A DNA stretch of 64,000 nt from Pseudomonadota bacterium (GTDB lineage Bacteria > Pseudomonadota > Gammaproteobacteria > Burkholderiales > REEB80), in the NCBI GenBank assembly GCA_028873515.1, contig JAGWIG010000011.1, positions 2,991 through 66,990 on the forward strand, in the 5' to 3' direction. This document shows, piece after piece, positions 1 to 64,000 of the stretch (positions are counted from its first letter, which is position 1; each line of letters starts with the position of its first letter). A program made the translations under genes and the position numbers. The notes beneath the pieces were generated by a model, which was not told the origin of the DNA, did no database searches, and was given only the letters and a program-made list of their open reading frames with translations.

Positions 1-362
1 TCTTCCCCTGCCTTCATTTCATCTTTCGGTCCAGGAGTGCCTTGAGCTGGTGGCAGGCTTGCATAATAATTTGCCAGATTGTGGATGGTCATGTCGTCCA
101 GCTGTGCTGCCATACCCCACATGTAGGCCTGTGCATCCGGATCGGTGCGGGTCTGGCTACGAAAAGCCTTAAGCTGCTCTTCAATGTAGGTGGCTCTTTG
201 TCCTGCAAGCCGTGGGAACATTGGGGAGATGCTGATCCCGGCAGCGCCATGACAGGATGAACAGATTGAACTTGCAATGGTAGCCGCATCTTCTTGTGCT
301 GAGGCAGGAATCGCAGAAACCAGAAGACTCAGGCTTGCAAGGAATAGGAATAGGTTTCGCAT
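1..362 (-). CDS. c-type cytochrome, class I (c4-like); N-terminal 120 codons only, runs off the left edge
   Basis: Hand translation from the ATG at 362 gives MRNLFLFLASLSLLVSAIPASA (signal peptide), then a CSSCH heme motif and PRLAGQ...Y...QL, typical of c4/c552 domains. A Pro/Gly linker follows, suggesting a second domain. SD AAGGGAAG lies 13 bp after the upstream stop. Not in the ORF track because it is edge-truncated. Confidence 0.75.
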   Translation of the reverse strand, partial: MRNLFLFLASLSLLVSAIPASAQEDAATIASSICSSCHGAAGISISPMFPRLAGQRATYIEEQLKAFRSQTRTDPDAQAYMWGMAAQLDDMTIHNLANYYASLPPAQGTPGPKDEMKAGE

Positions 363-375
363 TTTAGCTTCCCTT

Positions 376-1773
376 TCAGAAATTGAACCAGCCAAGCAGG
401 TAGAGTGTATTGTTGTCAGACGCATTTCTGCCTAGGCCGTCATAATTGCTCGATCCGCCATTAAATTTTGTATACATGGTGTACTGGAGCGAGAATTTTG
501 TATTGAGCCACGGGAGATAATCCAGCTCTGCAATATAGCCTTGGGTATCAGGGCTGTTGCTTGCACTGCCTGAATAAGCAGCTCCCTGCGGATAAAGCAG
601 GGCATCAGATGTTCCAGTCGTATTGAAGAAGCCGAATGTTCCGCCAAGCTCATGATTATAGAGATAAGCGGCAGTCAGGCGCAATTCGTTAAGCTTGTCT
701 TTCAGGTTGGAAGCTCCCCCGCTGGCAAAGGCGGCATTAAGCGTCTGATCTTCATGAATGTAGCGGCCTTGCAGGGTTATAGCCTGCGTATCGGTAATCC
801 ACTGGTACTGGGTATCGAAGCTCACGTCATTGAAATTGTTGGTTGGCCCTTCAAGAGCGACGCCATTACCAGGAAGAAGCTTGGTATCGATGCCTGAGAA
901 CCCGGCTTCCCAGGAATTTGACCCCCAGTCTTTTTCCGCGGCGATTCTCCAGTATGGAGACAGACCACTTATGACATTGCTATCACCGCTGTCAAGAGGT
1001 CCTTGCCCGGTAATTCCGGTGGCACCCTGTCGGGCAGTACGGTATGCGGAGACCTCAGCATAGAGCCAGTTGTTCCACCAGACATAAGCACCCAGCCCGC
1101 CAACGTCTCCAGCCAAGGTTCCATCAAGCAGGGGAGAGGCTACAGAACCTGGTGCTGCAGAAGGTGTGCCATAAGGGAAGCCCCAGGCTGGCGTGCTGTT
1201 CCAGACATCTTCAACGCTTGGGTTATTGTTGAGGGTAAAACCCCAGACCAGGGGATCGTTTGGAGTCAGTGGGCTCTGGTAACGATCCGCAAAACGGATG
1301 TCCGTATTGTCCATACCCCAGCTTCCAGATCCGGCATCATAAGTCATCTGGATGAAAGCCCCCATCTTCGGGGCAAGACGGCCGGCATAGAACAGGCTGA
1401 CCTGTTGAGGAAACTGGACCTGGCCATTTTGTGCAAGTGCCCCAGTAAGTGCACTGTCTGGCAGTGATTTGTTAGTACGTGTTACGGATCCCTGGAACAT
1501 CAAGGAAAGAGGAGGAATCTGGTTAAGCAACAGGAGATCCCTTTGCGAGAGCGAACTCGCGCTGACCTGTCTGAGGTTATCGACAACATAGCCATTTAGT
1601 TTGAACTGGCGCCCGAAAGGGGTCAGTTCCGGGAACTGGGTGTGGCAGGCGATACATGCCATGCCAGTTTGTCGTGCAAAGCTAGGTACAGCTTGTGCGG
1701 TTACCGAGATGCCGATTCCTGACAGGCTGATGAGTAAGACACTTAATTTTTTGGCGTACCGGTAAGTTGCCAT
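376..1773 (-). CDS. secreted monoheme cytochrome c fused to a predicted outer-membrane beta-barrel (Cyc2-like candidate)
   Basis: The ATG at 1773 has SD GGAG 6 nt upstream; the track starts at the GTG at 1785. Signal peptide ends ...VTAQA. The single CXXCH (CIACH) lies 12 residues into the mature protein. The remaining ~420 aa are Gly/aromatic/polar-rich and strand-like, ending ...LLGWFNF (terminal-Phe OMP signature). Confidence 0.55.
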   Translation of the reverse strand: MATYRYAKKLSVLLISLSGIGISVTAQAVPSFARQTGMACIACHTQFPELTPFGRQFKLNGYVVDNLRQVSASSLSQRDLLLLNQIPPLSLMFQGSVTRTNKSLPDSALTGALAQNGQVQFPQQVSLFYAGRLAPKMGAFIQMTYDAGSGSWGMDNTDIRFADRYQSPLTPNDPLVWGFTLNNNPSVEDVWNSTPAWGFPYGTPSAAPGSVASPLLDGTLAGDVGGLGAYVWWNNWLYAEVSAYRTARQGATGITGQGPLDSGDSNVISGLSPYWRIAAEKDWGSNSWEAGFSGIDTKLLPGNGVALEGPTNNFNDVSFDTQYQWITDTQAITLQGRYIHEDQTLNAAFASGGASNLKDKLNELRLTAAYLYNHELGGTFGFFNTTGTSDALLYPQGAAYSGSASNSPDTQGYIAELDYLPWLNTKFSLQYTMYTKFNGGSSNYDGLGRNASDNNTLYLLGWFNF

Positions 1774-1831
1774 TTTATTCTCCACTGAGCGATGAACTAC
1801 ACTTGAGTTATTAAACCTTTATTCAGTATGG

Positions 1832-1872
1832 ATTCTAGTAGAATCTTAAAATACGATTTTGATGTAAATCAA
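1832..1872 (-). promoter_or_regulatory. class II FNR/CRP-family-dependent promoter candidate for the cytochrome operon
   Basis: A perfect FNR consensus, TTGAT-N4-ATCAA, sits at 1859-1872. 21 nt downstream on the minus strand is a TAGAAT -10 hexamer (1837-1832). This places the box centre at about -40.5/-41.5. Confidence 0.55.
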
Positions 1873-2307
1873 AATTGGTAAAGATTGCCCAGCCCGTTTT
1901 TTTATTAATCGGGAAAAGTGGGTTTACCGGGCTAAACCGCTAAAGCGGGTACAGGCACTGTTTCTTGACGTTTCATCCTTAAACGGCGATGGACGATTGC
2001 CTGTATTGGGCGGGTCTTGTGTTTATGTTTCATAGAGGTTTTATTGAGTAGCGGAACCTCTGCCCTAATTAGCGCCTAATTCCAGTTTGAGCTTGAAATG
2101 TCTGAGGAAGAATGTTTAAGGAAGGTTCACGCTACAGGTTACAAAAGATTGCGATTCATTTTTTCTGGAGCTCGGCATCCTGAGTGGCTCATCTGATCTT
2201 AGGCAATTACAAAGCAATCGGATTATCCTGTGACTTGATGGTTGGCAGGATATGGAGCCTTATCCAGGGTTACACTGAGTCAAGAGCATGGTTTTGGTGA
2301 AGGGGAA

Positions 2308-2637
2308 TCAGTGAAGTCCGGCAAGCGCGAGGGCTAATTCGGATTGTGAGCGTTTATACCGGGCTGCATGGTAGAATACAAACACCTGTTTGCTACGTAG
2401 CTTGGGCACGGTCAGTTGATACGGACCCATCCAGATATTTCTGGGAACAATTTCATCGAGATTGTGTGGCAAGTCGTCAATAAAAACCTGCCAGGCCGAA
2501 TCATTGCGGAAATATTCAAAAGCAACATCAGCATGCCGTTGTACTAGTTTCCAGAAGGATGAACTTGAACCTCGATACCAGCTACGGTAGCTATAAACGC
2601 AAGTCATAAAGGCAACAAGTGCAGCAAATTTACGCAT
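2308..2637 (-). CDS. hypothetical small protein with N-terminal hydrophobic signal/anchor
   Basis: ORF with the ATG at 2637 preceded by SD GGAGGG. MRKFAALVAFMTCVYS is a hydrophobic N-terminus. I recognise no family motif. Confidence 0.4.
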   Translation of the reverse strand: MRKFAALVAFMTCVYSYRSWYRGSSSSFWKLVQRHADVAFEYFRNDSAWQVFIDDLPHNLDEIVPRNIWMGPYQLTVPKLRSKQVFVFYHAARYKRSQSELALALAGLH

Positions 2638-2914
2638 TTTTGAGTACCCTCCGGGAATTGAAAGCAATGGCTTAGTCTGTATACGAAAGATACCATGGCT
2701 TATAGTATGCTAATGGCTCGAGCAGAAAGTGTAAACTTGAAAAGTATTATTTATTTATTTTGATGGCGGTTTTTTATGTAAGGCCATCAAGGGCTGGCAG
2801 GAGTATGAAATCCGGAAAACTCCAGTTTAGCTTGATGGATATTTTTGGTACGATTTATTTGTTGTCGGTTTTTTTTACTGCTTCGTGTGCAGGGCATTTT
2901 GTTCGGGACAGGTT

Positions 2915-3919
2915 ATGAGGATTAAGGGCTTTCTGGTTGTTCTTTGTTTGACCACAGGTATAGCCTGTGTGCTGCTACCTTCGTACGGTATGGCAGATCC
3001 TGTTGTCATCCAGCAGAAATTGCAAGCCATCCCTGATAACAGTGATGATGCCTTGGTGGTATTTGCAAAAGATGGCAGCGTAATTCGGGGAGATGATGCT
3101 CTTGATCTGATGCAGTCCAACAAGACTGATTTGAATATTTGGCTGGGCGGACGTCATTTTTTTGGAATTAAGGCTGTGATTCGTGCCTGGCAGAAGCGGT
3201 ATGGTGGAACTGTTGGCTTAATTACCCTTCCTTCAAAAAGGATTGCCGGGGGAATTGTTGATGGGGGCTGGATTTACCGGGGGAGGAGTTTCAGCATGCG
3301 CCCGGATGTATTCGGGATGATAGGAACAAGAGAGATCAGGAAATTGAAAGATGCCGGGCTTGCGACTGTCAACGTCACCTATGCACATAATGAGCTTGCC
3401 CTGATTGTAGCAAAAGGCAATCCCAAGCATATTCATCAAATTGAGGATTTGGCCCGGCCTAACCTGCATATCATGCTGCCTAACCCGGTTGATGAACGCA
3501 TCATGAAAGTCTATGCTCGAAAAATGCTGGAAAGGTTTCATTTGTGGAAGCGTCTTTCAGGAGGAAAAGATTGTGCGGCTTGCCAGGCAGGCCACGGAGT
3601 GTACTTTACTTCGGCACATGACCTGGAAATTCCTGAAGGAGTCCGTAATGGCCGGGCTGACGTGGGGCTATTATGGCTAACCGAGTGTCAGAATGCTCTT
3701 GGGCACCGATTTAATGTCAGTGTTGTCAGATTACCGCCTGCTCAGAGCCTGAGAGGCGAACTTAGCTATATTGCTGCAGAAGGATCCGCCATCCGCCATC
3801 CTGCTGCTGCCAGGCAGTTCCTGAAATTTTTGGGTTCACAGGAAGCCCAGTCGATTTTAACCAGGCATGGATACATAGGTGCAGATAAATGGGAGTTAAA
3901 AATACGAAAAATTAAATGA
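2915..3919 (+). CDS. periplasmic substrate-binding protein, ModA/SBP_bac_11-like fold, ligand unknown (no cognate permease or ATPase nearby)
   Basis: 334 aa from the ATG at 2915, with a signal peptide (MRIKGFLVVLCLTTGIA). Segments such as YAHNELALIVAKGNPKHIHQIEDLARP and GRADVGLLWLTE resemble molybdate/tungstate-type binding proteins. Confidence 0.5.
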   Translation: MRIKGFLVVLCLTTGIACVLLPSYGMADPVVIQQKLQAIPDNSDDALVVFAKDGSVIRGDDALDLMQSNKTDLNIWLGGRHFFGIKAVIRAWQKRYGGTVGLITLPSKRIAGGIVDGGWIYRGRSFSMRPDVFGMIGTREIRKLKDAGLATVNVTYAHNELALIVAKGNPKHIHQIEDLARPNLHIMLPNPVDERIMKVYARKMLERFHLWKRLSGGKDCAACQAGHGVYFTSAHDLEIPEGVRNGRADVGLLWLTECQNALGHRFNVSVVRLPPAQSLRGELSYIAAEGSAIRHPAAARQFLKFLGSQEAQSILTRHGYIGADKWELKIRKIK

Positions 3920-4216
3920 TTAATCAATAACTTCAATGTGGTTTATGATTTTCTCGGCACCTGCATTTTTTGCCAGAGCGTTTGCTTTGTACAAAAGCCA
4001 GTCGCTCCTCACGTGACCACGAAGTAAGATGGCTTGATGTTGAGTTAAGACAGTAATATTGTATTCGGAAAGCTCTGAATCCTGGCCGAGGGCCTTTTGC
4101 ACTTTCGCTGCAAGGGCGGCAGAATGATTCATGGGGATGGCTCTGGCAACAGAAGCCATGCCCGCCATCAAGATGACGAGCATGAAAGAATGAGTCCATT
4201 TTTTTAGTTTGAACAC
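3920..4216 (-). CDS. BON domain-containing periplasmic protein (OsmY-like)
   Basis: GTG start at 4216 with a strong SD (AAGGAGGAG). Signal peptide MFKLKKWTHSFMLVILMAGMASVARA, followed by a single BON-like domain (...LLRGHV...A..A.NAGAEKIINHIEV). The longer track ORF (to 4447) overlaps grxD and is rejected. Confidence 0.65.
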   Translation of the reverse strand: MFKLKKWTHSFMLVILMAGMASVARAIPMNHSAALAAKVQKALGQDSELSEYNITVLTQHQAILLRGHVRSDWLLYKANALAKNAGAEKIINHIEVID

Positions 4217-4268
4217 TTCTCCTCCTTGTTTTGAAAAGGGGGGAAACCTGCACTTGCTAACTTTTGTT

Positions 4269-4595
4269 TCAGATGTTTTCAGCCTGGGCCTCTTGAATAA
4301 TTTTCTGTAATTCTCCAGAGTCAAACATCTGACGCATAATATCAGCGCCTCCAACAAATTCTCCCTTGATATAAAGCTGCGGGATAGTTGGCCAGTTTGA
4401 ATATTCCTTGATACCTTGACGGATTGCCGGGTCAACCAGCACATCAATTGCTAGAACATTTTTAAGCCCACAGGCAGACAAAAGCTGAACCGCACTTGCA
4501 GAAAATCCGCACTGTGGCATCTGTGGGGTTCCTTTCATGAATAGAACAACGGGGTGACTGTTGATCTGTTCTTTGATAGCTTCCCGGGTATCCAA
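4269..4595 (-). CDS. grxD: Grx4-family monothiol glutaredoxin
   Basis: CGFS active-site motif (PQCGFS) and full-length similarity to monothiol glutaredoxins; 108 aa. Confidence 0.93.
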   Translation of the reverse strand: MDTREAIKEQINSHPVVLFMKGTPQMPQCGFSASAVQLLSACGLKNVLAIDVLVDPAIRQGIKEYSNWPTIPQLYIKGEFVGGADIMRQMFDSGELQKIIQEAQAENI

Positions 4596-4718
4596 TTGTT
4601 GCTCCTAAATGTTAACCTGATTAACTGCTTGACTGAATTGATTAAGTACTCTAGCTTCAATCAATTCTGGCGTCAAGTTTTGGGTAGTGATTTTCGCACA
4701 GCATTACTCAAGCCAGGT

Positions 4719-5399
4719 TCAGAATACGCTTTCCAGAAAGCCGAGGGTACGTCTCATGGCCTTATCTGATGCTCCCTTGTGATAACTGCTACGTTCATTG
4801 CAGTTGAACCCATGCCCAGCGCCCTGGTAGATGTGGCTGATGGCCCCTGGGTAACGTTTCTTGAGTGTTTCTGGCACCCTGAGCGGGATAGAGCGATCAT
4901 CTTGCCCAAAATGGGCCAGCAAAGGAACTTGAGGTGCTTTTTCAAGAAATTCCCCAATTTGTCCACCATAATAGCAGATTGAAGCTGAAATAGGGAGCTG
5001 CGAGGCAGCAAGCCATGCAAGGGTTCCACCCCAGCAGAATCCTATTACCGCAATACTTTGGTGATCAGTAAAAAAATTGATTGCGGAATGGATGTCCTTT
5101 AATGCATCATCCCAGGAAATTTTTCCTTTAAGGGCTATCCCGGATGCAATACCTGCCTCATCATAGGCAAGATCTACATTTTTTTCAGCCCGCTCAAACA
5201 GTGCAGGAGCTATTGCTGTGTATCCCGCTGAGGCCAGGTTAAGAACGATAGAACGGATATGGTGGTTAACCCCGAAAATTTCCTGCACGATAATCACATT
5301 TCCCCGTGAGGTTTCTTCAGGGCGGGCTATAAAAGCGGGGAGTTTATGGTTATCTGATGCAGTCAGATTGACCCAGTCACTTTGAGTTGTTTGGCTCAT
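4719..5399 (-). CDS. dienelactone hydrolase family protein
   Basis: 226 aa alpha/beta hydrolase with the DLH-type nucleophile elbow GFCWGG and a C-terminal GAGHGF. Confidence 0.8.
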   Translation of the reverse strand: MSQTTQSDWVNLTASDNHKLPAFIARPEETSRGNVIIVQEIFGVNHHIRSIVLNLASAGYTAIAPALFERAEKNVDLAYDEAGIASGIALKGKISWDDALKDIHSAINFFTDHQSIAVIGFCWGGTLAWLAASQLPISASICYYGGQIGEFLEKAPQVPLLAHFGQDDRSIPLRVPETLKKRYPGAISHIYQGAGHGFNCNERSSYHKGASDKAMRRTLGFLESVF

Positions 5400-5437
5400 T
5401 TCGTTGTCCTTTCATCTGTAAGTCCAGGTTGTTTTCC

Positions 5438-6304
5438 TTAGGCTGCTGGCTGATTCGAAACAGGATTGGTTTTCCCATAGGTGACTCGATCCAGGCCGGC
5501 GAGATCCTTGATACACATCACGTTTGTAAAGCCACTTGTGTAAAAGAGTTCATGACATGCCTGTCCTTGGTCGTAGCCATGTTCACAGACGAGCAGACCA
5601 CCAGAATGCAGATGTTGATGGGCGTTCTTAATGATATTTCTTAATGCATCCAGCCCGTCTTCCCCTGATATCAGGGCCTGGGGAGGTTCAAAATTCAGCC
5701 TGGCAAGATGAGGATCGTTTAATGCAATATAAGGGGGGTTGGAAAGAATGCAATCAAAGCATTTCTTTTCGAGTCCAAGAAACCAGTCTGCCTTAATGAA
5801 CCTGACTTGGTCAAGCCCCAGACGCCGTGCATTTTTTTGGGCGACATCCAGAGCTTCATCTGAAAGATCCGTTGCTGTAATTATCCAGTTGGGGCGGAGT
5901 TTTGCAAGACAAAGGGCAATAGAACCGCTGCCAGTTCCAAGATCGAGAATTTCAAGGGGCTGATGTTCTGGCAGGCGACATAATGCAGTTTCGACCAGAA
6001 TTTCTGTTTCAGGTCGTGGGATAAGCACAGAAGCTGAGATTTTCAGCTCAATATTGTAGAATTCCTGTTTGCCGGTAATGTAGGCGATGGGCTCACCTGC
6101 AAGCCTTCGTTCAACAAGTTTTTTGTAAGAGGCTGTCTGGGCTGCTGACAGTAAGGTTTCAGGATGGGCGATGAGCCACGAGATCTGTTTATCGAGCATA
6201 GAAGACATCAGCATCCGGGATTCAAGACGGGCTTGCCGGGGGCCTATTTTGAGACTTCTTTCAATACTCCTGGAAGCGGTTGTCAACTGGTTGTTAAGGC
6301 TCAT
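5438..6304 (-). CDS. prmC: peptide chain release factor N5-glutamine methyltransferase
   Basis: SAM motif ILDLGTGSG and NPPY motif (LSNPPYI). It sits immediately downstream of prfA with a 1-nt overlap. Confidence 0.92.
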   Translation of the reverse strand: MSLNNQLTTASRSIERSLKIGPRQARLESRMLMSSMLDKQISWLIAHPETLLSAAQTASYKKLVERRLAGEPIAYITGKQEFYNIELKISASVLIPRPETEILVETALCRLPEHQPLEILDLGTGSGSIALCLAKLRPNWIITATDLSDEALDVAQKNARRLGLDQVRFIKADWFLGLEKKCFDCILSNPPYIALNDPHLARLNFEPPQALISGEDGLDALRNIIKNAHQHLHSGGLLVCEHGYDQGQACHELFYTSGFTNVMCIKDLAGLDRVTYGKTNPVSNQPAA

Positions 6305-7389
6305 TAGGCAGAAGTCTCGCTCAAGGAGGCTAAAAGTTCAGCCTGATGTTCCTGTGCAAGGGGCTCAAAAAGATCTTCCAGATCGCCGTCCATGATTGCA
6401 TCAATCTTGTAGAGGGTTAAGTTGATGCGGTGATCTGTAACCCGGCCTTGAGGAAAATTGTAGGTACGAATCCGCTCTGATCGATCCCCGGAACCAATGA
6501 GAAGTTTTCGTGTAGCCGCTTCCTTGGCGTGGCGTTCACGGTTTTGTATGTCTTTCAGGCGTGCTGCCAGCACGGACAAGGCTTGTGCCTTGTTCTTGTG
6601 CTGGCTCCGCCCATCCTGGCATTCCACGACAAGTCCAGTTGGAAGATGGGTGACCCTTACTGCAGAATCGGTTTTATTGATATGTTGTCCACCCGCTCCT
6701 GAGGCCCTGAAGGTATCAATTCGTAGTTCGGAAGGGTTGATGTCAATTTCTTCAGCTTCATCGGCTTCGGGCATGACGGCGACAGTGCAGGCTGAGGTAT
6801 GGATACGGCCTTGAGTTTCTGTAGCGGGAACGCGTTGCACCCTGTGCCCGCCCGATTCGAATTTCAGTCGGGAATAAGCGCCTTCTCCGATGATGCGGAT
6901 AATGACTTCTTTATAACCTCCAAGATCACTCGGACTCTCGGAGATTAACTCAATCTGCCAGTTTTGTCTTTCGGCATAGCGGCTATACATCCGTAGCAGG
7001 TCTGCGGCAAAAAGCGCAGATTCTTCACCGCCGGTACCCGCCCGTATTTCCAGGAAAAGGTTGTGCTCATCATCTGGATCCTTGGGTAGGAGGGCGATTT
7101 CAAGGTCATGTTCGATTTGTGAAAGCCTTGCTTCAATACTTGTGATTTCGCTTTCGGCATAATCCCGCATTTGTGGATCCGACCGCATTTCATGGGCTGC
7201 TGCCAAATCTTTTTCCCTGTCCAGATATGAGCGATAAAGAGAAACAAGAGGCATGATTTCGGCATGTTCACGCGATAATTTCCGGTAGCTGCTCAGATCG
7301 CGGGTTGCGGTCTCCTGGCTGAGAAGGAGATTGATCTCCTCCAGGCGGTCGGCCAGGCCGGAAAGTTTTTGCTGGATTGAAGGTGTCAT
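6304..7389 (-). CDS. prfA: peptide chain release factor 1
   Basis: GGQ motif ([16 protein letters not shown]) and RF1-type PAT tripeptide (RVPATE); 361 aa. Confidence 0.97.
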
Positions 7390-8639
7390 GTGCGATCGTG
7401 GATAGAATAAATGCGGCGTAGCCAGTGTTCCAGCTCATAACGTTCTTCCCCGTTTAGCTGGTTTAGGGCATGGGTGGGAATGTGCAGGAATTTTTTGGTC
7501 AGTGAAAGGGCAAGCTGTTCCATGACCAGGCTAGGATCCTCACCGGCGTGGAGGCGTTTTTGGGCGCGCTGGAGTTCCTGCTGTCGATAACCTTCAACAT
7601 GATCGCGTATGGCGACTATGGTTGGAACCATTTTGCGTTTGTTTAGCCAGTTCATGAATTCGCTGACTCGGGTTTCAATAATGATTTCTGCCTGAACAGC
7701 TGCGGTTTGGCGTGCATTGAGGTTTTCTTCAACGATGCGGGCCAGATCATCAATACTGTAAAGGTAAATATCATCCAGTTTCCCAACCTCAGGCTCAATG
7801 TCACGTGGCACAGCCAGATCAACCATGAACATGGGTTTATGCCGTCTGCGGCGAATGGATCGTTCAACGAGACCCAGACCCAGGATAGGCAGGGGGCTGC
7901 CTGTAGAGGTGATGATGATGTCCTGGTTTGGAAGAGTTTCAGGTAGGGCTGAAAATTCAATGGCCAGACCATTAAAGCGGTCTGCGAGAGTCTGTGCTCG
8001 GGAAAGCGTTCGATTGGCAATAGTCAGGTGGCGTGGATGATGAGTGGCAAAGTGTGTTGCACATAATTCGATCATTTCACCGGCACCGATGAATAGAACA
8101 TTCTGTTCATTAATTCGGTCAAAAATCCGTTCAGCCAGTTTGACTGTGGCAGCGGCCATTGAAGTCTGGGCACTGCCGATATTGGTGCCTGAGCGAATTT
8201 CCTTGGCGACTGAAAAAGTGGTCTGAAACAATTTATGTAACAGAGCCCCGAGACTCCCAGCCATTTGGGCAGCCTTGACTGCATGTTTGACCTGGCCCAG
8301 GATTTGGGTTTCGCCTAGAATCATTGAATCCAGCCCCCCCGCTACCCGGAAAATATGGCGGACGGCCTCACCCTCCCGGAGGGTATAAAGTGAAGATCCC
8401 AGTTTGGCGGGATCCTGTTTGTGATACTGTGCCAGCCAGTTTGTAACAGCGTCTGGCATGTCTGTGTGGCAATAGAGTTCGGTACGGTTGCAAGTCGACA
8501 AAATTGCAGCTTCCCTTACAGAACCTTCGTGCATTAACTGATCCAATGCTTCAGGAAGTGTTTCTGAAGGAAACGCTATCTGTTCCCGGATATCTATCGG
8601 GGCGCTATGATGATTAAGTCCGAACGTGTATAACTGCAT
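7386..8639 (-). CDS. hemA: glutamyl-tRNA reductase
   Basis: Catalytic Cys motif STCNRTELY and NADPH-binding GAGEM. The N-terminus aligns from [11 protein letters not shown] (ATG at 8639); the track ORF extends to 8678. Confidence 0.95.
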
Positions 8640-8872
8640 GTTTTTCAGCTGTTGTCGCCTTGATTGGAAGGCGTTCACCCACTCCCGGGATGCGGGTATT
8701 GAGGCATCCAGGATGGAATCGAACTTTTTAAACTCTTCGGCAAACCATTATATCATTTTTTTTAGTGCCTCCCCAATGATAAGGATAAGGGGTTCATGTG
8801 CCGCGCTTGCTCATCGTCCTTATCTGGCTCTTGCGCCTTTAGCCTTCTGGACTATACGATGAACCAATGTGA

Positions 8873-10618
8873 TTGTCGGGGAATAGTGTGGACCTATCCA
8901 GTCAGTTGATGTTAATGGTCTCGTTGCTGTTGTTCGTGAGCATTATTGCGAGCCGGGTTTCGTCACGTATTGGTGCTCCGATGCTACTGGTTTTTCTCAT
9001 TCTTGGTGTGCTTGCAGGTGTGGGAGGGCCAGGTGGAATCCATTTTTCCAGTATTCCTGTTGCCCATTTTATTGGCAGCCTTGCTCTTGGCATTATTCTT
9101 TTTGACGGTGGGCTTCGTACCCACATCCGAGATTTCCATGTTGGCCTGAAACCCGCTTTGAGCCTGTCGACTCTAGGAGTGCTGGTAACAACCGCCCTGA
9201 CCGGTCTTGCCGCAGTTTTCGCATTGCACCTGCAGATTATGCAGGGAATGCTGCTCGGTGCCATGGTTGCACCCACTGATGCTGCAGCTGTGTTTTCATT
9301 GCTGCACCAGAATAGGCTCGAATTGAAACAGCGTGTTGCTGCCACCCTTGAAATCGAATCCGGGAGCAATGATCCCATGGCAGTCTTTCTAGTGCTGGCT
9401 CTTATTGCATCGTTACAGCTTGGTCATCCCCCGACAGTTTTAATGATTGTGAAGGGTTTTTTTTGGCAGATGGGAATTGGTGCCCTGACAGGCCTTTTAG
9501 GAGGGCGCTTTCTACTGGCCCTGCTGAATCATATTGAGTTGCATTCTTCACTTTATCCACTTTTGGCATTATCAGGAGGGGTACTGATTTTTTCAGGTAC
9601 CACACTCATTAATGGGAGTGGGTTTTTAGCCATCTATCTTGCCGGATTGGTGCTTGGAAATCACCCTCTGAAGGCCCAAAACAATATTCTTCGGATGCAT
9701 GACGGGTTTGCTTGGCTTTCCCAGATTATCCTTTTTATCATGCTGGGATTGCTGGTTCAGCCAAGCGCACTGGTGCCGATTGCTCCTGGGGCGTTGCTTG
9801 TTTCATTTGTGCTTATTTTTGTGGCTCGCCCACTTGCTGTTTTTTTATGTTTGCTCCCCTTTCGTTTCCCTTTTCGGGAACAGGCTTTCATTAGTTGGGT
9901 AGGGCTTAGGGGCGCGGTTCCGATTGTGCTTGCAACCTTCCCAATGCTAGCTGGTTTAGATCGTGCCGAACTTTATTTCAATGTTGCTTTTTTTGTGGTT
10001 CTGGTATCGCTAGTATTGCAGGGCTGGACTACGGCCTACGCTGCCAGGCAATTGCATGTCGAGGTTCCCCCTCAGCCAAAACCTGAGCATATTATTGATA
10101 TTGGCATATCCCAGGTAGAGGGTTTTGAAATGGTAGGGTATGCGCTGAAGTTGGATTCTCTTGCTGTTAATCAGAATGTTCAGCATCTGCCCCTACCTGG
10201 AGATACCCGGGTTATATTTATCATACGTGAACAGCACATTTGCATGCTAAAGGAAATAGACAGCCTTGCTGTAGGAGATTATGTCCTGTTGCTGAGCCGT
10301 CCAGAACATCTGGCTGCATTGAACAGGCTTTTTGCGGTGAGTGATGCCCCTCCCCGACTTGAAGAACATGAATTTTTTGGAGATTTTGTGTTAAATGGAG
10401 AGGCGAAACTAGGAGATGTTGGACTTTTGTATGGTTTCAGGGTAGTCAAGGATGATGAGAACATGACCCTTGCAAAATATATTTCCCGGTCTTTCAAGGG
10501 ACGGGCTGTTGTAGGCGATTCCATATTTTTGCGTCAAGTCGAACTGATTGTCCGGGAAATGGCGAATTCTATGCCAACCAAAATCGGCGTTAAGATTCGT
10601 CATGATGAAGAAATTTGA
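8873..10618 (+). CDS. K+/H+ antiporter, CPA1 family (NhaP2/CvrA-like) with C-terminal TrkA-C domain
   Basis: About 12 TM segments resembling NhaP2 (…LGVLAGVGGPGGI…ILFDGGLRT…) plus a soluble C-terminal domain. The true start may be the GTG at 8888. Confidence 0.88.
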   Translation: MSGNSVDLSSQLMLMVSLLLFVSIIASRVSSRIGAPMLLVFLILGVLAGVGGPGGIHFSSIPVAHFIGSLALGIILFDGGLRTHIRDFHVGLKPALSLSTLGVLVTTALTGLAAVFALHLQIMQGMLLGAMVAPTDAAAVFSLLHQNRLELKQRVAATLEIESGSNDPMAVFLVLALIASLQLGHPPTVLMIVKGFFWQMGIGALTGLLGGRFLLALLNHIELHSSLYPLLALSGGVLIFSGTTLINGSGFLAIYLAGLVLGNHPLKAQNNILRMHDGFAWLSQIILFIMLGLLVQPSALVPIAPGALLVSFVLIFVARPLAVFLCLLPFRFPFREQAFISWVGLRGAVPIVLATFPMLAGLDRAELYFNVAFFVVLVSLVLQGWTTAYAARQLHVEVPPQPKPEHIIDIGISQVEGFEMVGYALKLDSLAVNQNVQHLPLPGDTRVIFIIREQHICMLKEIDSLAVGDYVLLLSRPEHLAALNRLFAVSDAPPRLEEHEFFGDFVLNGEAKLGDVGLLYGFRVVKDDENMTLAKYISRSFKGRAVVGDSIFLRQVELIVREMANSMPTKIGVKIRHDEEI

Positions 10619-10674
10619 ACGTTGGGCGATTTGTGCAAATAGGTGGCCCTATCTGAAGAACAGCCAAGGCGAGA

Positions 10675-11175
10675 TTAAAAGCTGTAAGAATAAACTCCCA
10701 TGAGAGTTTCAGTGCCAGGATTGTGGGAATATAGATGTGCATTGGAAATATGACGTAACGAAACACCAATTTCATCATGATCTGGTAGTTTGTACATGAG
10801 ATTGATTCCACTCTGGAATTCAAATGGCCCACCAAGGTAGCGCCCGTTACCCTGACGGTAGAGGCCGACTGATACCGAGGGCGAAATGATGAAATGGGAT
10901 CCAATGGCGAAGTCATGATAAACCCCGGCATAAATAAAGCCGGCAGCCTTGGCATCTCCCCAAACACCGCCCATTGGCTGTAGCCAATCATATTCCAAGC
11001 TACTTCGATACTCTAGCTGCAGAGCTAGGGGGCGGGGTGCGTCTCGAAAAATATTGCTGGTACCTGCCTCAATGAGCAGAGATGGGCGACCGGCTGCAAA
11101 AACCGGGCTGGATAAAAAGAAGAAAAAAGAAAGCCAAATATATAGCAGTCGTTTAAGTCGCATTATTTTGTCCAA
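10675..11175 (-). CDS. acyloxyacyl hydrolase / lipid A 3-O-deacylase (PagL family) outer-membrane protein
   Basis: Signal peptide, a small beta-barrel-like sequence ending in Phe, and the family motif HISNA...NPGTE (His/Ser catalytic region). Confidence 0.7.
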   Translation of the reverse strand: MDKIMRLKRLLYIWLSFFFFLSSPVFAAGRPSLLIEAGTSNIFRDAPRPLALQLEYRSSLEYDWLQPMGGVWGDAKAAGFIYAGVYHDFAIGSHFIISPSVSVGLYRQGNGRYLGGPFEFQSGINLMYKLPDHDEIGVSLRHISNAHLYSHNPGTETLMGVYSYSF

Positions 11176-11328
11176 TTTTTTTCATCATGCAGCTTAGCAT
11201 CCGGAGGGAAAGGTTTTCAGCCGTTTGCGTTCATGGCCGCTTATCGGGTTAGAGCCATGGTTTTCATGTTGGACAAAACGGTTTGACTATCCATAAGGTC
11301 TGCTGTAGACAACCATATCCTGAATTTA

Positions 11329-11404
<76 letters not shown>

Positions 11405-11500
11405 AAATTCCTGGAGTCAAATTTCTAAAGCCCAACAAGAAGCGTGATTATAGCCGCTTCAGCCTTGTTTTGAAAGACCGGTTAAAAACTTCAATTTTGG

Positions 11501-11629
11501 TCACTTTGCTGAATTGGAGATGGTCGTGCCCAATTGCTGCATGTCTTTGCCAAAACCGGCAATGGTATTACTACAACCTGTTAGTGCAATAGCAAGAATC
11601 AGGAGGCTGAGAAAGCGAATGATAGACAT
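11501..11629 (-). CDS. entericidin A/B family small lipoprotein (42 aa)
   Basis: Hand translation: MSIIRFLSLLILAIALTGCSNTIAGFGKDMQQLGTTISNSAK. It has a lipobox LTGC and the entericidin-type G-x-G-K-D core. It falls below the 60-aa cutoff of the ORF track. Confidence 0.7.
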   Translation of the reverse strand: MSIIRFLSLLILAIALTGCSNTIAGFGKDMQQLGTTISNSAK

Positions 11630-11674
11630 GTTTTTATCCTTGGGAAATGGCGAAATTATGCCTGTTCCCAAGAA

Positions 11675-11705
11675 TAAAAAAAACCCCGCAAAAAGCGGGG
11701 TTTTT
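11675..11705. terminator. bidirectional rho-independent terminator downstream of groEL
   Basis: A9-CCCCGC-AAAAA-GCGGGG-T5: a GC-rich hairpin flanked by an A-run and a T-run. On the minus strand it lies 18 nt after the groEL stop and is followed by a 9-U tract. Confidence 0.85.
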
Positions 11706-11722
11706 AATTTACGGCAAACTGA

Positions 11723-13360
<1,638 letters not shown>

Positions 13361-13384
13361 CTATCTCCTCTCTGTAATTCCTGT

Positions 13385-13675
13385 TCAGGCTTCTACGACG
13401 CCCATGATGTCTTCTTCACGCATAACGAGTAGCTCTTCTCCGCTAACCTTGACCGTTTGGCCAGAGTATTTGCCGAAGAGTACCCGGTCACCGACTTTTA
13501 CATCGAGTTTGCGTACTTGTCCGTTGTCAAGGATACGGCCATTGCCAACAGCAATGATTTCACCCTGATCGGGCTTTTCTGCTGCGGTATCCGGGATGAC
13601 AATGCCCGAAGCGGTCTTGCGTTCCTCTTCGAGCCGTTTGACAATAACACGGTCATGCAAAGGGCGGATTTTCAT
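13385..13675 (-). CDS. groES: co-chaperonin GroES
   Basis: 96 aa, [14 protein letters not shown]..., immediately upstream of groEL. Confidence 0.98.
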
Positions 13676-13815
13676 TCTCCAAGTCTCCTGATCTAGTATT
13701 GCGATTGAGTTGGTACGAAATCGGGCCTGGCTTTGGCTAACATGCTAGGATCCGAAAAAGGTACCTATGGCGCTCTCTCTTTTAGTTAAGGGATAACCCC
13801 ATGTTTTTTTGCATG

Positions 13816-13842
13816 TTGGCACTCATCGCCAGCGAGTGCTAA
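13816..13842. promoter_or_regulatory. CIRCE operator (HrcA binding site) in the groES leader
   Basis: TTGGCACTC-N9-GAGTGCTAA matches the CIRCE consensus TTAGCACTC-N9-GAGTGCTAA at 17/18 positions. It lies 140 nt upstream of the groES ATG. Confidence 0.8.
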
Positions 13843-13876
13843 TAATAAGGTTTTATGAATTAAATTTCAAGAGGGG
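13843..13876 (-). promoter_or_regulatory. candidate sigma-32-type (or sigma-70) promoter of groESL, directly upstream of CIRCE
   Basis: The minus strand reads CCCCTCTTGAAA-N14-CCTTATTA, compared with the sigma-32 consensus CCCTTGAA-N13-17-CCCCATNT. The -10 match is only partial. Confidence 0.35.
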
Positions 13877-13882
13877 ATTTGT

Positions 13883-15196
13883 TTGAATCGAAATAATCTT
13901 TCATATATTACCCGGAGCAACAAAGCCGTCTGGCATCCCTGTACCCAGATGAAAAGCCATGAGACTGTGCCCCCTATACCTATAGCGCGCGGAGAAGGGG
14001 TATGGCTTTACGATTTTGAAGGCCGGCGTTATCTGGATGCGATCAGTTCCTGGTGGGTCAATTTGTTTGGGCACTGTCACCCCGAGATTAATGCTGCAGT
14101 AGTCAGGCAGCTTAATAAACTTGAACATGCCATGCTTTCCGGATTGACTCATGAACCAGTTATTCTCCTTTCGGAGCGCCTTTCAGAAAAAACAGGAGGG
14201 AAACTGGGCCATTGTTTCTATGGTAGCGATGGCTCCAGCGCGACCGAAATCGCCTTGAAAATGAGCGTCCATTACTGGCAGAACCGGGGAAAACCAGGAA
14301 AAACACATTTTTTAAGCCTGGAGGAAAGCTATCATGGAGAAACCATTGGGGCATTGTCAGTTACGGATGTGAATCTGTTCCGGGAGGCTTATGGTTCAAT
14401 GATGAAAACAAACCTTACGGTTCCGGCACCAGATGCAAGGCGGGCAAAACAGGATGAAACAGACGTGGAAGTGGCAGAAACTGCAGCCAAGGCCCTTGAG
14501 GCAACGTTAGAGGAGCATCATGATATATTGGCTGCATTGATAGTTGAGCCGCTGGTACAGGGTGCGGCCGGAATGGTTATGTATTCTCCCCATTATCTTG
14601 CCCGGGCAAAGGCTTTGTGTACAAGTTACGATGTTCATTTTATTGCTGATGAGATTGCTGTTGGCTTTGGTCGTACGGGAACTTTTCTGGCATGTGAACA
14701 GGCAAGAGTAATTCCTGATTTATTATGCCTGTCTAAAGGGATTACAGGGGGGTATCTGCCCCTTTCGGTTGTTCTTTCCAGCGATGAAATTTATGCCGCA
14801 TTTTATGATAATCGGATAGGCAGGGGTTTTTTGCATTCTCACTCCTATACTGGCAATGCGCTGGCTTGTGCGGCTGCCAATGCGGTGCTGGATCTTTTCG
14901 AGCAGGATAATGTCCTGGAAAAAAATAAAGCCAGGACAGTGAGGATGAATGAATTGTGCAGGCCAGTCAGGAACCATCCAGGCGTCAGGCATTTTCGCAA
15001 TACCGGAATGATCTGGGCTTTTGAGGTACAAAGCGATCGCCCTGATTTTTCGAACTGGTTTCATCTTGAAGCGAGGCAGCGTGAGCTTCTGCTTCGTCCT
15101 ATTGGTCATAGCGTTTATTTTATGCCCCCCTATATTCTGGAGGAACAGCACATGAACCATCTAGTGAATGGGATTATGGAGATTCTTTCATCTTGA
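13883..15196 (+). CDS. bioA: adenosylmethionine-8-amino-7-oxononanoate aminotransferase
   Basis: 437 aa class III aminotransferase with the PLP-lysine region LCLSKGITGGYLPL and BioA-like N-terminus HPCTQMK. TTG start with SD GAGGGGA. Confidence 0.93.
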   Translation: MNRNNLSYITRSNKAVWHPCTQMKSHETVPPIPIARGEGVWLYDFEGRRYLDAISSWWVNLFGHCHPEINAAVVRQLNKLEHAMLSGLTHEPVILLSERLSEKTGGKLGHCFYGSDGSSATEIALKMSVHYWQNRGKPGKTHFLSLEESYHGETIGALSVTDVNLFREAYGSMMKTNLTVPAPDARRAKQDETDVEVAETAAKALEATLEEHHDILAALIVEPLVQGAAGMVMYSPHYLARAKALCTSYDVHFIADEIAVGFGRTGTFLACEQARVIPDLLCLSKGITGGYLPLSVVLSSDEIYAAFYDNRIGRGFLHSHSYTGNALACAAANAVLDLFEQDNVLEKNKARTVRMNELCRPVRNHPGVRHFRNTGMIWAFEVQSDRPDFSNWFHLEARQRELLLRPIGHSVYFMPPYILEEQHMNHLVNGIMEILSS

Positions 15197-16662
15197 ATCG
15201 ATTTTTATCGGGCTGTCTTGTCCTGTTCATCTGTGTCTGTGCCATTCCAGCTTTGGCTGCAGACGAGAGCCATTTACCTGCATTCCTGAAGCTAAGACTC
15301 GACTCCCTTAACGTCTCCCCCCAAGATGTTCATATTTTTGTCAAGGGGGTGGATGCAGATCACGCACTCTTGAGTGATGGGGCATCTGAAGCTGTTTCTC
15401 CGGCATCGACCATGAAGCTGGTTACGACTTATGCTGCATTGCAGTTGCTGGGACCGGCTGATGTTTTCCATACAGGGGTTTATGTACGTGGCACAGTTAA
15501 GGATGGGGTACTTCATGGAGATCTGGTTTTTCGGGGTGGTGGTGACCCCGATCTTACCCTGGAAAGGTTTTGGCTGATGCTGAGGGCAATCAGGCGTGCA
15601 GGGATTCGCACTATCCTGGGTAACCTCATTTTGGACGACAGCTATTACAGTTTGCCAGCTTATGATCCTGGTGCATTCGATGGCTATCCTTATGAGGTTT
15701 ATAATACCGGGCCTAATGCATTGCTGGTGAATTTTGACGCGAGCAGGTTTTATCTTGAGCCGTCAGATCAAGGCGTAAAGATTACGGTTGATCCTCCGAT
15801 GAGCCTGATTCAGGTCGTTAATCAGATAAAACTGGTAGGGGGTAATTGTAATGATTATGGCAATAATCTCGACATCAAGGTGTTAGCGGTTCATCCAGGG
15901 GTCAGAGTTAGGCTTGAGGGTCCCTATGCAGTCCAGTGTGGGAAACAGGTGGTCAATTACAGGATCTTGGACAACACCAGCTATGTTGGCGCCTTGTTTA
16001 GTTCAATCTGGGCCGAGCTTGGTGGAAAATTTTTAGGCCATGTTCAAAAGGGAACAGTCAGTGCAGAAGACGAAAGGATCCTGGACTGGAAATCCCGTCC
16101 CCTTGCTGCGATTGTCCGGGATATGAACAAGTTTAGTAATAATGTCATGGCACGTAATCTTTTTCTGGATCTCTCAACCACTAATCCGGCAGATTTGGCC
16201 AGTGCCCGCAAAGTAGTCAGGGGTTTTCTGGTGGGATCAGGCCTGGATTTTCCAGAGCTGGTGATTGTTAATGGCTCCGGTCTTTCACGCAGGGCGCGTA
16301 TCAGCGCCGAACATCTTGGCGAACTGCTTGAATCAGCCTGGCATAGTCCGGTTATGCCTGAATTTGTTGCATCCTTACCCCTGCTTGGACGTGATGGCAC
16401 ACTGCGTAAACGTTTAAGAAACGGACCTGAAGCAGGTATGGGTCATATCAAAACCGGAACCTTGGATGATACAGATGCCATTGCTGGCTATCTTGAAGAT
16501 GCCAGGGGGGGGCGATGGATAGTGGTTTGTATTGTAGACAATACCTCCGAAGCCAAGGCAAAAGTAATTGAGGACGCACTGTTGAAGTGGGTTTATAGGC
16601 CACCCCTGAAGTCGGTAATTCAGTCCAGATCCAATGAAGGCCACAGGGCATCTATTCTTTGA
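15193..16662 (+). CDS. dacB: D-alanyl-D-alanine carboxypeptidase/endopeptidase (PBP4, S13 family)
   Basis: Signal peptide, SxxK (PASTMK), SxN (FSNNV) and KTG (HIKTGTL) motifs; 489 aa. Confidence 0.9.
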
Positions 16663-18086
16663 CGGGTCACGTCATCCATCAGTATGGGTCGACCCCATTC
16701 ACGGCTTGTTTCACTTTTCCATTTGCTTGTCGCATCCATGCCCATTTTTGATCCGAGACCGGAGACTGGTGAAGCAAAATCCAGATAATCAATGGGGGTG
16801 TTATTGACAAGCAGTGTATCTCTGGAGGGATCGACACGTGTAGTCAAAGCCCAGATGACATCTTTCCAGTCACGGATATTGATATCATCATCTGTGACGA
16901 TAATGAATTTGGTATACATGAACTGGCGTAGAAACGACCACACCCCAAACATAACCCTTTTTGCATGTCCAGGGTACTGTTTTTTGATGGAGACAACTGC
17001 CAGACGGTAAGAACAGCCTTCAGGAGGAAGATAAAAGTCCTTGATCTCAGGAAATTGTTTCTTGAGCAGTGGGACAAACACCTCATTGAGCGCTGTACCT
17101 AGCACGGCAGGTTCATCGGGTGGTTTGCCTGTATACGTGCTATGGTAGATGGGATTTTTTCTCATTGTCATACGGGTAATCGTGAATACAGGAAAGTATT
17201 CCTGTTCATTATAGTAGCCTGTGTGATCCCCGAATGGGCCTTCAAGGGCCGTCTCATTGGGATCGATATATCCTTCAAGTACTATTTCAGCTGAGGCAGG
17301 TACTTCCAGGTCATTGGAAGTACATTGAACAATCTCGGTTTTCCCTCCGCGTAATAATCCTGCGAACTGATATTCAGACAACGTGTCAGGTACCGGGGTC
17401 ACTGCTCCAAGTATGGTAGCCGGATCAGCCCCAAGGGCCACGGCAAGAGGAAATCGTTCGTTTGGATGTTCAGACTTGAAATCCTGGAAATCCAGTGCCC
17501 CGCCACGATGGGCAAGCCAGCGCATGATTACTTTGTTGGGTCCGATAACCTGTTGCCTGTAAATGCCCAGGTTTTGACGCGGCTTTCCGGGCCCACGCGT
17601 AATGACAAGACCCCAGGTAATAAGCGGAGCCGCATCACCTGGCCAGCAGGTTTGCACGGGAAGCCGTAAAATATTGACCTCATCACCTTCCCAGATAATA
17701 TCGTGGCATGGCGCATTTGAAACCCGTTTTGGAGCCATGTTAAGAACCTGTTTGAGAACAGGCCATTTATCCCATGCATCCTTGAGCCCTTTAGGGGGAT
17801 CAGGTTCTTTAAGATAGGCCAGAAGTTTACCTATTTCTTCGAGGGCGCTGACAGATTCCTCTCCCATACCAAGCGCAACTCGTTCCGGTGTACCGAAAAG
17901 ATTGGTTAGGACAGGCATTTCTGCCCCGGCAGGTTGGGTAAAGAGCAGGGCCGGACCACCTTTGCGAAGGACCCGATCAGAGATTTCTGTCATTTCCAGA
18001 TAAGGAGAGACTGGGGTATTAATCCGGTGTAATTTATTTTTTGATTCCAGTAACTGGATAAAATCTCGAAGATCCTTGTATTTCAT
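16620..18086 (-). CDS. ubiD: 4-hydroxy-3-polyprenylbenzoate decarboxylase
   Basis: 488 aa with full-length UbiD-like sequence ([14 protein letters not shown]...). It is adjacent to ubiA and ubiC. Confidence 0.95.
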
Positions 18087-18089
18087 GGT

Positions 18090-18959
18090 TTAGCCCTTTA
18101 AGGGAAAGGTGTATTCCAGGAGGATTCCTGCAAAAATGGTGGCGCCTACCCAGTTATTGTGCAAAAAAGCCTTGAAGCACTTTATTCGATCGCGATCCCG
18201 AATCAGTAGGTATTGATAGCCGTCGAGGATCAGGACAAGGAGCAGGGCCATGTAGAAGAAAAGATGAAAATTGAGTACAACCGAGACGATGTAAAGGATA
18301 GTAATGAATGCTGCCTGGCAGAGCATGATTGCAGCAACATCATGTTGCCCGAACAGTAGCGCAGAGGATCGAATGCCAAGATGGATATCATCGTCACGGT
18401 CTACCATTGCATATTCGGTATCATAGGCAATGGCCCAGAAGACATTGCCCAGAAGCAAGACCCAGGCCAAAGATGGGAGATGACCTGTTTCCGCGGCAAA
18501 GGCCATAGGGATTCCAAAGCCGAAGGCAATACCAAGATAAGCTTGGGGAATGGCAAAGAATCGTTTGGTATAGGGGTAGGATGCAGCAAGAAAAATCGCA
18601 GGCAATGATAAAAGCACAGTCAGGTGATTGAGCGGTAATATGATTAAAAGACTCAAGAGACATAATACCAATGTCAGAATCAGAGCCTCAAGCTTGCTGA
18701 CTTCCCCGGTTGCAAGGGGTCGATTCCGGGTGCGTTTGACATGGGGATCAAAATGGCGGTCGGCGTAATCATTCATGATGCATCCTGCAGAACGCATAAG
18801 CAGGGTGCCGGTAATGAAAATAAGCGTGATGACTGGATCGGGATGTCCGTTGGAGGCTATCCACAAAGCCCACAGTGTTGGCCAAAGCAGCAATAAGGTG
18901 CCGATTGGCCGGTTAAGACGTGTCAGGTGAATATACTTTCTTAGGCGATCGAGGATCAT
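18090..18959 (-). CDS. ubiA: 4-hydroxybenzoate polyprenyltransferase
   Basis: Multi-TM protein with the UbiA motif NDYADRHFD and a second Asp-rich motif (YDTEYAMVDRDDD). Confidence 0.95.
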   Translation of the reverse strand: MILDRLRKYIHLTRLNRPIGTLLLLWPTLWALWIASNGHPDPVITLIFITGTLLMRSAGCIMNDYADRHFDPHVKRTRNRPLATGEVSKLEALILTLVLCLLSLLIILPLNHLTVLLSLPAIFLAASYPYTKRFFAIPQAYLGIAFGFGIPMAFAAETGHLPSLAWVLLLGNVFWAIAYDTEYAMVDRDDDIHLGIRSSALLFGQHDVAAIMLCQAAFITILYIVSVVLNFHLFFYMALLLVLILDGYQYLLIRDRDRIKCFKAFLHNNWVGATIFAGILLEYTFPLKG

Positions 18960-19507
18960 GGGGTAAGTTTAAGAATGGCCGGTAAAAATACATCGGTTAC
19001 CAGCAAGGGCTGGTTGTTCAGGCTGAAGATGGATGCACGGGCATATAAAGGATCCACAAAATTCAGGTTTTTTGGATAGAGGGGATGACTAGGCAGGATC
19101 CTGAAAATCTGAATGGCTTTTCTCCCTGCATTTTTATTGGTGAAAAGGGTGTCTCCAAGGGGACGCTCACCTAAGGTGCGTATGGGCCCATAACGCCGGG
19201 CAAGGGAGAGTGGGAGGATACTGCGGGCGTAGACGACCGGTAAGCCGTCTGCCATTAGCAAGACTTCCCGGACTTGAGATAATTCAGGCGTTGATGAACC
19301 AAGAAGCTTGATTTCAAAAGTCAGTAGCCTGCCGATACCCTGATGTAGAAGTTGAACAGAAAAAAGGTTGCACCGGTTTCGGATTTTATGCGTCAGGGAT
19401 CCTGGATCCATGGCCCATGAACGATAGGCCTCTAACGAGAGCAGTGTTGAGCCGGGTAGGAGACGGGGTCGCATCAGCCTAATCCTTTGGGTTCTGCAGA
19501 ATGGCAT
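18956..19507 (-). CDS. ubiC: chorismate--pyruvate lyase
   Basis: About 180 aa directly upstream of ubiA and overlapping it by 4 nt. UbiC-like segments include REVLLMADGLPVVYARSILP and LGERPLGDTLF. The start is uncertain. Confidence 0.75.
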   Translation of the reverse strand: MPFCRTQRIRLMRPRLLPGSTLLSLEAYRSWAMDPGSLTHKIRNRCNLFSVQLLHQGIGRLLTFEIKLLGSSTPELSQVREVLLMADGLPVVYARSILPLSLARRYGPIRTLGERPLGDTLFTNKNAGRKAIQIFRILPSHPLYPKNLNFVDPLYARASIFSLNNQPLLVTDVFLPAILKLTP

Positions 19508-19607
19508 ATAAATTTTTCTGGGGAAGCTTGTTCCGGAAAATGGGTCTGGATCAGGAATTTTAACTCATCATTCACGCTTAGTTTGATCCTGTAATATTGC
19601 CTGATTC

Positions 19608-21647
19608 TCAGGCCAGTAAAAAGTCAGCGGCCTGACCAAGCCACCGGTCAAGATGTCGCTGTACGGTATCACGGTTGTTTATTAATGCGATAGACAGCTT
19701 TCGGGCTTCCTCAAGTAGATCAAGGTCTTGTTCGATATCAGCAAATCTAAGCATGGGGGTTCCTGACTGGCGAGCCCCAAGAAATTCTCCTGGTCCGCGT
19801 ATTCGAAGATCTTCCCGTGCAATTTCGAATCCATTGGTATGTTCTGCAATTACACGAAGTCTTGCCCGGGCCAGTTCTGAGAGGGGGGTCTGGAAAAGCA
19901 GAACGCAAGCGCTCTGGCTTTTTCCTCTGCCGACCCTGCCCCGGAGCTGGTGTAATTGTGCGAGACCCATTCGTTCAGCATGATCAATAACCATGAGGCT
20001 TGCATTGGGCACATCTACGCCAACTTCAATGACTGTAGTCGCGACGAGCAAATGAATCTGTCCAGTTGAGAAGGCTTTCATGACTTGTGCCTTTTCTTTG
20101 GATGTTTTCCGGCTATGAACAAGCCCAATCTCAAGATGAGGAAAGCGTAATTTTAGTTCCTCGTAGGTGTCCATGGCAGTCTGGAGTTCGAGTGTTTCAG
20201 ATTCCTCGATGAGTGGACAAACCCAGTAAGCCTGCCTGCCCTGGGCACAGGCCGCTTCAATTCGCTGCATGACTTCATCACGTCGTGAATCGTTGATGAG
20301 TCTAGTAATAACTGGTGTTCGACCAGGTGGCAGTTCATTAATGGTTGAAACATCAAGGTCAGCATAATAGCTCATGGACAACGTGCGGGGAATGGGTGTC
20401 GCGCTTAGCATGAGTTGATGAGGCTGAAGGCCTTTTTGACGTAATTTTAGCCGTTGTTTTACTCCAAAACGGTGCTGTTCATCGATAATGGATAGACCGA
20501 GTTGAAAAAATTTCACTCCTTCCTGGATAAGGGCGTGGGTTCCGATGATAAGATTGGCTTCGCCGGAGGCGATTTCTGCCATGGCGGTCTGACGTTCCCG
20601 TTGGGACATGCCGGAAAATAATGCTGCAATCTTGATTCCTGCCGGGCTTAGCCATTCCTGTGCTTTAAGTGTGTGCTGTTCAGCCAGGATTTCTGTGGGG
20701 GCCATGATGGCGGCTTGAAATCCAGCCTCGATCGCATCAAGGCAGGCTATGAGGGCGACAAGGGTTTTTCCACAACCTACGTCTCCTTGTAGCAGGCGTT
20801 GCATCGGATGCCCTTTGGAAATATCAGCCCTGATTTCCTGGATGGAGCGTGCCTGGGCTTCAGTCAAGTCAAAGGGCAGTCGTGAGAGCAGTTTTTGGGC
20901 AAACTCACCTTTGGACGAGATGTTTGGGGCGGTATGGTTCTGGCGGCGTTTGTAATGCAGACGCATTGAGAGTTGCTGGGCGAGCAGCTCATCCAGCTTG
21001 AGCCTGCGCCATGCCGGATGTTGACGTGATTCAAGTAAATCTAGGGGTATATTGGGTGGGGGATGATGTAAAGTTGTGATGGATTCTGCAAAGGAAGGCA
21101 TTTCCAGGCGCTTGAGTAAATCAGTGGGAAGCGTGTCTGACAGATCTGATTCGGATAACGTGTTATCAATTAATTTGCGCAGGGTATTCTGTGATAGGCC
21201 AGCAGTTGTGGGGTAAACAGGTGTGAGAGTCTGGCGCTCAGGAGCATGATGGTTATCTAGGCGATAGCGTGGATGTACCATTTCAACACCGAAAAATCCC
21301 TGGCGTATTTCTCCAAAAACCCGCAACTGTGTACCCGGCTCCAGCTGTTTAATCTGGCTACCATAAAAGTGCAGAAACCTGAGAATGAGTTCGCCATTTT
21401 CGTCTCGTATGTGGCAAATGAGCATTCTTCTTGGTTTGGGCTGGACATAGGTTTTATGAACGACTCCCTGAATTTGAACCGGTGTATTCGCAGGAGCATC
21501 GGTGATGGACCAGATTCGTGTTTCATCTTCATAGCGAATGGGTAAATGCAGGAGTAGATCCTGATAGCGGCATATTCCGAGCCGGGTCAGTCTGGTTGTA
21601 ATCAGACCGGTTGCTGAATTGGGTTTCCTGCCGTTCGCAACTGCCAT
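19608..21647 (-). CDS. recG: ATP-dependent DNA helicase RecG
   Basis: Walker A GDVGCGKT and DEQH box (IIDEQHRFG). The N-terminus aligns from MAVANGRK... (LLLHLPIRYED wedge region). The track ORF extends to 21725. Confidence 0.95.
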   Translation of the reverse strand: MAVANGRKPNSATGLITTRLTRLGICRYQDLLLHLPIRYEDETRIWSITDAPANTPVQIQGVVHKTYVQPKPRRMLICHIRDENGELILRFLHFYGSQIKQLEPGTQLRVFGEIRQGFFGVEMVHPRYRLDNHHAPERQTLTPVYPTTAGLSQNTLRKLIDNTLSESDLSDTLPTDLLKRLEMPSFAESITTLHHPPPNIPLDLLESRQHPAWRRLKLDELLAQQLSMRLHYKRRQNHTAPNISSKGEFAQKLLSRLPFDLTEAQARSIQEIRADISKGHPMQRLLQGDVGCGKTLVALIACLDAIEAGFQAAIMAPTEILAEQHTLKAQEWLSPAGIKIAALFSGMSQRERQTAMAEIASGEANLIIGTHALIQEGVKFFQLGLSIIDEQHRFGVKQRLKLRQKGLQPHQLMLSATPIPRTLSMSYYADLDVSTINELPPGRTPVITRLINDSRRDEVMQRIEAACAQGRQAYWVCPLIEESETLELQTAMDTYEELKLRFPHLEIGLVHSRKTSKEKAQVMKAFSTGQIHLLVATTVIEVGVDVPNASLMVIDHAERMGLAQLHQLRGRVGRGKSQSACVLLFQTPLSELARARLRVIAEHTNGFEIAREDLRIRGPGEFLGARQSGTPMLRFADIEQDLDLLEEARKLSIALINNRDTVQRHLDRWLGQAADFLLA

Positions 21648-21896
21648 GAAGAAGAATTGCCCCTTATAGTTATAAAAAACATGATGGTAAAGGCGCGGAA
21701 CTGGCCTGGGTTTGTACAAAGACATGCGTGAGCCAGGGCCAGGCAGTTCACCTGAAATTTTATCCGTTCCTGCTCGCTACCGTGACTCTAGCAAACAGGT
21801 TGGGATTAGGTTAGCTTTTTTGAGCATAAATATTTTTTTGCTTGAACGGAATTCCTTTGTCGAGTCTGTTGTTTGTGGTCCTGAAACTGGTATGAG

Positions 21897-22280
21897 TCAG
21901 CTCAAATTCATGATGGCATCGACTTCAATCATTGCCCCTCTTGGAAGCGAGGATACCCCGAGCGTGGCACGAGCTGGGAAAGGCTTGGAAAAACGTTTTT
22001 CCATTACGTCGTTGACATGCAGGAAATAATCAAGGGTAGTCAAATAAATGTTTATCTTGACTATACTTGCGAGATCTCCTCCCGCAGCTTTTGCCACAGC
22101 TTCAAGATTATCAAAGACTTGTTCGAGCTGGGCATCTATGCCTTCAGAAAGTTCCTGTGTTTTTGGATCAATCCCGATTTGCCCGGACAGAAAAACGAAG
22201 TTTCCTGCGCTTATGGCCTGTGAGTATGGGCCAATCGCCTCTGGAGCCCGATTGGTATCAATAGCCTGGTTTGTGGACAT
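21897..22280 (-). CDS. ridA: RidA family reactive-intermediate deaminase
   Basis: 127 aa YjgF/RidA family (APEAIGPYSQA..., ...PARATLGVSSLPRGAMIEVDAI). Confidence 0.92.
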   Translation of the reverse strand: MSTNQAIDTNRAPEAIGPYSQAISAGNFVFLSGQIGIDPKTQELSEGIDAQLEQVFDNLEAVAKAAGGDLASIVKINIYLTTLDYFLHVNDVMEKRFSKPFPARATLGVSSLPRGAMIEVDAIMNLS

Positions 22281-22297
22281 GTTCTTCTCCTTGTTTA

Positions 22298-24427
22298 TCA
22301 GTTGCGTGGTGTTGGAGCTCGGTCACGAGAAATTTTTACGACTTCGGGGATGGTGCGCAGGGCTCGTATAATTCTGGCAAGATGGATCCGGTTTTCCACC
22401 TGGATTGTAAAATAAAGACTGGTGTAGGCACTTCCATCATCTTCACTCATGCTGACATTGTTGATATTTGAACCTGCTTCAGCAATCCGTGCAGCGGCCT
22501 GTGCCAACACACCACGCTGGTTGGCGACCATGACACGCAAGGTAACAGGGTAATACTGTTTCGGTGCCATGCTATCCCATTCAATATCTACCCATCTTTC
22601 CGGTTGGCTCCGTCCGCGGGCTATAGCGGAACAGTCAGTGGTGTGGACAATGAGTCCCTTACCTTTATGGAGGTAACCTATTATCGGATCTCCGGGGATG
22701 GGCTGGCAACATTTACCAAATTGTATGGCGTATCCTTCATTACCGCTTATCTTTATCTGTCCGAGTGGTTTCTGTTCAGCCATGGGTTCATTCATGGAAA
22801 GCAATTCACGAATAATTGCCGTATTGACCCGTTTACCTAAACCAATATCAGCCAGGACATCCTGTTTGCTTTTCATTCCTGTTCGCTTGAGATATTCATC
22901 CCACATGGATTGGGTTATTGCTTCAGGATCAATCTGCATGCTTTTTAGTGCCTGCTCCAGTAATCGTTCTCCAAGTTCGGAGGATTCCTGGTATTGCATG
23001 CTTTTCAGATAATGGCGGATGTGAGAACGTGCTTTTCCGGTTACTACATAGTTGAGCCATGCAGGGTTGGGCTGCGCGTTTGGGGTGGTAAGGATTTCTA
23101 CGTGATCCCCGTTATTGAGTGGGGTTCGCAGCAGGGCAAGCTCGTGATTGATTTTTGCGGCTACGCAGTGATTGCCTACATCAGTATGGACAGAATAGGC
23201 GAAATCTACAGCAGTCGCTCCTCGAGGCAATGACATGATCTCGCCCCGAGGGGTAAAGACGTAAACCTCATCAGGAAACAGATCGACCTTGACATGCTCC
23301 AGGAACTCAATGGAATCACCTGATTCTGATTGGATCTCCAGAAGATTCTGTAGCCATTGATGCGTTTTTTGCTGCATTTCGGTCATGGCAGCATCAGGGC
23401 TTTTGTAGAGCCAGTGCGAGGCGACTCCAGCTTCAGCTATGCGATGCATCTCAGCTGAACGGATCTGGATTTCAATTGGAGTCCCAAAAGGTCCGAACAG
23501 GGTTGTGTGCAGGGATTGATAGCCATTGGTTTTGGGGATGGCAATATAATCTTTGAATTTCCCCGGGATGGGTTTATAGAGGTTATGAAGACAGCCCAGG
23601 GTTAAATAGCATGCTGAAACATCCCGGACAATGACCCTGAAGCCATAAATGTCATAAACTTCAGAGAATGTAAGAGATTTTCCGAGCATCTTCTTGTAAA
23701 TGCTGTAAAGATGTTTTTCTCTTCCAGTTACGGTAGCTTCGATTCCTGACTCACGAAGTCTGTCACTGATTGCATCCTCGATTTTTCTTACTATTTCTCG
23801 ACGGTTGCCTCTGGCTGCCTTGATTGCTTTTGCCAGAACCTGGTAACGATGGGGATGAAGGTACCTGAAGCTTAGCTCTTCCAGTTCTTGATAGATACTG
23901 TTGAGGCCAAGACGATTCGCAATGGGGGCATATATTTCAATGGTTTCACGGGCAATACGCGTGCGTTTTTCAGCTTGCATGACATCAAGGGTACGCATGT
24001 TGTGTAATCGATCGGCAAGCTTGATAAGAATGACGCGAACATCGCGGGCCATGGCCAGAAGCATTTTCCGGAAATTCTCTGCCTGGGCCTCTATTTTGCT
24101 CTGAAACTCGATACGCTCCATCTTGCTGACACCATCTACGAGATCTGCGACAGGTTTGCCAAACCGGTGGTTGATTTCCTGTTTGGTTGTCTTGGTGTCT
24201 TCAACTACGTCATGAAGCAAGGCGGCAGAAAGGGCCTGAGCATCAAGATGCCATTGGGCAAGGATGGTAGCTACGGCTACGGGATGAGAAAAATAAGGCA
24301 GTCCGCTTCTACGGTACTGCCCTTCATGTGCTGATTTGCTAAAGATATAGGCTGCTTCGACCTGTAAGATATCTTCAGGCTTCAGGTAGCTATTAAGGGT
24401 CTGAATGAGTTCCGGTGCTTCAATCAT
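22298..24427 (-). CDS. spoT: bifunctional (p)ppGpp synthetase/guanosine-3',5'-bis(diphosphate) 3'-pyrophosphohydrolase
   Basis: 709 aa with HD hydrolase motif HDVVEDT, a RelA/SpoT synthetase domain, and TGS and ACT regions. It sits in the conserved gmk-rpoZ-spoT context. Confidence 0.95.
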   Translation of the reverse strand: MIEAPELIQTLNSYLKPEDILQVEAAYIFSKSAHEGQYRRSGLPYFSHPVAVATILAQWHLDAQALSAALLHDVVEDTKTTKQEINHRFGKPVADLVDGVSKMERIEFQSKIEAQAENFRKMLLAMARDVRVILIKLADRLHNMRTLDVMQAEKRTRIARETIEIYAPIANRLGLNSIYQELEELSFRYLHPHRYQVLAKAIKAARGNRREIVRKIEDAISDRLRESGIEATVTGREKHLYSIYKKMLGKSLTFSEVYDIYGFRVIVRDVSACYLTLGCLHNLYKPIPGKFKDYIAIPKTNGYQSLHTTLFGPFGTPIEIQIRSAEMHRIAEAGVASHWLYKSPDAAMTEMQQKTHQWLQNLLEIQSESGDSIEFLEHVKVDLFPDEVYVFTPRGEIMSLPRGATAVDFAYSVHTDVGNHCVAAKINHELALLRTPLNNGDHVEILTTPNAQPNPAWLNYVVTGKARSHIRHYLKSMQYQESSELGERLLEQALKSMQIDPEAITQSMWDEYLKRTGMKSKQDVLADIGLGKRVNTAIIRELLSMNEPMAEQKPLGQIKISGNEGYAIQFGKCCQPIPGDPIIGYLHKGKGLIVHTTDCSAIARGRSQPERWVDIEWDSMAPKQYYPVTLRVMVANQRGVLAQAAARIAEAGSNINNVSMSEDDGSAYTSLYFTIQVENRIHLARIIRALRTIPEVVKISRDRAPTPRN

Positions 24428-24461
24428 GATGTAGGCCTAGCAAGGCAAGGGCCAGGCGAAA

Positions 24462-24668
24462 TCAGCCTTCGTTCTTGTAAAGTGCTTCGACACCTATTTT
24501 GCCAGCAGCAATTTCCCGCAGTGCAATGACGGTTGATTTGTCGCGATCGGGATCCAGCAGGGGATGAGCCCCATGGGCGAGCTGACGTGCACGATAAGTT
24601 GCAGCAAGGGTCATGTCGAAGCGGTTTGGAATATTTTCCAGGCAGTCATCTATGGTAATACGTGCCAT
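24462..24668 (-). CDS. rpoZ: DNA-directed RNA polymerase subunit omega
   Basis: 68 aa, [30 protein letters not shown]. Confidence 0.96.
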
Positions 24669-24681
24669 TTTTCCTCCAGGG

Positions 24682-25296
24682 TTACTTTATCAGTTTCAAG
24701 AAAAGGTCTGCGTGTGTTTCAAGTTGGCGGGACCGCCGAAGGCGGTTCACCAGGACTATGCTCCGCAATTCATGCAAGGCTGTCTCAAAGCTAGCATTAA
24801 TAATAACATAATCGAAATCGGCAACGTGCATCATGTCGGCCCTGGCCTCAACAAGTCTTGCACGAATTACATCATCGCTGTCCTGCGCGCGGGCACGCAG
24901 CCGCTTCTCCAGCTCTGCGAGCGAAGGTGGGAGAATGAATATGCCGGTGGTTTCCTGAAAGAGATGTCGGATCTGGTTTGCGCCCTGCCAGTCGATTTCA
25001 AGCACCATGTCGTGACCTTTAAGCATCCCTGCCTCGATGAAGGCTCGGGAAGTGCCATAGTGGTGACCGTAGACTTTAGCCGATTCAAGAAAATCTCCTC
25101 GTGCCTGCATATCAAAAAATTCTTCCTCGGTGATGAAATGATAGTCTTTCCCATTTATTTCACCTGGCCTGGGATTACGTGTCGTATGAGAGATGGACAG
25201 TCTTACATTTGAGTCAGTTTCAAGCAGGCGCCGAACCAGGCTTGTCTTGCCTGCACCAGAAGGTGCGGTAATGATGAACAGGGTGCCGTTTGACAA
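24682..25296 (-). CDS. gmk: guanylate kinase
   Basis: P-loop [10 protein letters not shown] and full-length guanylate kinase similarity; 204 aa. Confidence 0.96.
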
Positions 25297-25304
25297 GATT
25301 CCTC

Positions 25305-26171
25305 CTATTCGATGTTCTGGATCTGCTCGCGCATCTGCTCTATGCGTACTTTAAGATCCATGGCAATACCCGTTAACTGTGTGCTAACGGACTTAGAACC
25401 CACGGTATTGGCTTCCCTGTTGAGCTCCTGCATCAGAAAGTCAAGGCGCTTGCCTTGCGTTCCCCCGGTCTCCAGGAGGCGGCGTGCTTCAAAGATATGG
25501 GTGTTAAGGCGTGAAATTTCTTCCTCGATATCTATACGCTGGATAAAGACTGCCATCTCCTGGCGTATCCTTTCCTCTTCGCCTTTACCCAGTACCTCTA
25601 GTAGCCGTGCTTTCAATTTTTCCTGCCATGCGGAAATAATTTGAGGGAGCAGTGGGCGTGCCCCATTGATTATTTCCTGTATGCCATCAAGGTGCTCAAG
25701 AAGAATCTTTTTAAGTTTTTCTCCCTCGCGATAGCGGCTTTCCTGTAATTGGATCAAAGCTCCGGATAGCGCTTCCAGGGCCGCGGTCTGGATTTGCTGT
25801 GCATTAATCTGCTGCTCTGCAAGAACCTGTGGCCAGCGCAGGATATCCGCTATGCCAAGTGGTTTTAACTCCCCGTCAAGATCAAGTAGATGGCGGTTAA
25901 GATCGAGCAGGGAATAAACGATTCCCATGTCTGGCTCAATCTTGTGGGTTTGGTCAGGTGAAGGACGGAAACTGAGTCGACAGTCGATTTTTCCCCTATG
26001 CAGGACCGAACAGATTTTTTCGCGTGCTGAAGGTTCGATCATTCGCAGAATATCATCAATACGAAAGTTGATTTCGAGATACCTGTGGTTTACGGAACGT
26101 AATTCGACGCTGAACGAGCCTGCGGATGTTTCCCGGCTTGTAGCGGCGAAGCCGGTCATGCTGCATATCAT
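25305..26171 (-). CDS. yicC: YicC family stress-induced protein
   Basis: Aligns from MICSMTGFA... (RSVNHRYLE motif) and is divergent from rph, as in many proteobacteria. The track ORF extends to 26216. Confidence 0.88.
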
Positions 26172-26280
26172 GGTGATCTGCTCCCGGTCGCGAAAGCCGC
26201 AGTATAGCATTGGCATGCGCCACGCGCGACGCGTAAATAAGGGTATAATGCCAGAATTAATGCTAGCGAGGCTTTTAAAG

Positions 26281-27003
26281 ATGCGTGGAAATCAACGTGC
26301 GTTCTCACAAATGCGCCAGGTCTGTTTTACCCGGCAATATACCCGTCATGCAGAAGGTTCGGTGCTTGCTTCATTTGGAGAAACATGGGTATTGTGTACG
26401 GCAAGCGTTGAAGAAAAGGTCCCTCCCTTCCTGCGTGGAAGGGGGCAGGGGTGGGTGACAGCTGAATATGGCATGCTGCCCCGCTCGACGAATATCCGTA
26501 TGGCCCGTGAGGCGGTGCGTGGAAAACAGTCGGGTAGAACCCAGGAAATTCAGCGTCTCATTGGACGTTCATTAAGGGCCTGTGTTGATCTTGGCAAACT
26601 GGGTGAACGTACCATTCATCTTGACTGTGATGTGATTCAGGCTGACGGGGGGACGCGAACAGCGGCCATTAGTGGCGCATGCGTTGCCCTTTTCGATGCG
26701 CTGACCGGGTTGCAGGAGCGTAAACTGGTGGATGAATCGCCATGGAAACAGTTTGTGGCCGCGATCTCGGTAGGGGTGGTGAACGGAGAGCCTGTGCTGG
26801 ATCTGGACTATCTTGAGGATTCATCCTGTAGCACTGATATGAATGTCGTGATGACTGATAGTGGTGATCTTATTGAAGTGCAGGGTACTGCGGAAGGTGA
26901 AGCGTTTTCACGTTCGACTCTTGATAGGTTGCTTGAACTGGCAGGGTTGGGAATTAATGAGATTGTTTTTTTACAAAAAACTGTACTTGGATTGAAAGAT
27001 TGA
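26281..27003 (+). CDS. rph: ribonuclease PH
   Basis: 240 aa from [14 protein letters not shown]. It is near-colinear with E. coli RNase PH (TRHAEGSVL...[14 protein letters not shown]...[14 protein letters not shown]). The 25927 track start is an artefactual extension over yicC. Confidence 0.96.
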
Positions 27004-27602
27004 TGCATAAAATTGTTCTTGCCTCAAATAATCCAGGGAAAATTCATGAAATTTCCCATTATCTCTTTCCTTTCGGGGTTGAATTAATCAACCAAGCAGT
27101 TTTGGGTATACCAGAAACTGGTGAGCCAGCCAGGACTTTTGTCGAGAATGCGTTGATCAAGGCCCGGAATGCGGCTTTGCATTCAGGTAAACCTGCACTT
27201 GCAGATGATTCAGGATTATGTGTCGATGTGCTTGGCGGGGCTCCCGGTGTTTTTTCAGCGCGTTTTGCAGGTGAACCTAAATCTGATAGTGCGAATAACC
27301 TGAAACTTCTTTCCCTTCTTTCTGGGCGGTCTGATCGACAGGCACATTATTACTGTGTCATGGTTTATGTAAGACATGCGGATGATCCTGCTCCAGTTGT
27401 TGTCGAAGGGAGCTGGCATGGTGAGATTGCCCCTGAACCCCGGGGCGAAAGAGGTTTTGGTTATGACCCGGTTTTTTATCTGCCGGATTATGATCAAACA
27501 GCAGGTCAACTTGATCTGGGAGAAAAAAACCGGGTCAGTCATCGTGCAAAAGCTTTGGAGGCATTGATTTCGCGCCTTCATGACGAATGGAATGATCATT
27601 GA
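27000..27602 (+). CDS. rdgB: RdgB/HAM1 family non-canonical purine NTP pyrophosphatase
   Basis: 200 aa ([11 protein letters not shown]..., FGYDPVF) in the conserved rph-rdgB-hemW order. Confidence 0.94.
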
Positions 27603-28786
27603 AGTTTCCTGTGGACTTCCGGTCTTTCCAGCAACCTGTTTTTAAGGTCCTGCCCCCCTTAAGCCTGTATGTTCACCTGCCCTGGTGCACAAAAAAATGT
27701 CCTTATTGCGATTTTAATTCCCACACCTTTCTTTCAACGTTTCCGGAAGATCAATATGTGCAGGCCCTGCTTGCCGATCTGGAACAGGCTTTGCCCCAGA
27801 TATGGGGGAGACGTGTCCAGTCAATTTTTATCGGGGGAGGGACGCCTAGCCTTTTCAGTGCAGAAGCCCTTGATCAGTTGTTATCGGGAATCCGTGCCAG
27901 GACTCGTTTAAACGAATTTGCGGAAATTACCCTGGAGGCCAATCCTGGAAGTGCAGAAACAGACAAGTTCCGGAATTTCAGGGAACTGGGTATTAACCGG
28001 CTGTCCATTGGTATCCAGAGTTTTAATGGTACCCATCTTGCATCCCTGGGGCGGATTCATGATGCGGCACAGGCGCGTGAAGCTGTTCTCTCTGCATCTG
28101 AAATTTTTGATAATCTTAATCTGGATCTCATGTTTGCTTTACCTAAACAGACTCTGGATGAAGCAGTTTCTGATGTCTCTTTGGCAGTTGAATACAAACC
28201 CCGGCACTTGTCTTTTTATCAGTTGACGCTTGAACCTAATACCCTTTTTTTTCGTCACCCTCCTCCCTTGCCGGATGATGAGTCATCATTTGATATTGAA
28301 GAGATGATCTGGAGCAAAACGGGTACTGCAGGGTTTGTCCATTATGAAACGAGTGCTTATGCACAATCAGGATTTGAATGTCAGCATAATCTTAATTACT
28401 GGAATTATGGAGACTATCTGGGTATTGGCGCCGGCGCACATTCCAAGCTGAGCTTTAAGAATTCAGTGGTAAGGGAAATACGTGTGAAACATCCCCAGAG
28501 TTACATGCAGCAAGCAACTATTCAAAGCCCTATCCAATCTCGTCAAGAATTGGCATCTGAGGATATTGCATTTGAATTTATGATGAATGCACTTCGTTTG
28601 ACAGGAGGTTTTAAAACGGCCTGCTTTAGTGAACGTACCGGATTGCCGTTTAATTTTGTGGCCCATAACCTTGATATGGCTGAAGAGAAAGGCTGGTTGA
28701 TACGGGATCTTACCCATGTACGTCCGACACGGCTGGGGCAATTGTTCCTGAATGATCTTTTGCAGCTATTTCTACCTGTCTCATAA
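27599..28786 (+). CDS. hemW: radical SAM family heme chaperone HemW (HemN-like)
   Basis: Radical-SAM cluster motif CTKKCPYCDF; 395 aa. TTG start overlapping the rdgB stop. Confidence 0.9.
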   Translation: MKFPVDFRSFQQPVFKVLPPLSLYVHLPWCTKKCPYCDFNSHTFLSTFPEDQYVQALLADLEQALPQIWGRRVQSIFIGGGTPSLFSAEALDQLLSGIRARTRLNEFAEITLEANPGSAETDKFRNFRELGINRLSIGIQSFNGTHLASLGRIHDAAQAREAVLSASEIFDNLNLDLMFALPKQTLDEAVSDVSLAVEYKPRHLSFYQLTLEPNTLFFRHPPPLPDDESSFDIEEMIWSKTGTAGFVHYETSAYAQSGFECQHNLNYWNYGDYLGIGAGAHSKLSFKNSVVREIRVKHPQSYMQQATIQSPIQSRQELASEDIAFEFMMNALRLTGGFKTACFSERTGLPFNFVAHNLDMAEEKGWLIRDLTHVRPTRLGQLFLNDLLQLFLPVS

Positions 28787-28886
28787 CTTAAAGAGATTAA
28801 TGTTCCGAGGCACACGTGTCATATTCTTATGCTCTTGTAGCAGGTATAATTTTTTCTTCCAGATTTGATCTGTCTCTGGCTGTTTT

Positions 28887-30380
28887 ATGGTTTTCCCTGT
28901 TTTATTTCATGAATTTTCATATATGCCTAACTTGAAGCAGGAACTTATTCATCAACTTGGACAGGTGCTTGAAACGGGATCAATCCTGAGTCAGGCCGAA
29001 GCCATGAGCCCCTTTGAAAGCGATGGGCTGACAGCCATGAAGCAGCTGCCTTTGGTGGTGGTATTACCTTCAAATGAAAAAGAAGTCTGTGCCGTACTGC
29101 GTATCTGTCATGAACTATCGATTCCTGTTGTGGTGCGAGGGGCGGGAACCGGATTGTCCGGAGGGGCTCTTCCTGTCGGGGAAGGAGTTCTGCTTTCTAT
29201 GGCAAGGTTTATGCGTATACTGGACATAGATCCACTAGCACGGGTGGCAAGGGTGGAGCCTGGAGTTCGAAATCTCTCCATTTCCCAGGCAGCGGCAAGC
29301 CATAACCTTTTTTATGCACCGGATCCTTCAAGCCAGATAGCCTGTACAATCGGGGGGAATATTGCTGAAAACTCAGGAGGCGTACATTGCCTGAAATACG
29401 GGTTGACCGTGCATAATCTTTTACGCCTGAGAATAGCAACCATGACAGGAGAAATGATTGAAATCGGTTCTGAAGCGCTGGACTCTCCGGGGTATGATCT
29501 GCTGGCACTGATGACTGGATCTGAAGGTATGCTGGGTGTTGTGACTGAAGCCACTGTCCGCCTTTTGCCCAAACCAGAATCAGTTTGTGTGGTTCTGGCT
29601 GCTTTCGATGACATTTCCTGTGCTGCGCAGGCGGTTGGAAGCATTATTGCCAGCGGAATATTGCCTGCTGGGCTGGAAATGATGGATCATCTGTCCATCA
29701 AAGCAGTAGAGGCCTTTGTGCACGCAGGCTATCCTACGGTGGCAGCAATTTTGCTGTGTGAGCTGGACGGGACAAAAGAGGCGGTTGAAGAGCAGGTCCT
29801 GGCAGTAAATGCTGTTTTTAAACGTCATCAGGTGAAGGAAGTTCGTGAAGCCTGGGATGAATTGAGCCGCCATCTTTTTTGGGCAGGTCGAAAGGCAGCT
29901 TTCCCGGCAGTGGGCCGTCTCTCGCCAGACTATTACTGTATGGATGGCACTATTCCCCGTAGAAAACTGGCTTTTATTCTTGAAAGCCTGCAGGAATTAT
30001 CCCGGACTTCAGGTTTGCAGATTGCCAATGTTTTTCATGCAGGGGACGGAAACCTTCACCCACTGATTATGTACGATGCCAACTGCGAAGGTGAACAGAA
30101 GCTTGCAGAAAGTGTGGGGGCACAGATTCTGGAGCTTTGTCTTGAAGCTGGAGGGTCAATTACAGGTGAGCATGGTGTAGGGATGGAAAAAATAAACCAG
30201 ATGTGTTCCCAATTCGGGCGGGCTGAACTTGATTTGTTTTTAGGGGTGAAGCTTTCTTTTGATCCTTCAGGCCTGCTCAACCCAGGTAAAGTAATTCCAA
30301 CACTTCATCGCTGTGCCGAATATGGGGCCATGCATGTGCATTCAGGCCAGCTTTTGCATGGTGAGATGGAGAGGTTTTAG
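28887..30380 (+). CDS. glcD: glycolate oxidase subunit GlcD (FAD-linked oxidase)
   Basis: FAD-binding PCMH domain (VVVRGAGTGLSGGALP), followed by glcE and glcF. An alternative start is the ATG at 28923. Confidence 0.9.
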   Translation: MVFPVLFHEFSYMPNLKQELIHQLGQVLETGSILSQAEAMSPFESDGLTAMKQLPLVVVLPSNEKEVCAVLRICHELSIPVVVRGAGTGLSGGALPVGEGVLLSMARFMRILDIDPLARVARVEPGVRNLSISQAAASHNLFYAPDPSSQIACTIGGNIAENSGGVHCLKYGLTVHNLLRLRIATMTGEMIEIGSEALDSPGYDLLALMTGSEGMLGVVTEATVRLLPKPESVCVVLAAFDDISCAAQAVGSIIASGILPAGLEMMDHLSIKAVEAFVHAGYPTVAAILLCELDGTKEAVEEQVLAVNAVFKRHQVKEVREAWDELSRHLFWAGRKAAFPAVGRLSPDYYCMDGTIPRRKLAFILESLQELSRTSGLQIANVFHAGDGNLHPLIMYDANCEGEQKLAESVGAQILELCLEAGGSITGEHGVGMEKINQMCSQFGRAELDLFLGVKLSFDPSGLLNPGKVIPTLHRCAEYGAMHVHSGQLLHGEMERF

Positions 30381-30386
30381 CCTGTC

Positions 30387-31445
30387 GTGGATATTCTTAT
30401 TGAACAGTTTTCGGAGCGGATTCGGCAAGCCAGGCTGACGGGTGAATCTTTAAGACTGCAGGGTGGGGGAAGCAAGGGTTTTTATGGTGAAAAATTTGTT
30501 GGAAGCCTTTTGGAGGTTGCCAATTTTTCTGGAGTTATTGATTATGAGCCCTCTGAGCTGGTATTAAGTGCCCGATGTGGCACTCCGCTTGTTGAAATTG
30601 AGAAATTATTGGCTGAACACGGGCAGATTCTGGGTTTTGAGCCACCTCATTTCGGGGAAACGGCGACCCTTGGCGGTACGGTTGCATGTGGATTTTCAGG
30701 ACCACGTAGAGCCACTGCCGGTTCTTTGCGTGATCATCTGCTTGGGGTGCGAATCATTGATGGCCAGGGGCAAGACTTGCGTTTTGGTGGACAGGTCATG
30801 AAAAATGTAGCTGGATATGATGTGTCCCGACTGATGGTGGGGGCACTGGGTACGCTTGGTCTTCTTGCAGAACTGACGCTTCGGGTCATGCCAAAGCCTG
30901 TTCATGAGTGCACCTTGTCTCTTGAACTTTCAGCTAAGGCAGCCATCGAAAAAATGAATCATCTGGCTGGAATGCCTATTCCTCTTTCCGCAACCTGCTA
31001 TGTAGAAAACTGTCTTTATCTTCGTTTAAGCGGATTGCAGCGTGAAGTGGACACCCACGTTTTCCGGCTCGGGGGAGAAACAATTCTGGATGCAGATCAA
31101 TTCTGGAATTCCATACGGGAGCAGGAGCACAGGTTTTTTAGGGATGCCCCGTTTTTATGGCGTTTTTCTGTTCCCTCAATGGCTTGTCTAGATTCATTTG
31201 ACGAGCCGGGTTTAATTGAATGGGGCGGGGCTTTACGCTGGTCGGTAGCTGATATTCCAGCATGTAAGGTACGAATGGCGGCAGAAAGGGTGGGGGGGCA
31301 TGCAAACCTGTTCAGGGGGAAGCAACCCGATGTTCCCTTGTTTCATCCGCAATCCTCTGCGATACGAGCTATTCAGACACGTCTTAAAGACCAGTTTGAT
31401 CCAGATAGGGTTTTGAACCGCTTTCGGATGTATTCTTATTTCTAG
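30387..31445 (+). CDS. glcE: glycolate oxidase subunit GlcE (FAD-binding)
   Basis: 352 aa FAD-binding-domain protein between glcD and glcF; GTG start. Confidence 0.85.
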   Translation: MDILIEQFSERIRQARLTGESLRLQGGGSKGFYGEKFVGSLLEVANFSGVIDYEPSELVLSARCGTPLVEIEKLLAEHGQILGFEPPHFGETATLGGTVACGFSGPRRATAGSLRDHLLGVRIIDGQGQDLRFGGQVMKNVAGYDVSRLMVGALGTLGLLAELTLRVMPKPVHECTLSLELSAKAAIEKMNHLAGMPIPLSATCYVENCLYLRLSGLQREVDTHVFRLGGETILDADQFWNSIREQEHRFFRDAPFLWRFSVPSMACLDSFDEPGLIEWGGALRWSVADIPACKVRMAAERVGGHANLFRGKQPDVPLFHPQSSAIRAIQTRLKDQFDPDRVLNRFRMYSYF

Positions 31446-31451
31446 ATAAAT

Positions 31452-32714
31452 ATGCAGACAAAGTTACCTGAATCATTGCTTCAGACGTTTGAAGGGCAAG
31501 AGGCCGAAGCGATTCTTCGTTCCTGTGTACACTGTGGTTTTTGTCTGGCTACCTGCCCGACTTATCAGTTGACAGGTAATGAACTAGATAGTCCCCGTGG
31601 ACGGATATACCTTATCAAGAATGCCCTGGAAGGCTCACCGGTTACCCGAATAACCCAGCACCATCTTGATCGGTGCCTGACTTGCCGATCTTGTGAACGG
31701 GCCTGCCCAAGCCTCGTTCAGTATGGACGACTGCTTGAGATAGGCCGTGCATATGTCCATGAACGTTTTACCCGCCCTTTCCCTGAAAGAGCAGCACGAA
31801 ATCTGTTACGGCTTGGACTGCTTAACCGATCCTTGTTTGAGAGATTGATAAAGCTGGCGCGGCTGGTACGTCCATGTCTACCCCTATGGCTAAAACGGAC
31901 CGTTGCCCATCGTTCTGCTTCACAGCCTGTTTTTAAACAAAACCGGGCAAGGAAAATGCTCATACTGGATGGGTGTGTGCAGCCAGGCCTTGCTTCGGGG
32001 ATTAATGAGGCAGCAAGACGCGTGCTGGACCGTATGAACCTGTCGCTGGTCAGTGCAAAAAATTCTGGTTGCTGCGGGAGTCTCAGTTTGCATCTTGATG
32101 CACGAGAAGAGGCATTCAATTATATGCGGCAGAACATTGATGCCTGGTGGCCACATGTTGAAAGTGGTATAGAAGCAATCATTATGACTGCATCGGGTTG
32201 TGGGGTGACGGTTCGTGAATATGGAAAGCATCTCGCCCATGATCCTGCCTATGCCGAGCGTGCGAGAAGGATATCTGAACTGACCCGTGATATCAGCGAG
32301 GTCATTCTGGCTGAAGGGGCCGTTCTGCTGTCAGCTTACCCAGTGCTTCTTGGTCGGCATGTGGCTTTCCATGCACCCTGTACGCTTCAGCATGGCCAAT
32401 CACTAAGGGGTGTGGTGGAAGAGGTACTGGTGACTGCTGGGGCTATTCTCACGGATGTGCCAGAAGGCCATATGTGTTGCGGATCAGCTGGAGCCTATTC
32501 TTTTTTTGAGCCCGAAATGTCTAAACAGTTAAGACGCCTTCGCCTTGAAGCATTACAGTCGGGTGCTCCCGAGGAAATCGTAACTGCCAATATCGGGTGT
32601 ATGATGCATCTTGCTGCCAGGGCTAAAGTTCCTGTGCGCCACTGGATTGAGTTACTTGATGATGGGTTTGCTACGCTGGAAAAGAATGTCCCATACGCCA
32701 TGCCCCAGCTTTAG
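31452..32714 (+). CDS. glcF: glycolate oxidase iron-sulfur subunit GlcF
   Basis: Two ferredoxin-type clusters ([24 protein letters not shown]) and two CCG domains; 420 aa. Confidence 0.9.
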
Positions 32715-33356
32715 TCCGCGTGATTCAAATTTAGTTTGAGGCCGCCACTCTGGACGCGCGGCGAATGTGGCGGCTGTATTTTTAAGAGCGGATTCTTGTG
32801 TCATGACCTCAAGTATCTGTTCGGCGTATTCCTGCCAGTCTGTAGCGGCATGGAGATATCCTCCAGGCTTGATTTTTCGGGAAAGCGTTGAAATAAGTCC
32901 TTTCTGGATAAGCCTGCGTTTGTGATGACGTTTCTTGGGCCAGGGGTCCGGAAAATAGATGTGTATGCCTGCCAGGGCCTCTTCATTGATCATCTTTTCG
33001 ATGACTTCAACTGCATCATGCTGGATGATACGTACGTTATTAAGGTGGTATTCCTGAATTTTACGCAGCAGGCTTCCAACCCCAGGTCTGTGTACTTCTA
33101 CCCCCAGAAAGTTGCAATCGGGACTATGAAGGGCGATTTGGGCAGTTGTTTCCCCCATGCCAAACCCTATTTCCAGGACGACCGGTGCATCACGGTTAAA
33201 TGCTTTGGACAGATTGATGGGTTGAGGGGAAAAAGGGATGAGCCATGCAGGACCAAGTTCATTGATGGCTCTTGCCTGGGCATCAGACATTCTGCCCTGG
33301 CGTAGGACAAAACTTCTGATTGAACGGGTTAGTTGGTTTGTTGCATCTGAGTTCAT
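32652..33356 (-). CDS. trmB: tRNA (guanine-N7)-methyltransferase
   Basis: 234 aa ([35 protein letters not shown]). Confidence 0.94.
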
Positions 33357-34135
33357 TTACCGATCAGCCCAGCTGAAGGGGAACTGGGGGTGGCTGAATA
33401 GGGTTTTGGCGGCATTCTTCCTGCAAGGAAGGCTTCACGTCCCGCTTCGATGGCTTTTTTCATGGCAGAGGCCATCAGTACCGGGTTGGATGCTGCTGCA
33501 ATTGCAGTGTTCATCAGCACCCCGTCGCAGCCCAGTTCCATCGCTTTGGCAGCTTCAGAAGCCGTTCCAACCCCCGCGTCTACGAGAATGGGTACGCAGG
33601 CCTTTTCGATAATGAGCCGGATGTTCCATGGGTTGAGTATGCCCATTCCAGAGCCGATGAGCGATGCAAGTGGCATGATAGCCACGCATCCTGTCTCTTC
33701 AAGACGTTTGGCGATAACCGGATCATCTGAAGTGTAAACCATGACGTCAAAACCTTCTTTGACCAGGATTTCAGCAGCCTTGATAGTCTCTGTCACATTT
33801 GGGAAAAGGGTATGAGGATCCCCCAGAACCTCAAGTTTGACCAGGTTGTGGCCGTCCAGGAGTTCACGGGCGAGTCGTAGGGTCCGTATGGCTTCCTCAG
33901 CAGTATAGCATCCAGCTGTATTGGGCAGAATGGTATAGCGGGAAGGAGGCAGGATATCCAGGAGATTTGGTTCTCCTGGTTTTTGCCCGAGATTGATACG
34001 TCGGATGGCAGCAGTAACGATTCGTGCACCTGAAGCTTCAATGGCCAGGCGGGTTTGTTCGAAATCCTTGTATTTTCCCGTTCCGATTAGAAGTCGAGAA
34101 CTGTAGGTTTTTCCTGCTAGATTCAGTACGTCCAT
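33353..34135 (-). CDS. thiG: thiazole synthase
   Basis: 260 aa with full-length ThiG similarity (LLIGTGKY..., [14 protein letters not shown]), downstream of thiS. Confidence 0.96.
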
Positions 34136-34149
34136 GATGTTCCGTATGA

Positions 34150-34350
34150 TTAGCCGCCGCCAACGGCAACGATAATTTCCAGACGGTCGCCGTCGGCAAG
34201 CAGCGTTGATGCAAACTGGCTTCGGGGCAGAATCTCCCCATTTAGTTCAATGGCCAGGCGTTTACCATTCAGATCGAGGCAAAATAAAAGCGAGGCAACA
34301 GACTTTTGTTCTGCAATCTCCTGCCGTTTGCCATTGACTGTTATATGCAT
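34150..34350 (-). CDS. thiS: sulfur carrier protein ThiS
   Basis: 66 aa ubiquitin-like protein ending in GG (..IIVAVGGG), upstream of thiG. Confidence 0.9.
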
Positions 34351-34394
34351 CGTTCTGGTCTGACTTGATGATTGTTATTCTAGCACGGACCCCA

Positions 34395-35081
34395 TCAAGT
34401 TGCAGAGAAGCGGTACCCTGCACCTCGCACGGTCTGGATCAGATGATCGTGCCCGGTTCTTTCCAGGGCAAGTCTTAACCTGCGGATATGAACATCAACG
34501 GTACGTTCTTCAACAACAATATGATCTCCCCAGACCCGGTCAAGGAGTTGGGTGCGTGAATAAACCCGTTCCTGATGGCTCATGAGAAAATGAAGGAGGC
34601 GAAACTCAGTGGGGCCGAGTTCCAGTTCCATCTCATTTCCAAAGACCCGGTAACTTGTGGGGTCAAGTTTTAACCCTTCGATTTCTATGCTATCTTCAGT
34701 AGTCTGGGGAGCACGTCTTCTTAACACCGCCTTGATTCGTGCGACAACTTCACGTGGAGAGAAGGGTTTGGTAATGTAATCATCAGCCCCTATTTCCAGC
34801 CCTGTAATCTTGTCGGATTCTTCCGTGCGGGCTGTGAGCATGATGATGGGGATATCGCGGGTTCGTTTGTCATTTCGTAGCTGTTGTGCAAACTCAATTC
34901 CATTTTTTCCGGGCAGCATCCAGTCCAGCAGAATGAGATCAGGCAACTCTTTCCGGACAAGATTGCTGGCCTCATCGGCATTAAGCGCTTGCCAGACTGC
35001 ATGTCCAGCCTGTTTAAGGCTGAGTTTCAGAAGTTCCTGGATACTGGATTCATCTTCTACAACAAGAATGGTGGCAGCCAT
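34395..35081 (-). CDS. phoB: phosphate regulon response regulator PhoB (OmpR family)
   Basis: 228 aa, near-colinear with E. coli PhoB (ILVVEDE..., [43 protein letters not shown]). No phoR follows. Confidence 0.88.
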
Positions 35082-35304
35082 AAATAAATTTCCTGAATTT
35101 AGTCTGCCATAAGAATAAGGGATTTTTTGTAAATTTACATGTTTATTGTAAAAAAATATGAAAATCCAGCCTATAAAAAATTAAAAAACGTATTTTGTAA
35201 TAATTTGGTAACAATAGATACATGAAACTTAAATATGAACTATTGAGCATGCATGCAACATTGGGGGTGGGTAACGTTTATTCTGTGAAAAATAGGAGAA
35301 TTGC

Positions 35305-35917
35305 ATGAACAAACGGAAAAATACGCTTTTTACGGTGGCTGAGGTGCTGGGGTGTGCTTCAGGCATGGTACAGGCTAAAAATTTAACTGGTGCGGGTTCT
35401 GCTTTTGCTTATCCGATTTATGCCAGGTGGGCAGATAGTTATAGGAAGCCAACCTGAACGGGGCTTAATTACCAGTCTATTGGATCAGGCGGAGGTATTA
35501 AGCAGATTGAAGCCAAGACCGTTAATTTTGGTGCTTAAGACATGCCCTTGACTCTCCCGGATCTCAGGGTCAGGCATCTAGGCCAGTTCCCTGACTTGAC
35601 TGGAGGGGTAGTGATATCTTTTAACCTTCGGGGTATACGGCCCGGAACGCTCAGGTTTGATGCTCCGGTGCTGGCAGACTCTATTTAGGCAAAATAAGGA
35701 AGTGGAACAACAGCCGCATAGTTGCACTGAACCCCGGTATTCACCTTCCAGATCAGGATATCAGGGTTATTCATCGTGCTGATGGTCCGGGAACGACATT
35801 TATTTTACCAATTATCTGAGCAAGGTCAGCCCTGAATGGAGGGAAAAGGTCGGGAACAATGCAGCCGTAGCCTGGCCAGTGGGAGCTGGGGCTTCTTTTA
35901 ATACTGATATCAGTTAG
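35305..35917 (+). pseudogene. pstS: pstS (phosphate ABC transporter substrate-binding protein) pseudogene, decayed and 3'-truncated
   Basis: SD AGGAGA plus an ATG at 35305 and a signal peptide. The sequence LTGAGSAFAYPIYARWADSY..NYQSIGSGGGIKQIEAKTVNFGA matches PstS. It is interrupted by in-frame TGA (35455) and TAA (35536). At least 2 frameshifts follow (LGKIRKWNN...GTTF in another frame, YLSKVSPEWREKVGNNAAVAWPVGAG in a third). Homology stops at about residue 195 of ~345. Confidence 0.85.
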
Positions 35918-35938
35918 GATGCGTTATCCTTTTACTCT

Positions 35939-37297
35939 ATGCGGAAACGGGCCTTTTTTATTTTTTTCATGCTTACCGGATTTGTCCTGTTATTATGGGC
36001 AACCATCTGGCTATATTCAGCACATCCTTGTCGTCGGTTTATTGAAAATAAAATTGGACAGGCGCTACACCGGAAATTCTCTATTGAAGGGCCCATTTCA
36101 TTCAGGGTAGGCGATCCATTTCAGATTGAGATTGATGATTTTTATCTGGATAATCGGGACAGCCATGGGCGATTATTCGATGCCAAGCGTATGGTGATAG
36201 ACTTTGCCATCTGGCCCTTGTTTAAGGGGCAGTTGGGAATCAAGAGATTATTACTTGAAAAGGCCCATCTGAATCTTTCCTTTTCTCGCAATGGAAAATT
36301 GAATATTGATGATCTGCTTCATTCGGGAGGGCAGTCGCATCTTGTTTCCTTGCCCGGGAATTTAAGGATTCAGGATTCAGTTCTTGAGGTTAACGACTCC
36401 GAAAAGAGGGTTCAGGGAGAAGCATTGATTAAGGTTTTATCACTGGAGAACCCCTATAAACCTGGGGGAAAAATGGATTTGGCCGCCTATTTGCAGATGG
36501 GTGGAAAAGGACTTCAAGTATTGGCTTCAACAAAGATAAAAGCAGAGCCAGGGGTGAAATGGCTGGCCCTAAAAAGGGTAAGGGTTAAAGTTGCAACTTC
36601 CTGGGGAGGGCTTGATTTGATATCGCCGTCAGCAAGATTTGAGCCAGGTAACCGTATCCTGTTTAATTCATTCAATCTCCATTTTATTGGAACCAGGGAT
36701 CAATCTGTTTCTGTTATTTCAGGTCACGCAGAATTTTCAGGTGAGCGGCTGGCTTATGCTCGCGCAAAGGTTGAGGCGGAAGTACCAGGACAGAAACTTG
36801 AAATCACCTTACCAGCATATGAGGGTCCTTACACTGGAGAATTTCCAGTAGAATTTTCCTATCAGATGCAAAAACCCAGAATTGTACGTGCTCATGGCAA
36901 CGCTGACATCGGCGTTTCTGATCTGAAACAGGCGAGGGGGAAGTTTTCGCTTTCTTTTGGTATTGGGGATCCAGTTCATTCTTTTGAGGGCAAACTGGCA
37001 GGAAAGGCTAATGTAGATTTAAGTCAGAAATCCGCGGATCTGGATGTATCTGGTCTGATTGCCCAGAGTCCCGTCCGGTTGATAGCTCATTGGACTGGCG
37101 GTAACCCTTGGCACCTGGATTTGGATGGGAGGATTCAACGGCTTGATTATGCAGATCTACCTCATGGGGGGTCTCCATCCCGAAATTGCTATTGGCTTTC
37201 TGGACAGTTGCAGGCGGACAGGTTGCTTTTTCATGGCCTCACAGTCCATGGTGCCACCCTGACCTTTGATCCTCATCAATGTGCCTTTCTGCCATGA
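35939..37297 (+). CDS. AsmA family protein (short, 452 aa)
   Basis: N-terminal TM anchor plus an AsmA-like N-terminal region (...IEGPISFRVGDPFQIEIDDFYL...LFKGQLGIKRLLLEKAHLNL). Shorter than typical AsmA proteins. Confidence 0.55.
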   Translation: MRKRAFFIFFMLTGFVLLLWATIWLYSAHPCRRFIENKIGQALHRKFSIEGPISFRVGDPFQIEIDDFYLDNRDSHGRLFDAKRMVIDFAIWPLFKGQLGIKRLLLEKAHLNLSFSRNGKLNIDDLLHSGGQSHLVSLPGNLRIQDSVLEVNDSEKRVQGEALIKVLSLENPYKPGGKMDLAAYLQMGGKGLQVLASTKIKAEPGVKWLALKRVRVKVATSWGGLDLISPSARFEPGNRILFNSFNLHFIGTRDQSVSVISGHAEFSGERLAYARAKVEAEVPGQKLEITLPAYEGPYTGEFPVEFSYQMQKPRIVRAHGNADIGVSDLKQARGKFSLSFGIGDPVHSFEGKLAGKANVDLSQKSADLDVSGLIAQSPVRLIAHWTGGNPWHLDLDGRIQRLDYADLPHGGSPSRNCYWLSGQLQADRLLFHGLTVHGATLTFDPHQCAFLP

Positions 37298-38337
37298 ATG
37301 CTAATGCTGATTTTTCCAAAAAAATAATCGCCTGGCAGAAGTCCGAAGGCCGACATGATTTACCGTGGCAGAACTGTTTCGATCCATATCGGATCTGGGT
37401 ATCTGAAATCATGCTTCAGCAGACTCAAGTCAGCACGGTTATTCCTTATTTCAATCGGTTCATGAGTGTTTTTCCTGATATAGCCACACTTGCTTCATCT
37501 TCCCTTGATGCCGTGCTCGCTCACTGGAGTGGTCTTGGCTATTATTCACGCGCCCGTAATCTGCACTTGGCAGCAAAGGAAATCATGGTGGCTCATGGCG
37601 GTTATTTCCCAGTCTCCTTTGAGTTGATCCTGGGTTTGCCTGGGATTGGCCGAACGACAGCTGCTGCACTGAGTGTTTTTGCCTATGGTGCAAGGGAGGC
37701 GATTCTGGATGGGAATGTCAAGAGAGTGTTTGCAAGATATTTTGCAATAGAAGGGAATCTATCAGGCAAAAGGGAAGAAAAGGACCTCTGGCCCCTGGCT
37801 TACTCGCTTCTTCCGTCAAATGAGATTGCTATTTATACACAGGGTTTGATGGATCTTGGCGCAACCTGCTGTAAACCCCGGAAACCAGAGTGTATGCGCT
37901 GTCCGTTGCATCTGGATTGTGTTGCCTACAGGCAGGGCAGGGCGCACGAATTTCCTTCAAAGCGTTTGCGTAAGGCTATTCCCGAAAAGCAGACTGTTAT
38001 GCTGGTTCTGGAACATGAAGGCAAGCTTCTTTTCAAACGTCACCCAGAAAAGGGGCTTTGGGGTGGTTTATATGTTTTTCCGCAAGCGGAAACGATTGCA
38101 GAAGCCGAAAATTTCGTGTCAACCTGGTTAGGCATGGACACATTGGTGGGAAGATGGCTTGAACCTTTGATGCATACTTTTACTCATTTTCGTCTTTCCA
38201 TCTTGCCTTGGCATATATGGGTAAAGGATAAGGTAGATCCGGGAAGGAATGAGATCTGGATGACCCGCAGTGAGGCTTTGGGGGCTGGTTTACCTGTTCC
38301 GGTCAGGAAGCTTGTGCGCCAGGTCATTCCTGATTAA
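37294..38337 (+). CDS. mutY: A/G-specific adenine DNA glycosylase
   Basis: HhH-GPD domain (LPGIGRTTAAA), 4Fe-4S loop CCKPRKPECMRCPLHLDC and a C-terminal NUDIX-like domain. The ATG at 37294 overlaps the asmA-like stop (ATGA). Confidence 0.94.
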   Translation: MNANADFSKKIIAWQKSEGRHDLPWQNCFDPYRIWVSEIMLQQTQVSTVIPYFNRFMSVFPDIATLASSSLDAVLAHWSGLGYYSRARNLHLAAKEIMVAHGGYFPVSFELILGLPGIGRTTAAALSVFAYGAREAILDGNVKRVFARYFAIEGNLSGKREEKDLWPLAYSLLPSNEIAIYTQGLMDLGATCCKPRKPECMRCPLHLDCVAYRQGRAHEFPSKRLRKAIPEKQTVMLVLEHEGKLLFKRHPEKGLWGGLYVFPQAETIAEAENFVSTWLGMDTLVGRWLEPLMHTFTHFRLSILPWHIWVKDKVDPGRNEIWMTRSEALGAGLPVPVRKLVRQVIPD

Positions 38338-39053
38338 GGTGAGTTGGTAATGGGCACGCCATTCAAAATGATGCTGCCCCGGACGGTTACCTTTACGGTA
38401 TTTTCGCCTGACTCAAATGTCGGGGCAGAATTTGACACCATAAATTCCTTTCCCGTAAAAATCCTTGGAGGAGGGCTGATTCCATTATCAATGATTACAT
38501 TGCTGAGTATATAGCTACGGGCACCGAAAGCTTTTGCAACAAGGGATGCACGCTCACGAAATGTCTTGATTGCTGCCTGGGTAACGCTATTTGTCAGGCT
38601 GAGCCGTGCTGGTGAAGATAAACTGAACCGTATAGAAGTGAGTGTCAGATATTTCTGAAGCTGGCCAATGAGTGATTGCATGGCAGTGAAATCAGCGCTC
38701 TGGATTGCAATTGATTGATGAAGCTGCCATGCATGAATAGTCTGGGGAGCGTTGGCAGAGCGTACGTCATAGACAGGAGAAGTATTATAGGTTCTGGTAG
38801 ACGCCTGAATTTGGGGGTAACGTTTAATGACTGCCAAGGCAGTCTGCATGACCTTGTTTGACTTGCTTGCCAGGACAGAAGCATCAGGCCCTTCCTTATC
38901 AATGGCCAGTTCGGCTGTCATGTAATTGCTGGGGGATTCGGCACTCGCTGATGCTTCAAGACTTATCTGGTTGAGACTTTCGGCAGCAGCAGTGAGGGGT
39001 GAGATCAAAAGGAAAGCAGCAATCCAGATTCTGTTTATCATTATTGTTTTCAT
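38334..39053 (-). CDS. SIMPL (DUF541) domain-containing periplasmic protein
   Basis: Signal peptide plus a DUF541-like layout (two-lobed, ...SPVYD...GENTVKVTVRGSIIL). Confidence 0.6.
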   Translation of the reverse strand: MKTIMINRIWIAAFLLISPLTAAAESLNQISLEASASAESPSNYMTAELAIDKEGPDASVLASKSNKVMQTALAVIKRYPQIQASTRTYNTSPVYDVRSANAPQTIHAWQLHQSIAIQSADFTAMQSLIGQLQKYLTLTSIRFSLSSPARLSLTNSVTQAAIKTFRERASLVAKAFGARSYILSNVIIDNGISPPPRIFTGKEFMVSNSAPTFESGENTVKVTVRGSIILNGVPITNSP

Positions 39054-39067
39054 AATGTTGTTCTCTT

Positions 39068-39724
39068 TTATCCCTGAGTCTGCAAAGAGGCCCCAGCCTG
39101 GATTTCCTGTGCCTTGTTTTCTCCCCAGCGGGGAATCAGTGCATGGGTTAAACCCAGATGGTCGAGGATACGCGCAACGATAAAATCGATCAGGTCGGCG
39201 ATTGTCTGGGGGTGAGTATAGAATCCAGGCGATGGAGGAAGAATAACGGCCTGCATTTTTGCTAGCCTTAGCATATGCTCCAGATGGATGGCGGATAAAG
39301 GGGTTTCACGTGGCACCAGAATGAGCTTTTTCTGTTCCTTTAGCATGACATCTGCAGCCCGTTCTATCAGGTTGTCGCTTAGACCCTGGCTGATGGCCGC
39401 AAGGGTTCCCATGCTGCATGGGCAGATTACCATGGCATTAGAAGGGTTTGAGCCAGAAGCGACCGGAGATAGATAATCTTCCCGCCCATAGACACGAAGG
39501 CGATTGGTATTTATTCCCAGGGCTTTACCAAGTGTTTCCTTGGCATCCGATGGTCGGGCAGGCAAAGTAAGCCTTGTTTCCTGGCTGATGACAATCTGGG
39601 CAGCTTGGGAATAAAGGAGCTGAATGGATACCTCTTCCATTTCGGTGAGGCATTGAAGAAGTCTGAAGCCATAGGGCATCCCTGAAGCGCCGGTTAGAGC
39701 AAGAGTGATGGTCATTGGTTTCAT
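39068..39724 (-). CDS. ubiX: UbiX family flavin prenyltransferase
   Basis: LTGASGMPYGFRLLQCL and MVICPCSMGTLAAI motifs typical of UbiX/Pad1; 218 aa. Confidence 0.92.
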   Translation of the reverse strand: MKPMTITLALTGASGMPYGFRLLQCLTEMEEVSIQLLYSQAAQIVISQETRLTLPARPSDAKETLGKALGINTNRLRVYGREDYLSPVASGSNPSNAMVICPCSMGTLAAISQGLSDNLIERAADVMLKEQKKLILVPRETPLSAIHLEHMLRLAKMQAVILPPSPGFYTHPQTIADLIDFIVARILDHLGLTHALIPRWGENKAQEIQAGASLQTQG

Positions 39725-39789
39725 GGTGTGGACAGTCTAGCCCATTTTTTACTGTTTTGTCTTTTAAAGAAAGCATGAATGAACAGGTT

Positions 39790-40656
39790 TTAGGTTTTCG
39801 TGGAACTTGTGGAGATCAATCCTGTAAGTTCACGGTGCCTTATCAGAACCTGATATTCTTTGGAGAATCGTTTGGCGAGCTGCTCTGCAAGATAGACTGA
39901 GCGATGCTGTCCCCCTGTACAGCCAATGGCAATTGTCAGATAACTGCGGTTGTCCCGTATGAATTCCGGTAGCCATTCATTAATGAAGGCATGAATATCC
40001 TTAAGCATCTTCTGAACGCCGGGTTGTTCTTCAAGATATTGGATAATACAGGCATCACGCCCTGTATAAGGTTTTAGGGCGGGATCATAATGCGGGTTGG
40101 GAAGGCAGCGTACGTCAAATACGAAATCCGCATCAAGAGGTAAACCATGCTTGAAACCGAAAGATTGGAACAATAGGGTGATTTTTGAGGCATCGAGTTC
40201 GGCAAGATCGCGTATCCACATTCTTAGCGTAACCGGGTTCAGGTCCGAAGTATCGATGCGCAGGCCAAGATTGGCTACTTCTGCCAGCATGCCCCGTTCG
40301 ATTTCCACGCATTCAGGCAGGGTGCGATCTGCATTACTTAATGGATGGGGTCGGCGTGATTCAGAGAATCTTTTGACCAGAGTATTGAGGTTTGCTTCCA
40401 GAAAAAGCAGGCGTAGATTAATATGGGATGCCTGAAGGTTCAGGATATGCTGTGGCAGTTCGGCGAGCGATGCACCACTACGGGAGTCAACACTGATTGC
40501 AACCCGTGGATTATTTGCCTGCAGGAATGACAGGCAAGCTCCTTCAAGCATTTCTGCGGGAAGGTTATCCACGCAGAAATAACCGCTGTCCTCAAGAATC
40601 CTGAGGGCGACACTCTTACCTGAGCCGGATAGGCCGCTAATCAGGATTAGTTGCAT
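39790..40656 (-). CDS. rapZ: RNase adapter protein RapZ
   Basis: P-loop ISGLSGSGKSVALRILED, GYFCVDNLP, and C-terminal GCTGGQHRSV; 288 aa. Confidence 0.95.
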   Translation of the reverse strand: MQLILISGLSGSGKSVALRILEDSGYFCVDNLPAEMLEGACLSFLQANNPRVAISVDSRSGASLAELPQHILNLQASHINLRLLFLEANLNTLVKRFSESRRPHPLSNADRTLPECVEIERGMLAEVANLGLRIDTSDLNPVTLRMWIRDLAELDASKITLLFQSFGFKHGLPLDADFVFDVRCLPNPHYDPALKPYTGRDACIIQYLEEQPGVQKMLKDIHAFINEWLPEFIRDNRSYLTIAIGCTGGQHRSVYLAEQLAKRFSKEYQVLIRHRELTGLISTSSTKT

Positions 40657-41613
40657 TCAATCACTTTCTCCTTGTTCGAAACGTGCGTTTCTAACAATTT
40701 CAAGCTGTTGCCGGGTTATGAATTCCTGGGTGCTGTTGATCCCGCGTAGACGAAGGATGTAGTTGCGGACAGCGACTTCAACCAGTACCGCCATATTTGC
40801 TCCAGCGGCGATAGGCATTGTGACTTTCGGCACGGCAACGTCCAGTATGAATTGTTCCGAAGCGGAAACACTTAATCGATCAGCCACGACTTTTTCAGTG
40901 AATTTTTCAAGATGCACAATAAAGCGCAGGTTTTTCTTGGGCCGAACCGCAGTTTCACCAAATAGCGCCCTGATATTAAGGATGCCCAAGCCCCGTACTT
41001 CAAGAAAATCCTGGAGAAGAGGAGGGCACCGGCCCTCGAGCCGATCGGGGGCAACTCGATAGATGTCAACAATATCATCAGCAATAAGTCGGTGGCCGCG
41101 TGATACAAGTTCAAGGGCAAGTTCGCTTTTTCCGATTGCAGCACTACCGGAAATCAGGACCCCGATTCCTTGGATATCCATGAAGACACCGTGTATGCTG
41201 GCCATTTCCGCAAGTGTTTGAACAAGATAATGGCTTAATGTCTCAATTAGTTGTGCAGATAAATATGGGGTATGGAAAAGTGGGGTATTTGTCAGACGTG
41301 CAGTACGGAGGAGAGGACCTGGGATTTCTTCATTGTTACTGATGATGATGGCTTTGAGCGCCGGTGAGCAGAGCACTCTGATTGCCCGGCGCATAATGGG
41401 TTTCGGCAGGCCCTCAAGATAGGCCATTTCAGCCGGGCCCAGCACCTGGATTTGATTTGGGTTAACAAGATTCAGATGTCCGATAAGAGGGGCTATGGTT
41501 TGGCCTACTGCATTTTCAATCTCTCTTTGCCCCAGTTCATCGCCTGTTACCAGGGTTAGCGATAATGCGTCCTTGTTTTCTTCAAATAGCTTTTCTATGC
41601 TTGTTCGGGGCAT
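40657..41613 (-). CDS. hprK: HPr(Ser) kinase/phosphorylase
   Basis: P-loop SGSAAIGKSELALEL and a HprK signature region (ADDIVDI...). The N-terminus aligns from MPRTSIEKLF. The track ORF extends to 41667. Confidence 0.92.
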   Translation of the reverse strand: MPRTSIEKLFEENKDALSLTLVTGDELGQREIENAVGQTIAPLIGHLNLVNPNQIQVLGPAEMAYLEGLPKPIMRRAIRVLCSPALKAIIISNNEEIPGPLLRTARLTNTPLFHTPYLSAQLIETLSHYLVQTLAEMASIHGVFMDIQGIGVLISGSAAIGKSELALELVSRGHRLIADDIVDIYRVAPDRLEGRCPPLLQDFLEVRGLGILNIRALFGETAVRPKKNLRFIVHLEKFTEKVVADRLSVSASEQFILDVAVPKVTMPIAAGANMAVLVEVAVRNYILRLRGINSTQEFITRQQLEIVRNARFEQGESD

Positions 41614-42067
41614 ACTTGGATCCGTTGGTGAGTAAAGCGTGGATAGTCTCGATGTCATCTGTTGCACGCAATGCCGAACGTAGTTCTGGCTGGCTAAAAA
41701 ACTGAGCCAGTGTCGCCAGCAGTTTCAGATGCACATCATTCATTTGTTCGGGTACGAGTAAGGCGAAGAGAAGATCAACCGGAGCAGAATCTGGTGCTTC
41801 ATACGGGATGGGTTTTTTCAGTTTGACGAAAATACCGGCAGGTGCAGCCAGTCCTGCAATCCGGCCATGTGGAATGGCGATGCCGTGACCAATACCCGTT
41901 GAGCCTAGCTTTTCTCTTTCAAACAGGCTTCCATAGATAAGAAGACGTGCAACGTGGTAGCGGTTCTCGGCAAGCAGGCCTATCTGTTCGAAAACACGTT
42001 TCTTGCTGGTGGCCACCGGGTGGACCAGGATGTTTTCAGGTTGAAGAATTTGTGCAATTCGGTTCAT
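41582..42067 (-). CDS. ptsN: PTS IIA-like nitrogen regulatory protein PtsN (EIIA-Ntr)
   Basis: Phosphorylatable-His region GIGHGIAIPHGR and the rpoN-hpf-ptsN context. Start is the ATG at 42067 (MNRIAQIL...). Confidence 0.93.
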   Translation of the reverse strand: MNRIAQILQPENILVHPVATSKKRVFEQIGLLAENRYHVARLLIYGSLFEREKLGSTGIGHGIAIPHGRIAGLAAPAGIFVKLKKPIPYEAPDSAPVDLLFALLVPEQMNDVHLKLLATLAQFFSQPELRSALRATDDIETIHALLTNGSKYAPNKHRKAI

Positions 42068-42102
42068 TTTTTTCGAACAGCAACAAGGCTGCACCTTTTA
42101 CG

Positions 42103-42420
42103 TTATTCCACCGGCTGGTTTTTTGAATTGACGCGATGCTCATTCACTTTTTCCTTGTGACGGACAATTTTCCTGTCAAGTTTGCTGGCAAGAGAATCAA
42201 TGGCAGCGTACATATCCGAGTCCTGTGTCTGAACGAATAAATCATTACCACTGATATGAACCGTGGCCTCAGCACGCTGTATCAGTTTTTCTACACTAAG
42301 TACAACATTTATGCCAATAACTTGATCGAAATGACGGCTTAACCGGTTAAGCTTGGTTGTTACGTAATCACGAAGTGATGGTGTAATGTCGAGATGGTGG
42401 CCAGTAAGGGTAAGATTCAT
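42103..42420 (-). CDS. hpf: ribosome hibernation promoting factor
   Basis: MNLTLTGHHLDITPSLRDYV... is typical of HPF/YhbH. SD AAGGAA precedes the ATG at 42420, and the gene follows rpoN. Confidence 0.94.
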   Translation of the reverse strand: MNLTLTGHHLDITPSLRDYVTTKLNRLSRHFDQVIGINVVLSVEKLIQRAEATVHISGNDLFVQTQDSDMYAAIDSLASKLDRKIVRHKEKVNEHRVNSKNQPVE

Positions 42421-42434
42421 GAGCGGTTCCTTTA

Positions 42435-43826
42435 TCATATTGTCTTGCGCAGGCTGACCGGGGGAATGCCTAGGGCTTCCCGGTACTTGGCGATAGTGCG
42501 TCTGGCAACGACGACACCTTGTTGTGCCAGCATTTCTGCTATTCTCCCATCGCTTAAGGGTTTTTTTGGTGTTTCAGAGTTTATGAACTGTTTAATGAGT
42601 GCACGGATGGCAGTCGACGAGCAGGCACCCCCTGCATCGGTTGGCACATGGCTGCCAAAAAAATACTTGAGTTCGAATATTCCCCGGGGAGTCAGCATGT
42701 ATTTCTGTGTGGTGACCCGGGATACGGTGGATTCATGCAGATTCACTTCCTGCGCAATCTCACGCAGCACCAGTGGGCACATTCCAATCTCACCATGTTC
42801 GAAAAAATTCTTCTGATGATCCACTATGGCTTGCGATACCTTGAGTATGGTTTCAAACCGTTGCTGGATATTTTTAATGAACCAGCGTGCTTCCTGAAGC
42901 TGGTTTGTAAACTGGGCATGATTAGCTTCGCGGTTATGTGAAATCAGGTCGGCGTAGAGTCGATTGATACGTACCCGTGGAATGGCGGCCTGATTGAGTG
43001 CGGCCCGCCATTGACCTCTGACTTGGCGGATAATGACATCCGGAATAATGTAGCGGGTATCATTTTGTAAAAAAACTGAGCCCGGTTTTGGATTAAGACC
43101 CATGATGATATGCTGCGCATCCTTCAGGGCGCTATCGTCACAATGGAGAACTTTGCGAAGTTTCGCCCAGTCGTGAGCTGCCAATAAATTAAGATGATTT
43201 GCTGCAAGGGTCATGGCGAGATCTAAGTTGGCTGTTTCTGAGGGCAGTGAAGCGATTTGCAGGCAAAGACATTCAGAAAGGTTCCTTGCTCCGACACCTG
43301 GTGGATCCATATGCTGCAAATGCTTGAGTGCCGTTGAAAGTTCTATGGGATCAACTTCCAGTTCACTAGGCAGGTTTTGTGAAATGTCATCAAGGCTGGT
43401 TTCAAGATAGCCCTCATCGTTCAGGTTTTCTATGAGTAATGCAACAAACTGTTGGTCCCGGTCACTGAGATTCATAAGGCTAAGCTGAGAAAAAAGATGT
43501 TCAACCAGTGATGAGCCTAATGCTGCTGGTTGATTGAAATCATTATCCTCTTCGTCGGAATCATGGGATCGATGATCGTCTCCCCAAGGTTCATTATCAA
43601 ATCCCTCATCATCTGGCTGGGAAGCTTCATTTTCTGCAGCCTGATCAGGTTCATCGGATCCGGGCTCAGATGGATCAGGGATTTCGAGCAGAGGATTTTC
43701 CTGTAAAAGCTGGTCAATTTCCTGTGAAAGTTCAAGCGTAGACAGTTGCAATAGTCGAATGGACTGTTGCAGCTGTGGTGTTAGAGTTAGATGCTGGGAT
43801 AGCTTGATCTGTAAACTTTGCTTCAT
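42435..43826 (-). CDS. rpoN: RNA polymerase sigma-54 factor
   Basis: 463 aa with an N-terminal Gln/Leu-rich region, an acidic linker and a C-terminal RpoN box (ARRTIAKYR). Confidence 0.97.
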   Translation of the reverse strand: MKQSLQIKLSQHLTLTPQLQQSIRLLQLSTLELSQEIDQLLQENPLLEIPDPSEPGSDEPDQAAENEASQPDDEGFDNEPWGDDHRSHDSDEEDNDFNQPAALGSSLVEHLFSQLSLMNLSDRDQQFVALLIENLNDEGYLETSLDDISQNLPSELEVDPIELSTALKHLQHMDPPGVGARNLSECLCLQIASLPSETANLDLAMTLAANHLNLLAAHDWAKLRKVLHCDDSALKDAQHIIMGLNPKPGSVFLQNDTRYIIPDVIIRQVRGQWRAALNQAAIPRVRINRLYADLISHNREANHAQFTNQLQEARWFIKNIQQRFETILKVSQAIVDHQKNFFEHGEIGMCPLVLREIAQEVNLHESTVSRVTTQKYMLTPRGIFELKYFFGSHVPTDAGGACSSTAIRALIKQFINSETPKKPLSDGRIAEMLAQQGVVVARRTIAKYREALGIPPVSLRKTI

Positions 43827-43898
43827 GGGTATCCTGGGTCTGACCGCAAATCTGGGAGCTGGAGTAAACAGTTCGGGTCCAGCGAACCGTAAATACGG

Positions 43899-44621
43899 CT
43901 AGAGACGAAAATGCTCGCCAAGGTACACTTTTCTGACACTTTCATTATAAATGATTTCTTCTGGTTTGCCGCTAGCTAAAACTTCACCTTCATTAATGAT
44001 ATACGCTCGGTGGCAAATTCCTAGGGTTTCCCGCACATTATGATCGGTAATGAGCACCCCGATTCCCTGAGAAGTAAGCAAGCCGATAATTTTCTGTATT
44101 TCAAGTACAGCAATGGGGTCGACCCCTGCAAAAGGTTCATCTAACAATACAAATTTTGGGCTGGTGGCAAGAGCACGGGCAATTTCAACGCGCCTTCGTT
44201 CTCCACCAGAGAGGCTCATGGCGGAAGCTTCACGTAAACGTGTGATGTGCAATTCTTCAAGTAGTGAGTCGAGACGTCTTTTTATCGTTTCTTTATCCAG
44301 ATCCTGAAGCTCAAGGATGGCGCGGATATTTTGTTCTACTGTCAGCTTTCTGAAAATCGAAGCTTCCTGGGGAAGATAGGAAAGCCCCATCCGTGCCCTC
44401 CGGTAGATGGCAAGGTGGGAAAGTTCGACACCATCGAGCTCAATTGAACCACCATCAGGTGCAACCAGACCAACCATCATGTAGAAACTGGTTGTTTTTC
44501 CTGCACCATTGGGTCCGAGCAGTCCAACAACCTCGCCACTGTTGACCATGAGTGAGACATCGCGAACAACCTGCCTTTTGCGATAACGTTTCTGAAGGTT
44601 GCTTACAGTTAGGGTGCTCAT
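43899..44621 (-). CDS. lptB: LPS export ABC transporter ATP-binding protein
   Basis: Walker [10 protein letters not shown], signature LSGGERRR and Walker B LLDEP; located between lptA and rpoN. Confidence 0.96.
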
Positions 44622-45163
44622 TGCCCACCCTGGCCTGCATGGGATTTAGCCTGTGGCTGAAAGATGGCATGCACCCTACCACCTGAGCCTCCGCCATTTA
44701 CCTTGAAGATTGTGCTTCCGATGTTATAGGTTATCGTATTTCCTTCTATCAAATCCTTGTTTCTCGTCAATCTTGCATCGCCTATTAACTCAAGAACGCG
44801 GCTTTCCGTATTATATCTGGCTTCTTGGGCCTGCCCTTTCAGCATTCCCTGGTTGTTGTCGAGCAATTCATGAAATGTGACAGGATTGCCATAGGCAATA
44901 GCCGTACGGACTTTCCCGTTTTGCGTAATGACCAGGCGGTCGGCCTTGATCTGCATGGTACCCTGGTTCAATACAACATGGCCTTCATAGGTGCTAATTT
45001 TTTGAATGTCGTTTACGGTAAGCTTATCAGCGTCAAGAGTCATGGGCTTGTTGCGATCGGCTAATTCTGCCTGGGCGCTGACAGGCAGAGATAAAGGATA
45101 TATGGCTAAGCTTGCCACAATGATTTTCAGGATGAGTCTGCGGAAATCCATGGAAATATCCAT
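44618..45163 (-). CDS. lptA: lipopolysaccharide transport periplasmic protein LptA
   Basis: Signal peptide plus an OstA-like fold sequence (...ADKLTVND...Y.G.V...QGTMQI.ADRLV); lptC-lptA-lptB order. Confidence 0.9.
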
Positions 45164-45165
45164 TA

Positions 45166-45726
45166 TCAGTGATAGGTAGCCTGCACATGCGAAAGCAGAT
45201 GTGCAATTCGTGTTCGCGTATTGATGTTCATGCCTCCAGCAGTAATGACTGCACCCTGTCCTTTAATTTGAACGGGCTTGCTGGTATCAGCATAGCTCCT
45301 GTTCGGGTCGATATGCAGAAAATCCGTACTGGCCTCCCAGTTTTTTTGAGGATCCTTGTATTTCGCTTTGAGAAGGACATGGCTCATAAAATATACTTGC
45401 CGGGTATTGTGTACTAGTTTGCCACGATCTGCTGTAATAATCATGGTTGGTTTGGTTTTTTCGAGCTGCATGAAATTTGGCGAGGTTAGCCACACAGTGT
45501 CATCATCTGGGTAATGAATCATATTTTGAGCAGACAGGATAGACTGAGGAGCGCCATCCGGGCCGTAAGCGGTTGCATGAAGCCCATCGACAACAAAATC
45601 AACGGAATGGCCATGAGAAACGGGATGAAAATTAGGGAGTTTTATCGCGTAATTAAGCCAGAAGGTTGAAAGGGCAAGCAAAAAGGCAAGTCCCAGAGTC
45701 ATCCATGATGCGGATCTGTCCTTCAT
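45166..45726 (-). CDS. lptC: LPS export system protein LptC
   Basis: 186 aa with an N-terminal TM anchor, positioned between kdsC and lptA. Confidence 0.85.
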   Translation of the reverse strand: MKDRSASWMTLGLAFLLALSTFWLNYAIKLPNFHPVSHGHSVDFVVDGLHATAYGPDGAPQSILSAQNMIHYPDDDTVWLTSPNFMQLEKTKPTMIITADRGKLVHNTRQVYFMSHVLLKAKYKDPQKNWEASTDFLHIDPNRSYADTSKPVQIKGQGAVITAGGMNINTRTRIAHLLSHVQATYH

Positions 45727-46247
45727 GAGAAATAAGGGGCAAGAAGATCATCAAGCTTGCCCTGGGCCATGAGAATAAGCTCGCATGCCTCGCGTACAGC
45801 TCCGTGCCCTCCTTGTGCCTGGGTGACGTAATGGGCCTGTTCACGCACGATGGCCGGTGCGTTGGGCACGGAAAGGGCGAGACCTACACGGCGTAAAACG
45901 GGGATATCCATTACATCATCACCCATATAGGCGATGTCATCGGCGGGCAAGCCAAGTTTGTCACGCAAGGCCTGAAGAACAAGGAGTTTGTCTGATACCC
46001 CCTGAAAGATAAAATCGAATCCCAGATCGTGCGCCCGTTTGTCTACCGCATCGGAGGTACGCCCGGAAATGATTGCGAGATAGACCCCCCCTGCTTTAAG
46101 GAGTTTGAGGCCGTGTCCATCAAGGGCATTGAAAATTTTAATTTCAGCCCCCGACTCCGTAAATAACAGGCTGGCATCAGTCATGACCCCATCAACATCG
46201 AATATGGCAAGCTTAATGGTACCCGCACGAATCTCAAGAGACGGCAT
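45723..46247 (-). CDS. kdsC: 3-deoxy-D-manno-octulosonate 8-phosphate phosphatase (HAD family)
   Basis: HAD motif I FDVDGVMTD and a KdsC-like sequence; 174 aa, downstream of kdsD. Confidence 0.93.
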   Translation of the reverse strand: MPSLEIRAGTIKLAIFDVDGVMTDASLLFTESGAEIKIFNALDGHGLKLLKAGGVYLAIISGRTSDAVDKRAHDLGFDFIFQGVSDKLLVLQALRDKLGLPADDIAYMGDDVMDIPVLRRVGLALSVPNAPAIVREQAHYVTQAQGGHGAVREACELILMAQGKLDDLLAPYFS

Positions 46248-46255
46248 TATCGCTC

Positions 46256-47275
46256 CTAAACAACGCCAGCCCGCATGAGGTCATGCATGTTGAGGGCGCC
46301 GATAAGATGGTTTTGGTTATCAGTGACCAGAAGGGCGTTGATACGTTTGTCTTCCATCAATGCCACAGCAGCAGCAGCCAGTTCATGACTTCTGATGGTT
46401 TTTGGGGAACAGATCATGACTTCTCCGATGGTCATCACCCGTATATCTTCTTCCCTGTCGAGGGTGCGCCTTAAGTCACCATCTGTATAGATGCCTTCAA
46501 GAACCCCATCAGCTCGGGTTATGGCCGTAAGCCCCAGCCCTTTCCGGGACATTTCGACCAGGGCATCCTTAAGAGGTGCCGAATTCAGCACTTGAGGAAG
46601 GGCGGATCCGGTTCGCATTATGTCGCTGACGCGAATCAATAACCGTCGCCCAAGACTGCCACCAGGATGGGTGCGGGCAAAATCTTCAGCATCAAAGCCA
46701 CGCAAATCGAGTAAAGCCAAGGCCATGGCGTCACCGAGTGCCAACGCGGCTGTAGTGCTTGCTGTTGGAGCAAGACCAAGAGGGCAGGCCTCTTTTTCAA
46801 CTCTTACATGAAGATGAACATCCGCTTCATGGGCCAGTGTAGAGTTCGGGTTACCAGTTAGTGCAATAAGAGGGCTTCCGTGACGCTTGAGCAAGGGGAC
46901 AATGGTCAGTAACTCATGGCTTTCACCGGAATGGGAAAGTGCGAACATCACATCCTGCCGGGTCATCATGCCAAGATCGCCATGAGTGGCTTCAGCGGGG
47001 TGCATGAAGAAGGCTGGTGTTCCGGTTGAAGAGAGAGTGGCGGCTATTTTTCGGGCAATATGGCCGGATTTACCTATCCCGCTTACGACGACGCGGCCAT
47101 GGGTTCGCATAAGCAGGTTCACGGCCTTGGCAAAGGCATTATCAAGCCAGTCGGCCTGCATCCTGACGGCATCGGCTTCGATGTGCAGCACCTGGCGTGC
47201 AAGATCAAGTACGCGCTTTGTCTCATCATCGCTAAGATGCTCATCTGGGTTAGCAGCCTGTAGGGTATCAGTCAT
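46256..47275 (-). CDS. kdsD: arabinose-5-phosphate isomerase (SIS + tandem CBS domains)
   Basis: SIS motif VVVSGIGKSGHIARKIAATLSSTGTPAFF and C-terminal CBS pair. Aligns from MTDTLQAANP (ATG at 47275); the track ORF extends to 47341. Confidence 0.94.
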   Translation of the reverse strand: MTDTLQAANPDEHLSDDETKRVLDLARQVLHIEADAVRMQADWLDNAFAKAVNLLMRTHGRVVVSGIGKSGHIARKIAATLSSTGTPAFFMHPAEATHGDLGMMTRQDVMFALSHSGESHELLTIVPLLKRHGSPLIALTGNPNSTLAHEADVHLHVRVEKEACPLGLAPTASTTAALALGDAMALALLDLRGFDAEDFARTHPGGSLGRRLLIRVSDIMRTGSALPQVLNSAPLKDALVEMSRKGLGLTAITRADGVLEGIYTDGDLRRTLDREEDIRVMTIGEVMICSPKTIRSHELAAAAVALMEDKRINALLVTDNQNHLIGALNMHDLMRAGVV

Positions 47276-47489
47276 CGAACAGCGGGTTGCCTTGGGTAGA
47301 ATAATCCCTGACATTATAACGAAGATAAGAGGGCTTGACACCTAACTTAGGGATAGTGTTGCATTTGGGGTCATGAATTTGTTTTCCACACTTGGAGCTG
47401 TTATCAGGGTAGTAGCCAATTGCCCCTTAATCAAGTTAGAATGCGCTATTCAAATTTCTTCTTGTTGTTATATTATTCCCCTATCCGCC

Positions 47490-48302
47490 ATGTCAATCGA
47501 TAAGCTGGTTGAAATAACCGATTTGAATTTTTCTTACAGTTCTCGACCAGTCTTGAGAGGGGTGAATCTTTCCGTTTCAAAAGGAAGCATTGTGGCCATC
47601 ATGGGGGGGAGCGGCTGTGGCAAGACAACCCTTTTACGCCTTATAGGTGGTATGATTCGGGCCAGTTCAGGCGTTGTCCGTGTTGATGGTGAGGAAATTC
47701 GAGGCCTTCGGCGGGAACAGCTTTATGAGATGAGACGGCGCATGGGAATGTTGTTTCAGTTTGGGGCCCTTTTTACTGATTTGTCTGTTTTTGAGAATGT
47801 AGCGTTTCCCATGCGCGAGCATACCGATCTACCAGAAGCAATGATTGCTGATCTGGTGTTGATGAAGTTGAATGCAGTAGGCTTGAGAGGAGCAGCCCGT
47901 CTCATGCCTTCCGAGTTGTCAGGCGGGATGAGTCGCAGGGTCGCACTTGCACGGGCGATTGCCCTTGATCCTATGCTTATGATGTATGATGAGCCTTTTA
48001 CCGGGCTGGATCCTATTTCGTTGGGCATTATCGGAAAATTAATCCGCGATCTCAATGACGCTTTAGGCACGACCTCAATACTGGTTACCCATGACATTCA
48101 TGAGTCCTTGAGAATTGTGGATTATGTTTACTTCATTTCCGAGGGACAGGTAGTGGCCGAAGGAACTCCAGATGAGGTTCGTCATTCAACATCCCCTTTT
48201 GTTGAGCAGTTTATCAACGGGCGTCCTGATGGACCGGTACCCTTTCATTATCCGGCCCCATCTTTCGAGGAAGATTTGAGACTTGAGGCAGTCAGGTCAT
48301 GA
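47490..48302 (+). CDS. mlaF: phospholipid ABC transporter ATP-binding protein MlaF
   Basis: Walker A GGSGCGKTT, signature LSGGMSRR and Walker B MMYDEP. Start is the ATG at 47490 (MSIDKLVEI...); the track ORF starts at 47373. Confidence 0.93.
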   Translation: MSIDKLVEITDLNFSYSSRPVLRGVNLSVSKGSIVAIMGGSGCGKTTLLRLIGGMIRASSGVVRVDGEEIRGLRREQLYEMRRRMGMLFQFGALFTDLSVFENVAFPMREHTDLPEAMIADLVLMKLNAVGLRGAARLMPSELSGGMSRRVALARAIALDPMLMMYDEPFTGLDPISLGIIGKLIRDLNDALGTTSILVTHDIHESLRIVDYVYFISEGQVVAEGTPDEVRHSTSPFVEQFINGRPDGPVPFHYPAPSFEEDLRLEAVRS

Positions 48303-49093
48303 TGAGCAAATTATTCAGTCCGGTTCGGAAACTGGGCCATGCCATCATTGATGCCGTTTTGAGACTTGGATTTGCGGCGCGTTTTTTTGTTGCCGTGATT
48401 ATGGCTTCTGGAACCAGTTTTCGCAGATTTTCTCTGGTAATAAGGGAAATCTACATTGAAGGGTTCATGTCCCTTATCATTATCAGTGTATCCGGCTTGT
48501 TCGTGGGAATGGTTTTGGGGCTGCAAGGATATAATACCTTGCAGCGATTTGGTTCTGAATCAGCCTTGGGTGTTCTCGTTGCCCTTTCACTTCTTCGGGA
48601 ACTTGGGCCGGTTGTTGCTGCCCTGCTTTTTGCAAGCAGGGCAGGTACGGCGATGACGGCTGAGATCGGATTAATGAAATCCACTGAACAGCTGGTTGCA
48701 ATGGATATGATGGCGGTTAACCCACTTTCACGGGTTATTGCCCCAAAGTTCTGGGCAGGAGTCATATCCATGCCTCTTCTTGCAGCAATATTCAGTGCAG
48801 TTGGAATATTTGGCGGGTATTTGATTGGCGTACGGTTTATTGGTGTTGATGCAGGTACTTTCTGGTCCCAGATGCAGGCTCAAGTAGATGTGCGAACGGA
48901 TGTCCTTTATGGGGTATATAAAAGTTTCGTGTTTGGCATTGTAGTAACGGTTATTGCCCTGTTTGAAGGTTTTGACGCCCCTCCTACGGCCGAGGGTGTT
49001 TCGCGGGCGACAACCAGAACCGTTGTGATATCGAGTCTTGCCATACTGGTGCTGGATTTTGTATTGACTGCGTTCATGCTTGGGGGGAATTGA
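48299..49093 (+). CDS. mlaE: phospholipid ABC transporter permease MlaE
   Basis: 264 aa multi-TM MlaE/Ttg2B family protein (…REIGPVVAALLFASRAG-like: RELGPVVAALLFASRAGTAMTAEIG). Confidence 0.93.
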   Translation: MMSKLFSPVRKLGHAIIDAVLRLGFAARFFVAVIMASGTSFRRFSLVIREIYIEGFMSLIIISVSGLFVGMVLGLQGYNTLQRFGSESALGVLVALSLLRELGPVVAALLFASRAGTAMTAEIGLMKSTEQLVAMDMMAVNPLSRVIAPKFWAGVISMPLLAAIFSAVGIFGGYLIGVRFIGVDAGTFWSQMQAQVDVRTDVLYGVYKSFVFGIVVTVIALFEGFDAPPTAEGVSRATTRTVVISSLAILVLDFVLTAFMLGGN

Positions 49094-49600
49094 ATGGAAC
49101 GCTCCACATATGATTTGTGGGTAGGGATCTTTGTCGCTGCGGGACTGGCGGCTTTGCTTGTTCTGGCTTTTAAGGCCGGGAATCTGGGGGCATCTGATAT
49201 TGGGCCTGGATATACTATCAAGGCAAATTTTGACGATGTCGGGGGACTTAAGGTTCGCGCACCAGTCAAGGCTTCCGGGGTGGTTGTTGGACGGGTAACT
49301 GAGATCCGTTTTGATCCAGTACGTTATCAGGCCCTGGTAACCATGAAAATCAATGATGCATATCGTTTTCCGATGGATACAACGGCTTCAATCCTGACTT
49401 CAGGGTTGCTGGGTGATCAGTATATCGGACTGGATGCCGGCGGTGATTCAGTCATGCTGAAGGATGGGGATACCATCCGGCTGACCCAGTCAGCGGTGGT
49501 CCTTGAAAAACTCATTGGACAATTCCTGTTCAACAAGGCGGGTGAAGGTGGCAAGACTTCTGCAGGTTTGCCATCAACGGCAAAAGCGGGGGGAAGCTAG
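49094..49600 (+). CDS. mlaD: outer membrane lipid asymmetry maintenance protein MlaD (MCE domain)
   Basis: N-terminal TM plus an MCE domain (GLKVRAPVKASGVVVGRV); 168 aa. Confidence 0.92.
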   Translation: MERSTYDLWVGIFVAAGLAALLVLAFKAGNLGASDIGPGYTIKANFDDVGGLKVRAPVKASGVVVGRVTEIRFDPVRYQALVTMKINDAYRFPMDTTASILTSGLLGDQYIGLDAGGDSVMLKDGDTIRLTQSAVVLEKLIGQFLFNKAGEGGKTSAGLPSTAKAGGS

Positions 49601-49849
49601 CAAGGTTGAGTAAGGAGCGATTTGAATACCAGCTACATCTGGACCAGAAAGATCAACCGGGCACGGAGGGATGGTAGCTGCAGATATTGAATTCAGGCTA
49701 AAGCGTTGGGTTTATGATACGGTGAGGAGGTTGCACTGGTCGTAAATCCGGCAGTTTAACCTGTTGCACTTAGCGGTTATAATGTTGATGAACGCCATCT
49801 TGTGTTTACGACTTATACGGTTTGACGGCGGGATATGGATGAGGATGGG

Positions 49850-50449
49850 ATGATGAAGAAATTTTTCGCGATACTGGTTCTTTTTTCTCTGTTTAGTGCC
49901 ATTTCATATGCCAATGAACTTCCCCCAGATCAGCTGACACGGAATACTGCTAATCAAGTGCTGTCCATTTTACGTGAAAATCACGGTATTACGCATAATG
50001 ATACTCAAATCCAGCATCTGGTTGATGAAAAGGTGCTGCCTTATTTTGATTTTCGGCGGATGACCCGGCTTGCAATGGGCCGTAACTGGAGACGTGCGAC
50101 CCCAGCCCAGCAGGAAGAACTTGTTAGCCAGTTCCGTAAGCTGCTTGTCCGTACTTATTCGTCAGCCCTGAAGTCATACAGAAATCAAACGATAACTTAT
50201 TTACCTTTCCACATGGCTCCAGGAGACACAGATGCACTGGTCAAGACGCAAATCAACCAGCCTGGCCAGCAGCCAGTGCCAGTGGATTACAGTCTTGAAA
50301 AAACTGGCCAGGGCTGGAAAGTCTATGATATTGCCGTAGACGGGGTGAGCCTTGTGACTAACTATCGCTCGTCATTCAACATGGAAATACAGCGTAATGG
50401 TGTAGAAGGTCTTATCACGGCGCTTACAAAAAAGAACCAGGCCAGTTGA
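49850..50449 (+). CDS. mlaC: phospholipid-binding periplasmic protein MlaC (Ttg2D/toluene tolerance family)
   Basis: Signal peptide MMKKFFAILVLFSLFSAISYA and an MlaC-like core (FDFRRMTRLAMGRNWR...QGWKVYDIAVDGVSLV). SD GAGGA precedes the ATG at 49850. Confidence 0.9.
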   Translation: MMKKFFAILVLFSLFSAISYANELPPDQLTRNTANQVLSILRENHGITHNDTQIQHLVDEKVLPYFDFRRMTRLAMGRNWRRATPAQQEELVSQFRKLLVRTYSSALKSYRNQTITYLPFHMAPGDTDALVKTQINQPGQQPVPVDYSLEKTGQGWKVYDIAVDGVSLVTNYRSSFNMEIQRNGVEGLITALTKKNQAS

Positions 50450-50730
50450 TGAATTCAACCCCCTGCTATGCCCCTAAGGGCCGATTGACCTTTGATACTG
50501 TGTTGGAAATCAGGCAGGCCGGTGAAAATGCCATGATGAATTTGCCCATATGTTTTGATTTTAATGAAGTGACTCAGGTCGATTCTGCAGCCATTTCGCT
50601 GCTTCTGGACTGGAACCGTACTGCCAGGAAAAAGGGTGTAAAGCTGACTTTCACCCACATCCCGGATCACCTGCTTGACCTTGCAGGACTTTATGGCCTG
50701 CGTGATTTAATCATCCCTTCCCAGGCATGA
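50446..50730 (+). CDS. mlaB: STAS domain protein MlaB
   Basis: 94 aa STAS-like protein (…VDSAAISLLLDW…) immediately after mlaC, with overlapping stop and start. Confidence 0.8.
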   Translation: MMNSTPCYAPKGRLTFDTVLEIRQAGENAMMNLPICFDFNEVTQVDSAAISLLLDWNRTARKKGVKLTFTHIPDHLLDLAGLYGLRDLIIPSQA

Positions 50731-51635
50731 CACCAGCCATTGAGATTACCGGCCTGAAAAAACGGTTCGGTTCCCTTCAGGCCTTGTCCGGGATAGATTT
50801 GACTATCGAGCGGGGAGAATTTTTTGGTTTGCTGGGCCCAAATGGTGCAGGCAAGTCAACATTAATCAACCTGCTTGCCGGTTTGCTTCGTCCAGACCAT
50901 GGCTTTTTGCGTATTCTGGGTCATGATGTTGTAAGGCAGTACCGTTCAGCACGTTTGTCATTAGGCGTGGTTCCCCAGGAAATTGTCTATGATCCATTCT
51001 TTACAGTTCGTGAAACCTTGCTTATCCAATCCGGTTATTATGGGTTAAGACGCAATCATCACTGGATTAATACCCTGCTCGAGCGCCTAGATCTGACTGA
51101 TAAGGCTGACGTGAATATGCGCGCCTTGTCTGGTGGCATGAAGAGACGGGTCCTGGTTGCCCAGGCCCTGGTGCACCGACCCGAAGTAATCGTTCTGGAT
51201 GAACCTACTGCAGGCGTGGATGTGGAACTGCGACAAACGTTGTGGGCTTTCATTCAAAGTCTTAACAGCCAGGGCCATACCATTGTTCTGACCACACATT
51301 ATCTGGAAGAGGCGCAGGAGTTTTGCCAGAGGATTGCGATGCTCAAGCAGGGGCAGATTGTGGCCTTGGATACGACCAAGAGCCTGCTTGCAAGTTTTGA
51401 GCATCGTGAGCTCAAGGTGACCCTGAATTCGTTCGAGTTACCTGACGCGCTGCGTCCGATGCTAAGACAAAGTATTGGAGCCACCCATATCCTGGATTTA
51501 CCCTCCCTTGCTGGTCTTGAGGAAATCCTTGCCATAATCCGTCAATCTGGGGCACTGATTGAAGATTTATCCTTGAGTGAACCCGATCTTGAAGATATTT
51601 TCGTGTCGATCATGAATGAGCAGGTGCTTGAATGA
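50727..51635 (+). CDS. ABC transporter ATP-binding protein (ABC-2 type, YadG-like)
   Basis: Walker A GPNGAGKST, signature LSGGMKRR and Walker B VLDEP; 302 aa. It is translationally coupled to the downstream permease. Confidence 0.9.
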   Translation: MTPAIEITGLKKRFGSLQALSGIDLTIERGEFFGLLGPNGAGKSTLINLLAGLLRPDHGFLRILGHDVVRQYRSARLSLGVVPQEIVYDPFFTVRETLLIQSGYYGLRRNHHWINTLLERLDLTDKADVNMRALSGGMKRRVLVAQALVHRPEVIVLDEPTAGVDVELRQTLWAFIQSLNSQGHTIVLTTHYLEEAQEFCQRIAMLKQGQIVALDTTKSLLASFEHRELKVTLNSFELPDALRPMLRQSIGATHILDLPSLAGLEEILAIIRQSGALIEDLSLSEPDLEDIFVSIMNEQVLE

Positions 51636-52387
51636 CAGGGTTTTTAACGCTGCTCTACAAGGAGCTGCTGCGGTTCTGGAAAGTTAGTTTTCAGACCGTG
51701 CTTGCGCCTGTGCTGACAGCACTCCTGTACCTGCTTATTTTTTCTTACGTTCTTTCCAGACGGGTTGAAGTTTATCCAGGGGTATCCTATACAGCTTTTC
51801 TCATACCGGGCCTGGTCATGATGAGCATGCTGCAAAATGCATTTGCAAACAGCTCTTCAAGTCTTATTCAGTCAAAGGTGACAGGTAATATTGTTTTTGT
51901 TCTTCTTCCTCCCCTTTCGGCGGGGGAATTTTTCGGCGCTTATCTGGTTGCGTCAATTGTTCGTGGCTTCTCTGTGGGTCTGGGCGTACTGCTCGTGGCG
52001 CAATTCTATGCCAGCACACCTCCCATTCATATCATCTGGGCGCTGCTGTTCGGATTTTTCGGATGTGGGATACTGGGTTGCTTGGGTATCATTGCAGGGA
52101 TCTGGGCGGAAAAATTTGATCAGCTCGCTGCGTTCCAGAATTTTATCGTTGTTCCGCTTTCGTTCCTGAGTGGGGTTTTTTATTCCATCCATGCCCTGCC
52201 TCCGTTCTGGCGTGAGATGTCGCACTTTAATCCATTCTTCTATATGATCGATGGATTCCGGTATGGTTTTTTTGGATTGTCAGATGTAGCTCCACAGTTG
52301 AGCCTGATTATTGTTGCGGCGAGTTTTGCAGGTCTCTCGGCATTGACTATAGGACTGATACATCGTGGCTACAAGCTTCGTGGCTAG
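51632..52387 (+). CDS. ABC-2 type transporter permease (YadH-like)
   Basis: 251 aa with six predicted TM helices, coupled to the preceding ATPase. Confidence 0.88.
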   Translation: MTGFLTLLYKELLRFWKVSFQTVLAPVLTALLYLLIFSYVLSRRVEVYPGVSYTAFLIPGLVMMSMLQNAFANSSSSLIQSKVTGNIVFVLLPPLSAGEFFGAYLVASIVRGFSVGLGVLLVAQFYASTPPIHIIWALLFGFFGCGILGCLGIIAGIWAEKFDQLAAFQNFIVVPLSFLSGVFYSIHALPPFWREMSHFNPFFYMIDGFRYGFFGLSDVAPQLSLIIVAASFAGLSALTIGLIHRGYKLRG

Positions 52388-52396
52388 GGGAAATAG

Positions 52397-52648
52397 ATGG
52401 TAACTGCACAGGATATACATCGTTATATTGAAGAACAGCTTCCTTGTACTTTTATTGAGGTTCGAGGTGAGGATGGACAGCATTTTGAAGCGGTTATTGT
52501 CAGCGAACGCTTCAGGGGTTTATCCATGATCGCACAGCACCAGATGGTGTATAAGGCTCTGGGTGAGCGTATGAAGGCTGAAATCCATGCGCTGTCGATG
52601 CAGACTTTTACACCTGAGGTCTGGGCTTTGCGGCAATCGCATAATTGA
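52397..52648 (+). CDS. ibaG: BolA family protein (IbaG/YrbA-like)
   Basis: 83 aa BolA fold (…FEAVIVSERFRGLSMIAQHQMVY…IHALSMQTFTP), upstream of murA as in many proteobacteria. Confidence 0.88.
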   Translation: MVTAQDIHRYIEEQLPCTFIEVRGEDGQHFEAVIVSERFRGLSMIAQHQMVYKALGERMKAEIHALSMQTFTPEVWALRQSHN

Positions 52649-52714
52649 GGCAGGTTCTGTAAAATCGTCCGTCGTTATGATTCGGCTGCGTCCGGAGTCA
52701 AGAGTGGGGTTTGA

Positions 52715-53968
<1,254 letters not shown>

Positions 53969-53980
53969 GGTGGAATAAAC

Positions 53981-54652
53981 TTGTCCGAATCATTGACCAT
54001 TGCCTTATCCAAGGGGCGAATCTTTGAAGAAACCATGCCACTACTGGCGGTAGCCGGTATTACTCCGCTAGAAAACCCAGAGCATTCTCGAAAACTGGTG
54101 ATCAAGACAAACCGGCCGGAAATCCGGTTCATTATTGTGCGGGCATCTGATGTGCCAACCTACGTACAGCATGGTGCGGCTGATTTTGGCATTGCAGGCC
54201 TTGATGTATTGATTGAACACGGTGGTGAGGGCCTTTATCAGCCGCTCGATCTGAATATTGCACGTTGTCGCATGATGGTGGCTGCCTTGGAAAGCTTTGA
54301 TTATGCTTTTGCCGTACGGGTTGGTGCACGGCTAAGGGTGGCAACCAAATATGTACAGATCGCACGGGAGCATTTCGCTGCCAAGCGGATGCATGTTGAC
54401 CTTATTAAACTATATGGTTCCATGGAGCTTGCACCGATTGTTGGTCTGGCCGATGTTATTGTTGATCTGGTTTCTACCGGCAATACCTTAAAGGCGAATC
54501 ATTTGGTTCCTGTTGAGCAGATTATGGATGTGAGCTCAAGGCTGGTTGTTAATCAGGCTGCTTTTAAATTAAAGCGGTCCGAAATGATGCCAGTCATGGA
54601 TATTTTCCGTTCAGCCTGCAGAATGACAGATCGTCAGGAAGGGAAGATTTAA
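53981..54652 (+). CDS. hisG: ATP phosphoribosyltransferase, short (HisZ-dependent) form
   Basis: 223 aa, lacking the C-terminal regulatory domain of long-form HisG. TTG start; it is the first gene of the his cluster. No hisZ is present in this window. Confidence 0.93.
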
Positions 54653-54657
54653 AAAGC

Positions 54658-55977
54658 ATGAAGGAAATTATTTCAAGACTGGATAGCAAAGCGGCAGATT
54701 TTGATACCCGCCTACAGGAATTGCTGGCTTTTGATCGGGGCCAGGATGCACAGATTACAAGGACTGTAAGTGGCATTCTGGATAATGTCCGTGAACGGGG
54801 GGATGAAGCGGTACTGGAGTATACCCGAAATTTTGATCATCTTGATGCTGCAAGTGCTGCAAGTCTTGAACTGCCAAAATCGCGTCTTGACGAAGCCCTT
54901 TCCGGGTTGCCTGCTGATCAGCGTAAGGCACTGCTTGATGCTGAAGCACGGATACGGCGTTACCATGAACGTCAGGTTTCATCTTCCTGGAGTTATGAGG
55001 AAGCTGATGGAACGGTGTTGGGTCAACAGGTTACCGCTTTGGATCGGGTTGGCCTTTATGTTCCTGGTGGCAAGGCGGCTTACCCTTCTTCAGTGCTCAT
55101 GAATGCAGTGCCTGCGAAAGTGGCTGGAGTGCGGGAATTGGTCATGACCGTGCCGACTCCTGGAGGAATGCAGAATGAACTGGTTCTTGCAGCTGCGGCA
55201 GCAGCTGGCATCAGTCGGGTATTCACTATTGGTGGTGCCCAGGCAATTGGAGCCCTGGCATACGGGACTCAAACCATTCCCAGGGTCGACAAGATAGTAG
55301 GTCCAGGGAATGCTTATGTGGCTGCCGCCAAGCGGCAGGTTTTTGGCGTCGTGGGTATTGACATGATTGCCGGACCTTCAGAGATCCTGATCATTTGTGA
55401 TGGCAGAACCCCGGCAGAGTGGATTGCCATGGATCTGTTTTCTCAGGCTGAACATGATGAAATGGCCCAGGCAATCCTGCTTTGCCCTGATGCCATATTT
55501 CTGGATAAAGTCGCTTCGGAAATTGAAAGACTCTTGCCCCAGATGCCAAGACGAGCAGTGATAGAAGCTTCGCTTTCTGGTCGAGGGGCACTGATTGAAG
55601 TCCGTAGCCTTGAAGAGGCCTGTATTCTGGCAAACAGGATTGCTCCAGAACATCTGGAGCTTTCCGTTTCGGATCCGGCGGTTTATGCCGGTCAGGTACG
55701 GCATGCGGGTGCAATTTTCCTGGGTCGGTATACTCCTGAGGCATTGGGCGATTACTGTGCCGGTCCTAATCATGTATTGCCGACTTCGGGTACTGCCCGG
55801 TTTTCTTCGCCTCTGGGAGTGTATGATTTTCAGAAACGTACAAGCCTGATTCATGTTTCTGCCAAAGCGGTAGGGGGTCTGGCTGAAATCGCCGCAGTAC
55901 TGGCTGATGGTGAGGGGCTTTATGCTCATGCCGCTTCTGCCAGGCTACGCATGCAGCGAGTACCTGATGAGACCTGA
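54658..55977 (+). CDS. hisD: histidinol dehydrogenase
   Basis: 439 aa with full-length HisD similarity (…[12 protein letters not shown]…, [20 protein letters not shown]). Confidence 0.97.
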
Positions 55978-57034
55978 GTCGGTCATCCGGCCTGAAATCC
56001 GCGCCCTTTCGGCCTATCATGTAGCTGACGCGAAGGGGTTTATCAAACTGGATGCAATGGAAAATCCATGGCCGCTTCCTGATGCTGTAGCCATGGAAAT
56101 AGCTGAGGCGTGTGCGCATGTCCAGGTAAACCGGTACCCTGATTCCGAGGCGAGTGAACTAGCTGCCCGGATACGCCAGGTTATGTCAATACCTCAACAT
56201 GCCGGACTGCTTCTAGGCAATGGCTCGGATGAGTTGATCCAGATGCTGGCAATGGCTTGTGCCAAGCCTGGCGCGGCTATTCTTGGTGTTGAGCCTTCTT
56301 TTGTCATGTACCGGATGATTTCGGTTTTTTGCAATATGCGCTATGTCGGTGTTCCCCTGGAAGAGGATTTCTCTTTAAATGAGGTTTCCATGCTTGAAAC
56401 GATGGAAAAGGAACAGCCTTCCCTTGTTTTCATTGCTTTTCCTAACAACCCAACCGGAAACCTGTTTGAGCCTGGATTGTTGAAGCGCATTATTGCAGCC
56501 GCACCAGGCCTGGTGGTGATTGATGAAGCTTATTATCCTTTTGCGGGTACGACGGCGATGGACTGGTTGGACGAGTTTGATAATCTTCTCGTCATGCGTA
56601 CCGTATCAAAACTTGGACTTGCAGGACTTCGCCTGGGCTATCTCACAGGCCCGGTTGCGGTTATTTCCGAGATAAACAAGGTACGGCTGCCATATAATAT
56701 CAATGCGCTAACCCAGGTTGCTGGCCAGATAGCCCTTGCGCATCACGCAGTTTTTGATGCCCAGGCCAGAGAAATCTGCTCCATGCGTGAATCGATGTTT
56801 TCAGATTTGGCTTCCATGGAAGAACTGGAAGCATATCCTAGCCAGGCAAATTTTATCCTCATACGTCATGAGCATGCTTCGGATATTTTTGATGGATTAA
56901 AAAAAAGAGGGGTGCTGGTAAAAAATCTTGATGGCGCCCATCCAATGCTTACTGGATGTTTACGTATCACGGTTGGGCAACAGAATGAAAATTTGATATT
57001 GATTAGACACTTGAAAGAACTGATACATTTGTGA
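55967..57034 (+). CDS. hisC: histidinol-phosphate aminotransferase
   Basis: Class II aminotransferase with the PLP-Lys region [15 protein letters not shown]. Aligns from [11 protein letters not shown] (ATG at 55967, an 11-nt overlap with hisD). Confidence 0.94.
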
Positions 57035-57072
57035 CAGCATGGGTGGGTATGGCATCAATAAAGGTGGAAGAA

Positions 57073-57660
57073 ATGCGAGAAGCGAAAGTAGAACGAAAAA
57101 CATTGGAAACTACCATTTCAGCAGCAATTGTGCTGGATGGGACCGGGACATCAACACTGGATACCGGTGTTCCTTTTCTTGATCACATGATTGATCAGGT
57201 AGCACGCCATGGGCTCATGGATCTTGCTGTCATGGCAAAAGGGGATCTGCATATTGATGCCCATCATACTGTCGAGGACATTGGGATCACGTTTGGGCAG
57301 GCCTTTTTCAAGGCTATCGGGGATAAGGCAGGTATTAATCGTTACGGATATGCCTATGTTCCCCTGGATGAAGCTTTGTCCCGTGCCGTGGTGGACTTGT
57401 CTGGTCGTCCCGGACTTGTTTTCAATGTTGAATTTACCCGCGCCCGCATTGGCGTTTTTGATGTGGATCTGGTTCATGAATTTTTTCAGGGGTTTGTTAA
57501 TCATGCCATGCTGACATTGCATCTAGATAATTTGCGAGGCCAGAATGCTCACCATCAGTGTGAAACCTTGTTTAAGGCTTTTGGCCGAGCCATGAGAATG
57601 GCAATTTCCCTGGATTCGCGCCTCAGTGGCAGTTTACCTTCAACCAAGGGAGTGCTCTGA
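57073..57660 (+). CDS. hisB: imidazoleglycerol-phosphate dehydratase
   Basis: Starts [15 protein letters not shown]..., and carries HH motifs ([27 protein letters not shown]). SD AAGGTGGAAG precedes the ATG at 57073. Confidence 0.96.
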
Positions 57661-57679
57661 AGGGGCGCGGATACCGAAA

Positions 57680-58324
57680 ATGATGGATATAGCGATTGTA
57701 GACTATGGCATGGGTAATCTGCGTTCGGTAGCGAAGGCTTTCGAGAAAGTGGCTCCAGACAGCAGGATTCTTGTCACAGGAAACGCTGAGGAATTGCTGG
57801 ATGCAGATCGGGTTGTCTTTCCTGGTGTTGGAGCATTGGGAGACGCAATGCGGGAATTGGAGTCACGCAATCTGATTGGAGCTTTGCGAGAGGTTGCTCA
57901 GACACGACCTTTTCTAGGTATCTGCCTAGGTCTTCAGATGCTTTTTGAATTTTCAGAGGAAGGAAAGGCCAAGGGGCTGGGCCTTTTTCCAGGCCAGGTC
58001 CGCCGGTTTGCCGATGGCATGCTGGATGCGGCAGGGTTAAGGCTTAAGGTGCCACATATGGGCTGGAATGAGGTGCATCAGTTAAAACCCCATTTCCTAT
58101 GGCAGGGTATCGCCGACGAGAGCCGTTTTTATTTTGTGCACAGTTATTATGTAGAGACTACACAAAATGATCTTGTCGCAGCTACAACCTGCTATCCTCA
58201 TCCATTTGTTAGTGCTATTGCATTCAGGAATCTTTTCGCCGTACAGTTTCATCCAGAAAAAAGCCAGGCTGCAGGTCTTAGGTTATTACGGAATTTTGTT
58301 CTCTGGAATGGCACGGCGGGCTAG
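57680..58324 (+). CDS. hisH: imidazole glycerol phosphate synthase, glutamine amidotransferase subunit
   Basis: Starts IAIVDYGMGNLRSV, with nucleophile elbow GICLGLQ and QFHPEKS. Start is the ATG at 57680. Confidence 0.96.
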   Translation: MMDIAIVDYGMGNLRSVAKAFEKVAPDSRILVTGNAEELLDADRVVFPGVGALGDAMRELESRNLIGALREVAQTRPFLGICLGLQMLFEFSEEGKAKGLGLFPGQVRRFADGMLDAAGLRLKVPHMGWNEVHQLKPHFLWQGIADESRFYFVHSYYVETTQNDLVAATTCYPHPFVSAIAFRNLFAVQFHPEKSQAAGLRLLRNFVLWNGTAG

Positions 58325-58352
58325 TTTTTTTATCGATGACATTTGACAACTT

Positions 58353-59093
58353 ATGCTAATCATACCCGCAATTGATTTGAAAGACGGGCTTTGTGTCCGA
58401 CTGAGACAGGGCCTTATGAATGAGGAAACGGTTTTTTCAGATTCGCCTGCCGAAGTCGCCAATACGTGGCTTAAAGCTGGGGCGAGAAGACTGCATCTTG
58501 TGGATCTTAATGGAGCTTTTGTGGGTAAACCCATTAATGAAAGTGTTATTCGGGCTATCCTTGATGAGGTTGCTGGAGAAATTCCCGTTCAGCTTGGAGG
58601 AGGAATACGCGACCTGGATACCATAGAACGCTATTTGGATGATGGTGTGGATCAGGTGATTCTTGGTACGGCTGCCGTGAAGAACCCCGGTTTTTTGCAT
58701 GATGCCTGCAACGCTTTCCCAGGCCATGTGATGGTTGGTCTTGATGCCAGGGATGGGCTTGTGGCGGTGGATGGCTGGTCTAAGCTCACCGGACATGATG
58801 TAGTTGATCTTGCATGTAAATTTCAGGATTATGGGGTTGAAGCAATCATCTATACTGATATAGGACGTGATGGCATGCTGGCTGGTGTCAATATTGATGC
58901 AACGATGAGGCTGGCCCAGTCCCTGACCATACCTGTCATCGCAAGTGGAGGGGTCACCAACCTTGAGGATATTAAGAAGCTGTGTGCTATTTCCAAGGAA
59001 GGGGTCATGGGAGTCATTACTGGCCGGGCCATTTACGAAGGCTCGCTTGATTTTGTCGAGGCACAGAAACTTGCGGACAGGCTGGACGATTAA
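58353..59093 (+). CDS. hisA: 1-(5-phosphoribosyl)-5-[(5-phosphoribosylamino)methylideneamino]imidazole-4-carboxamide isomerase
   Basis: Starts [16 protein letters not shown] and continues with a (beta/alpha)8 HisA sequence; 246 aa. Confidence 0.96.
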
Positions 59094-59096
59094 ATT

Positions 59097-59867
59097 ATGG
59101 CTTTAGCACGTCGGATTATTCCCTGTCTTGATGTGACAGGTGGGCGGGTTGTTAAAGGGGTTAATTTTGTTGGGTTAAAGGATGCGGGAGACCCAGTCGA
59201 GATTGCCAGGCAATATGATGAACAGGGCGCAGATGAGCTTGCTTTTCTCGATATAACGGCAACTTCTGACAACAGGGGGCTCATCCTGGATATGATTGAG
59301 GCTGTAGCCTCACAGGTATTTATTCCTTTAATGGTGGGAGGAGGAGTAAGAAGCATTGAGGATATCAGACGTCTTTTGAATGCTGGGGCTGATAAGGTGG
59401 GCATCAATTCAGCAGCAGTTGCACGGCCCGAATTTGTTAATGCGGCGGCAAACCGTTTTGGTTCACAATGTATTGTTGTCGCGATTGATGCACTGGCAGT
59501 AGATTCAGGAAATACCTGCTGGGAGGTCGTAACCCATGGTGGACGTCATCGAACAGGGATTGATGCGGTTGAGTGGGCTGCAAGAATGGTTTTGCTAGGA
59601 GCTGGCGAGATTCTGCTCACAAGCATAGATCGTGATGGAACGAAACAGGGCTTTAATCTTGCCTTGACCCGTGCGGTGGCTGATAGTGTGAATGTGCCGG
59701 TAATAGCCAGTGGAGGAGTTGGAACACTTGATCATCTTCTCGCGGGGATTGTTGAGGGGCATGCTGATGCCGTGCTGGCAGCAAGTATTTTTCATTATGG
59801 AGAATATACTGTGGGTCAGGTCAAGGAATATTTGGCGAGTCACGGGGTGACCGTACGTGGAGTATGA
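59097..59867 (+). CDS. hisF: imidazole glycerol phosphate synthase, cyclase subunit
   Basis: [20 protein letters not shown] and [10 protein letters not shown]; 256 aa. Confidence 0.97.
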
Positions 59868-60259
59868 TTATGGAAGCGGACAACTGGCTTAACCGGATAA
59901 ATTGGGCTCATGACGGGCTGGTACCTGCAATTGTCCAGGATGCAGGTAGTGGGCGTGTCCTTATGGTAGCCTGGATGAATCGCGAATCGTTAAAGTTAAC
60001 AGTTTCTACTGGGCAGGCTGTATATTGGTCCCGCTCACGGAAGAAACTCTGGCACAAGGGCGAAGAAAGCGGCCACGTACAGAAGGTCCATGAAATCCGC
60101 CTTGATTGTGATGAGGATGTCCTTCTCCTTACTGTTGAGCAGGTTGGAGATATTGCGTGTCATACCGGTCGGGCTTCCTGTTTTTTCAACAGGCTTGAAA
60201 ATGGGCGTTGGCAAGTTGTCGATCCGGTTCTAAAGGATCCCCGGGAGATTTATTCATGA
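59864..60259 (+). CDS. hisI: phosphoribosyl-AMP cyclohydrolase
   Basis: GLVPAIVQD...[11 protein letters not shown] and [17 protein letters not shown]; 131 aa. Confidence 0.95.
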
Positions 60260-60579
60260 AGGATATCCTGAATACGCTTGCACAGACTATTGAAGCACGT
60301 AAAGGAGCCGATCCCGAATCCTCTTATGTTGCCAGGCTCCTGGGTCAGGGTGATGAAGCAGTTCTGAAAAAAATCATGGAAGAGGCGACCGAGGTTGTCA
60401 TGGCCGTGAAAGATGGGGATAATCAGCACCTGGTATATGAATTGGCTGATCTGTGGTTTCACTGTCTAGTGCTTCTCGGTGCGCACGGTCTTCATCCCGA
60501 TGACATATTGGCTGAATTGACACGCCGGGAAGGGATCTCCGGGGTGGTCGAGAAAGCATCCCGCAATTACGTCAGCTGA
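60256..60579 (+). CDS. hisE: phosphoribosyl-ATP pyrophosphatase
   Basis: Starts at [29 protein letters not shown], then EEATEV and ELADLWFH. The ATG at 60256 overlaps the hisI stop (ATGA). Confidence 0.94.
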
Positions 60580-60597
60580 CGCAATCAAGGAAAATTC

Positions 60598-60936
60598 ATG
60601 GACTGTATTTTCTGCCGTATCGTTGATGGAGATCTGCCTTCACGTAGAGTATATGAGGATGAAGATTTTCTTGCATTTCATGATATTCGCCCGATTGCCC
60701 CGGTGCATGTGCTCATTATTCCCAAGCGTCATGTCGAAAGTCTTCTGGATATCAGTGCGACAGATGAATTGATGCTGGGTAAGCTATTGGTGCTTGCCCC
60801 AAAAATTGCCGTGTCTGTCGGGCTTGACACGGGTTTTCGTAGCCTTATCAATACAGGTCATGGTGGAGGTCAGGAAGTGTTCCATCTTCATCTGCATGTT
60901 TTTGGTGGGGATGGTTCTTACCGGACGCCGATTTGA
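60598..60936 (+). CDS. HIT family (histidine triad nucleotide-binding) protein
   Basis: CIFCRIV N-terminus and histidine triad HLHLHV; 112 aa. Confidence 0.92.
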   Translation: MDCIFCRIVDGDLPSRRVYEDEDFLAFHDIRPIAPVHVLIIPKRHVESLLDISATDELMLGKLLVLAPKIAVSVGLDTGFRSLINTGHGGGQEVFHLHLHVFGGDGSYRTPI

Positions 60937-60946
60937 GGAGGTTTAG

Positions 60947-61168
60947 ATGGGATTGGACAGCATCTGGCACTGGCTGGTTGTTCTCGTAATCGTTTTGCTG
61001 GTTTTCGGGACAAAAAAATTGCGAAATGCTGGCGGGGATCTGGGGCATGCCGTCCGCAATTTCAAGGAGGCGATGCATGAGGGAAACAAGGATTCCAAGG
61101 ATGCAAAGCTTGATTTACCTTCTTCAGGCCCGGACAAGAACAAGGGTGATTCTGGAGATGAAGCCTGA
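60947..61168 (+). CDS. tatA: twin-arginine translocase subunit TatA/E
   Basis: A TM helix followed by an amphipathic helix ([24 protein letters not shown]); 73 aa. Confidence 0.95.
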
Positions 61169-61205
61169 TTTGTCCTGTTGTTCCAGATTGAACCGGTGAA
61201 ATGTC

Positions 61206-61583
61206 ATGTTTGATATGGGCTTTTCTGAAATCCTGCTTATTGCCTTGGTGGCGTTGGTTGTTATTGGACCGGAAAAGTTACCTAAAGTCGCACGAACCTT
61301 AGGCTATATGCTTGGGCGTGTTCAGCGGTATATGGCGGATGTCAAGGCAGATATCGGCCGGGAAATGGAACTGGACGAATTGCGCAGGATGCGGGAAGAG
61401 TTTGAGATGCGGGCTTCGGCCTTTGAAATGGAAATGAGGCAGAAACTGGCTGCTCCAGCTTTAGGTGAGCAGCAAGAACAGCAGAATGAAATCGTTCCTG
61501 GCTCCTCAGCCCAGTTGAGCTTCGACTTTACCTCATCCACCGCCAGCCAGCCGGTTAAAGAGATCCATCAGCATGAGCAGTGA
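61206..61583 (+). CDS. tatB: twin-arginine translocase subunit TatB
   Basis: [30 protein letters not shown]...; 125 aa, between tatA and tatC. Confidence 0.94.
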
Positions 61584-62331
61584 ATCGTTTCTGTCCCATC
61601 TGCTTGAATTGCGCAGCAGATTACTTCGCTCCTCCATCGCCTTCATTGTTGTTTTTGTCTGCCTTTTTCCTTTTGCAAGAAAACTGTACCGTTTTCTTGC
61701 TTTGCCGATGATAAGGCAGCTTCCTCATGGTTCAGAAATGATTGCCACTGAAGTAACCACGCCTTTTTTTGTACCGATCAAGGTAGCAATGCTGGCTTCA
61801 GTGGTTGTCTCCCTGCCTTACATACTCTATCAGCTATGGGCGTTTGTGGCACCCGGTCTGTATACACATGAAAAACGTCTTATTGGTCCCCTGGTTATAG
61901 CCAGTACGGTCCTGTTTTACTGTGGCATGACTTTTGCCTATTTTGCAGTTTTTCCAGTGGTTTTCCATTTTCTGGCCAACGCTGCTCCTGCAGGTGTTGC
62001 TGTTATGACAGATATCAGCAAGTATTTCGATTTTGTTACGACGATGTTTCTGGCTTTCGGGGTGACTTTTGAAGTTCCGATAATTATTGTTGTGCTGGTC
62101 CGTACCGGGCTTGTCAGCGTTACAAAATTGCGCCAGTCACGCCCTTATGCCATTGTAGGCGCTTTTGTGATCGGGGCAATTTTTACCCCGCCGGATGTTC
62201 TCTCGCAAAGTATGCTCGCCATTCCCTTGTGGCTGCTGTTTGAACTGGGTATTATTGCAGCATCGATATTCTCAAGCCCGCAAGAAACAGAAGCGGTGCA
62301 AGGAGAACTTCCGCTGGATGACAATCAGTAA
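61573..62331 (+). CDS. tatC: twin-arginine translocase subunit TatC
   Basis: 252 aa with six TM helices ([10 protein letters not shown]..., FTPPDVLSQ). Confidence 0.96.
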
Positions 62332-63467
62332 TTCTGGCGATTGATTTTTGGTCTGGTGCCTACCACAACAGCGTAGCTGTGCGGCTGGCTTGCCCGGATG
62401 ATCCCGATGATGGCTGTTTTTCCGGGTTTGAGTGCCGCAATCAGGTTGAGCATGGTTGAGGAATCGGAAACGGGTTGGCCGTTGATGGTGGAAAGTATGT
62501 CTCCTGGCCGGATCCCGGCCTTTTCTGCCGGGCTTCCACGCTTGATGGCTGCAATAAGCGCTCCACTTGTTGAGTGTCGGCTGAAGGAATCTGCGAGTTC
62601 CGGTGTCATATCCTGAACCTCGACACCAATCCAGCCACGTATTACATGGCCGTGCTGGATGAGTGCGTCCATAATCCGGCGGGCTGAAGCCTCTGGAATG
62701 GCGAAACCAATCCCCATTGATCCACCATTACGTGAGTAGATGGCGGTATTGATGCCAATCAGGTTGCCGCTTGCATCGACAAGAGCGCCACCTGAATTGC
62801 CTGGATTGATGGCGGCATCGGTCTGGATAAAGTTTTCATAGGTATCAATCCCTAGCCGGCTTCGGCCAAGTGCACTGATGATGCCTGAAGTGACAGTCAG
62901 TCCAACCCCGAAAGGGTTGCCAATCGCAAGAACCTGATCTCCGATGCGCAGGTTTTTCGAGGATCCGAAGGTGATGGCAGGCAAATTGGGCAAGGAGATC
63001 TTTAGTACCGCAAGATCGGTGTCCGGATCGGAGCCTACTACCGTTGCAGATGTGGTTCTTCCGTCTGCCAGGCCAACCTCTATTTCAGTTGCTCCAGCCA
63101 CGACATGCTGATTGGTGAGGATATATCCTTGTGAACTGACAATAACTCCAGAACCGAGGCTATAGGTATTACTGTTGTCCGGATTGCCTTCCAGAGGGTC
63201 GGTGGGCATTTCCCTCTTTTTGCTGCGATGAAGGGAGTCGGTGCTCGTGTAGATGCTTACAACAGCCGGCATTGCTTGGCGAACTGCGGCATAGAAAGAA
63301 GCAGTGCTGGTTCTGGGGGGCGGAGGGACAGCTTCTCTCAGGGTAATGATGCCGGGCTTGCCCAGGAGTACTGCCCCAAAATACATGTGCAGAATCCAGG
63401 CGATGGCTAGCGTTACCGTGGCAGTCTGGCAGAATAGTATCCAATATTTTTTGATGGAAGAGATCAT
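62325..63467 (-). CDS. S1C family serine endoprotease with one PDZ domain (DegS/AlgW-like), membrane-anchored
   Basis: N-terminal TM helix, catalytic triad regions TNQHVV / DLAVLK / GNSGGAL, and a C-terminal PDZ (GIRPGDILSTINGQPV). Confidence 0.9.
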   Translation of the reverse strand: MISSIKKYWILFCQTATVTLAIAWILHMYFGAVLLGKPGIITLREAVPPPPRTSTASFYAAVRQAMPAVVSIYTSTDSLHRSKKREMPTDPLEGNPDNSNTYSLGSGVIVSSQGYILTNQHVVAGATEIEVGLADGRTTSATVVGSDPDTDLAVLKISLPNLPAITFGSSKNLRIGDQVLAIGNPFGVGLTVTSGIISALGRSRLGIDTYENFIQTDAAINPGNSGGALVDASGNLIGINTAIYSRNGGSMGIGFAIPEASARRIMDALIQHGHVIRGWIGVEVQDMTPELADSFSRHSTSGALIAAIKRGSPAEKAGIRPGDILSTINGQPVSDSSTMLNLIAALKPGKTAIIGIIRASQPHSYAVVVGTRPKINRQNY

Positions 63468-64000
63468 GTTAGCTAAAGCGCTAGAAACTCACGTAAATGA
63501 AATATTGGCCATGACACGCTATAAGGATTTCTGCCCCAATGGCCTTCAGGTAGAAGGCCGCTCAAATGTCCAGCATATTGTAACAGGTGTAACGGCAAAT
63601 ATGGAGTTACTGGTAAAGGCTGTTGAAATACAGGCTGATGCTGTACTGGTACATCACGGATATTTCTGGAAAGGGGAAGGGGACAGCATTATTGGAATGA
63701 AACGAGAACGTATCGCTTTTCTTCTTAAACATAATCTTAATCTTTTTGCCTGGCATCTGCCGTTGGATGCCCATCCTGAACTGGGGAACAATATCCAGTT
63801 GGCAAAAAAAGCTGGTTGGGAAGTGCATGGCCGGTTCGGGGATCAGGAAATCGGGTTGTATGGACGGATGGGTAATGCGATGACCGCGGAAGAACTATCA
63901 CTCCACCTGGAGAGGATACTGCAGCGCAAGCCATTGCTCGTTGGACTGAGCAACCGCAGGATAAGCCGAATTGCATGGTGTACAGGTGCGGCCCAGGGAT
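63466..64000 (+). CDS. Nif3-like dinuclear metal center protein (YbgI family); N-terminal 178 codons, runs off the right edge
   Basis: Hand translation gives MLAKALETHVNEILAMTRYKDFCPNGLQVEG...VLVHHGYFWKGE...WHLPLDAHPELGNN, colinear with E. coli YbgI. SD GGAAGAG lies upstream. Not in the ORF track because it is edge-truncated. Confidence 0.88.
   Translation, partial: MLAKALETHVNEILAMTRYKDFCPNGLQVEGRSNVQHIVTGVTANMELLVKAVEIQADAVLVHHGYFWKGEGDSIIGMKRERIAFLLKHNLNLFAWHLPLDAHPELGNNIQLAKKAGWEVHGRFGDQEIGLYGRMGNAMTAEELSLHLERILQRKPLLVGLSNRRISRIAWCTGAAQG

What the first reader, a model, noticed from the sequence alone, without database searches (positions are those of the whole stretch)
1..1773. Candidate Cyc2-like fused cytochrome-porin translationally linked to a c4-type cytochrome
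Seen in the sequence: the 465-aa product has a cleavable signal peptide (…VTAQA/VPSF) and exactly one CXXCH (CIACH) 12 residues into the mature chain. About 420 aa of Gly/Tyr/Trp/Asn/Ser-rich, strand-like sequence follow, ending ...LYLLGWFNF; a terminal aromatic residue is typical of outer-membrane beta-barrels. 13 bp downstream, with its own SD, begins a class I cytochrome c (CSSCH, PRLAGQ..Y..QL, i.e. c4/c552-like) that continues beyond the left edge.

Established knowledge: Cyc2 is a fused monoheme cytochrome/porin. It is the proposed outer-membrane Fe(II) oxidase of Acidithiobacillus, Zetaproteobacteria and Gallionellaceae. In the A. ferrooxidans rus operon, cyc2 is followed by the c4-type cyc1.

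Inference: this pair could be an outer-membrane-to-periplasm electron-uptake module (Fe(II) or another extracellular donor) sitting in an otherwise housekeeping neighbourhood. I could not align it to Cyc2, so the call rests on architecture only.
Basis: partly seen in the sequence, partly recalled or inferred. Interest (0 to 1): 0.72.

Follow-up and report, generated by a model that had tools for sequence, protein, structure and literature searches.

The report
Cyc2-type cytochrome-porin with c4 partner
The gene pair at the left edge of the window is a real homologue of the Acidithiobacillus outer-membrane iron oxidase Cyc2 and its periplasmic partner cytochrome Cyc1. This pair is already known to be widespread, so it is a correct call and a new member of a known kind, not a new kind of system.

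Summary
Window 376-1773 (-) encodes a 465-aa protein with a signal peptide, one CXXCH and a C-terminal Phe. Thirteen bases downstream a dihaem cytochrome c gene starts.

- The protein carries the published Cyc2 signature exactly: AVPSFARQT-3 aa-CIACH-3 aa-PEL.
- It aligns end to end with the rus-operon Cyc2 of Acidithiobacillus (36% identity, E 6e-78).
- It models as a 16-stranded porin barrel behind a roughly 60-aa haem domain.
- The downstream cytochrome is 48% identical to Cyc1. Its best solved relative is A. ferrooxidans CYC41 (1H1O).
- The cyc2-cyc1 pairing is kept in 80 of 81 related genome loci.

Here the operon has only these two genes and ends in a terminator. No cup, cox or rusticyanin genes follow. 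The host is an uncultured Burkholderiales-like MAG and the neighbourhood is housekeeping.

One new detail: a perfect FNR/FixK-type box (TTGATTTACATCAA) lies 31 bp upstream of a TAGAAT -10 element. It is conserved as a footprint in the 85% orthologue, which suggests induction at low oxygen.

Membership of the Acidithiobacillus-type (Cluster 2) Cyc2 group is near certain. Fe(II) oxidation itself is inferred, and the literature treats it as uncertain for such homologues.

The parts
376..1773 (-). cyc2-like gene encoding a 465-aa fused monohaem cytochrome-porin (stop codon at 376-378)
   Evidence: ORF and translation. 36% identity and E 6e-78 to the Acidithiobacillus rus-operon Cyc2. More than 7,898 homologues. 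3,439 clusters at 50% identity.
1693..1773 (-). Signal peptide codons (residues 1-27, cleavage AQA|VPSF)
   Evidence: Read directly from the sequence. The cleavage position aligns with the Edman-determined N-terminus LPSFARQ of mature A. ferrooxidans Cyc2. No signal-peptide predictor was run.
1510..1692 (-). Cytochrome-like domain (residues 28-88), holding the Cyc2 signature AVPSFARQT-GMA-CIACH-TQF-PEL; the CXXCH codons are at 1642-1656
   Evidence: Motif match: against the published definition. The residues are invariant in 53 homologues. The AF2 model has low confidence here because no haem is modelled. The A. ferrooxidans model places the same domain at about residues 30-90.
379..1509 (-). 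16-stranded beta-barrel porin domain (residues 89-465), ending in Phe
   Evidence: AF2 model with pTM 0.78 and 16 strands by DSSP. Foldseek against PDB gives 16-stranded general porins as top hits, E about 2e-8.
363..375 (-). 13-nt spacer between cyc2-like and cyc1-like, carrying the second gene's Shine-Dalgarno (AAGGGAAGCTAAA)
   Evidence: The Acidithiobacillus cyc2-cyc1 spacer is 11 nt.
1..362 (-). 5' part (120 codons) of the cyc1-like dihaem cytochrome c4 gene, which runs off the left edge of the window
   Evidence: Pfam Cytochrom_C. The full-length 199-aa protein in L084 is identical over the 120 aa and has CSSCH and CAACH. 48% identity to Cyc1. Best PDB hit 1H1O, E 1.5e-43.
1859..1872 (-). 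Perfect FNR/FixK-type box TTGATTTACATCAA; its centre is 92.5 nt upstream of the ATG
   Evidence: Two boxes in the window against 0.21 expected. Conserved as a footprint in the 85% orthologue while the flanks diverge. Boxes with at most 1 mismatch lie upstream of 17 of 74 homologues against about 2 expected.
1832..1837 (-). Candidate -10 hexamer TAGAAT, 31 bp centre to centre from the FNR box (class II spacing)
   Evidence: The hexamer is TAAAAT in L001. The transcription start is not mapped.
1780..1783 (-). Shine-Dalgarno GGAG of the cyc2-like gene
   Evidence: The surrounding block is conserved in L001 and L084.

Best explanation
Window 1-1773 (-) holds a two-gene operon that is homologous to the first two genes of the Acidithiobacillus rus operon.

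**Gene 1.** It encodes a Cyc2-family fused cytochrome-porin of the Acidithiobacillus type (Cluster 2). After Sec export and cleavage at AQA|VPSF, a roughly 60-residue segment carrying one covalently bound c-type haem (CIACH) is tethered to a 16-stranded outer-membrane barrel. It sits in or at the periplasmic mouth of the barrel.

**Gene 2.** It encodes a soluble periplasmic dihaem cytochrome c4 of the Cyc1/CYC41 type.

**Proposed mechanism (inferred from the characterised homologues).** Dissolved Fe(II) enters the pore and gives one electron to the Cyc2 haem. The haem passes it to the c4 cytochrome. The c4 cytochrome delivers it to a terminal oxidase or another inner-membrane acceptor encoded elsewhere in the genome.

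**Proposed regulation (inferred).** Transcription is probably activated by an FNR/FixK-family regulator at a class II promoter. The module would then be made when oxygen is scarce, which is when Fe(II) persists at neutral pH.

**Shown versus inferred.**
- Shown: gene structure, homology, fold, conserved pairing, and the conserved box.
- Inferred: haem attachment, outer-membrane location, Fe(II) as substrate, direction of electron flow, and FNR control.

**Sub-confidences.** Membership of the Cyc2/Cyc1 families is about 0.95. Fe(II) oxidation as the physiological role is about 0.55. FNR-type control is about 0.5.
For: **Cyc2 membership.**
- The Cyc2 signature AXPXFAR[Q/K][T/Y], CXXCH and PXL, which Keffer et al. 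2021 describe as unique to Cyc2, is present exactly as AVPSFARQT..CIACH..PEL.
- There is a full-length alignment to the 485-aa Cyc2 at the head of an Acidithiobacillus rus operon (cyc2-cyc1-cup-coxBACD-rus): 36% identity, E 6e-78.
- That identity exceeds the 26.7-29.6% that A. ferrooxidans Cyc2 shares with the other members of its cluster in the published table.
- With phmmer, the Acidithiobacillus protein would rank about 112th among 3,439 family clusters.
- The mature N-terminus aligns with the Edman-determined LPSFARQ.

**Fold.** The AF2 model has 16 strands and pTM 0.78. Its top solved-structure matches are 16-stranded porins.

**Partner cytochrome.** It is 48% identical to Cyc1, E 2e-55. 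Its best PDB hit is A. ferrooxidans cytochrome c-552/CYC41 (1H1O, E 1.5e-43), ahead of generic c4 cytochromes.

**Conserved pairing and context.**
- 80 of 81 distinct genome loci have the Cyc1-like gene directly downstream on the same strand.
- A HiPIP gene follows cyc1 in 16 loci.

**Regulation.**
- A perfect TTGAT-N4-ATCAA box lies 31 bp from a TAGAAT hexamer.
- It is conserved in L001 although the flanks have diverged.
- Boxes are enriched upstream of homologues, 17 of 74 against about 2 expected.
- hemN or usp genes are neighbours in other lineages.
- There is a precedent: the pioABC iron-oxidation operon is driven by a class II FixK promoter.
Against: **No functional data.** There are no experiments for this protein or any close relative. 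The nearest relatives are all MAG proteins annotated only as 'cytochrome C'.

**Literature caution.** Assigning iron oxidation to Cluster 2 homologues needs supporting context. Many such homologues occur in bacteria not known to oxidise iron, including Burkholderia, Ralstonia and Xanthomonas.

**Context is uninformative.**
- The operon lacks cup, cox and rusticyanin, and ends at a terminator.
- The 64-kb window is housekeeping, with no oxidase, RuBisCO or other lithotrophy genes.

**Limits of the tests.**
- The reference used is the orthologue from an A. ferrivorans MAG, not the biochemically studied A. ferrooxidans protein itself.
- The FeGenie HMMs were not run.
- The haem-domain part of the model has low confidence (pLDDT below 50 for residues 21-49 and 66-86).

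**Limits of the regulatory inference.**
- The transcription start is not mapped.
- No FNR gene was looked for.
- The gammaproteobacterial loci lack the box.
- Three of the 17 boxes could belong to a divergent hemN gene.
Confidence: 0.6

Rival explanations
1. The proteins are as described (a true Cyc2/Cyc1 pair), but the physiological role is not energy-conserving Fe(II) oxidation. The module could instead:
- detoxify Fe(II) or scavenge electrons at low oxygen without supporting growth;
- oxidise another small reduced solute that fits the pore;
- run in reverse, passing electrons from the periplasm to an external acceptor during anoxia.
For: - The family is huge and mostly found in taxa not known as iron oxidisers.
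- The authors of the Cyc2 work say additional functions are possible and that Cluster 2 and 3 function is uncertain.
- No oxidase, rusticyanin or carbon-fixation genes lie nearby.
- FNR-type control, and hemN or usp neighbours in other lineages, fit anaerobic respiration as well as they fit microaerobic oxidation.
Against: - All three biochemically tested Cyc2 proteins oxidise Fe(II).
- The partners seen with this subfamily, Cyc1-type c4 in 80 of 81 loci and HiPIP in 16, are the carriers used in known iron-oxidation chains.
- A single haem behind a narrow pore is poorly suited to reaching solid external acceptors.
Confidence: 0.32
2. It is an ordinary diffusion porin, the CXXCH is incidental or non-functional, and the adjacent cytochrome is an unrelated housekeeping c4.
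For: - The barrel resembles general porins such as OmpF and OmpC.
- No Pfam or NCBIfam model matches the protein.
- A second, unlinked dihaem cytochrome gene lies a few kb away in L084 and L001.
Against: - C40, C43, H44 and the flanking motif are invariant in 53 homologues.
- 140 of 150 family representatives have exactly one CXXCH. The 10 without one are mostly N-terminally truncated fragments.
- The alignment to Cyc2 covers the full length.
- The downstream gene is closest to the rus-operon Cyc1, not to generic c4, and it accompanies cyc2 in 80 of 81 loci.
Confidence: 0.02
3. It is part of a porin plus multihaem-cytochrome conduit of the MtoAB/PioAB/MtrAB type.
For: Such conduits also move electrons across the outer membrane, and pioABC also has an FNR-family promoter.
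Against: - Those systems use a 26-stranded porin and a separate decahaem cytochrome.
- Here the barrel has 16 strands.
- The haem is fused and single.
- The partner has two haems.
Confidence: 0.01

Closest known systems
Cyc2 of Acidithiobacillus ferrooxidans/ferrivorans (rus operon; Cyc2 'Cluster 2')
   Same: - Fused signal peptide, monohaem domain and barrel.
- Same cleavage position, immediately before (L/V)PSFARQ.
- Same AXPXFARQT..CXXCH..PXL motif.
- 36% identity over the full length.
- Followed after 11-13 nt by a Cyc1-type c4 gene.
   Different: - 465 aa against 485 aa.
- The host is a non-acidophile-like, uncultured Burkholderiales-type MAG.
- The operon stops after cyc1, with no cup, coxBACD or rus genes.
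- It has a putative FNR-type promoter.
- The physiological donor and redox potential are unknown.
Cyc1 / CYC41 (cytochrome c-552, PDB 1H1O), the dihaem c4 of the rus operon
   Same: - Dihaem class I c4 architecture with two CXXCH motifs, and PRLAGQ..Y..QL in both halves.
- 48% identity.
- 1H1O is the best solved relative, E 1.5e-43.
- Same gene position, directly after cyc2.
   Different: - 199 aa against 229 aa for the precursor.
- No rusticyanin or aa3 oxidase is encoded alongside, so its downstream acceptor is unknown.
Cyc2PV-1 of Mariprofundus ferrooxydans (Cluster 1, neutrophilic iron oxidisers)
   Same: - Same architecture and predicted 16-stranded barrel.
- The cytochrome-domain peptide QTGAACLSCHFQTFPALNAFGR aligns to residues 35-55 at 64% identity.
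   Different: - None of the nine published porin-domain peptides aligns significantly.
- The window protein therefore belongs with the Acidithiobacillus-type cluster, whose iron-oxidase role outside acidophiles is less certain.
pioABC of Rhodopseudomonas palustris TIE-1 (regulation only)
   Same: It is an outer-membrane iron-oxidation operon driven by a class II promoter with a canonical FixK/FNR box near -41 to -44.
   Different: It has unrelated proteins: a decahaem PioA, a 26-strand PioB and the HiPIP PioC. Regulation there is demonstrated experimentally, whereas here it is only predicted.
General 16-stranded porins (OmpF/OmpC, Omp-Pst1, BpsOmp38)
   Same: The barrel fold matches, with Foldseek E about 2e-8 and TM-score 0.4-0.6.
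   Different: Sequence identity is only 8-15%. These porins have no N-terminal haem domain and no cytochrome partner.

Membership tests
Cyc2 fused cytochrome-porin (criteria of McAllister 2020 / Keffer 2021) | Length of at least 365 aa | tested here: met
   465 aa. The criterion is stated.
Cyc2 fused cytochrome-porin (criteria of McAllister 2020 / Keffer 2021) | Single CXXCH haem-binding motif near the N-terminus | tested here: met
   CIACH at residues 40-44. This is the only CXXCH and these are the only two cysteines.
Cyc2 fused cytochrome-porin (criteria of McAllister 2020 / Keffer 2021) | AXPXFAR[Q/K][T/Y] motif just upstream of the CXXCH (stated to be unique to Cyc2), and PXL 4 residues downstream | tested here: met
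   AVPSFARQT at residues 28-36 and CIACHTQFPEL. These residues are invariant in 53 homologues.
Cyc2 fused cytochrome-porin (criteria of McAllister 2020 / Keffer 2021) | BLASTP E <= 1e-5 to a reference Cyc2 | tested here: met
   E 6e-78 and 36% identity over 480 columns to the Cyc2 of an Acidithiobacillus rus operon. The reference is an A. ferrivorans MAG orthologue.
Cyc2 fused cytochrome-porin (criteria of McAllister 2020 / Keffer 2021) | 16-stranded porin barrel following the cytochrome domain | tested here: met
   The AF2 model has 16 strands between residues 89 and 464, with pTM 0.78. Foldseek hits are 16-stranded porins.
Cyc2 fused cytochrome-porin (criteria of McAllister 2020 / Keffer 2021) | Signal peptide, with the mature chain starting at xPSFARQ | tested here: met
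   Found by inspection (n-region, h-region and AQA motif) and by alignment to the Edman-defined N-terminus LPSFARQ. No predictor was run.
Cyc2 fused cytochrome-porin (criteria of McAllister 2020 / Keffer 2021) | Score above cutoff on a FeGenie Cyc2 cluster HMM | not testable with these tools
   The HMMs are not available here. Assignment to the A. ferrooxidans cluster rests on identity higher than the published within-cluster values and on rank among family representatives.
Cyc2 fused cytochrome-porin (criteria of McAllister 2020 / Keffer 2021) | Covalent haem, outer-membrane location and Fe(II)-oxidising activity | not testable with these tools
   These require expression, fractionation, haem staining and kinetics, as done in Keffer 2021.
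Cyc2 Cluster 1 (neutrophilic iron-oxidiser type, e.g. Cyc2PV-1) | Full-length similarity to a Cluster 1 reference | tested here: not met
   This is a partial test using the published PV-1 peptides (264 aa in total). Only the haem-domain peptide aligns (E 6e-9). The porin peptides give E > 0.4.
Cyc1/CYC41-type dihaem cytochrome c4 | Two class I domains, each with CXXCH; homology to Cyc1; gene directly downstream of cyc2 | tested here: met
   CSSCH and CAACH in 199 aa. 48% identity, E 2e-55. Best PDB hit 1H1O. The adjacency is kept in 80 of 81 loci. Only the first 120 codons lie inside the window.
rus operon (cyc2-cyc1-cup-coxBACD-rus) | Cup, aa3 oxidase and rusticyanin genes downstream of cyc1 | tested here: not met
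   In L084 (96.7% DNA identity to the window) cyc1-like is followed by a terminator and then a DNA glycosylase gene. L001 likewise has no cox or rus genes.
MtoAB/PioAB/MtrAB porin-cytochrome conduits | 26-stranded porin with a separate decahaem cytochrome | tested here: not met
   16 strands, one fused haem and a dihaem partner.
Class II FNR/FixK-dependent promoter | TTGAT-N4-ATCAA box centred near -41.5 relative to the transcription start | tested here: inconclusive
   A perfect box lies at 1859-1872, 31 bp from a TAGAAT hexamer, and it is conserved in L001. The transcription start is not mapped and no regulator gene was sought.

The most novel reading that the evidence does not exclude
In this uncultured Burkholderiales-type lineage and many of its betaproteobacterial relatives, a minimal two-gene Cyc2-Cyc1 module is switched on by an FNR-family oxygen sensor. 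It would give ordinary heterotroph-like bacteria a low-oxygen route for taking electrons from dissolved Fe(II), or possibly for exporting electrons. If so, the 3,439-cluster family marks a much larger, oxygen-gated and so far unrecognised contribution to neutral-pH iron cycling than the classical iron oxidisers alone.
Probability: 0.3. Interest if true: 0.5.

Novelty: new member of a known kind. Interest (0 to 1): 0.3.

Why it matters
Cyc2 is the most widely used genetic marker for bacterial iron oxidation. Its meaning outside the classical iron oxidisers is an open question.

This locus adds a clean example of the Acidithiobacillus-type Cyc2-Cyc1 pair, stripped to two genes, in a neutral-GC, housekeeping context of an uncultured Burkholderiales-like bacterium.

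The survey made here gives three testable handles on what the large, uncharacterised part of the family does and when it is expressed:
- the pairing with Cyc1 is nearly universal (80 of 81 loci);
- HiPIP is a frequent third gene;
- FNR-type boxes recur upstream in the betaproteobacterial members.

It does not change the current picture. Homologues in these taxa, and the caution about their function, are already in the literature.

Tried and rejected
**Searches that found nothing or were unavailable.**
- Pfam and NCBIfam have no model for the 465-aa protein.
- A PDB sequence search found nothing.
- The exact window protein is not indexed for contig look-up. The 99% relative P0001 was used instead.
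- A literature search for the related MAG names found nothing.
- The Rhodoferax MIZ03 paper proved irrelevant because that strain has no cyc2.

**Getting reference Cyc2 sequences.**
- Full-text motif searches and paper supplements gave only the Edman N-terminus and the PV-1 peptides. Searches found nothing.
- The Acidithiobacillus reference was therefore obtained by baiting with a rusticyanin sequence recalled from memory and walking up the rus operon.
- Only the retrieved database records are used as evidence.

**A count that was replaced.** My first ORF/regex count of downstream dihaem genes undercounted because of start-codon and frame handling. It was replaced by tblastn, which gave 80 of 81.

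**Features examined and dismissed.**
- A Fur box upstream was sought and not found. The best match has 8 of 19 mismatches, no better than shuffled sequence.
- The GATTCTACTAGAATC palindrome upstream is not conserved in L001. It is read as overlapping the -10 region, not as an operator.
- The 119-aa ORF upstream (2308-2667) is conserved only in the two closest genomes and is not part of the module.
- The second FNR-type box at 37266-37279 lies at a gene junction unrelated to respiration and is taken as chance.
Full report
**What is in the sequence.**
- On the minus strand an ORF runs from an ATG at 1773 to a TGA at 378-376 and encodes 465 aa.
- A GGAG lies 8 nt upstream of the ATG. The alternative GTG at 1785 sits inside that Shine-Dalgarno, so the ATG is taken as the start.
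- The product begins with a typical Sec signal (MATYRYAKK-LSVLLISLSGIGISV-TAQA).
- It then reads VPSFARQTGMACIACHTQFPELTPFGRQFKLNGY.
- It has exactly one CXXCH, which holds the only two cysteines.
- The rest is Gly/Ser/Thr/Asn/Tyr/Trp-rich and ends in ...GWFNF.
- Thirteen nucleotides after the stop, behind its own Shine-Dalgarno, a second ORF starts (window 362 to 1). It has a signal peptide, CSSCH and PRLAGQ..Y..QL, and it leaves the window after 120 codons.

**Source of the window.**
- Exact-sequence look-up shows the window comes from an NCBI metagenome-assembled genome labelled 'Pseudomonadota bacterium'. The protein is MDE3021260.1, annotated only as 'cytochrome C', on a 73-kb contig.
- Members of the same 90% protein clusters come from 'Burkholderiales bacterium' MAGs.
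- The rest of the 64-kb window is housekeeping: groEL, ubiCAD, recG, spoT, glcDEF, thiG, mutY, rpoN-hprK-rapZ, lpt, mla, murA, the his operon, tatC and degP. There is one tRNA-Phe.

**No existing model covers the protein.** Pfam and NCBIfam do not recognise the 465-aa protein, and no solved structure matches it by sequence.

**The family is very large.**
- More than 7,898 proteins match in the 90%-clustered database. Nearly all are about 460 aa, and the few that are named are called 'cytochrome C'.
- There are 3,439 clusters at 50% identity with E <= 1e-3, and 460 with E <= 1e-30.
- Of the 150 best representatives, 140 have exactly one CXXCH. The other 10 lack the motif and are mostly N-terminally truncated fragments.

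**Test against the published definition of Cyc2.**
- Keffer et al. 2021 (PMC8406198) define Cyc2 by four features: at least 365 aa, a single CXXCH, an AXPXFAR[Q/K][T/Y] motif just upstream that they call unique to Cyc2, and a PXL motif four residues after the CXXCH. All of this is fused to a predicted 16-stranded porin.
- The window protein reads A-V-P-S-F-A-R-Q-T, then GMA, then CIACH, then TQF, then P-E-L. This is an exact match.
- These residues are invariant in an alignment of 53 homologues.
- The N-terminus of mature A. ferrooxidans Cyc2 determined by Edman sequencing is LPSFARQ (PMC3084935). This is the same position as the predicted AQA|VPSFARQ cleavage here.

**Direct comparison with a reference Cyc2.**
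- No reference sequence was at hand. I searched with a rusticyanin sequence recalled from memory and fetched the DNA around a database rusticyanin from an Acidithiobacillus ferrivorans MAG.
- The locus shows the textbook rus operon. It has a 485-aa ORF with no Pfam hit, then 11 nt later a 229-aa cytochrome c, then a 183-aa ORF, COX2, COX1, two small ORFs and rusticyanin.
- The 485-aa protein begins ...SSSAWA|LPSFARQTG, matching the Edman data.
- The window protein aligns to it from residue 8 to the last residue: 36% identity, 52% positives, E 6e-78.
- In the published identity table, A. ferrooxidans Cyc2 shares only 26.7-29.6% with the other listed members of its own cluster (Ferrovum, Dechloromonas, Burkholderiales GJ-E10, Thiomonas). 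It shares 18-23% with members of the other clusters.
- So the window protein sits well inside the Acidithiobacillus-type cluster, which is Cluster 2 in the main text of that paper.
- Scored with phmmer at library size, the Acidithiobacillus protein would rank about 112th of 3,439 family representatives.
- In contrast, of the published tryptic peptides of the Cluster 1 protein Cyc2PV-1, only the haem-domain peptide aligns (64% over 22 aa). The porin peptides do not.

**Predicted fold.**
- An AlphaFold2 model built on the 53-sequence alignment has mean pLDDT 75.6 and pTM 0.78.
- It shows sixteen beta-strands between residues 89 and 464, preceded by short helices around the haem motif. That N-terminal part has low confidence, as expected without the cofactor.
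- Foldseek against the PDB returns 16-stranded general porins first (Omp-Pst1, OmpF/OmpC, BpsOmp38; E about 2e-8, TM-score 0.4-0.6).
- The domain boundary agrees with an independent model of A. ferrooxidans Cyc2, which has a cytochrome-like domain at about residues 30-90 and a barrel from about 90 to the end.

**The partner cytochrome and the end of the operon.**
- A contig from another sample (L084) is 96.7% identical in DNA to window 1-3000. It carries the complete downstream gene.
- That gene encodes 199 aa with two haem motifs (CSSCH, CAACH). The first 120 aa are identical to the window's partial ORF.
- The protein is 48% identical to the rus-operon Cyc1, E 2e-55.
- Its best solved relative is A. 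ferrooxidans cytochrome c-552/CYC41 (1H1O, E 1.5e-43), ahead of generic c4 cytochromes (E 1e-25 to 6e-33).
- In L084 the gene is followed by a strong stem-loop plus T-run (AAAAGCCCCTTC...GAAGGGGCTTATTTTAT) and then a DNA glycosylase gene.
- The 85% orthologous locus L001 likewise has no oxidase or rusticyanin genes.
- The operon is therefore bicistronic. A separate, membrane-anchored dihaem cytochrome gene lies about 3 kb further on in L084.

**Conservation of the gene pair.**
- A scan of one genome per species returned 80 loci, all from MAGs of Betaproteobacteria/Burkholderiales, Steroidobacteraceae and other Gammaproteobacteria.
- By tblastn, 80 of 81 distinct loci have a Cyc1-like dihaem gene directly downstream on the same strand. 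The one exception has no room downstream on its contig. An earlier ORF-based count undercounted.
- Clustering of all neighbouring ORFs found further recurrent neighbours:
  - a HiPIP gene right after cyc1 in 16 loci;
  - a histidine kinase in 18 loci;
  - a LuxR-type response regulator in 15 loci;
  - a tandem Usp protein in 12 loci;
  - hemN upstream in 10-11 loci.
- HiPIPs and c4 cytochromes are the periplasmic carriers of known iron-oxidation chains.

**Regulation.**
- Upstream of the gene lies a perfect FNR/FixK-type palindrome, TTGATTTACATCAA (window 1872-1859). The window holds two such boxes against 0.21 expected.
- Its centre is 31 bp from the centre of a TAGAAT hexamer and 92.5 nt from the ATG. 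This is the geometry of a class II FNR promoter, with the start of transcription predicted near 1824-1825.
- In the 85% orthologue the block TTGATTTACATCAAAATC-TATTTT is unchanged, while the surrounding intergenic DNA has diverged. The -10 reads TAAAAT there.
- Across the related loci, a box with at most one mismatch lies in the 390 nt upstream in 17 of 74 cases, against about 2 expected from the loci's own background.
- These boxes occur almost only in the betaproteobacterial loci. About ten of them lie at the same distance from the gene as in the window.
- Only three of those loci have a divergent hemN that could own the box.
- No Fur box is present.
- An experimentally proven precedent is the pioABC iron-oxidation operon of R. 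palustris, which is driven by a class II FixK promoter.
- FNR control is an inference. The transcription start is unmapped and no regulator was sought.

**How it most likely works.**
- By homology, the haem domain is exported, receives its haem in the periplasm, and plugs or enters the 16-stranded barrel.
- Dissolved Fe(II) enters the narrow pore and reduces the single haem. The electron passes to the periplasmic c4 cytochrome and on to an oxidase encoded elsewhere (mechanism as proposed).
- The FNR-type promoter, and the hemN or usp neighbours in other lineages, suggest the module is made at low oxygen, where Fe(II) is stable at neutral pH.

**What is shown and what is inferred.**
- Shown: homology, fold, conserved pairing and the conserved box.
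- Inferred: substrate, direction of electron flow, cellular location and regulation.
- The main rival keeps the same proteins but a different role: detoxification, another donor, or reversed flow. The Cyc2 literature itself says function in Cluster 2 homologues distant from Acidithiobacillus needs supporting context. No such context (oxidase, carbon fixation, iron-rich habitat) is visible here.

**Novelty and verdict.**
- Acidithiobacillus-type Cyc2 and Cyc1 homologues in Burkholderiales, Nitrosomonadales, Rhodanobacteraceae and others are already reported.
- Cluster 2 cyc2 is noted in Leptothrix-Sphaerotilus.
- Sequences from Burkholderia, Ralstonia and Xanthomonas were numerous enough to be thinned from the published tree.
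- The modest additions here are the near-universal cyc2-cyc1 adjacency in this subfamily, HiPIP as a frequent third gene, and a conserved FNR-type box.
- Interest is 0.3.

Noticed in passing
window 37266-37279: A second perfect TTGAT-N4-ATCAA box (TTGATCCTCATCAA) lies at the junction of an AsmA-like ORF (35939-37297) and mutY (37279-38337). It is probably chance, since no respiration gene is nearby.
   Followed up: partly
window 376-1773 compared with the rest of the window: The cyc2-like gene has GC3 of 0.53 and GC of 0.52. Twelve housekeeping genes have GC3 of 0.45 +/- 0.02, and the window GC is 0.485. This could reflect codon bias from high expression or past horizontal transfer.
   Followed up: partly
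window 2308-2667 (-): A 119-aa ORF with no Pfam hit lies about 520 bp upstream of cyc2-like on the same strand. It is conserved only in the two closest genomes (L084 98%, L001 65%) and absent from the other loci, so it is not part of the module.
   Followed up: partly
L072 8030-8380 and 15 other related loci: A Tat-signal HiPIP gene sits immediately after cyc1 in 16 related loci, giving cyc2-cyc1-hipip. The window lineage lacks it.
   Followed up: partly
L006 3960-5405, L041 4669-5715, L079 1290-2453, L044 1270-1911: Recurrent neighbours of the cyc2-cyc1 pair in other lineages are hemN (10-11 loci), a tandem Usp protein (12), a histidine kinase (18) and a LuxR-type response regulator (15). These hint at oxygen- or stress-linked control.
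   Followed up: partly
L005 8006-8560 and 19 other loci: A roughly 185-aa secreted protein with an Ala/Pro-rich region and no Pfam hit lies about 670 nt downstream of cyc2 in 20 loci, mostly betaproteobacterial. Its function is unknown.
   Followed up: no
L084 6197-7099 (beyond the left edge of the window); L001 12815-13429: A separate dihaem cytochrome c gene lies about 3 kb past the operon. In L084 the protein has an N-terminal membrane anchor and a long Ala/Pro/Ser linker. It is a possible further electron carrier but is not co-transcribed.
   Followed up: partly
representatives P0238, P0255, P0263, P0270, P0297, P0301, P0304: A subset of family members has an insertion after the haem histidine (CH-V/I-G-G/S/A-F-G-P-Q/R-LT instead of CHT-x-FPELT). 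This may mark a distinct haem environment or subfamily.
   Followed up: no
window 24613-25296: Two overlapping ORFs on opposite strands (24613-25212 +, 199 aa; 24682-25296 -, 204 aa). The plus-strand ORF has no Pfam hit and the minus-strand ORF was not checked, so it is unresolved which one is the real gene.
   Followed up: no
window 28887-32714: A glcD-glcE-glcF-like glycolate oxidase cluster (FAD-oxidase, FAD-binding and CCG/4Fe-4S proteins) lies downstream of a hemW/hemN-like radical SAM gene.
   Followed up: no

Follow-up and report, generated by a model that had tools for sequence, protein, structure and literature searches.

We describe here a perfect dyad upstream of a cyc2-like gene, within a 64-kb stretch of DNA that we refer to throughout as the window. 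On the evidence of its sequence and surroundings, the best-supported reading of this dyad is that it is a functional class II activator site for a regulator of the CRP/FNR family. A sequence-only reading of the same DNA had proposed just such a site driving a Cyc2-like/c4 gene pair, and the proposal is supported both at the sequence level and by comparative tests, which include the conserved geometry of homologous promoters, their phylogeny, and the recovery of the dyad in a de novo search.

Results

Predicted promoter of the cyc2-like gene

The window has a GC content of 48%, and the nearest named relatives of its RecG (~60–63%) are those of Sulfuricellaceae, Sulfuricella, Burkholderiales, and Hydrogenophilales, which points to an uncultured betaproteobacterial lineage as the host. 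The cyc2-like gene lies on the '-' strand, and the other annotated genes of the window have housekeeping roles (hemA-prfA-prmC, groEL, ubiCAD, recG, spoT, mla, and thiG). The features of the cyc2-like gene and its surroundings are listed here in window coordinates.

1..362, '-' strand: cyc1/c4-like gene for a dihaem cytochrome c, beginning 13 nt past the cyc2 stop; truncated at the window edge, with the first 120 aa present
376..1773, '-' strand: cyc2-like gene, 465 aa; signal peptide, AVPSFARQT, single CIACH haem site, PEL, predicted 16-strand porin, final F
1774..1823, '-' strand: predicted 5' leader of ~50 nt with GGAG ribosome-binding site (1783..1780); its last ~21–25 nt are nearly invariant among relatives
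1824..1825, '-' strand: predicted transcription start, placed from the position of the -10 hexamer
1832..1837, '-' strand: -10 hexamer TAGAAT; TAAAAT in the related loci L001 and L002
1838..1858, '-' strand: 21-nt spacer between box and -10; its first 11 nt (AAATCgTATTTT region) are kept in L001
1859..1872, no strand assigned: FNR/CRP-family dyad, a perfect palindrome whose arms reach 8 nt (ATTTTGAT/ATCAAAAT)

The box, TTGATgtaaATCAA or TTGATGTAAATCAA at 1859-1872 on the '+' strand, matches TTGAT-N4-ATCAA at all 10 specified positions, and reads TTGATTTACATCAA (1872..1859) on the gene strand. It is followed on the '-' strand by the 21-nt spacer, TAGAAT (1837..1832), GGAG (1783..1780), and the ATG at 1773. 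The exact FNR/Anr consensus box at 1859-1872, the TAGAAT lying 21 nt after it on the gene strand, and a leader of ~50–60 nt before the ATG at 1773 had all been noted in the sequence-only reading; the first two are borne out, and the third agrees with the predicted start. The 21-nt spacing to TAGAAT predicts a start at 1825 or 1824 and thus a box centre at -40.5 to -41.5; with the predicted start at G1824, the box centre (1865.5) would lie at -41.5 and the leader would be 51 nt long.

The remainder of the promoter is weak by the usual measures. There is no -35 hexamer, in that the sequence at 17-nt spacing, AAAATC, agrees with TTGACA at only one of six positions; TAGAAT is not preceded by the TG of an extended -10; and a sigma-70 scan of the region upstream of the cyc2-like gene finds no self-sufficient promoter. 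The missing -35 element would make the promoter dependent on an activator. We also note that no gene-strand terminator was found in the interval from the upstream 109-aa gene to the box, and read-through transcription may therefore also contribute to expression of cyc2-cyc1. The 109-aa gene itself is present in the closest relatives only, and was rejected as a member of the operon for this reason.

A stretch of ~435 nt (1873-2307) with no assigned feature separates the box from the 109-aa hypothetical gene. This stretch is kept at ~93–95% in L003, a strain 99% identical to the window, where a 44-aa ORF is called, and it is absent from the more distant REEB80 genome described below, in which the gap is 195 nt only. 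An Rfam search of window positions 1-4000 gave a sub-threshold chance match only, with no known RNA element in the upstream gap (~522–535 nt).

A Cyc2-type cytochrome-porin and its c4 partner

Published criteria for Cyc2 are a motif AXPXFAR[Q/K][T/Y] before a single CXXCH, a PXL after it, and a 16-strand porin of at least 365 aa (Keffer et al., PMC8406198). The 465-aa product has the signal peptide, the motifs, the length, and, in its model, the 16 strands that these describe. Its N-terminus is a Sec signal peptide (MATYRYAKKLSVLLISLSGIGISVTAQA) followed by VPS, CIACH is its sole CXXCH, and the motifs run in the order AVPSFARQT-GMA-CIACH-TQF-PEL; the AVPSFARQT, CXXCH, and PXL residues are invariant in a 22-sequence alignment of homologues. 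In an AlphaFold2 model of medium confidence (pTM 0.67, mean pLDDT 60.5), a helical N-terminal domain precedes exactly 16 strands, and the best Foldseek matches of the model are 16-strand porins (among them OmpC, OmpF, chitoporin, and Omp32), with E values down to 4e-6. No model in Pfam or NCBIfam matches the cytochrome-porin. From its motifs and modelled fold we assign the product of 376-1773 as a Cyc2-type cytochrome-porin with putative Fe(II) oxidase activity, mindful of the caution by Keffer et al. (PMC8406198) that function is uncertain for divergent Cyc2 clusters.

The window copy of the c4-like gene contains the first Cytochrom_C domain only, owing to the window edge, and each of the full-length orthologues, of 199 aa in L003, 202 aa in L001, and 200 aa in L028, has two Cytochrom_C stretches. 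The best PDB match of the L003 orthologue is 1H1O (E = 1.5e-43), which we take to be the A. ferrooxidans c4 cytochrome CYC41/Cyc1, followed by the cytochromes c4 8UF3, 6Q2U, and 1ETP. Assignment of the c4 gene as PdsA was considered and rejected (34 bits against a cut-off of 330). The c4 partner gene is present in 88 of the fetched loci, and we propose a two-gene operon in which the cyc2-like gene is followed by the cyc1/c4-like gene. The earlier description of a Cyc2-like/c4 pair is thus upheld by the Cyc2 motifs, the porin model, and the identity of the best c4 match.

The box is retained in a distant syntenic genome

The metagenome-assembled genome (MAG) REEB80, represented by loci L001 and L005, keeps the synteny of the window and is distant from it in sequence, with protein identities to the window of 58% for PrmC, 62% for both SBP and DLH, 69% for RecG, 84% for PrfA, and 85% for Cyc2. 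The 200 nt upstream of cyc2 align between the two in two islands only. The first, of 25 nt at 96% identity, consists of the box and the 11 nt after it, and the second, of 21 nt at 95% identity, lies directly before the ATG. The -10 hexamer of REEB80 is TAAAAT, at the same 21-nt spacing from the box. The box is identical in this distant MAG and in the 99% strains L003 and L085, although the four 99%-identical relatives (L085, L086, L098, and L003) do not constitute independent evidence. A metagenome scan for intermediate relatives returned only relatives at 99% or below 47%, and the distant ones (<47%) have no box.

Conservation within the two islands extends further than the dyad. The N4 centre of the box (TTAC) and the flank AAATC-N-TATTTT (1848-1858, '-' strand) are the same in the window and REEB80, while the neighbouring DNA is unalignable, and this identity exceeds what FNR contacts require. 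The ~21–25 nt before the ATG (TCATCGCTCAGTGGAGAATAAA; 1774-1797, '-' strand) are likewise identical or nearly so. The conserved flank and the pre-ATG stretch could represent a site for a second regulator or a leader element.

Two further observations concern the REEB80 locus. Cyc2 (L001:6001-7365) is as well conserved as PrfA and far above RecG, the c4 partner (67%), SBP, and PrmC, which is unusual for a porin-dominated protein and suggests either strong constraint or recent transfer. Downstream of cyc2-cyc1 there is a second dihaem cytochrome c gene (8815-9429), with a one-mismatch FNR-type box (TTGATTTAGCTCAA, L001:8573-8586) 236 nt upstream of it, and this box is without a clear -10 at 21–22 nt.

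The box and its geometry mark one clade of the Cyc2 family

For a wider comparison, 80 loci were fetched from species-representative genomes, all of them MAGs, with each locus anchored on the PSFARQT motif. Boxes with one mismatch or none occur 16 times in the 250-nt upstream segments of 81 homologous loci, a density of 0.79 per kb versus 0.022 per kb over the other 638 kb of these loci, and thus a 36-fold enrichment. Eleven of the 16 are centred 161–179 nt from the AVPSFARQT anchor, that of the window being at 179.

The box-bearing loci are not scattered through the family. In a neighbor-joining tree they form one Burkholderiales/betaproteobacterial clade of 16 members, together with the window/REEB80 pair and L068. 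Within the tree-defined clade, the box has at most one mismatch in 12 of 16 members and at most two in every one of the 16; the window with L005, and L068, are also box-bearing at the two-mismatch threshold. Outside the clade a box with at most one mismatch is found in none of 62 loci (L008–L084; Steroidobacteraceae, gammaproteobacterial, and other), their upstream GC content being similar (0.59 vs 0.56). The sister clades of the cyc2-cyc1 family, having no FNR-type box, must be regulated differently.

The spacing is conserved along with the box. In 17 of the 19 box-bearing promoters the box is followed, at exactly 21 or 22 nt, by a -10-like hexamer (TAGAAT, TAAAAT, CAGAAT, TAGGCT, CAGACT, and similar), where other offsets average 0.5 loci each; this 19-locus set includes the window, L005, and L068, which were added because they are box-bearing, and the figures for the clade alone stand apart from it. 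The box, the 21–22-nt spacing, and the distance to the gene are kept in orthologous promoters of genomes that range from 48 to 70% GC.

A de novo search does not presuppose the consensus. Among all 4-mer dyads with gaps of 0–10 nt in the promoters of the tree-defined clade, with the window lineage excluded, TTGA-N6-TCAA is the only one to reach a threshold of 5 of 16 promoters, with 10 of the 16 containing it, vs 0 of 62 outside. TTGA, T11, and A13 do not vary among the clade boxes and the centre is unconstrained; one half-site reads TTAA instead of TCAA in five members of the clade. Invariant arms with a free centre are the signature of the CRP/FNR family. One promoter, that of L068, has two perfect boxes in tandem (TTGATGCCCATCAA and TTGATGCCGATCAA), which are centred 178 and 147 nt from the PSFARQT anchor on its upstream side; they are 31 nt apart centre to centre, about three helical turns, and this is the sole tandem promoter.

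These data bear on whether the dyad might instead be the operator of a repressor, or the site of an unrelated dimeric protein, with the promoter located elsewhere, for example at TATTTT or TAAGAT just downstream. TATTTT (1853..1848) is common to the window, L001, and L002 and would place the box at about -25, a repressing position, and the N4 centre and 3' flank are, as noted above, conserved beyond the needs of FNR. However, TATTTT is not conserved in the wider clade, the -10-like hexamer at 21–22 nt recurs in 17 of 19 promoters, and the combination of invariant TTGA/T-AA arms with a free centre is that expected of CRP/FNR proteins. We consider an operator or an unrelated site very improbable, and favor a class II activator site.

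Chance occurrence of the box

Dinucleotide-preserving shuffles give an expectation of 0.21 perfect boxes per window, so that the value of 0.06 in 64 kb put forward in the sequence-only reading is too low by ~3.5-fold, and a second perfect match had been overlooked. The window contains two perfect matches to TTGAT-N4-ATCAA, and two or more are seen in 3 of 100 shuffles. The second (TTGATCCTCATCAA, 37266-37279) lies in coding DNA, where the 3' end of an AsmA-family gene overlaps the mutY start codon; it is probably a chance occurrence, and it illustrates that perfect matches can arise without a role as a promoter element. Relaxed matches with at most two mismatches are at chance level (52 found vs 47.7 expected), and for this reason the remaining boxes with one or two mismatches in the window were rejected as sites. 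A one-mismatch box (TTGATTTTAATGAA, 50555-50568) lies between mlaC and the next ABC transporter gene and looks intergenic in the ORF list; a small mlaB-like (STAS) ORF of <100 aa is expected in this stretch, and the box is probably intergenic in appearance only.

The presence of the second perfect match in coding DNA, the 3 in 100 shuffles with at least two, and the chance-level number of relaxed matches are all compatible with the box upstream of cyc2 being a functionless palindrome that has arisen by chance in AT-rich intergenic DNA. Its location speaks against this, as the chance of a perfect box is 0.00085 in the 522-nt gap and 0.00025 in the proximal 200 nt. Moreover, the exact box is kept in REEB80, a genome in which several syntenic proteins are only 58–69% identical and the flanks are unalignable, and boxes are enriched 36-fold in a clade-specific manner and with fixed geometry. 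A chance origin is extremely improbable, and we regard it as effectively refuted by the comparative data.

A candidate regulator

No CRP/FNR-family gene was found in the 64-kb window, either with a regular expression for the E--SR recognition helix or with phmmer and an E. coli FNR query. Among the flanks of the loci there is one FNR homologue only, at L028:1676-2434 ('-' strand) in a Lysobacteraceae MAG, where it lies ~1.5 kb upstream of a cyc2 that bears the box. The protein contains a C-x2-C-x5-C cluster, a central Cys, an ETVSR recognition helix, and cNMP_binding and HTH_Crp_2 domains, and its best NCBIfam match is Fnr. Although a single case, it shows that among box-bearing members there is a regulator of the expected type and that its gene can be linked to cyc2. 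The 7-kb L028 locus has boxes at 30-43, 3896-3909, and 6463-6476; two of these are additional to that of cyc2, one of them perfect, and they adjoin genes without a Pfam match.

The exact FNR consensus of the box, taken together with the Cys cluster in the sole linked regulator, leads us to favor an O2-labile sensor of the FNR/Anr type as the regulator, which we think is probable and the most likely identity. A plausible but distinctly less likely alternative retains the same class II architecture and assigns the site to a paralogue that does not sense oxygen, either Dnr/NnrR, which responds to NO, or FixK, which is controlled by FixLJ. In that case the operon would be part of a regulon for denitrification or another process, with no direct response to oxygen. 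The sequence-only reading had itself allowed for a Dnr/NnrR-type regulator. FixK- and Dnr-type proteins also recognise a TTGA-N6-TCAA core, this is the core found in the clade (often with GTCAA in the second half-site), and FNR/Anr sites cannot be told from those of Dnr, NnrR, or FixK paralogues by their half-sites; no regulator gene was found in the 64-kb window. Set against these points, the only linked regulator has the full FNR cysteine set, the window box agrees exactly with the FNR/Anr consensus, T5 and A10 included, and nir, nor, nos, or fixLJ did not turn up among the annotated genes of the window or in what was noted of the loci.

Discussion

The geometry of the site suggests a simple model for its action. 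The box, ~41.5 bp upstream of the start, would be bound by a dimeric CRP/FNR-family regulator, for which an O2-labile [4Fe-4S] protein of the FNR/Anr type is the most likely candidate. The site would overlap the place of the missing -35 element, and the bound dimer would replace the missing -35 contact and recruit RNA polymerase to TAGAAT. We infer the transcription start from the position of this hexamer, and likewise infer the identity of the regulator, activation as opposed to repression, and oxygen as the signal. The outer-membrane cytochrome-porin and its periplasmic c4 partner would then be made when oxygen is scarce, which at neutral pH is also when Fe(II) persists. Because Fe(II) persists at neutral pH only at low oxygen, low-oxygen induction of an Fe(II) oxidase and its c4 shuttle would make sense, and FNR control would fit a role in anaerobic electron transfer equally well.

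As a marker gene for neutrophilic microbial iron oxidation, Cyc2 is the leading candidate. Very little has been described of its regulation, and in the numerous homologues from bacteria other than iron oxidisers its function is uncertain. The conserved class II promoter predicts induction under oxygen limitation through a CRP/FNR regulator, and it is quite possible, with the odds a little short of even, that FNR-type control is an ancestral and clade-wide trait of a betaproteobacterial branch of Cyc2 that is large and has hardly any cultured members. If so, cyc2-cyc1 modules would belong to a low-oxygen or anaerobic regulon, and many Burkholderiales-type bacteria of soil and freshwater that are not known to be iron oxidisers would switch on an outer-membrane Fe(II) oxidase when oxygen runs out; alternatively, the module may be a reversible conduit for extracellular electrons, coupled for example to nitrate. 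Either way, this would provide a first regulatory handle on Cyc2 outside acidophiles. The box would also be a sequence signature that splits the Cyc2 family into differently regulated clades, and as such could aid the reading of cyc2 signals in metatranscriptomes along redox gradients.

Comparison with known systems

Class II FNR-dependent promoters are well established in E. coli at narG, nirB, and dmsA, as well as in the FF-41.5 model promoter, and Pseudomonas has Anr-dependent counterparts. The cyc2 promoter resembles these in having TTGAT-N4-ATCAA, 21–22 nt between the box and the -10, a box centre (here predicted) near -41.5, a weak or absent -35, and a respiratory operon as its target. 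It differs from the E. coli and Pseudomonas cases in that its host is an uncultured betaproteobacterium, its target is an outer-membrane cytochrome-porin operon and not a classical member of the regulon, and its binding and O2 dependence are predicted.

The rus operon of A. ferrooxidans has the order cyc2-cyc1-cup-coxBACD-rus (PMC10654088), and the window operon shares its first two genes and their order, the gene for a dihaem c4 cytochrome coming after that for a Cyc2 fused cytochrome-porin. Unlike in the rus operon, no cup, cox, or rus genes lie downstream in the loci of the relatives. The two also differ in their control, in that RegB/RegA, with sigma-70 promoters, and not an FNR box, reportedly governs the rus operon (PMC5506826). 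With respect to the protein, the arrangement AXPXFAR[Q/K][T/Y]-CXXCH-PXL and the predicted 16-strand porin are like those of Cyc2 of Mariprofundus PV-1 and the products of the three cyc2 genes of Sideroxydans lithotrophicus ES-1, of which cyc2_1 is highly expressed in all conditions tested with no regulator identified (PMC8788666). In the literature searched we found no link of cyc2 to FNR or Anr. The promoter type and mechanism are textbook.
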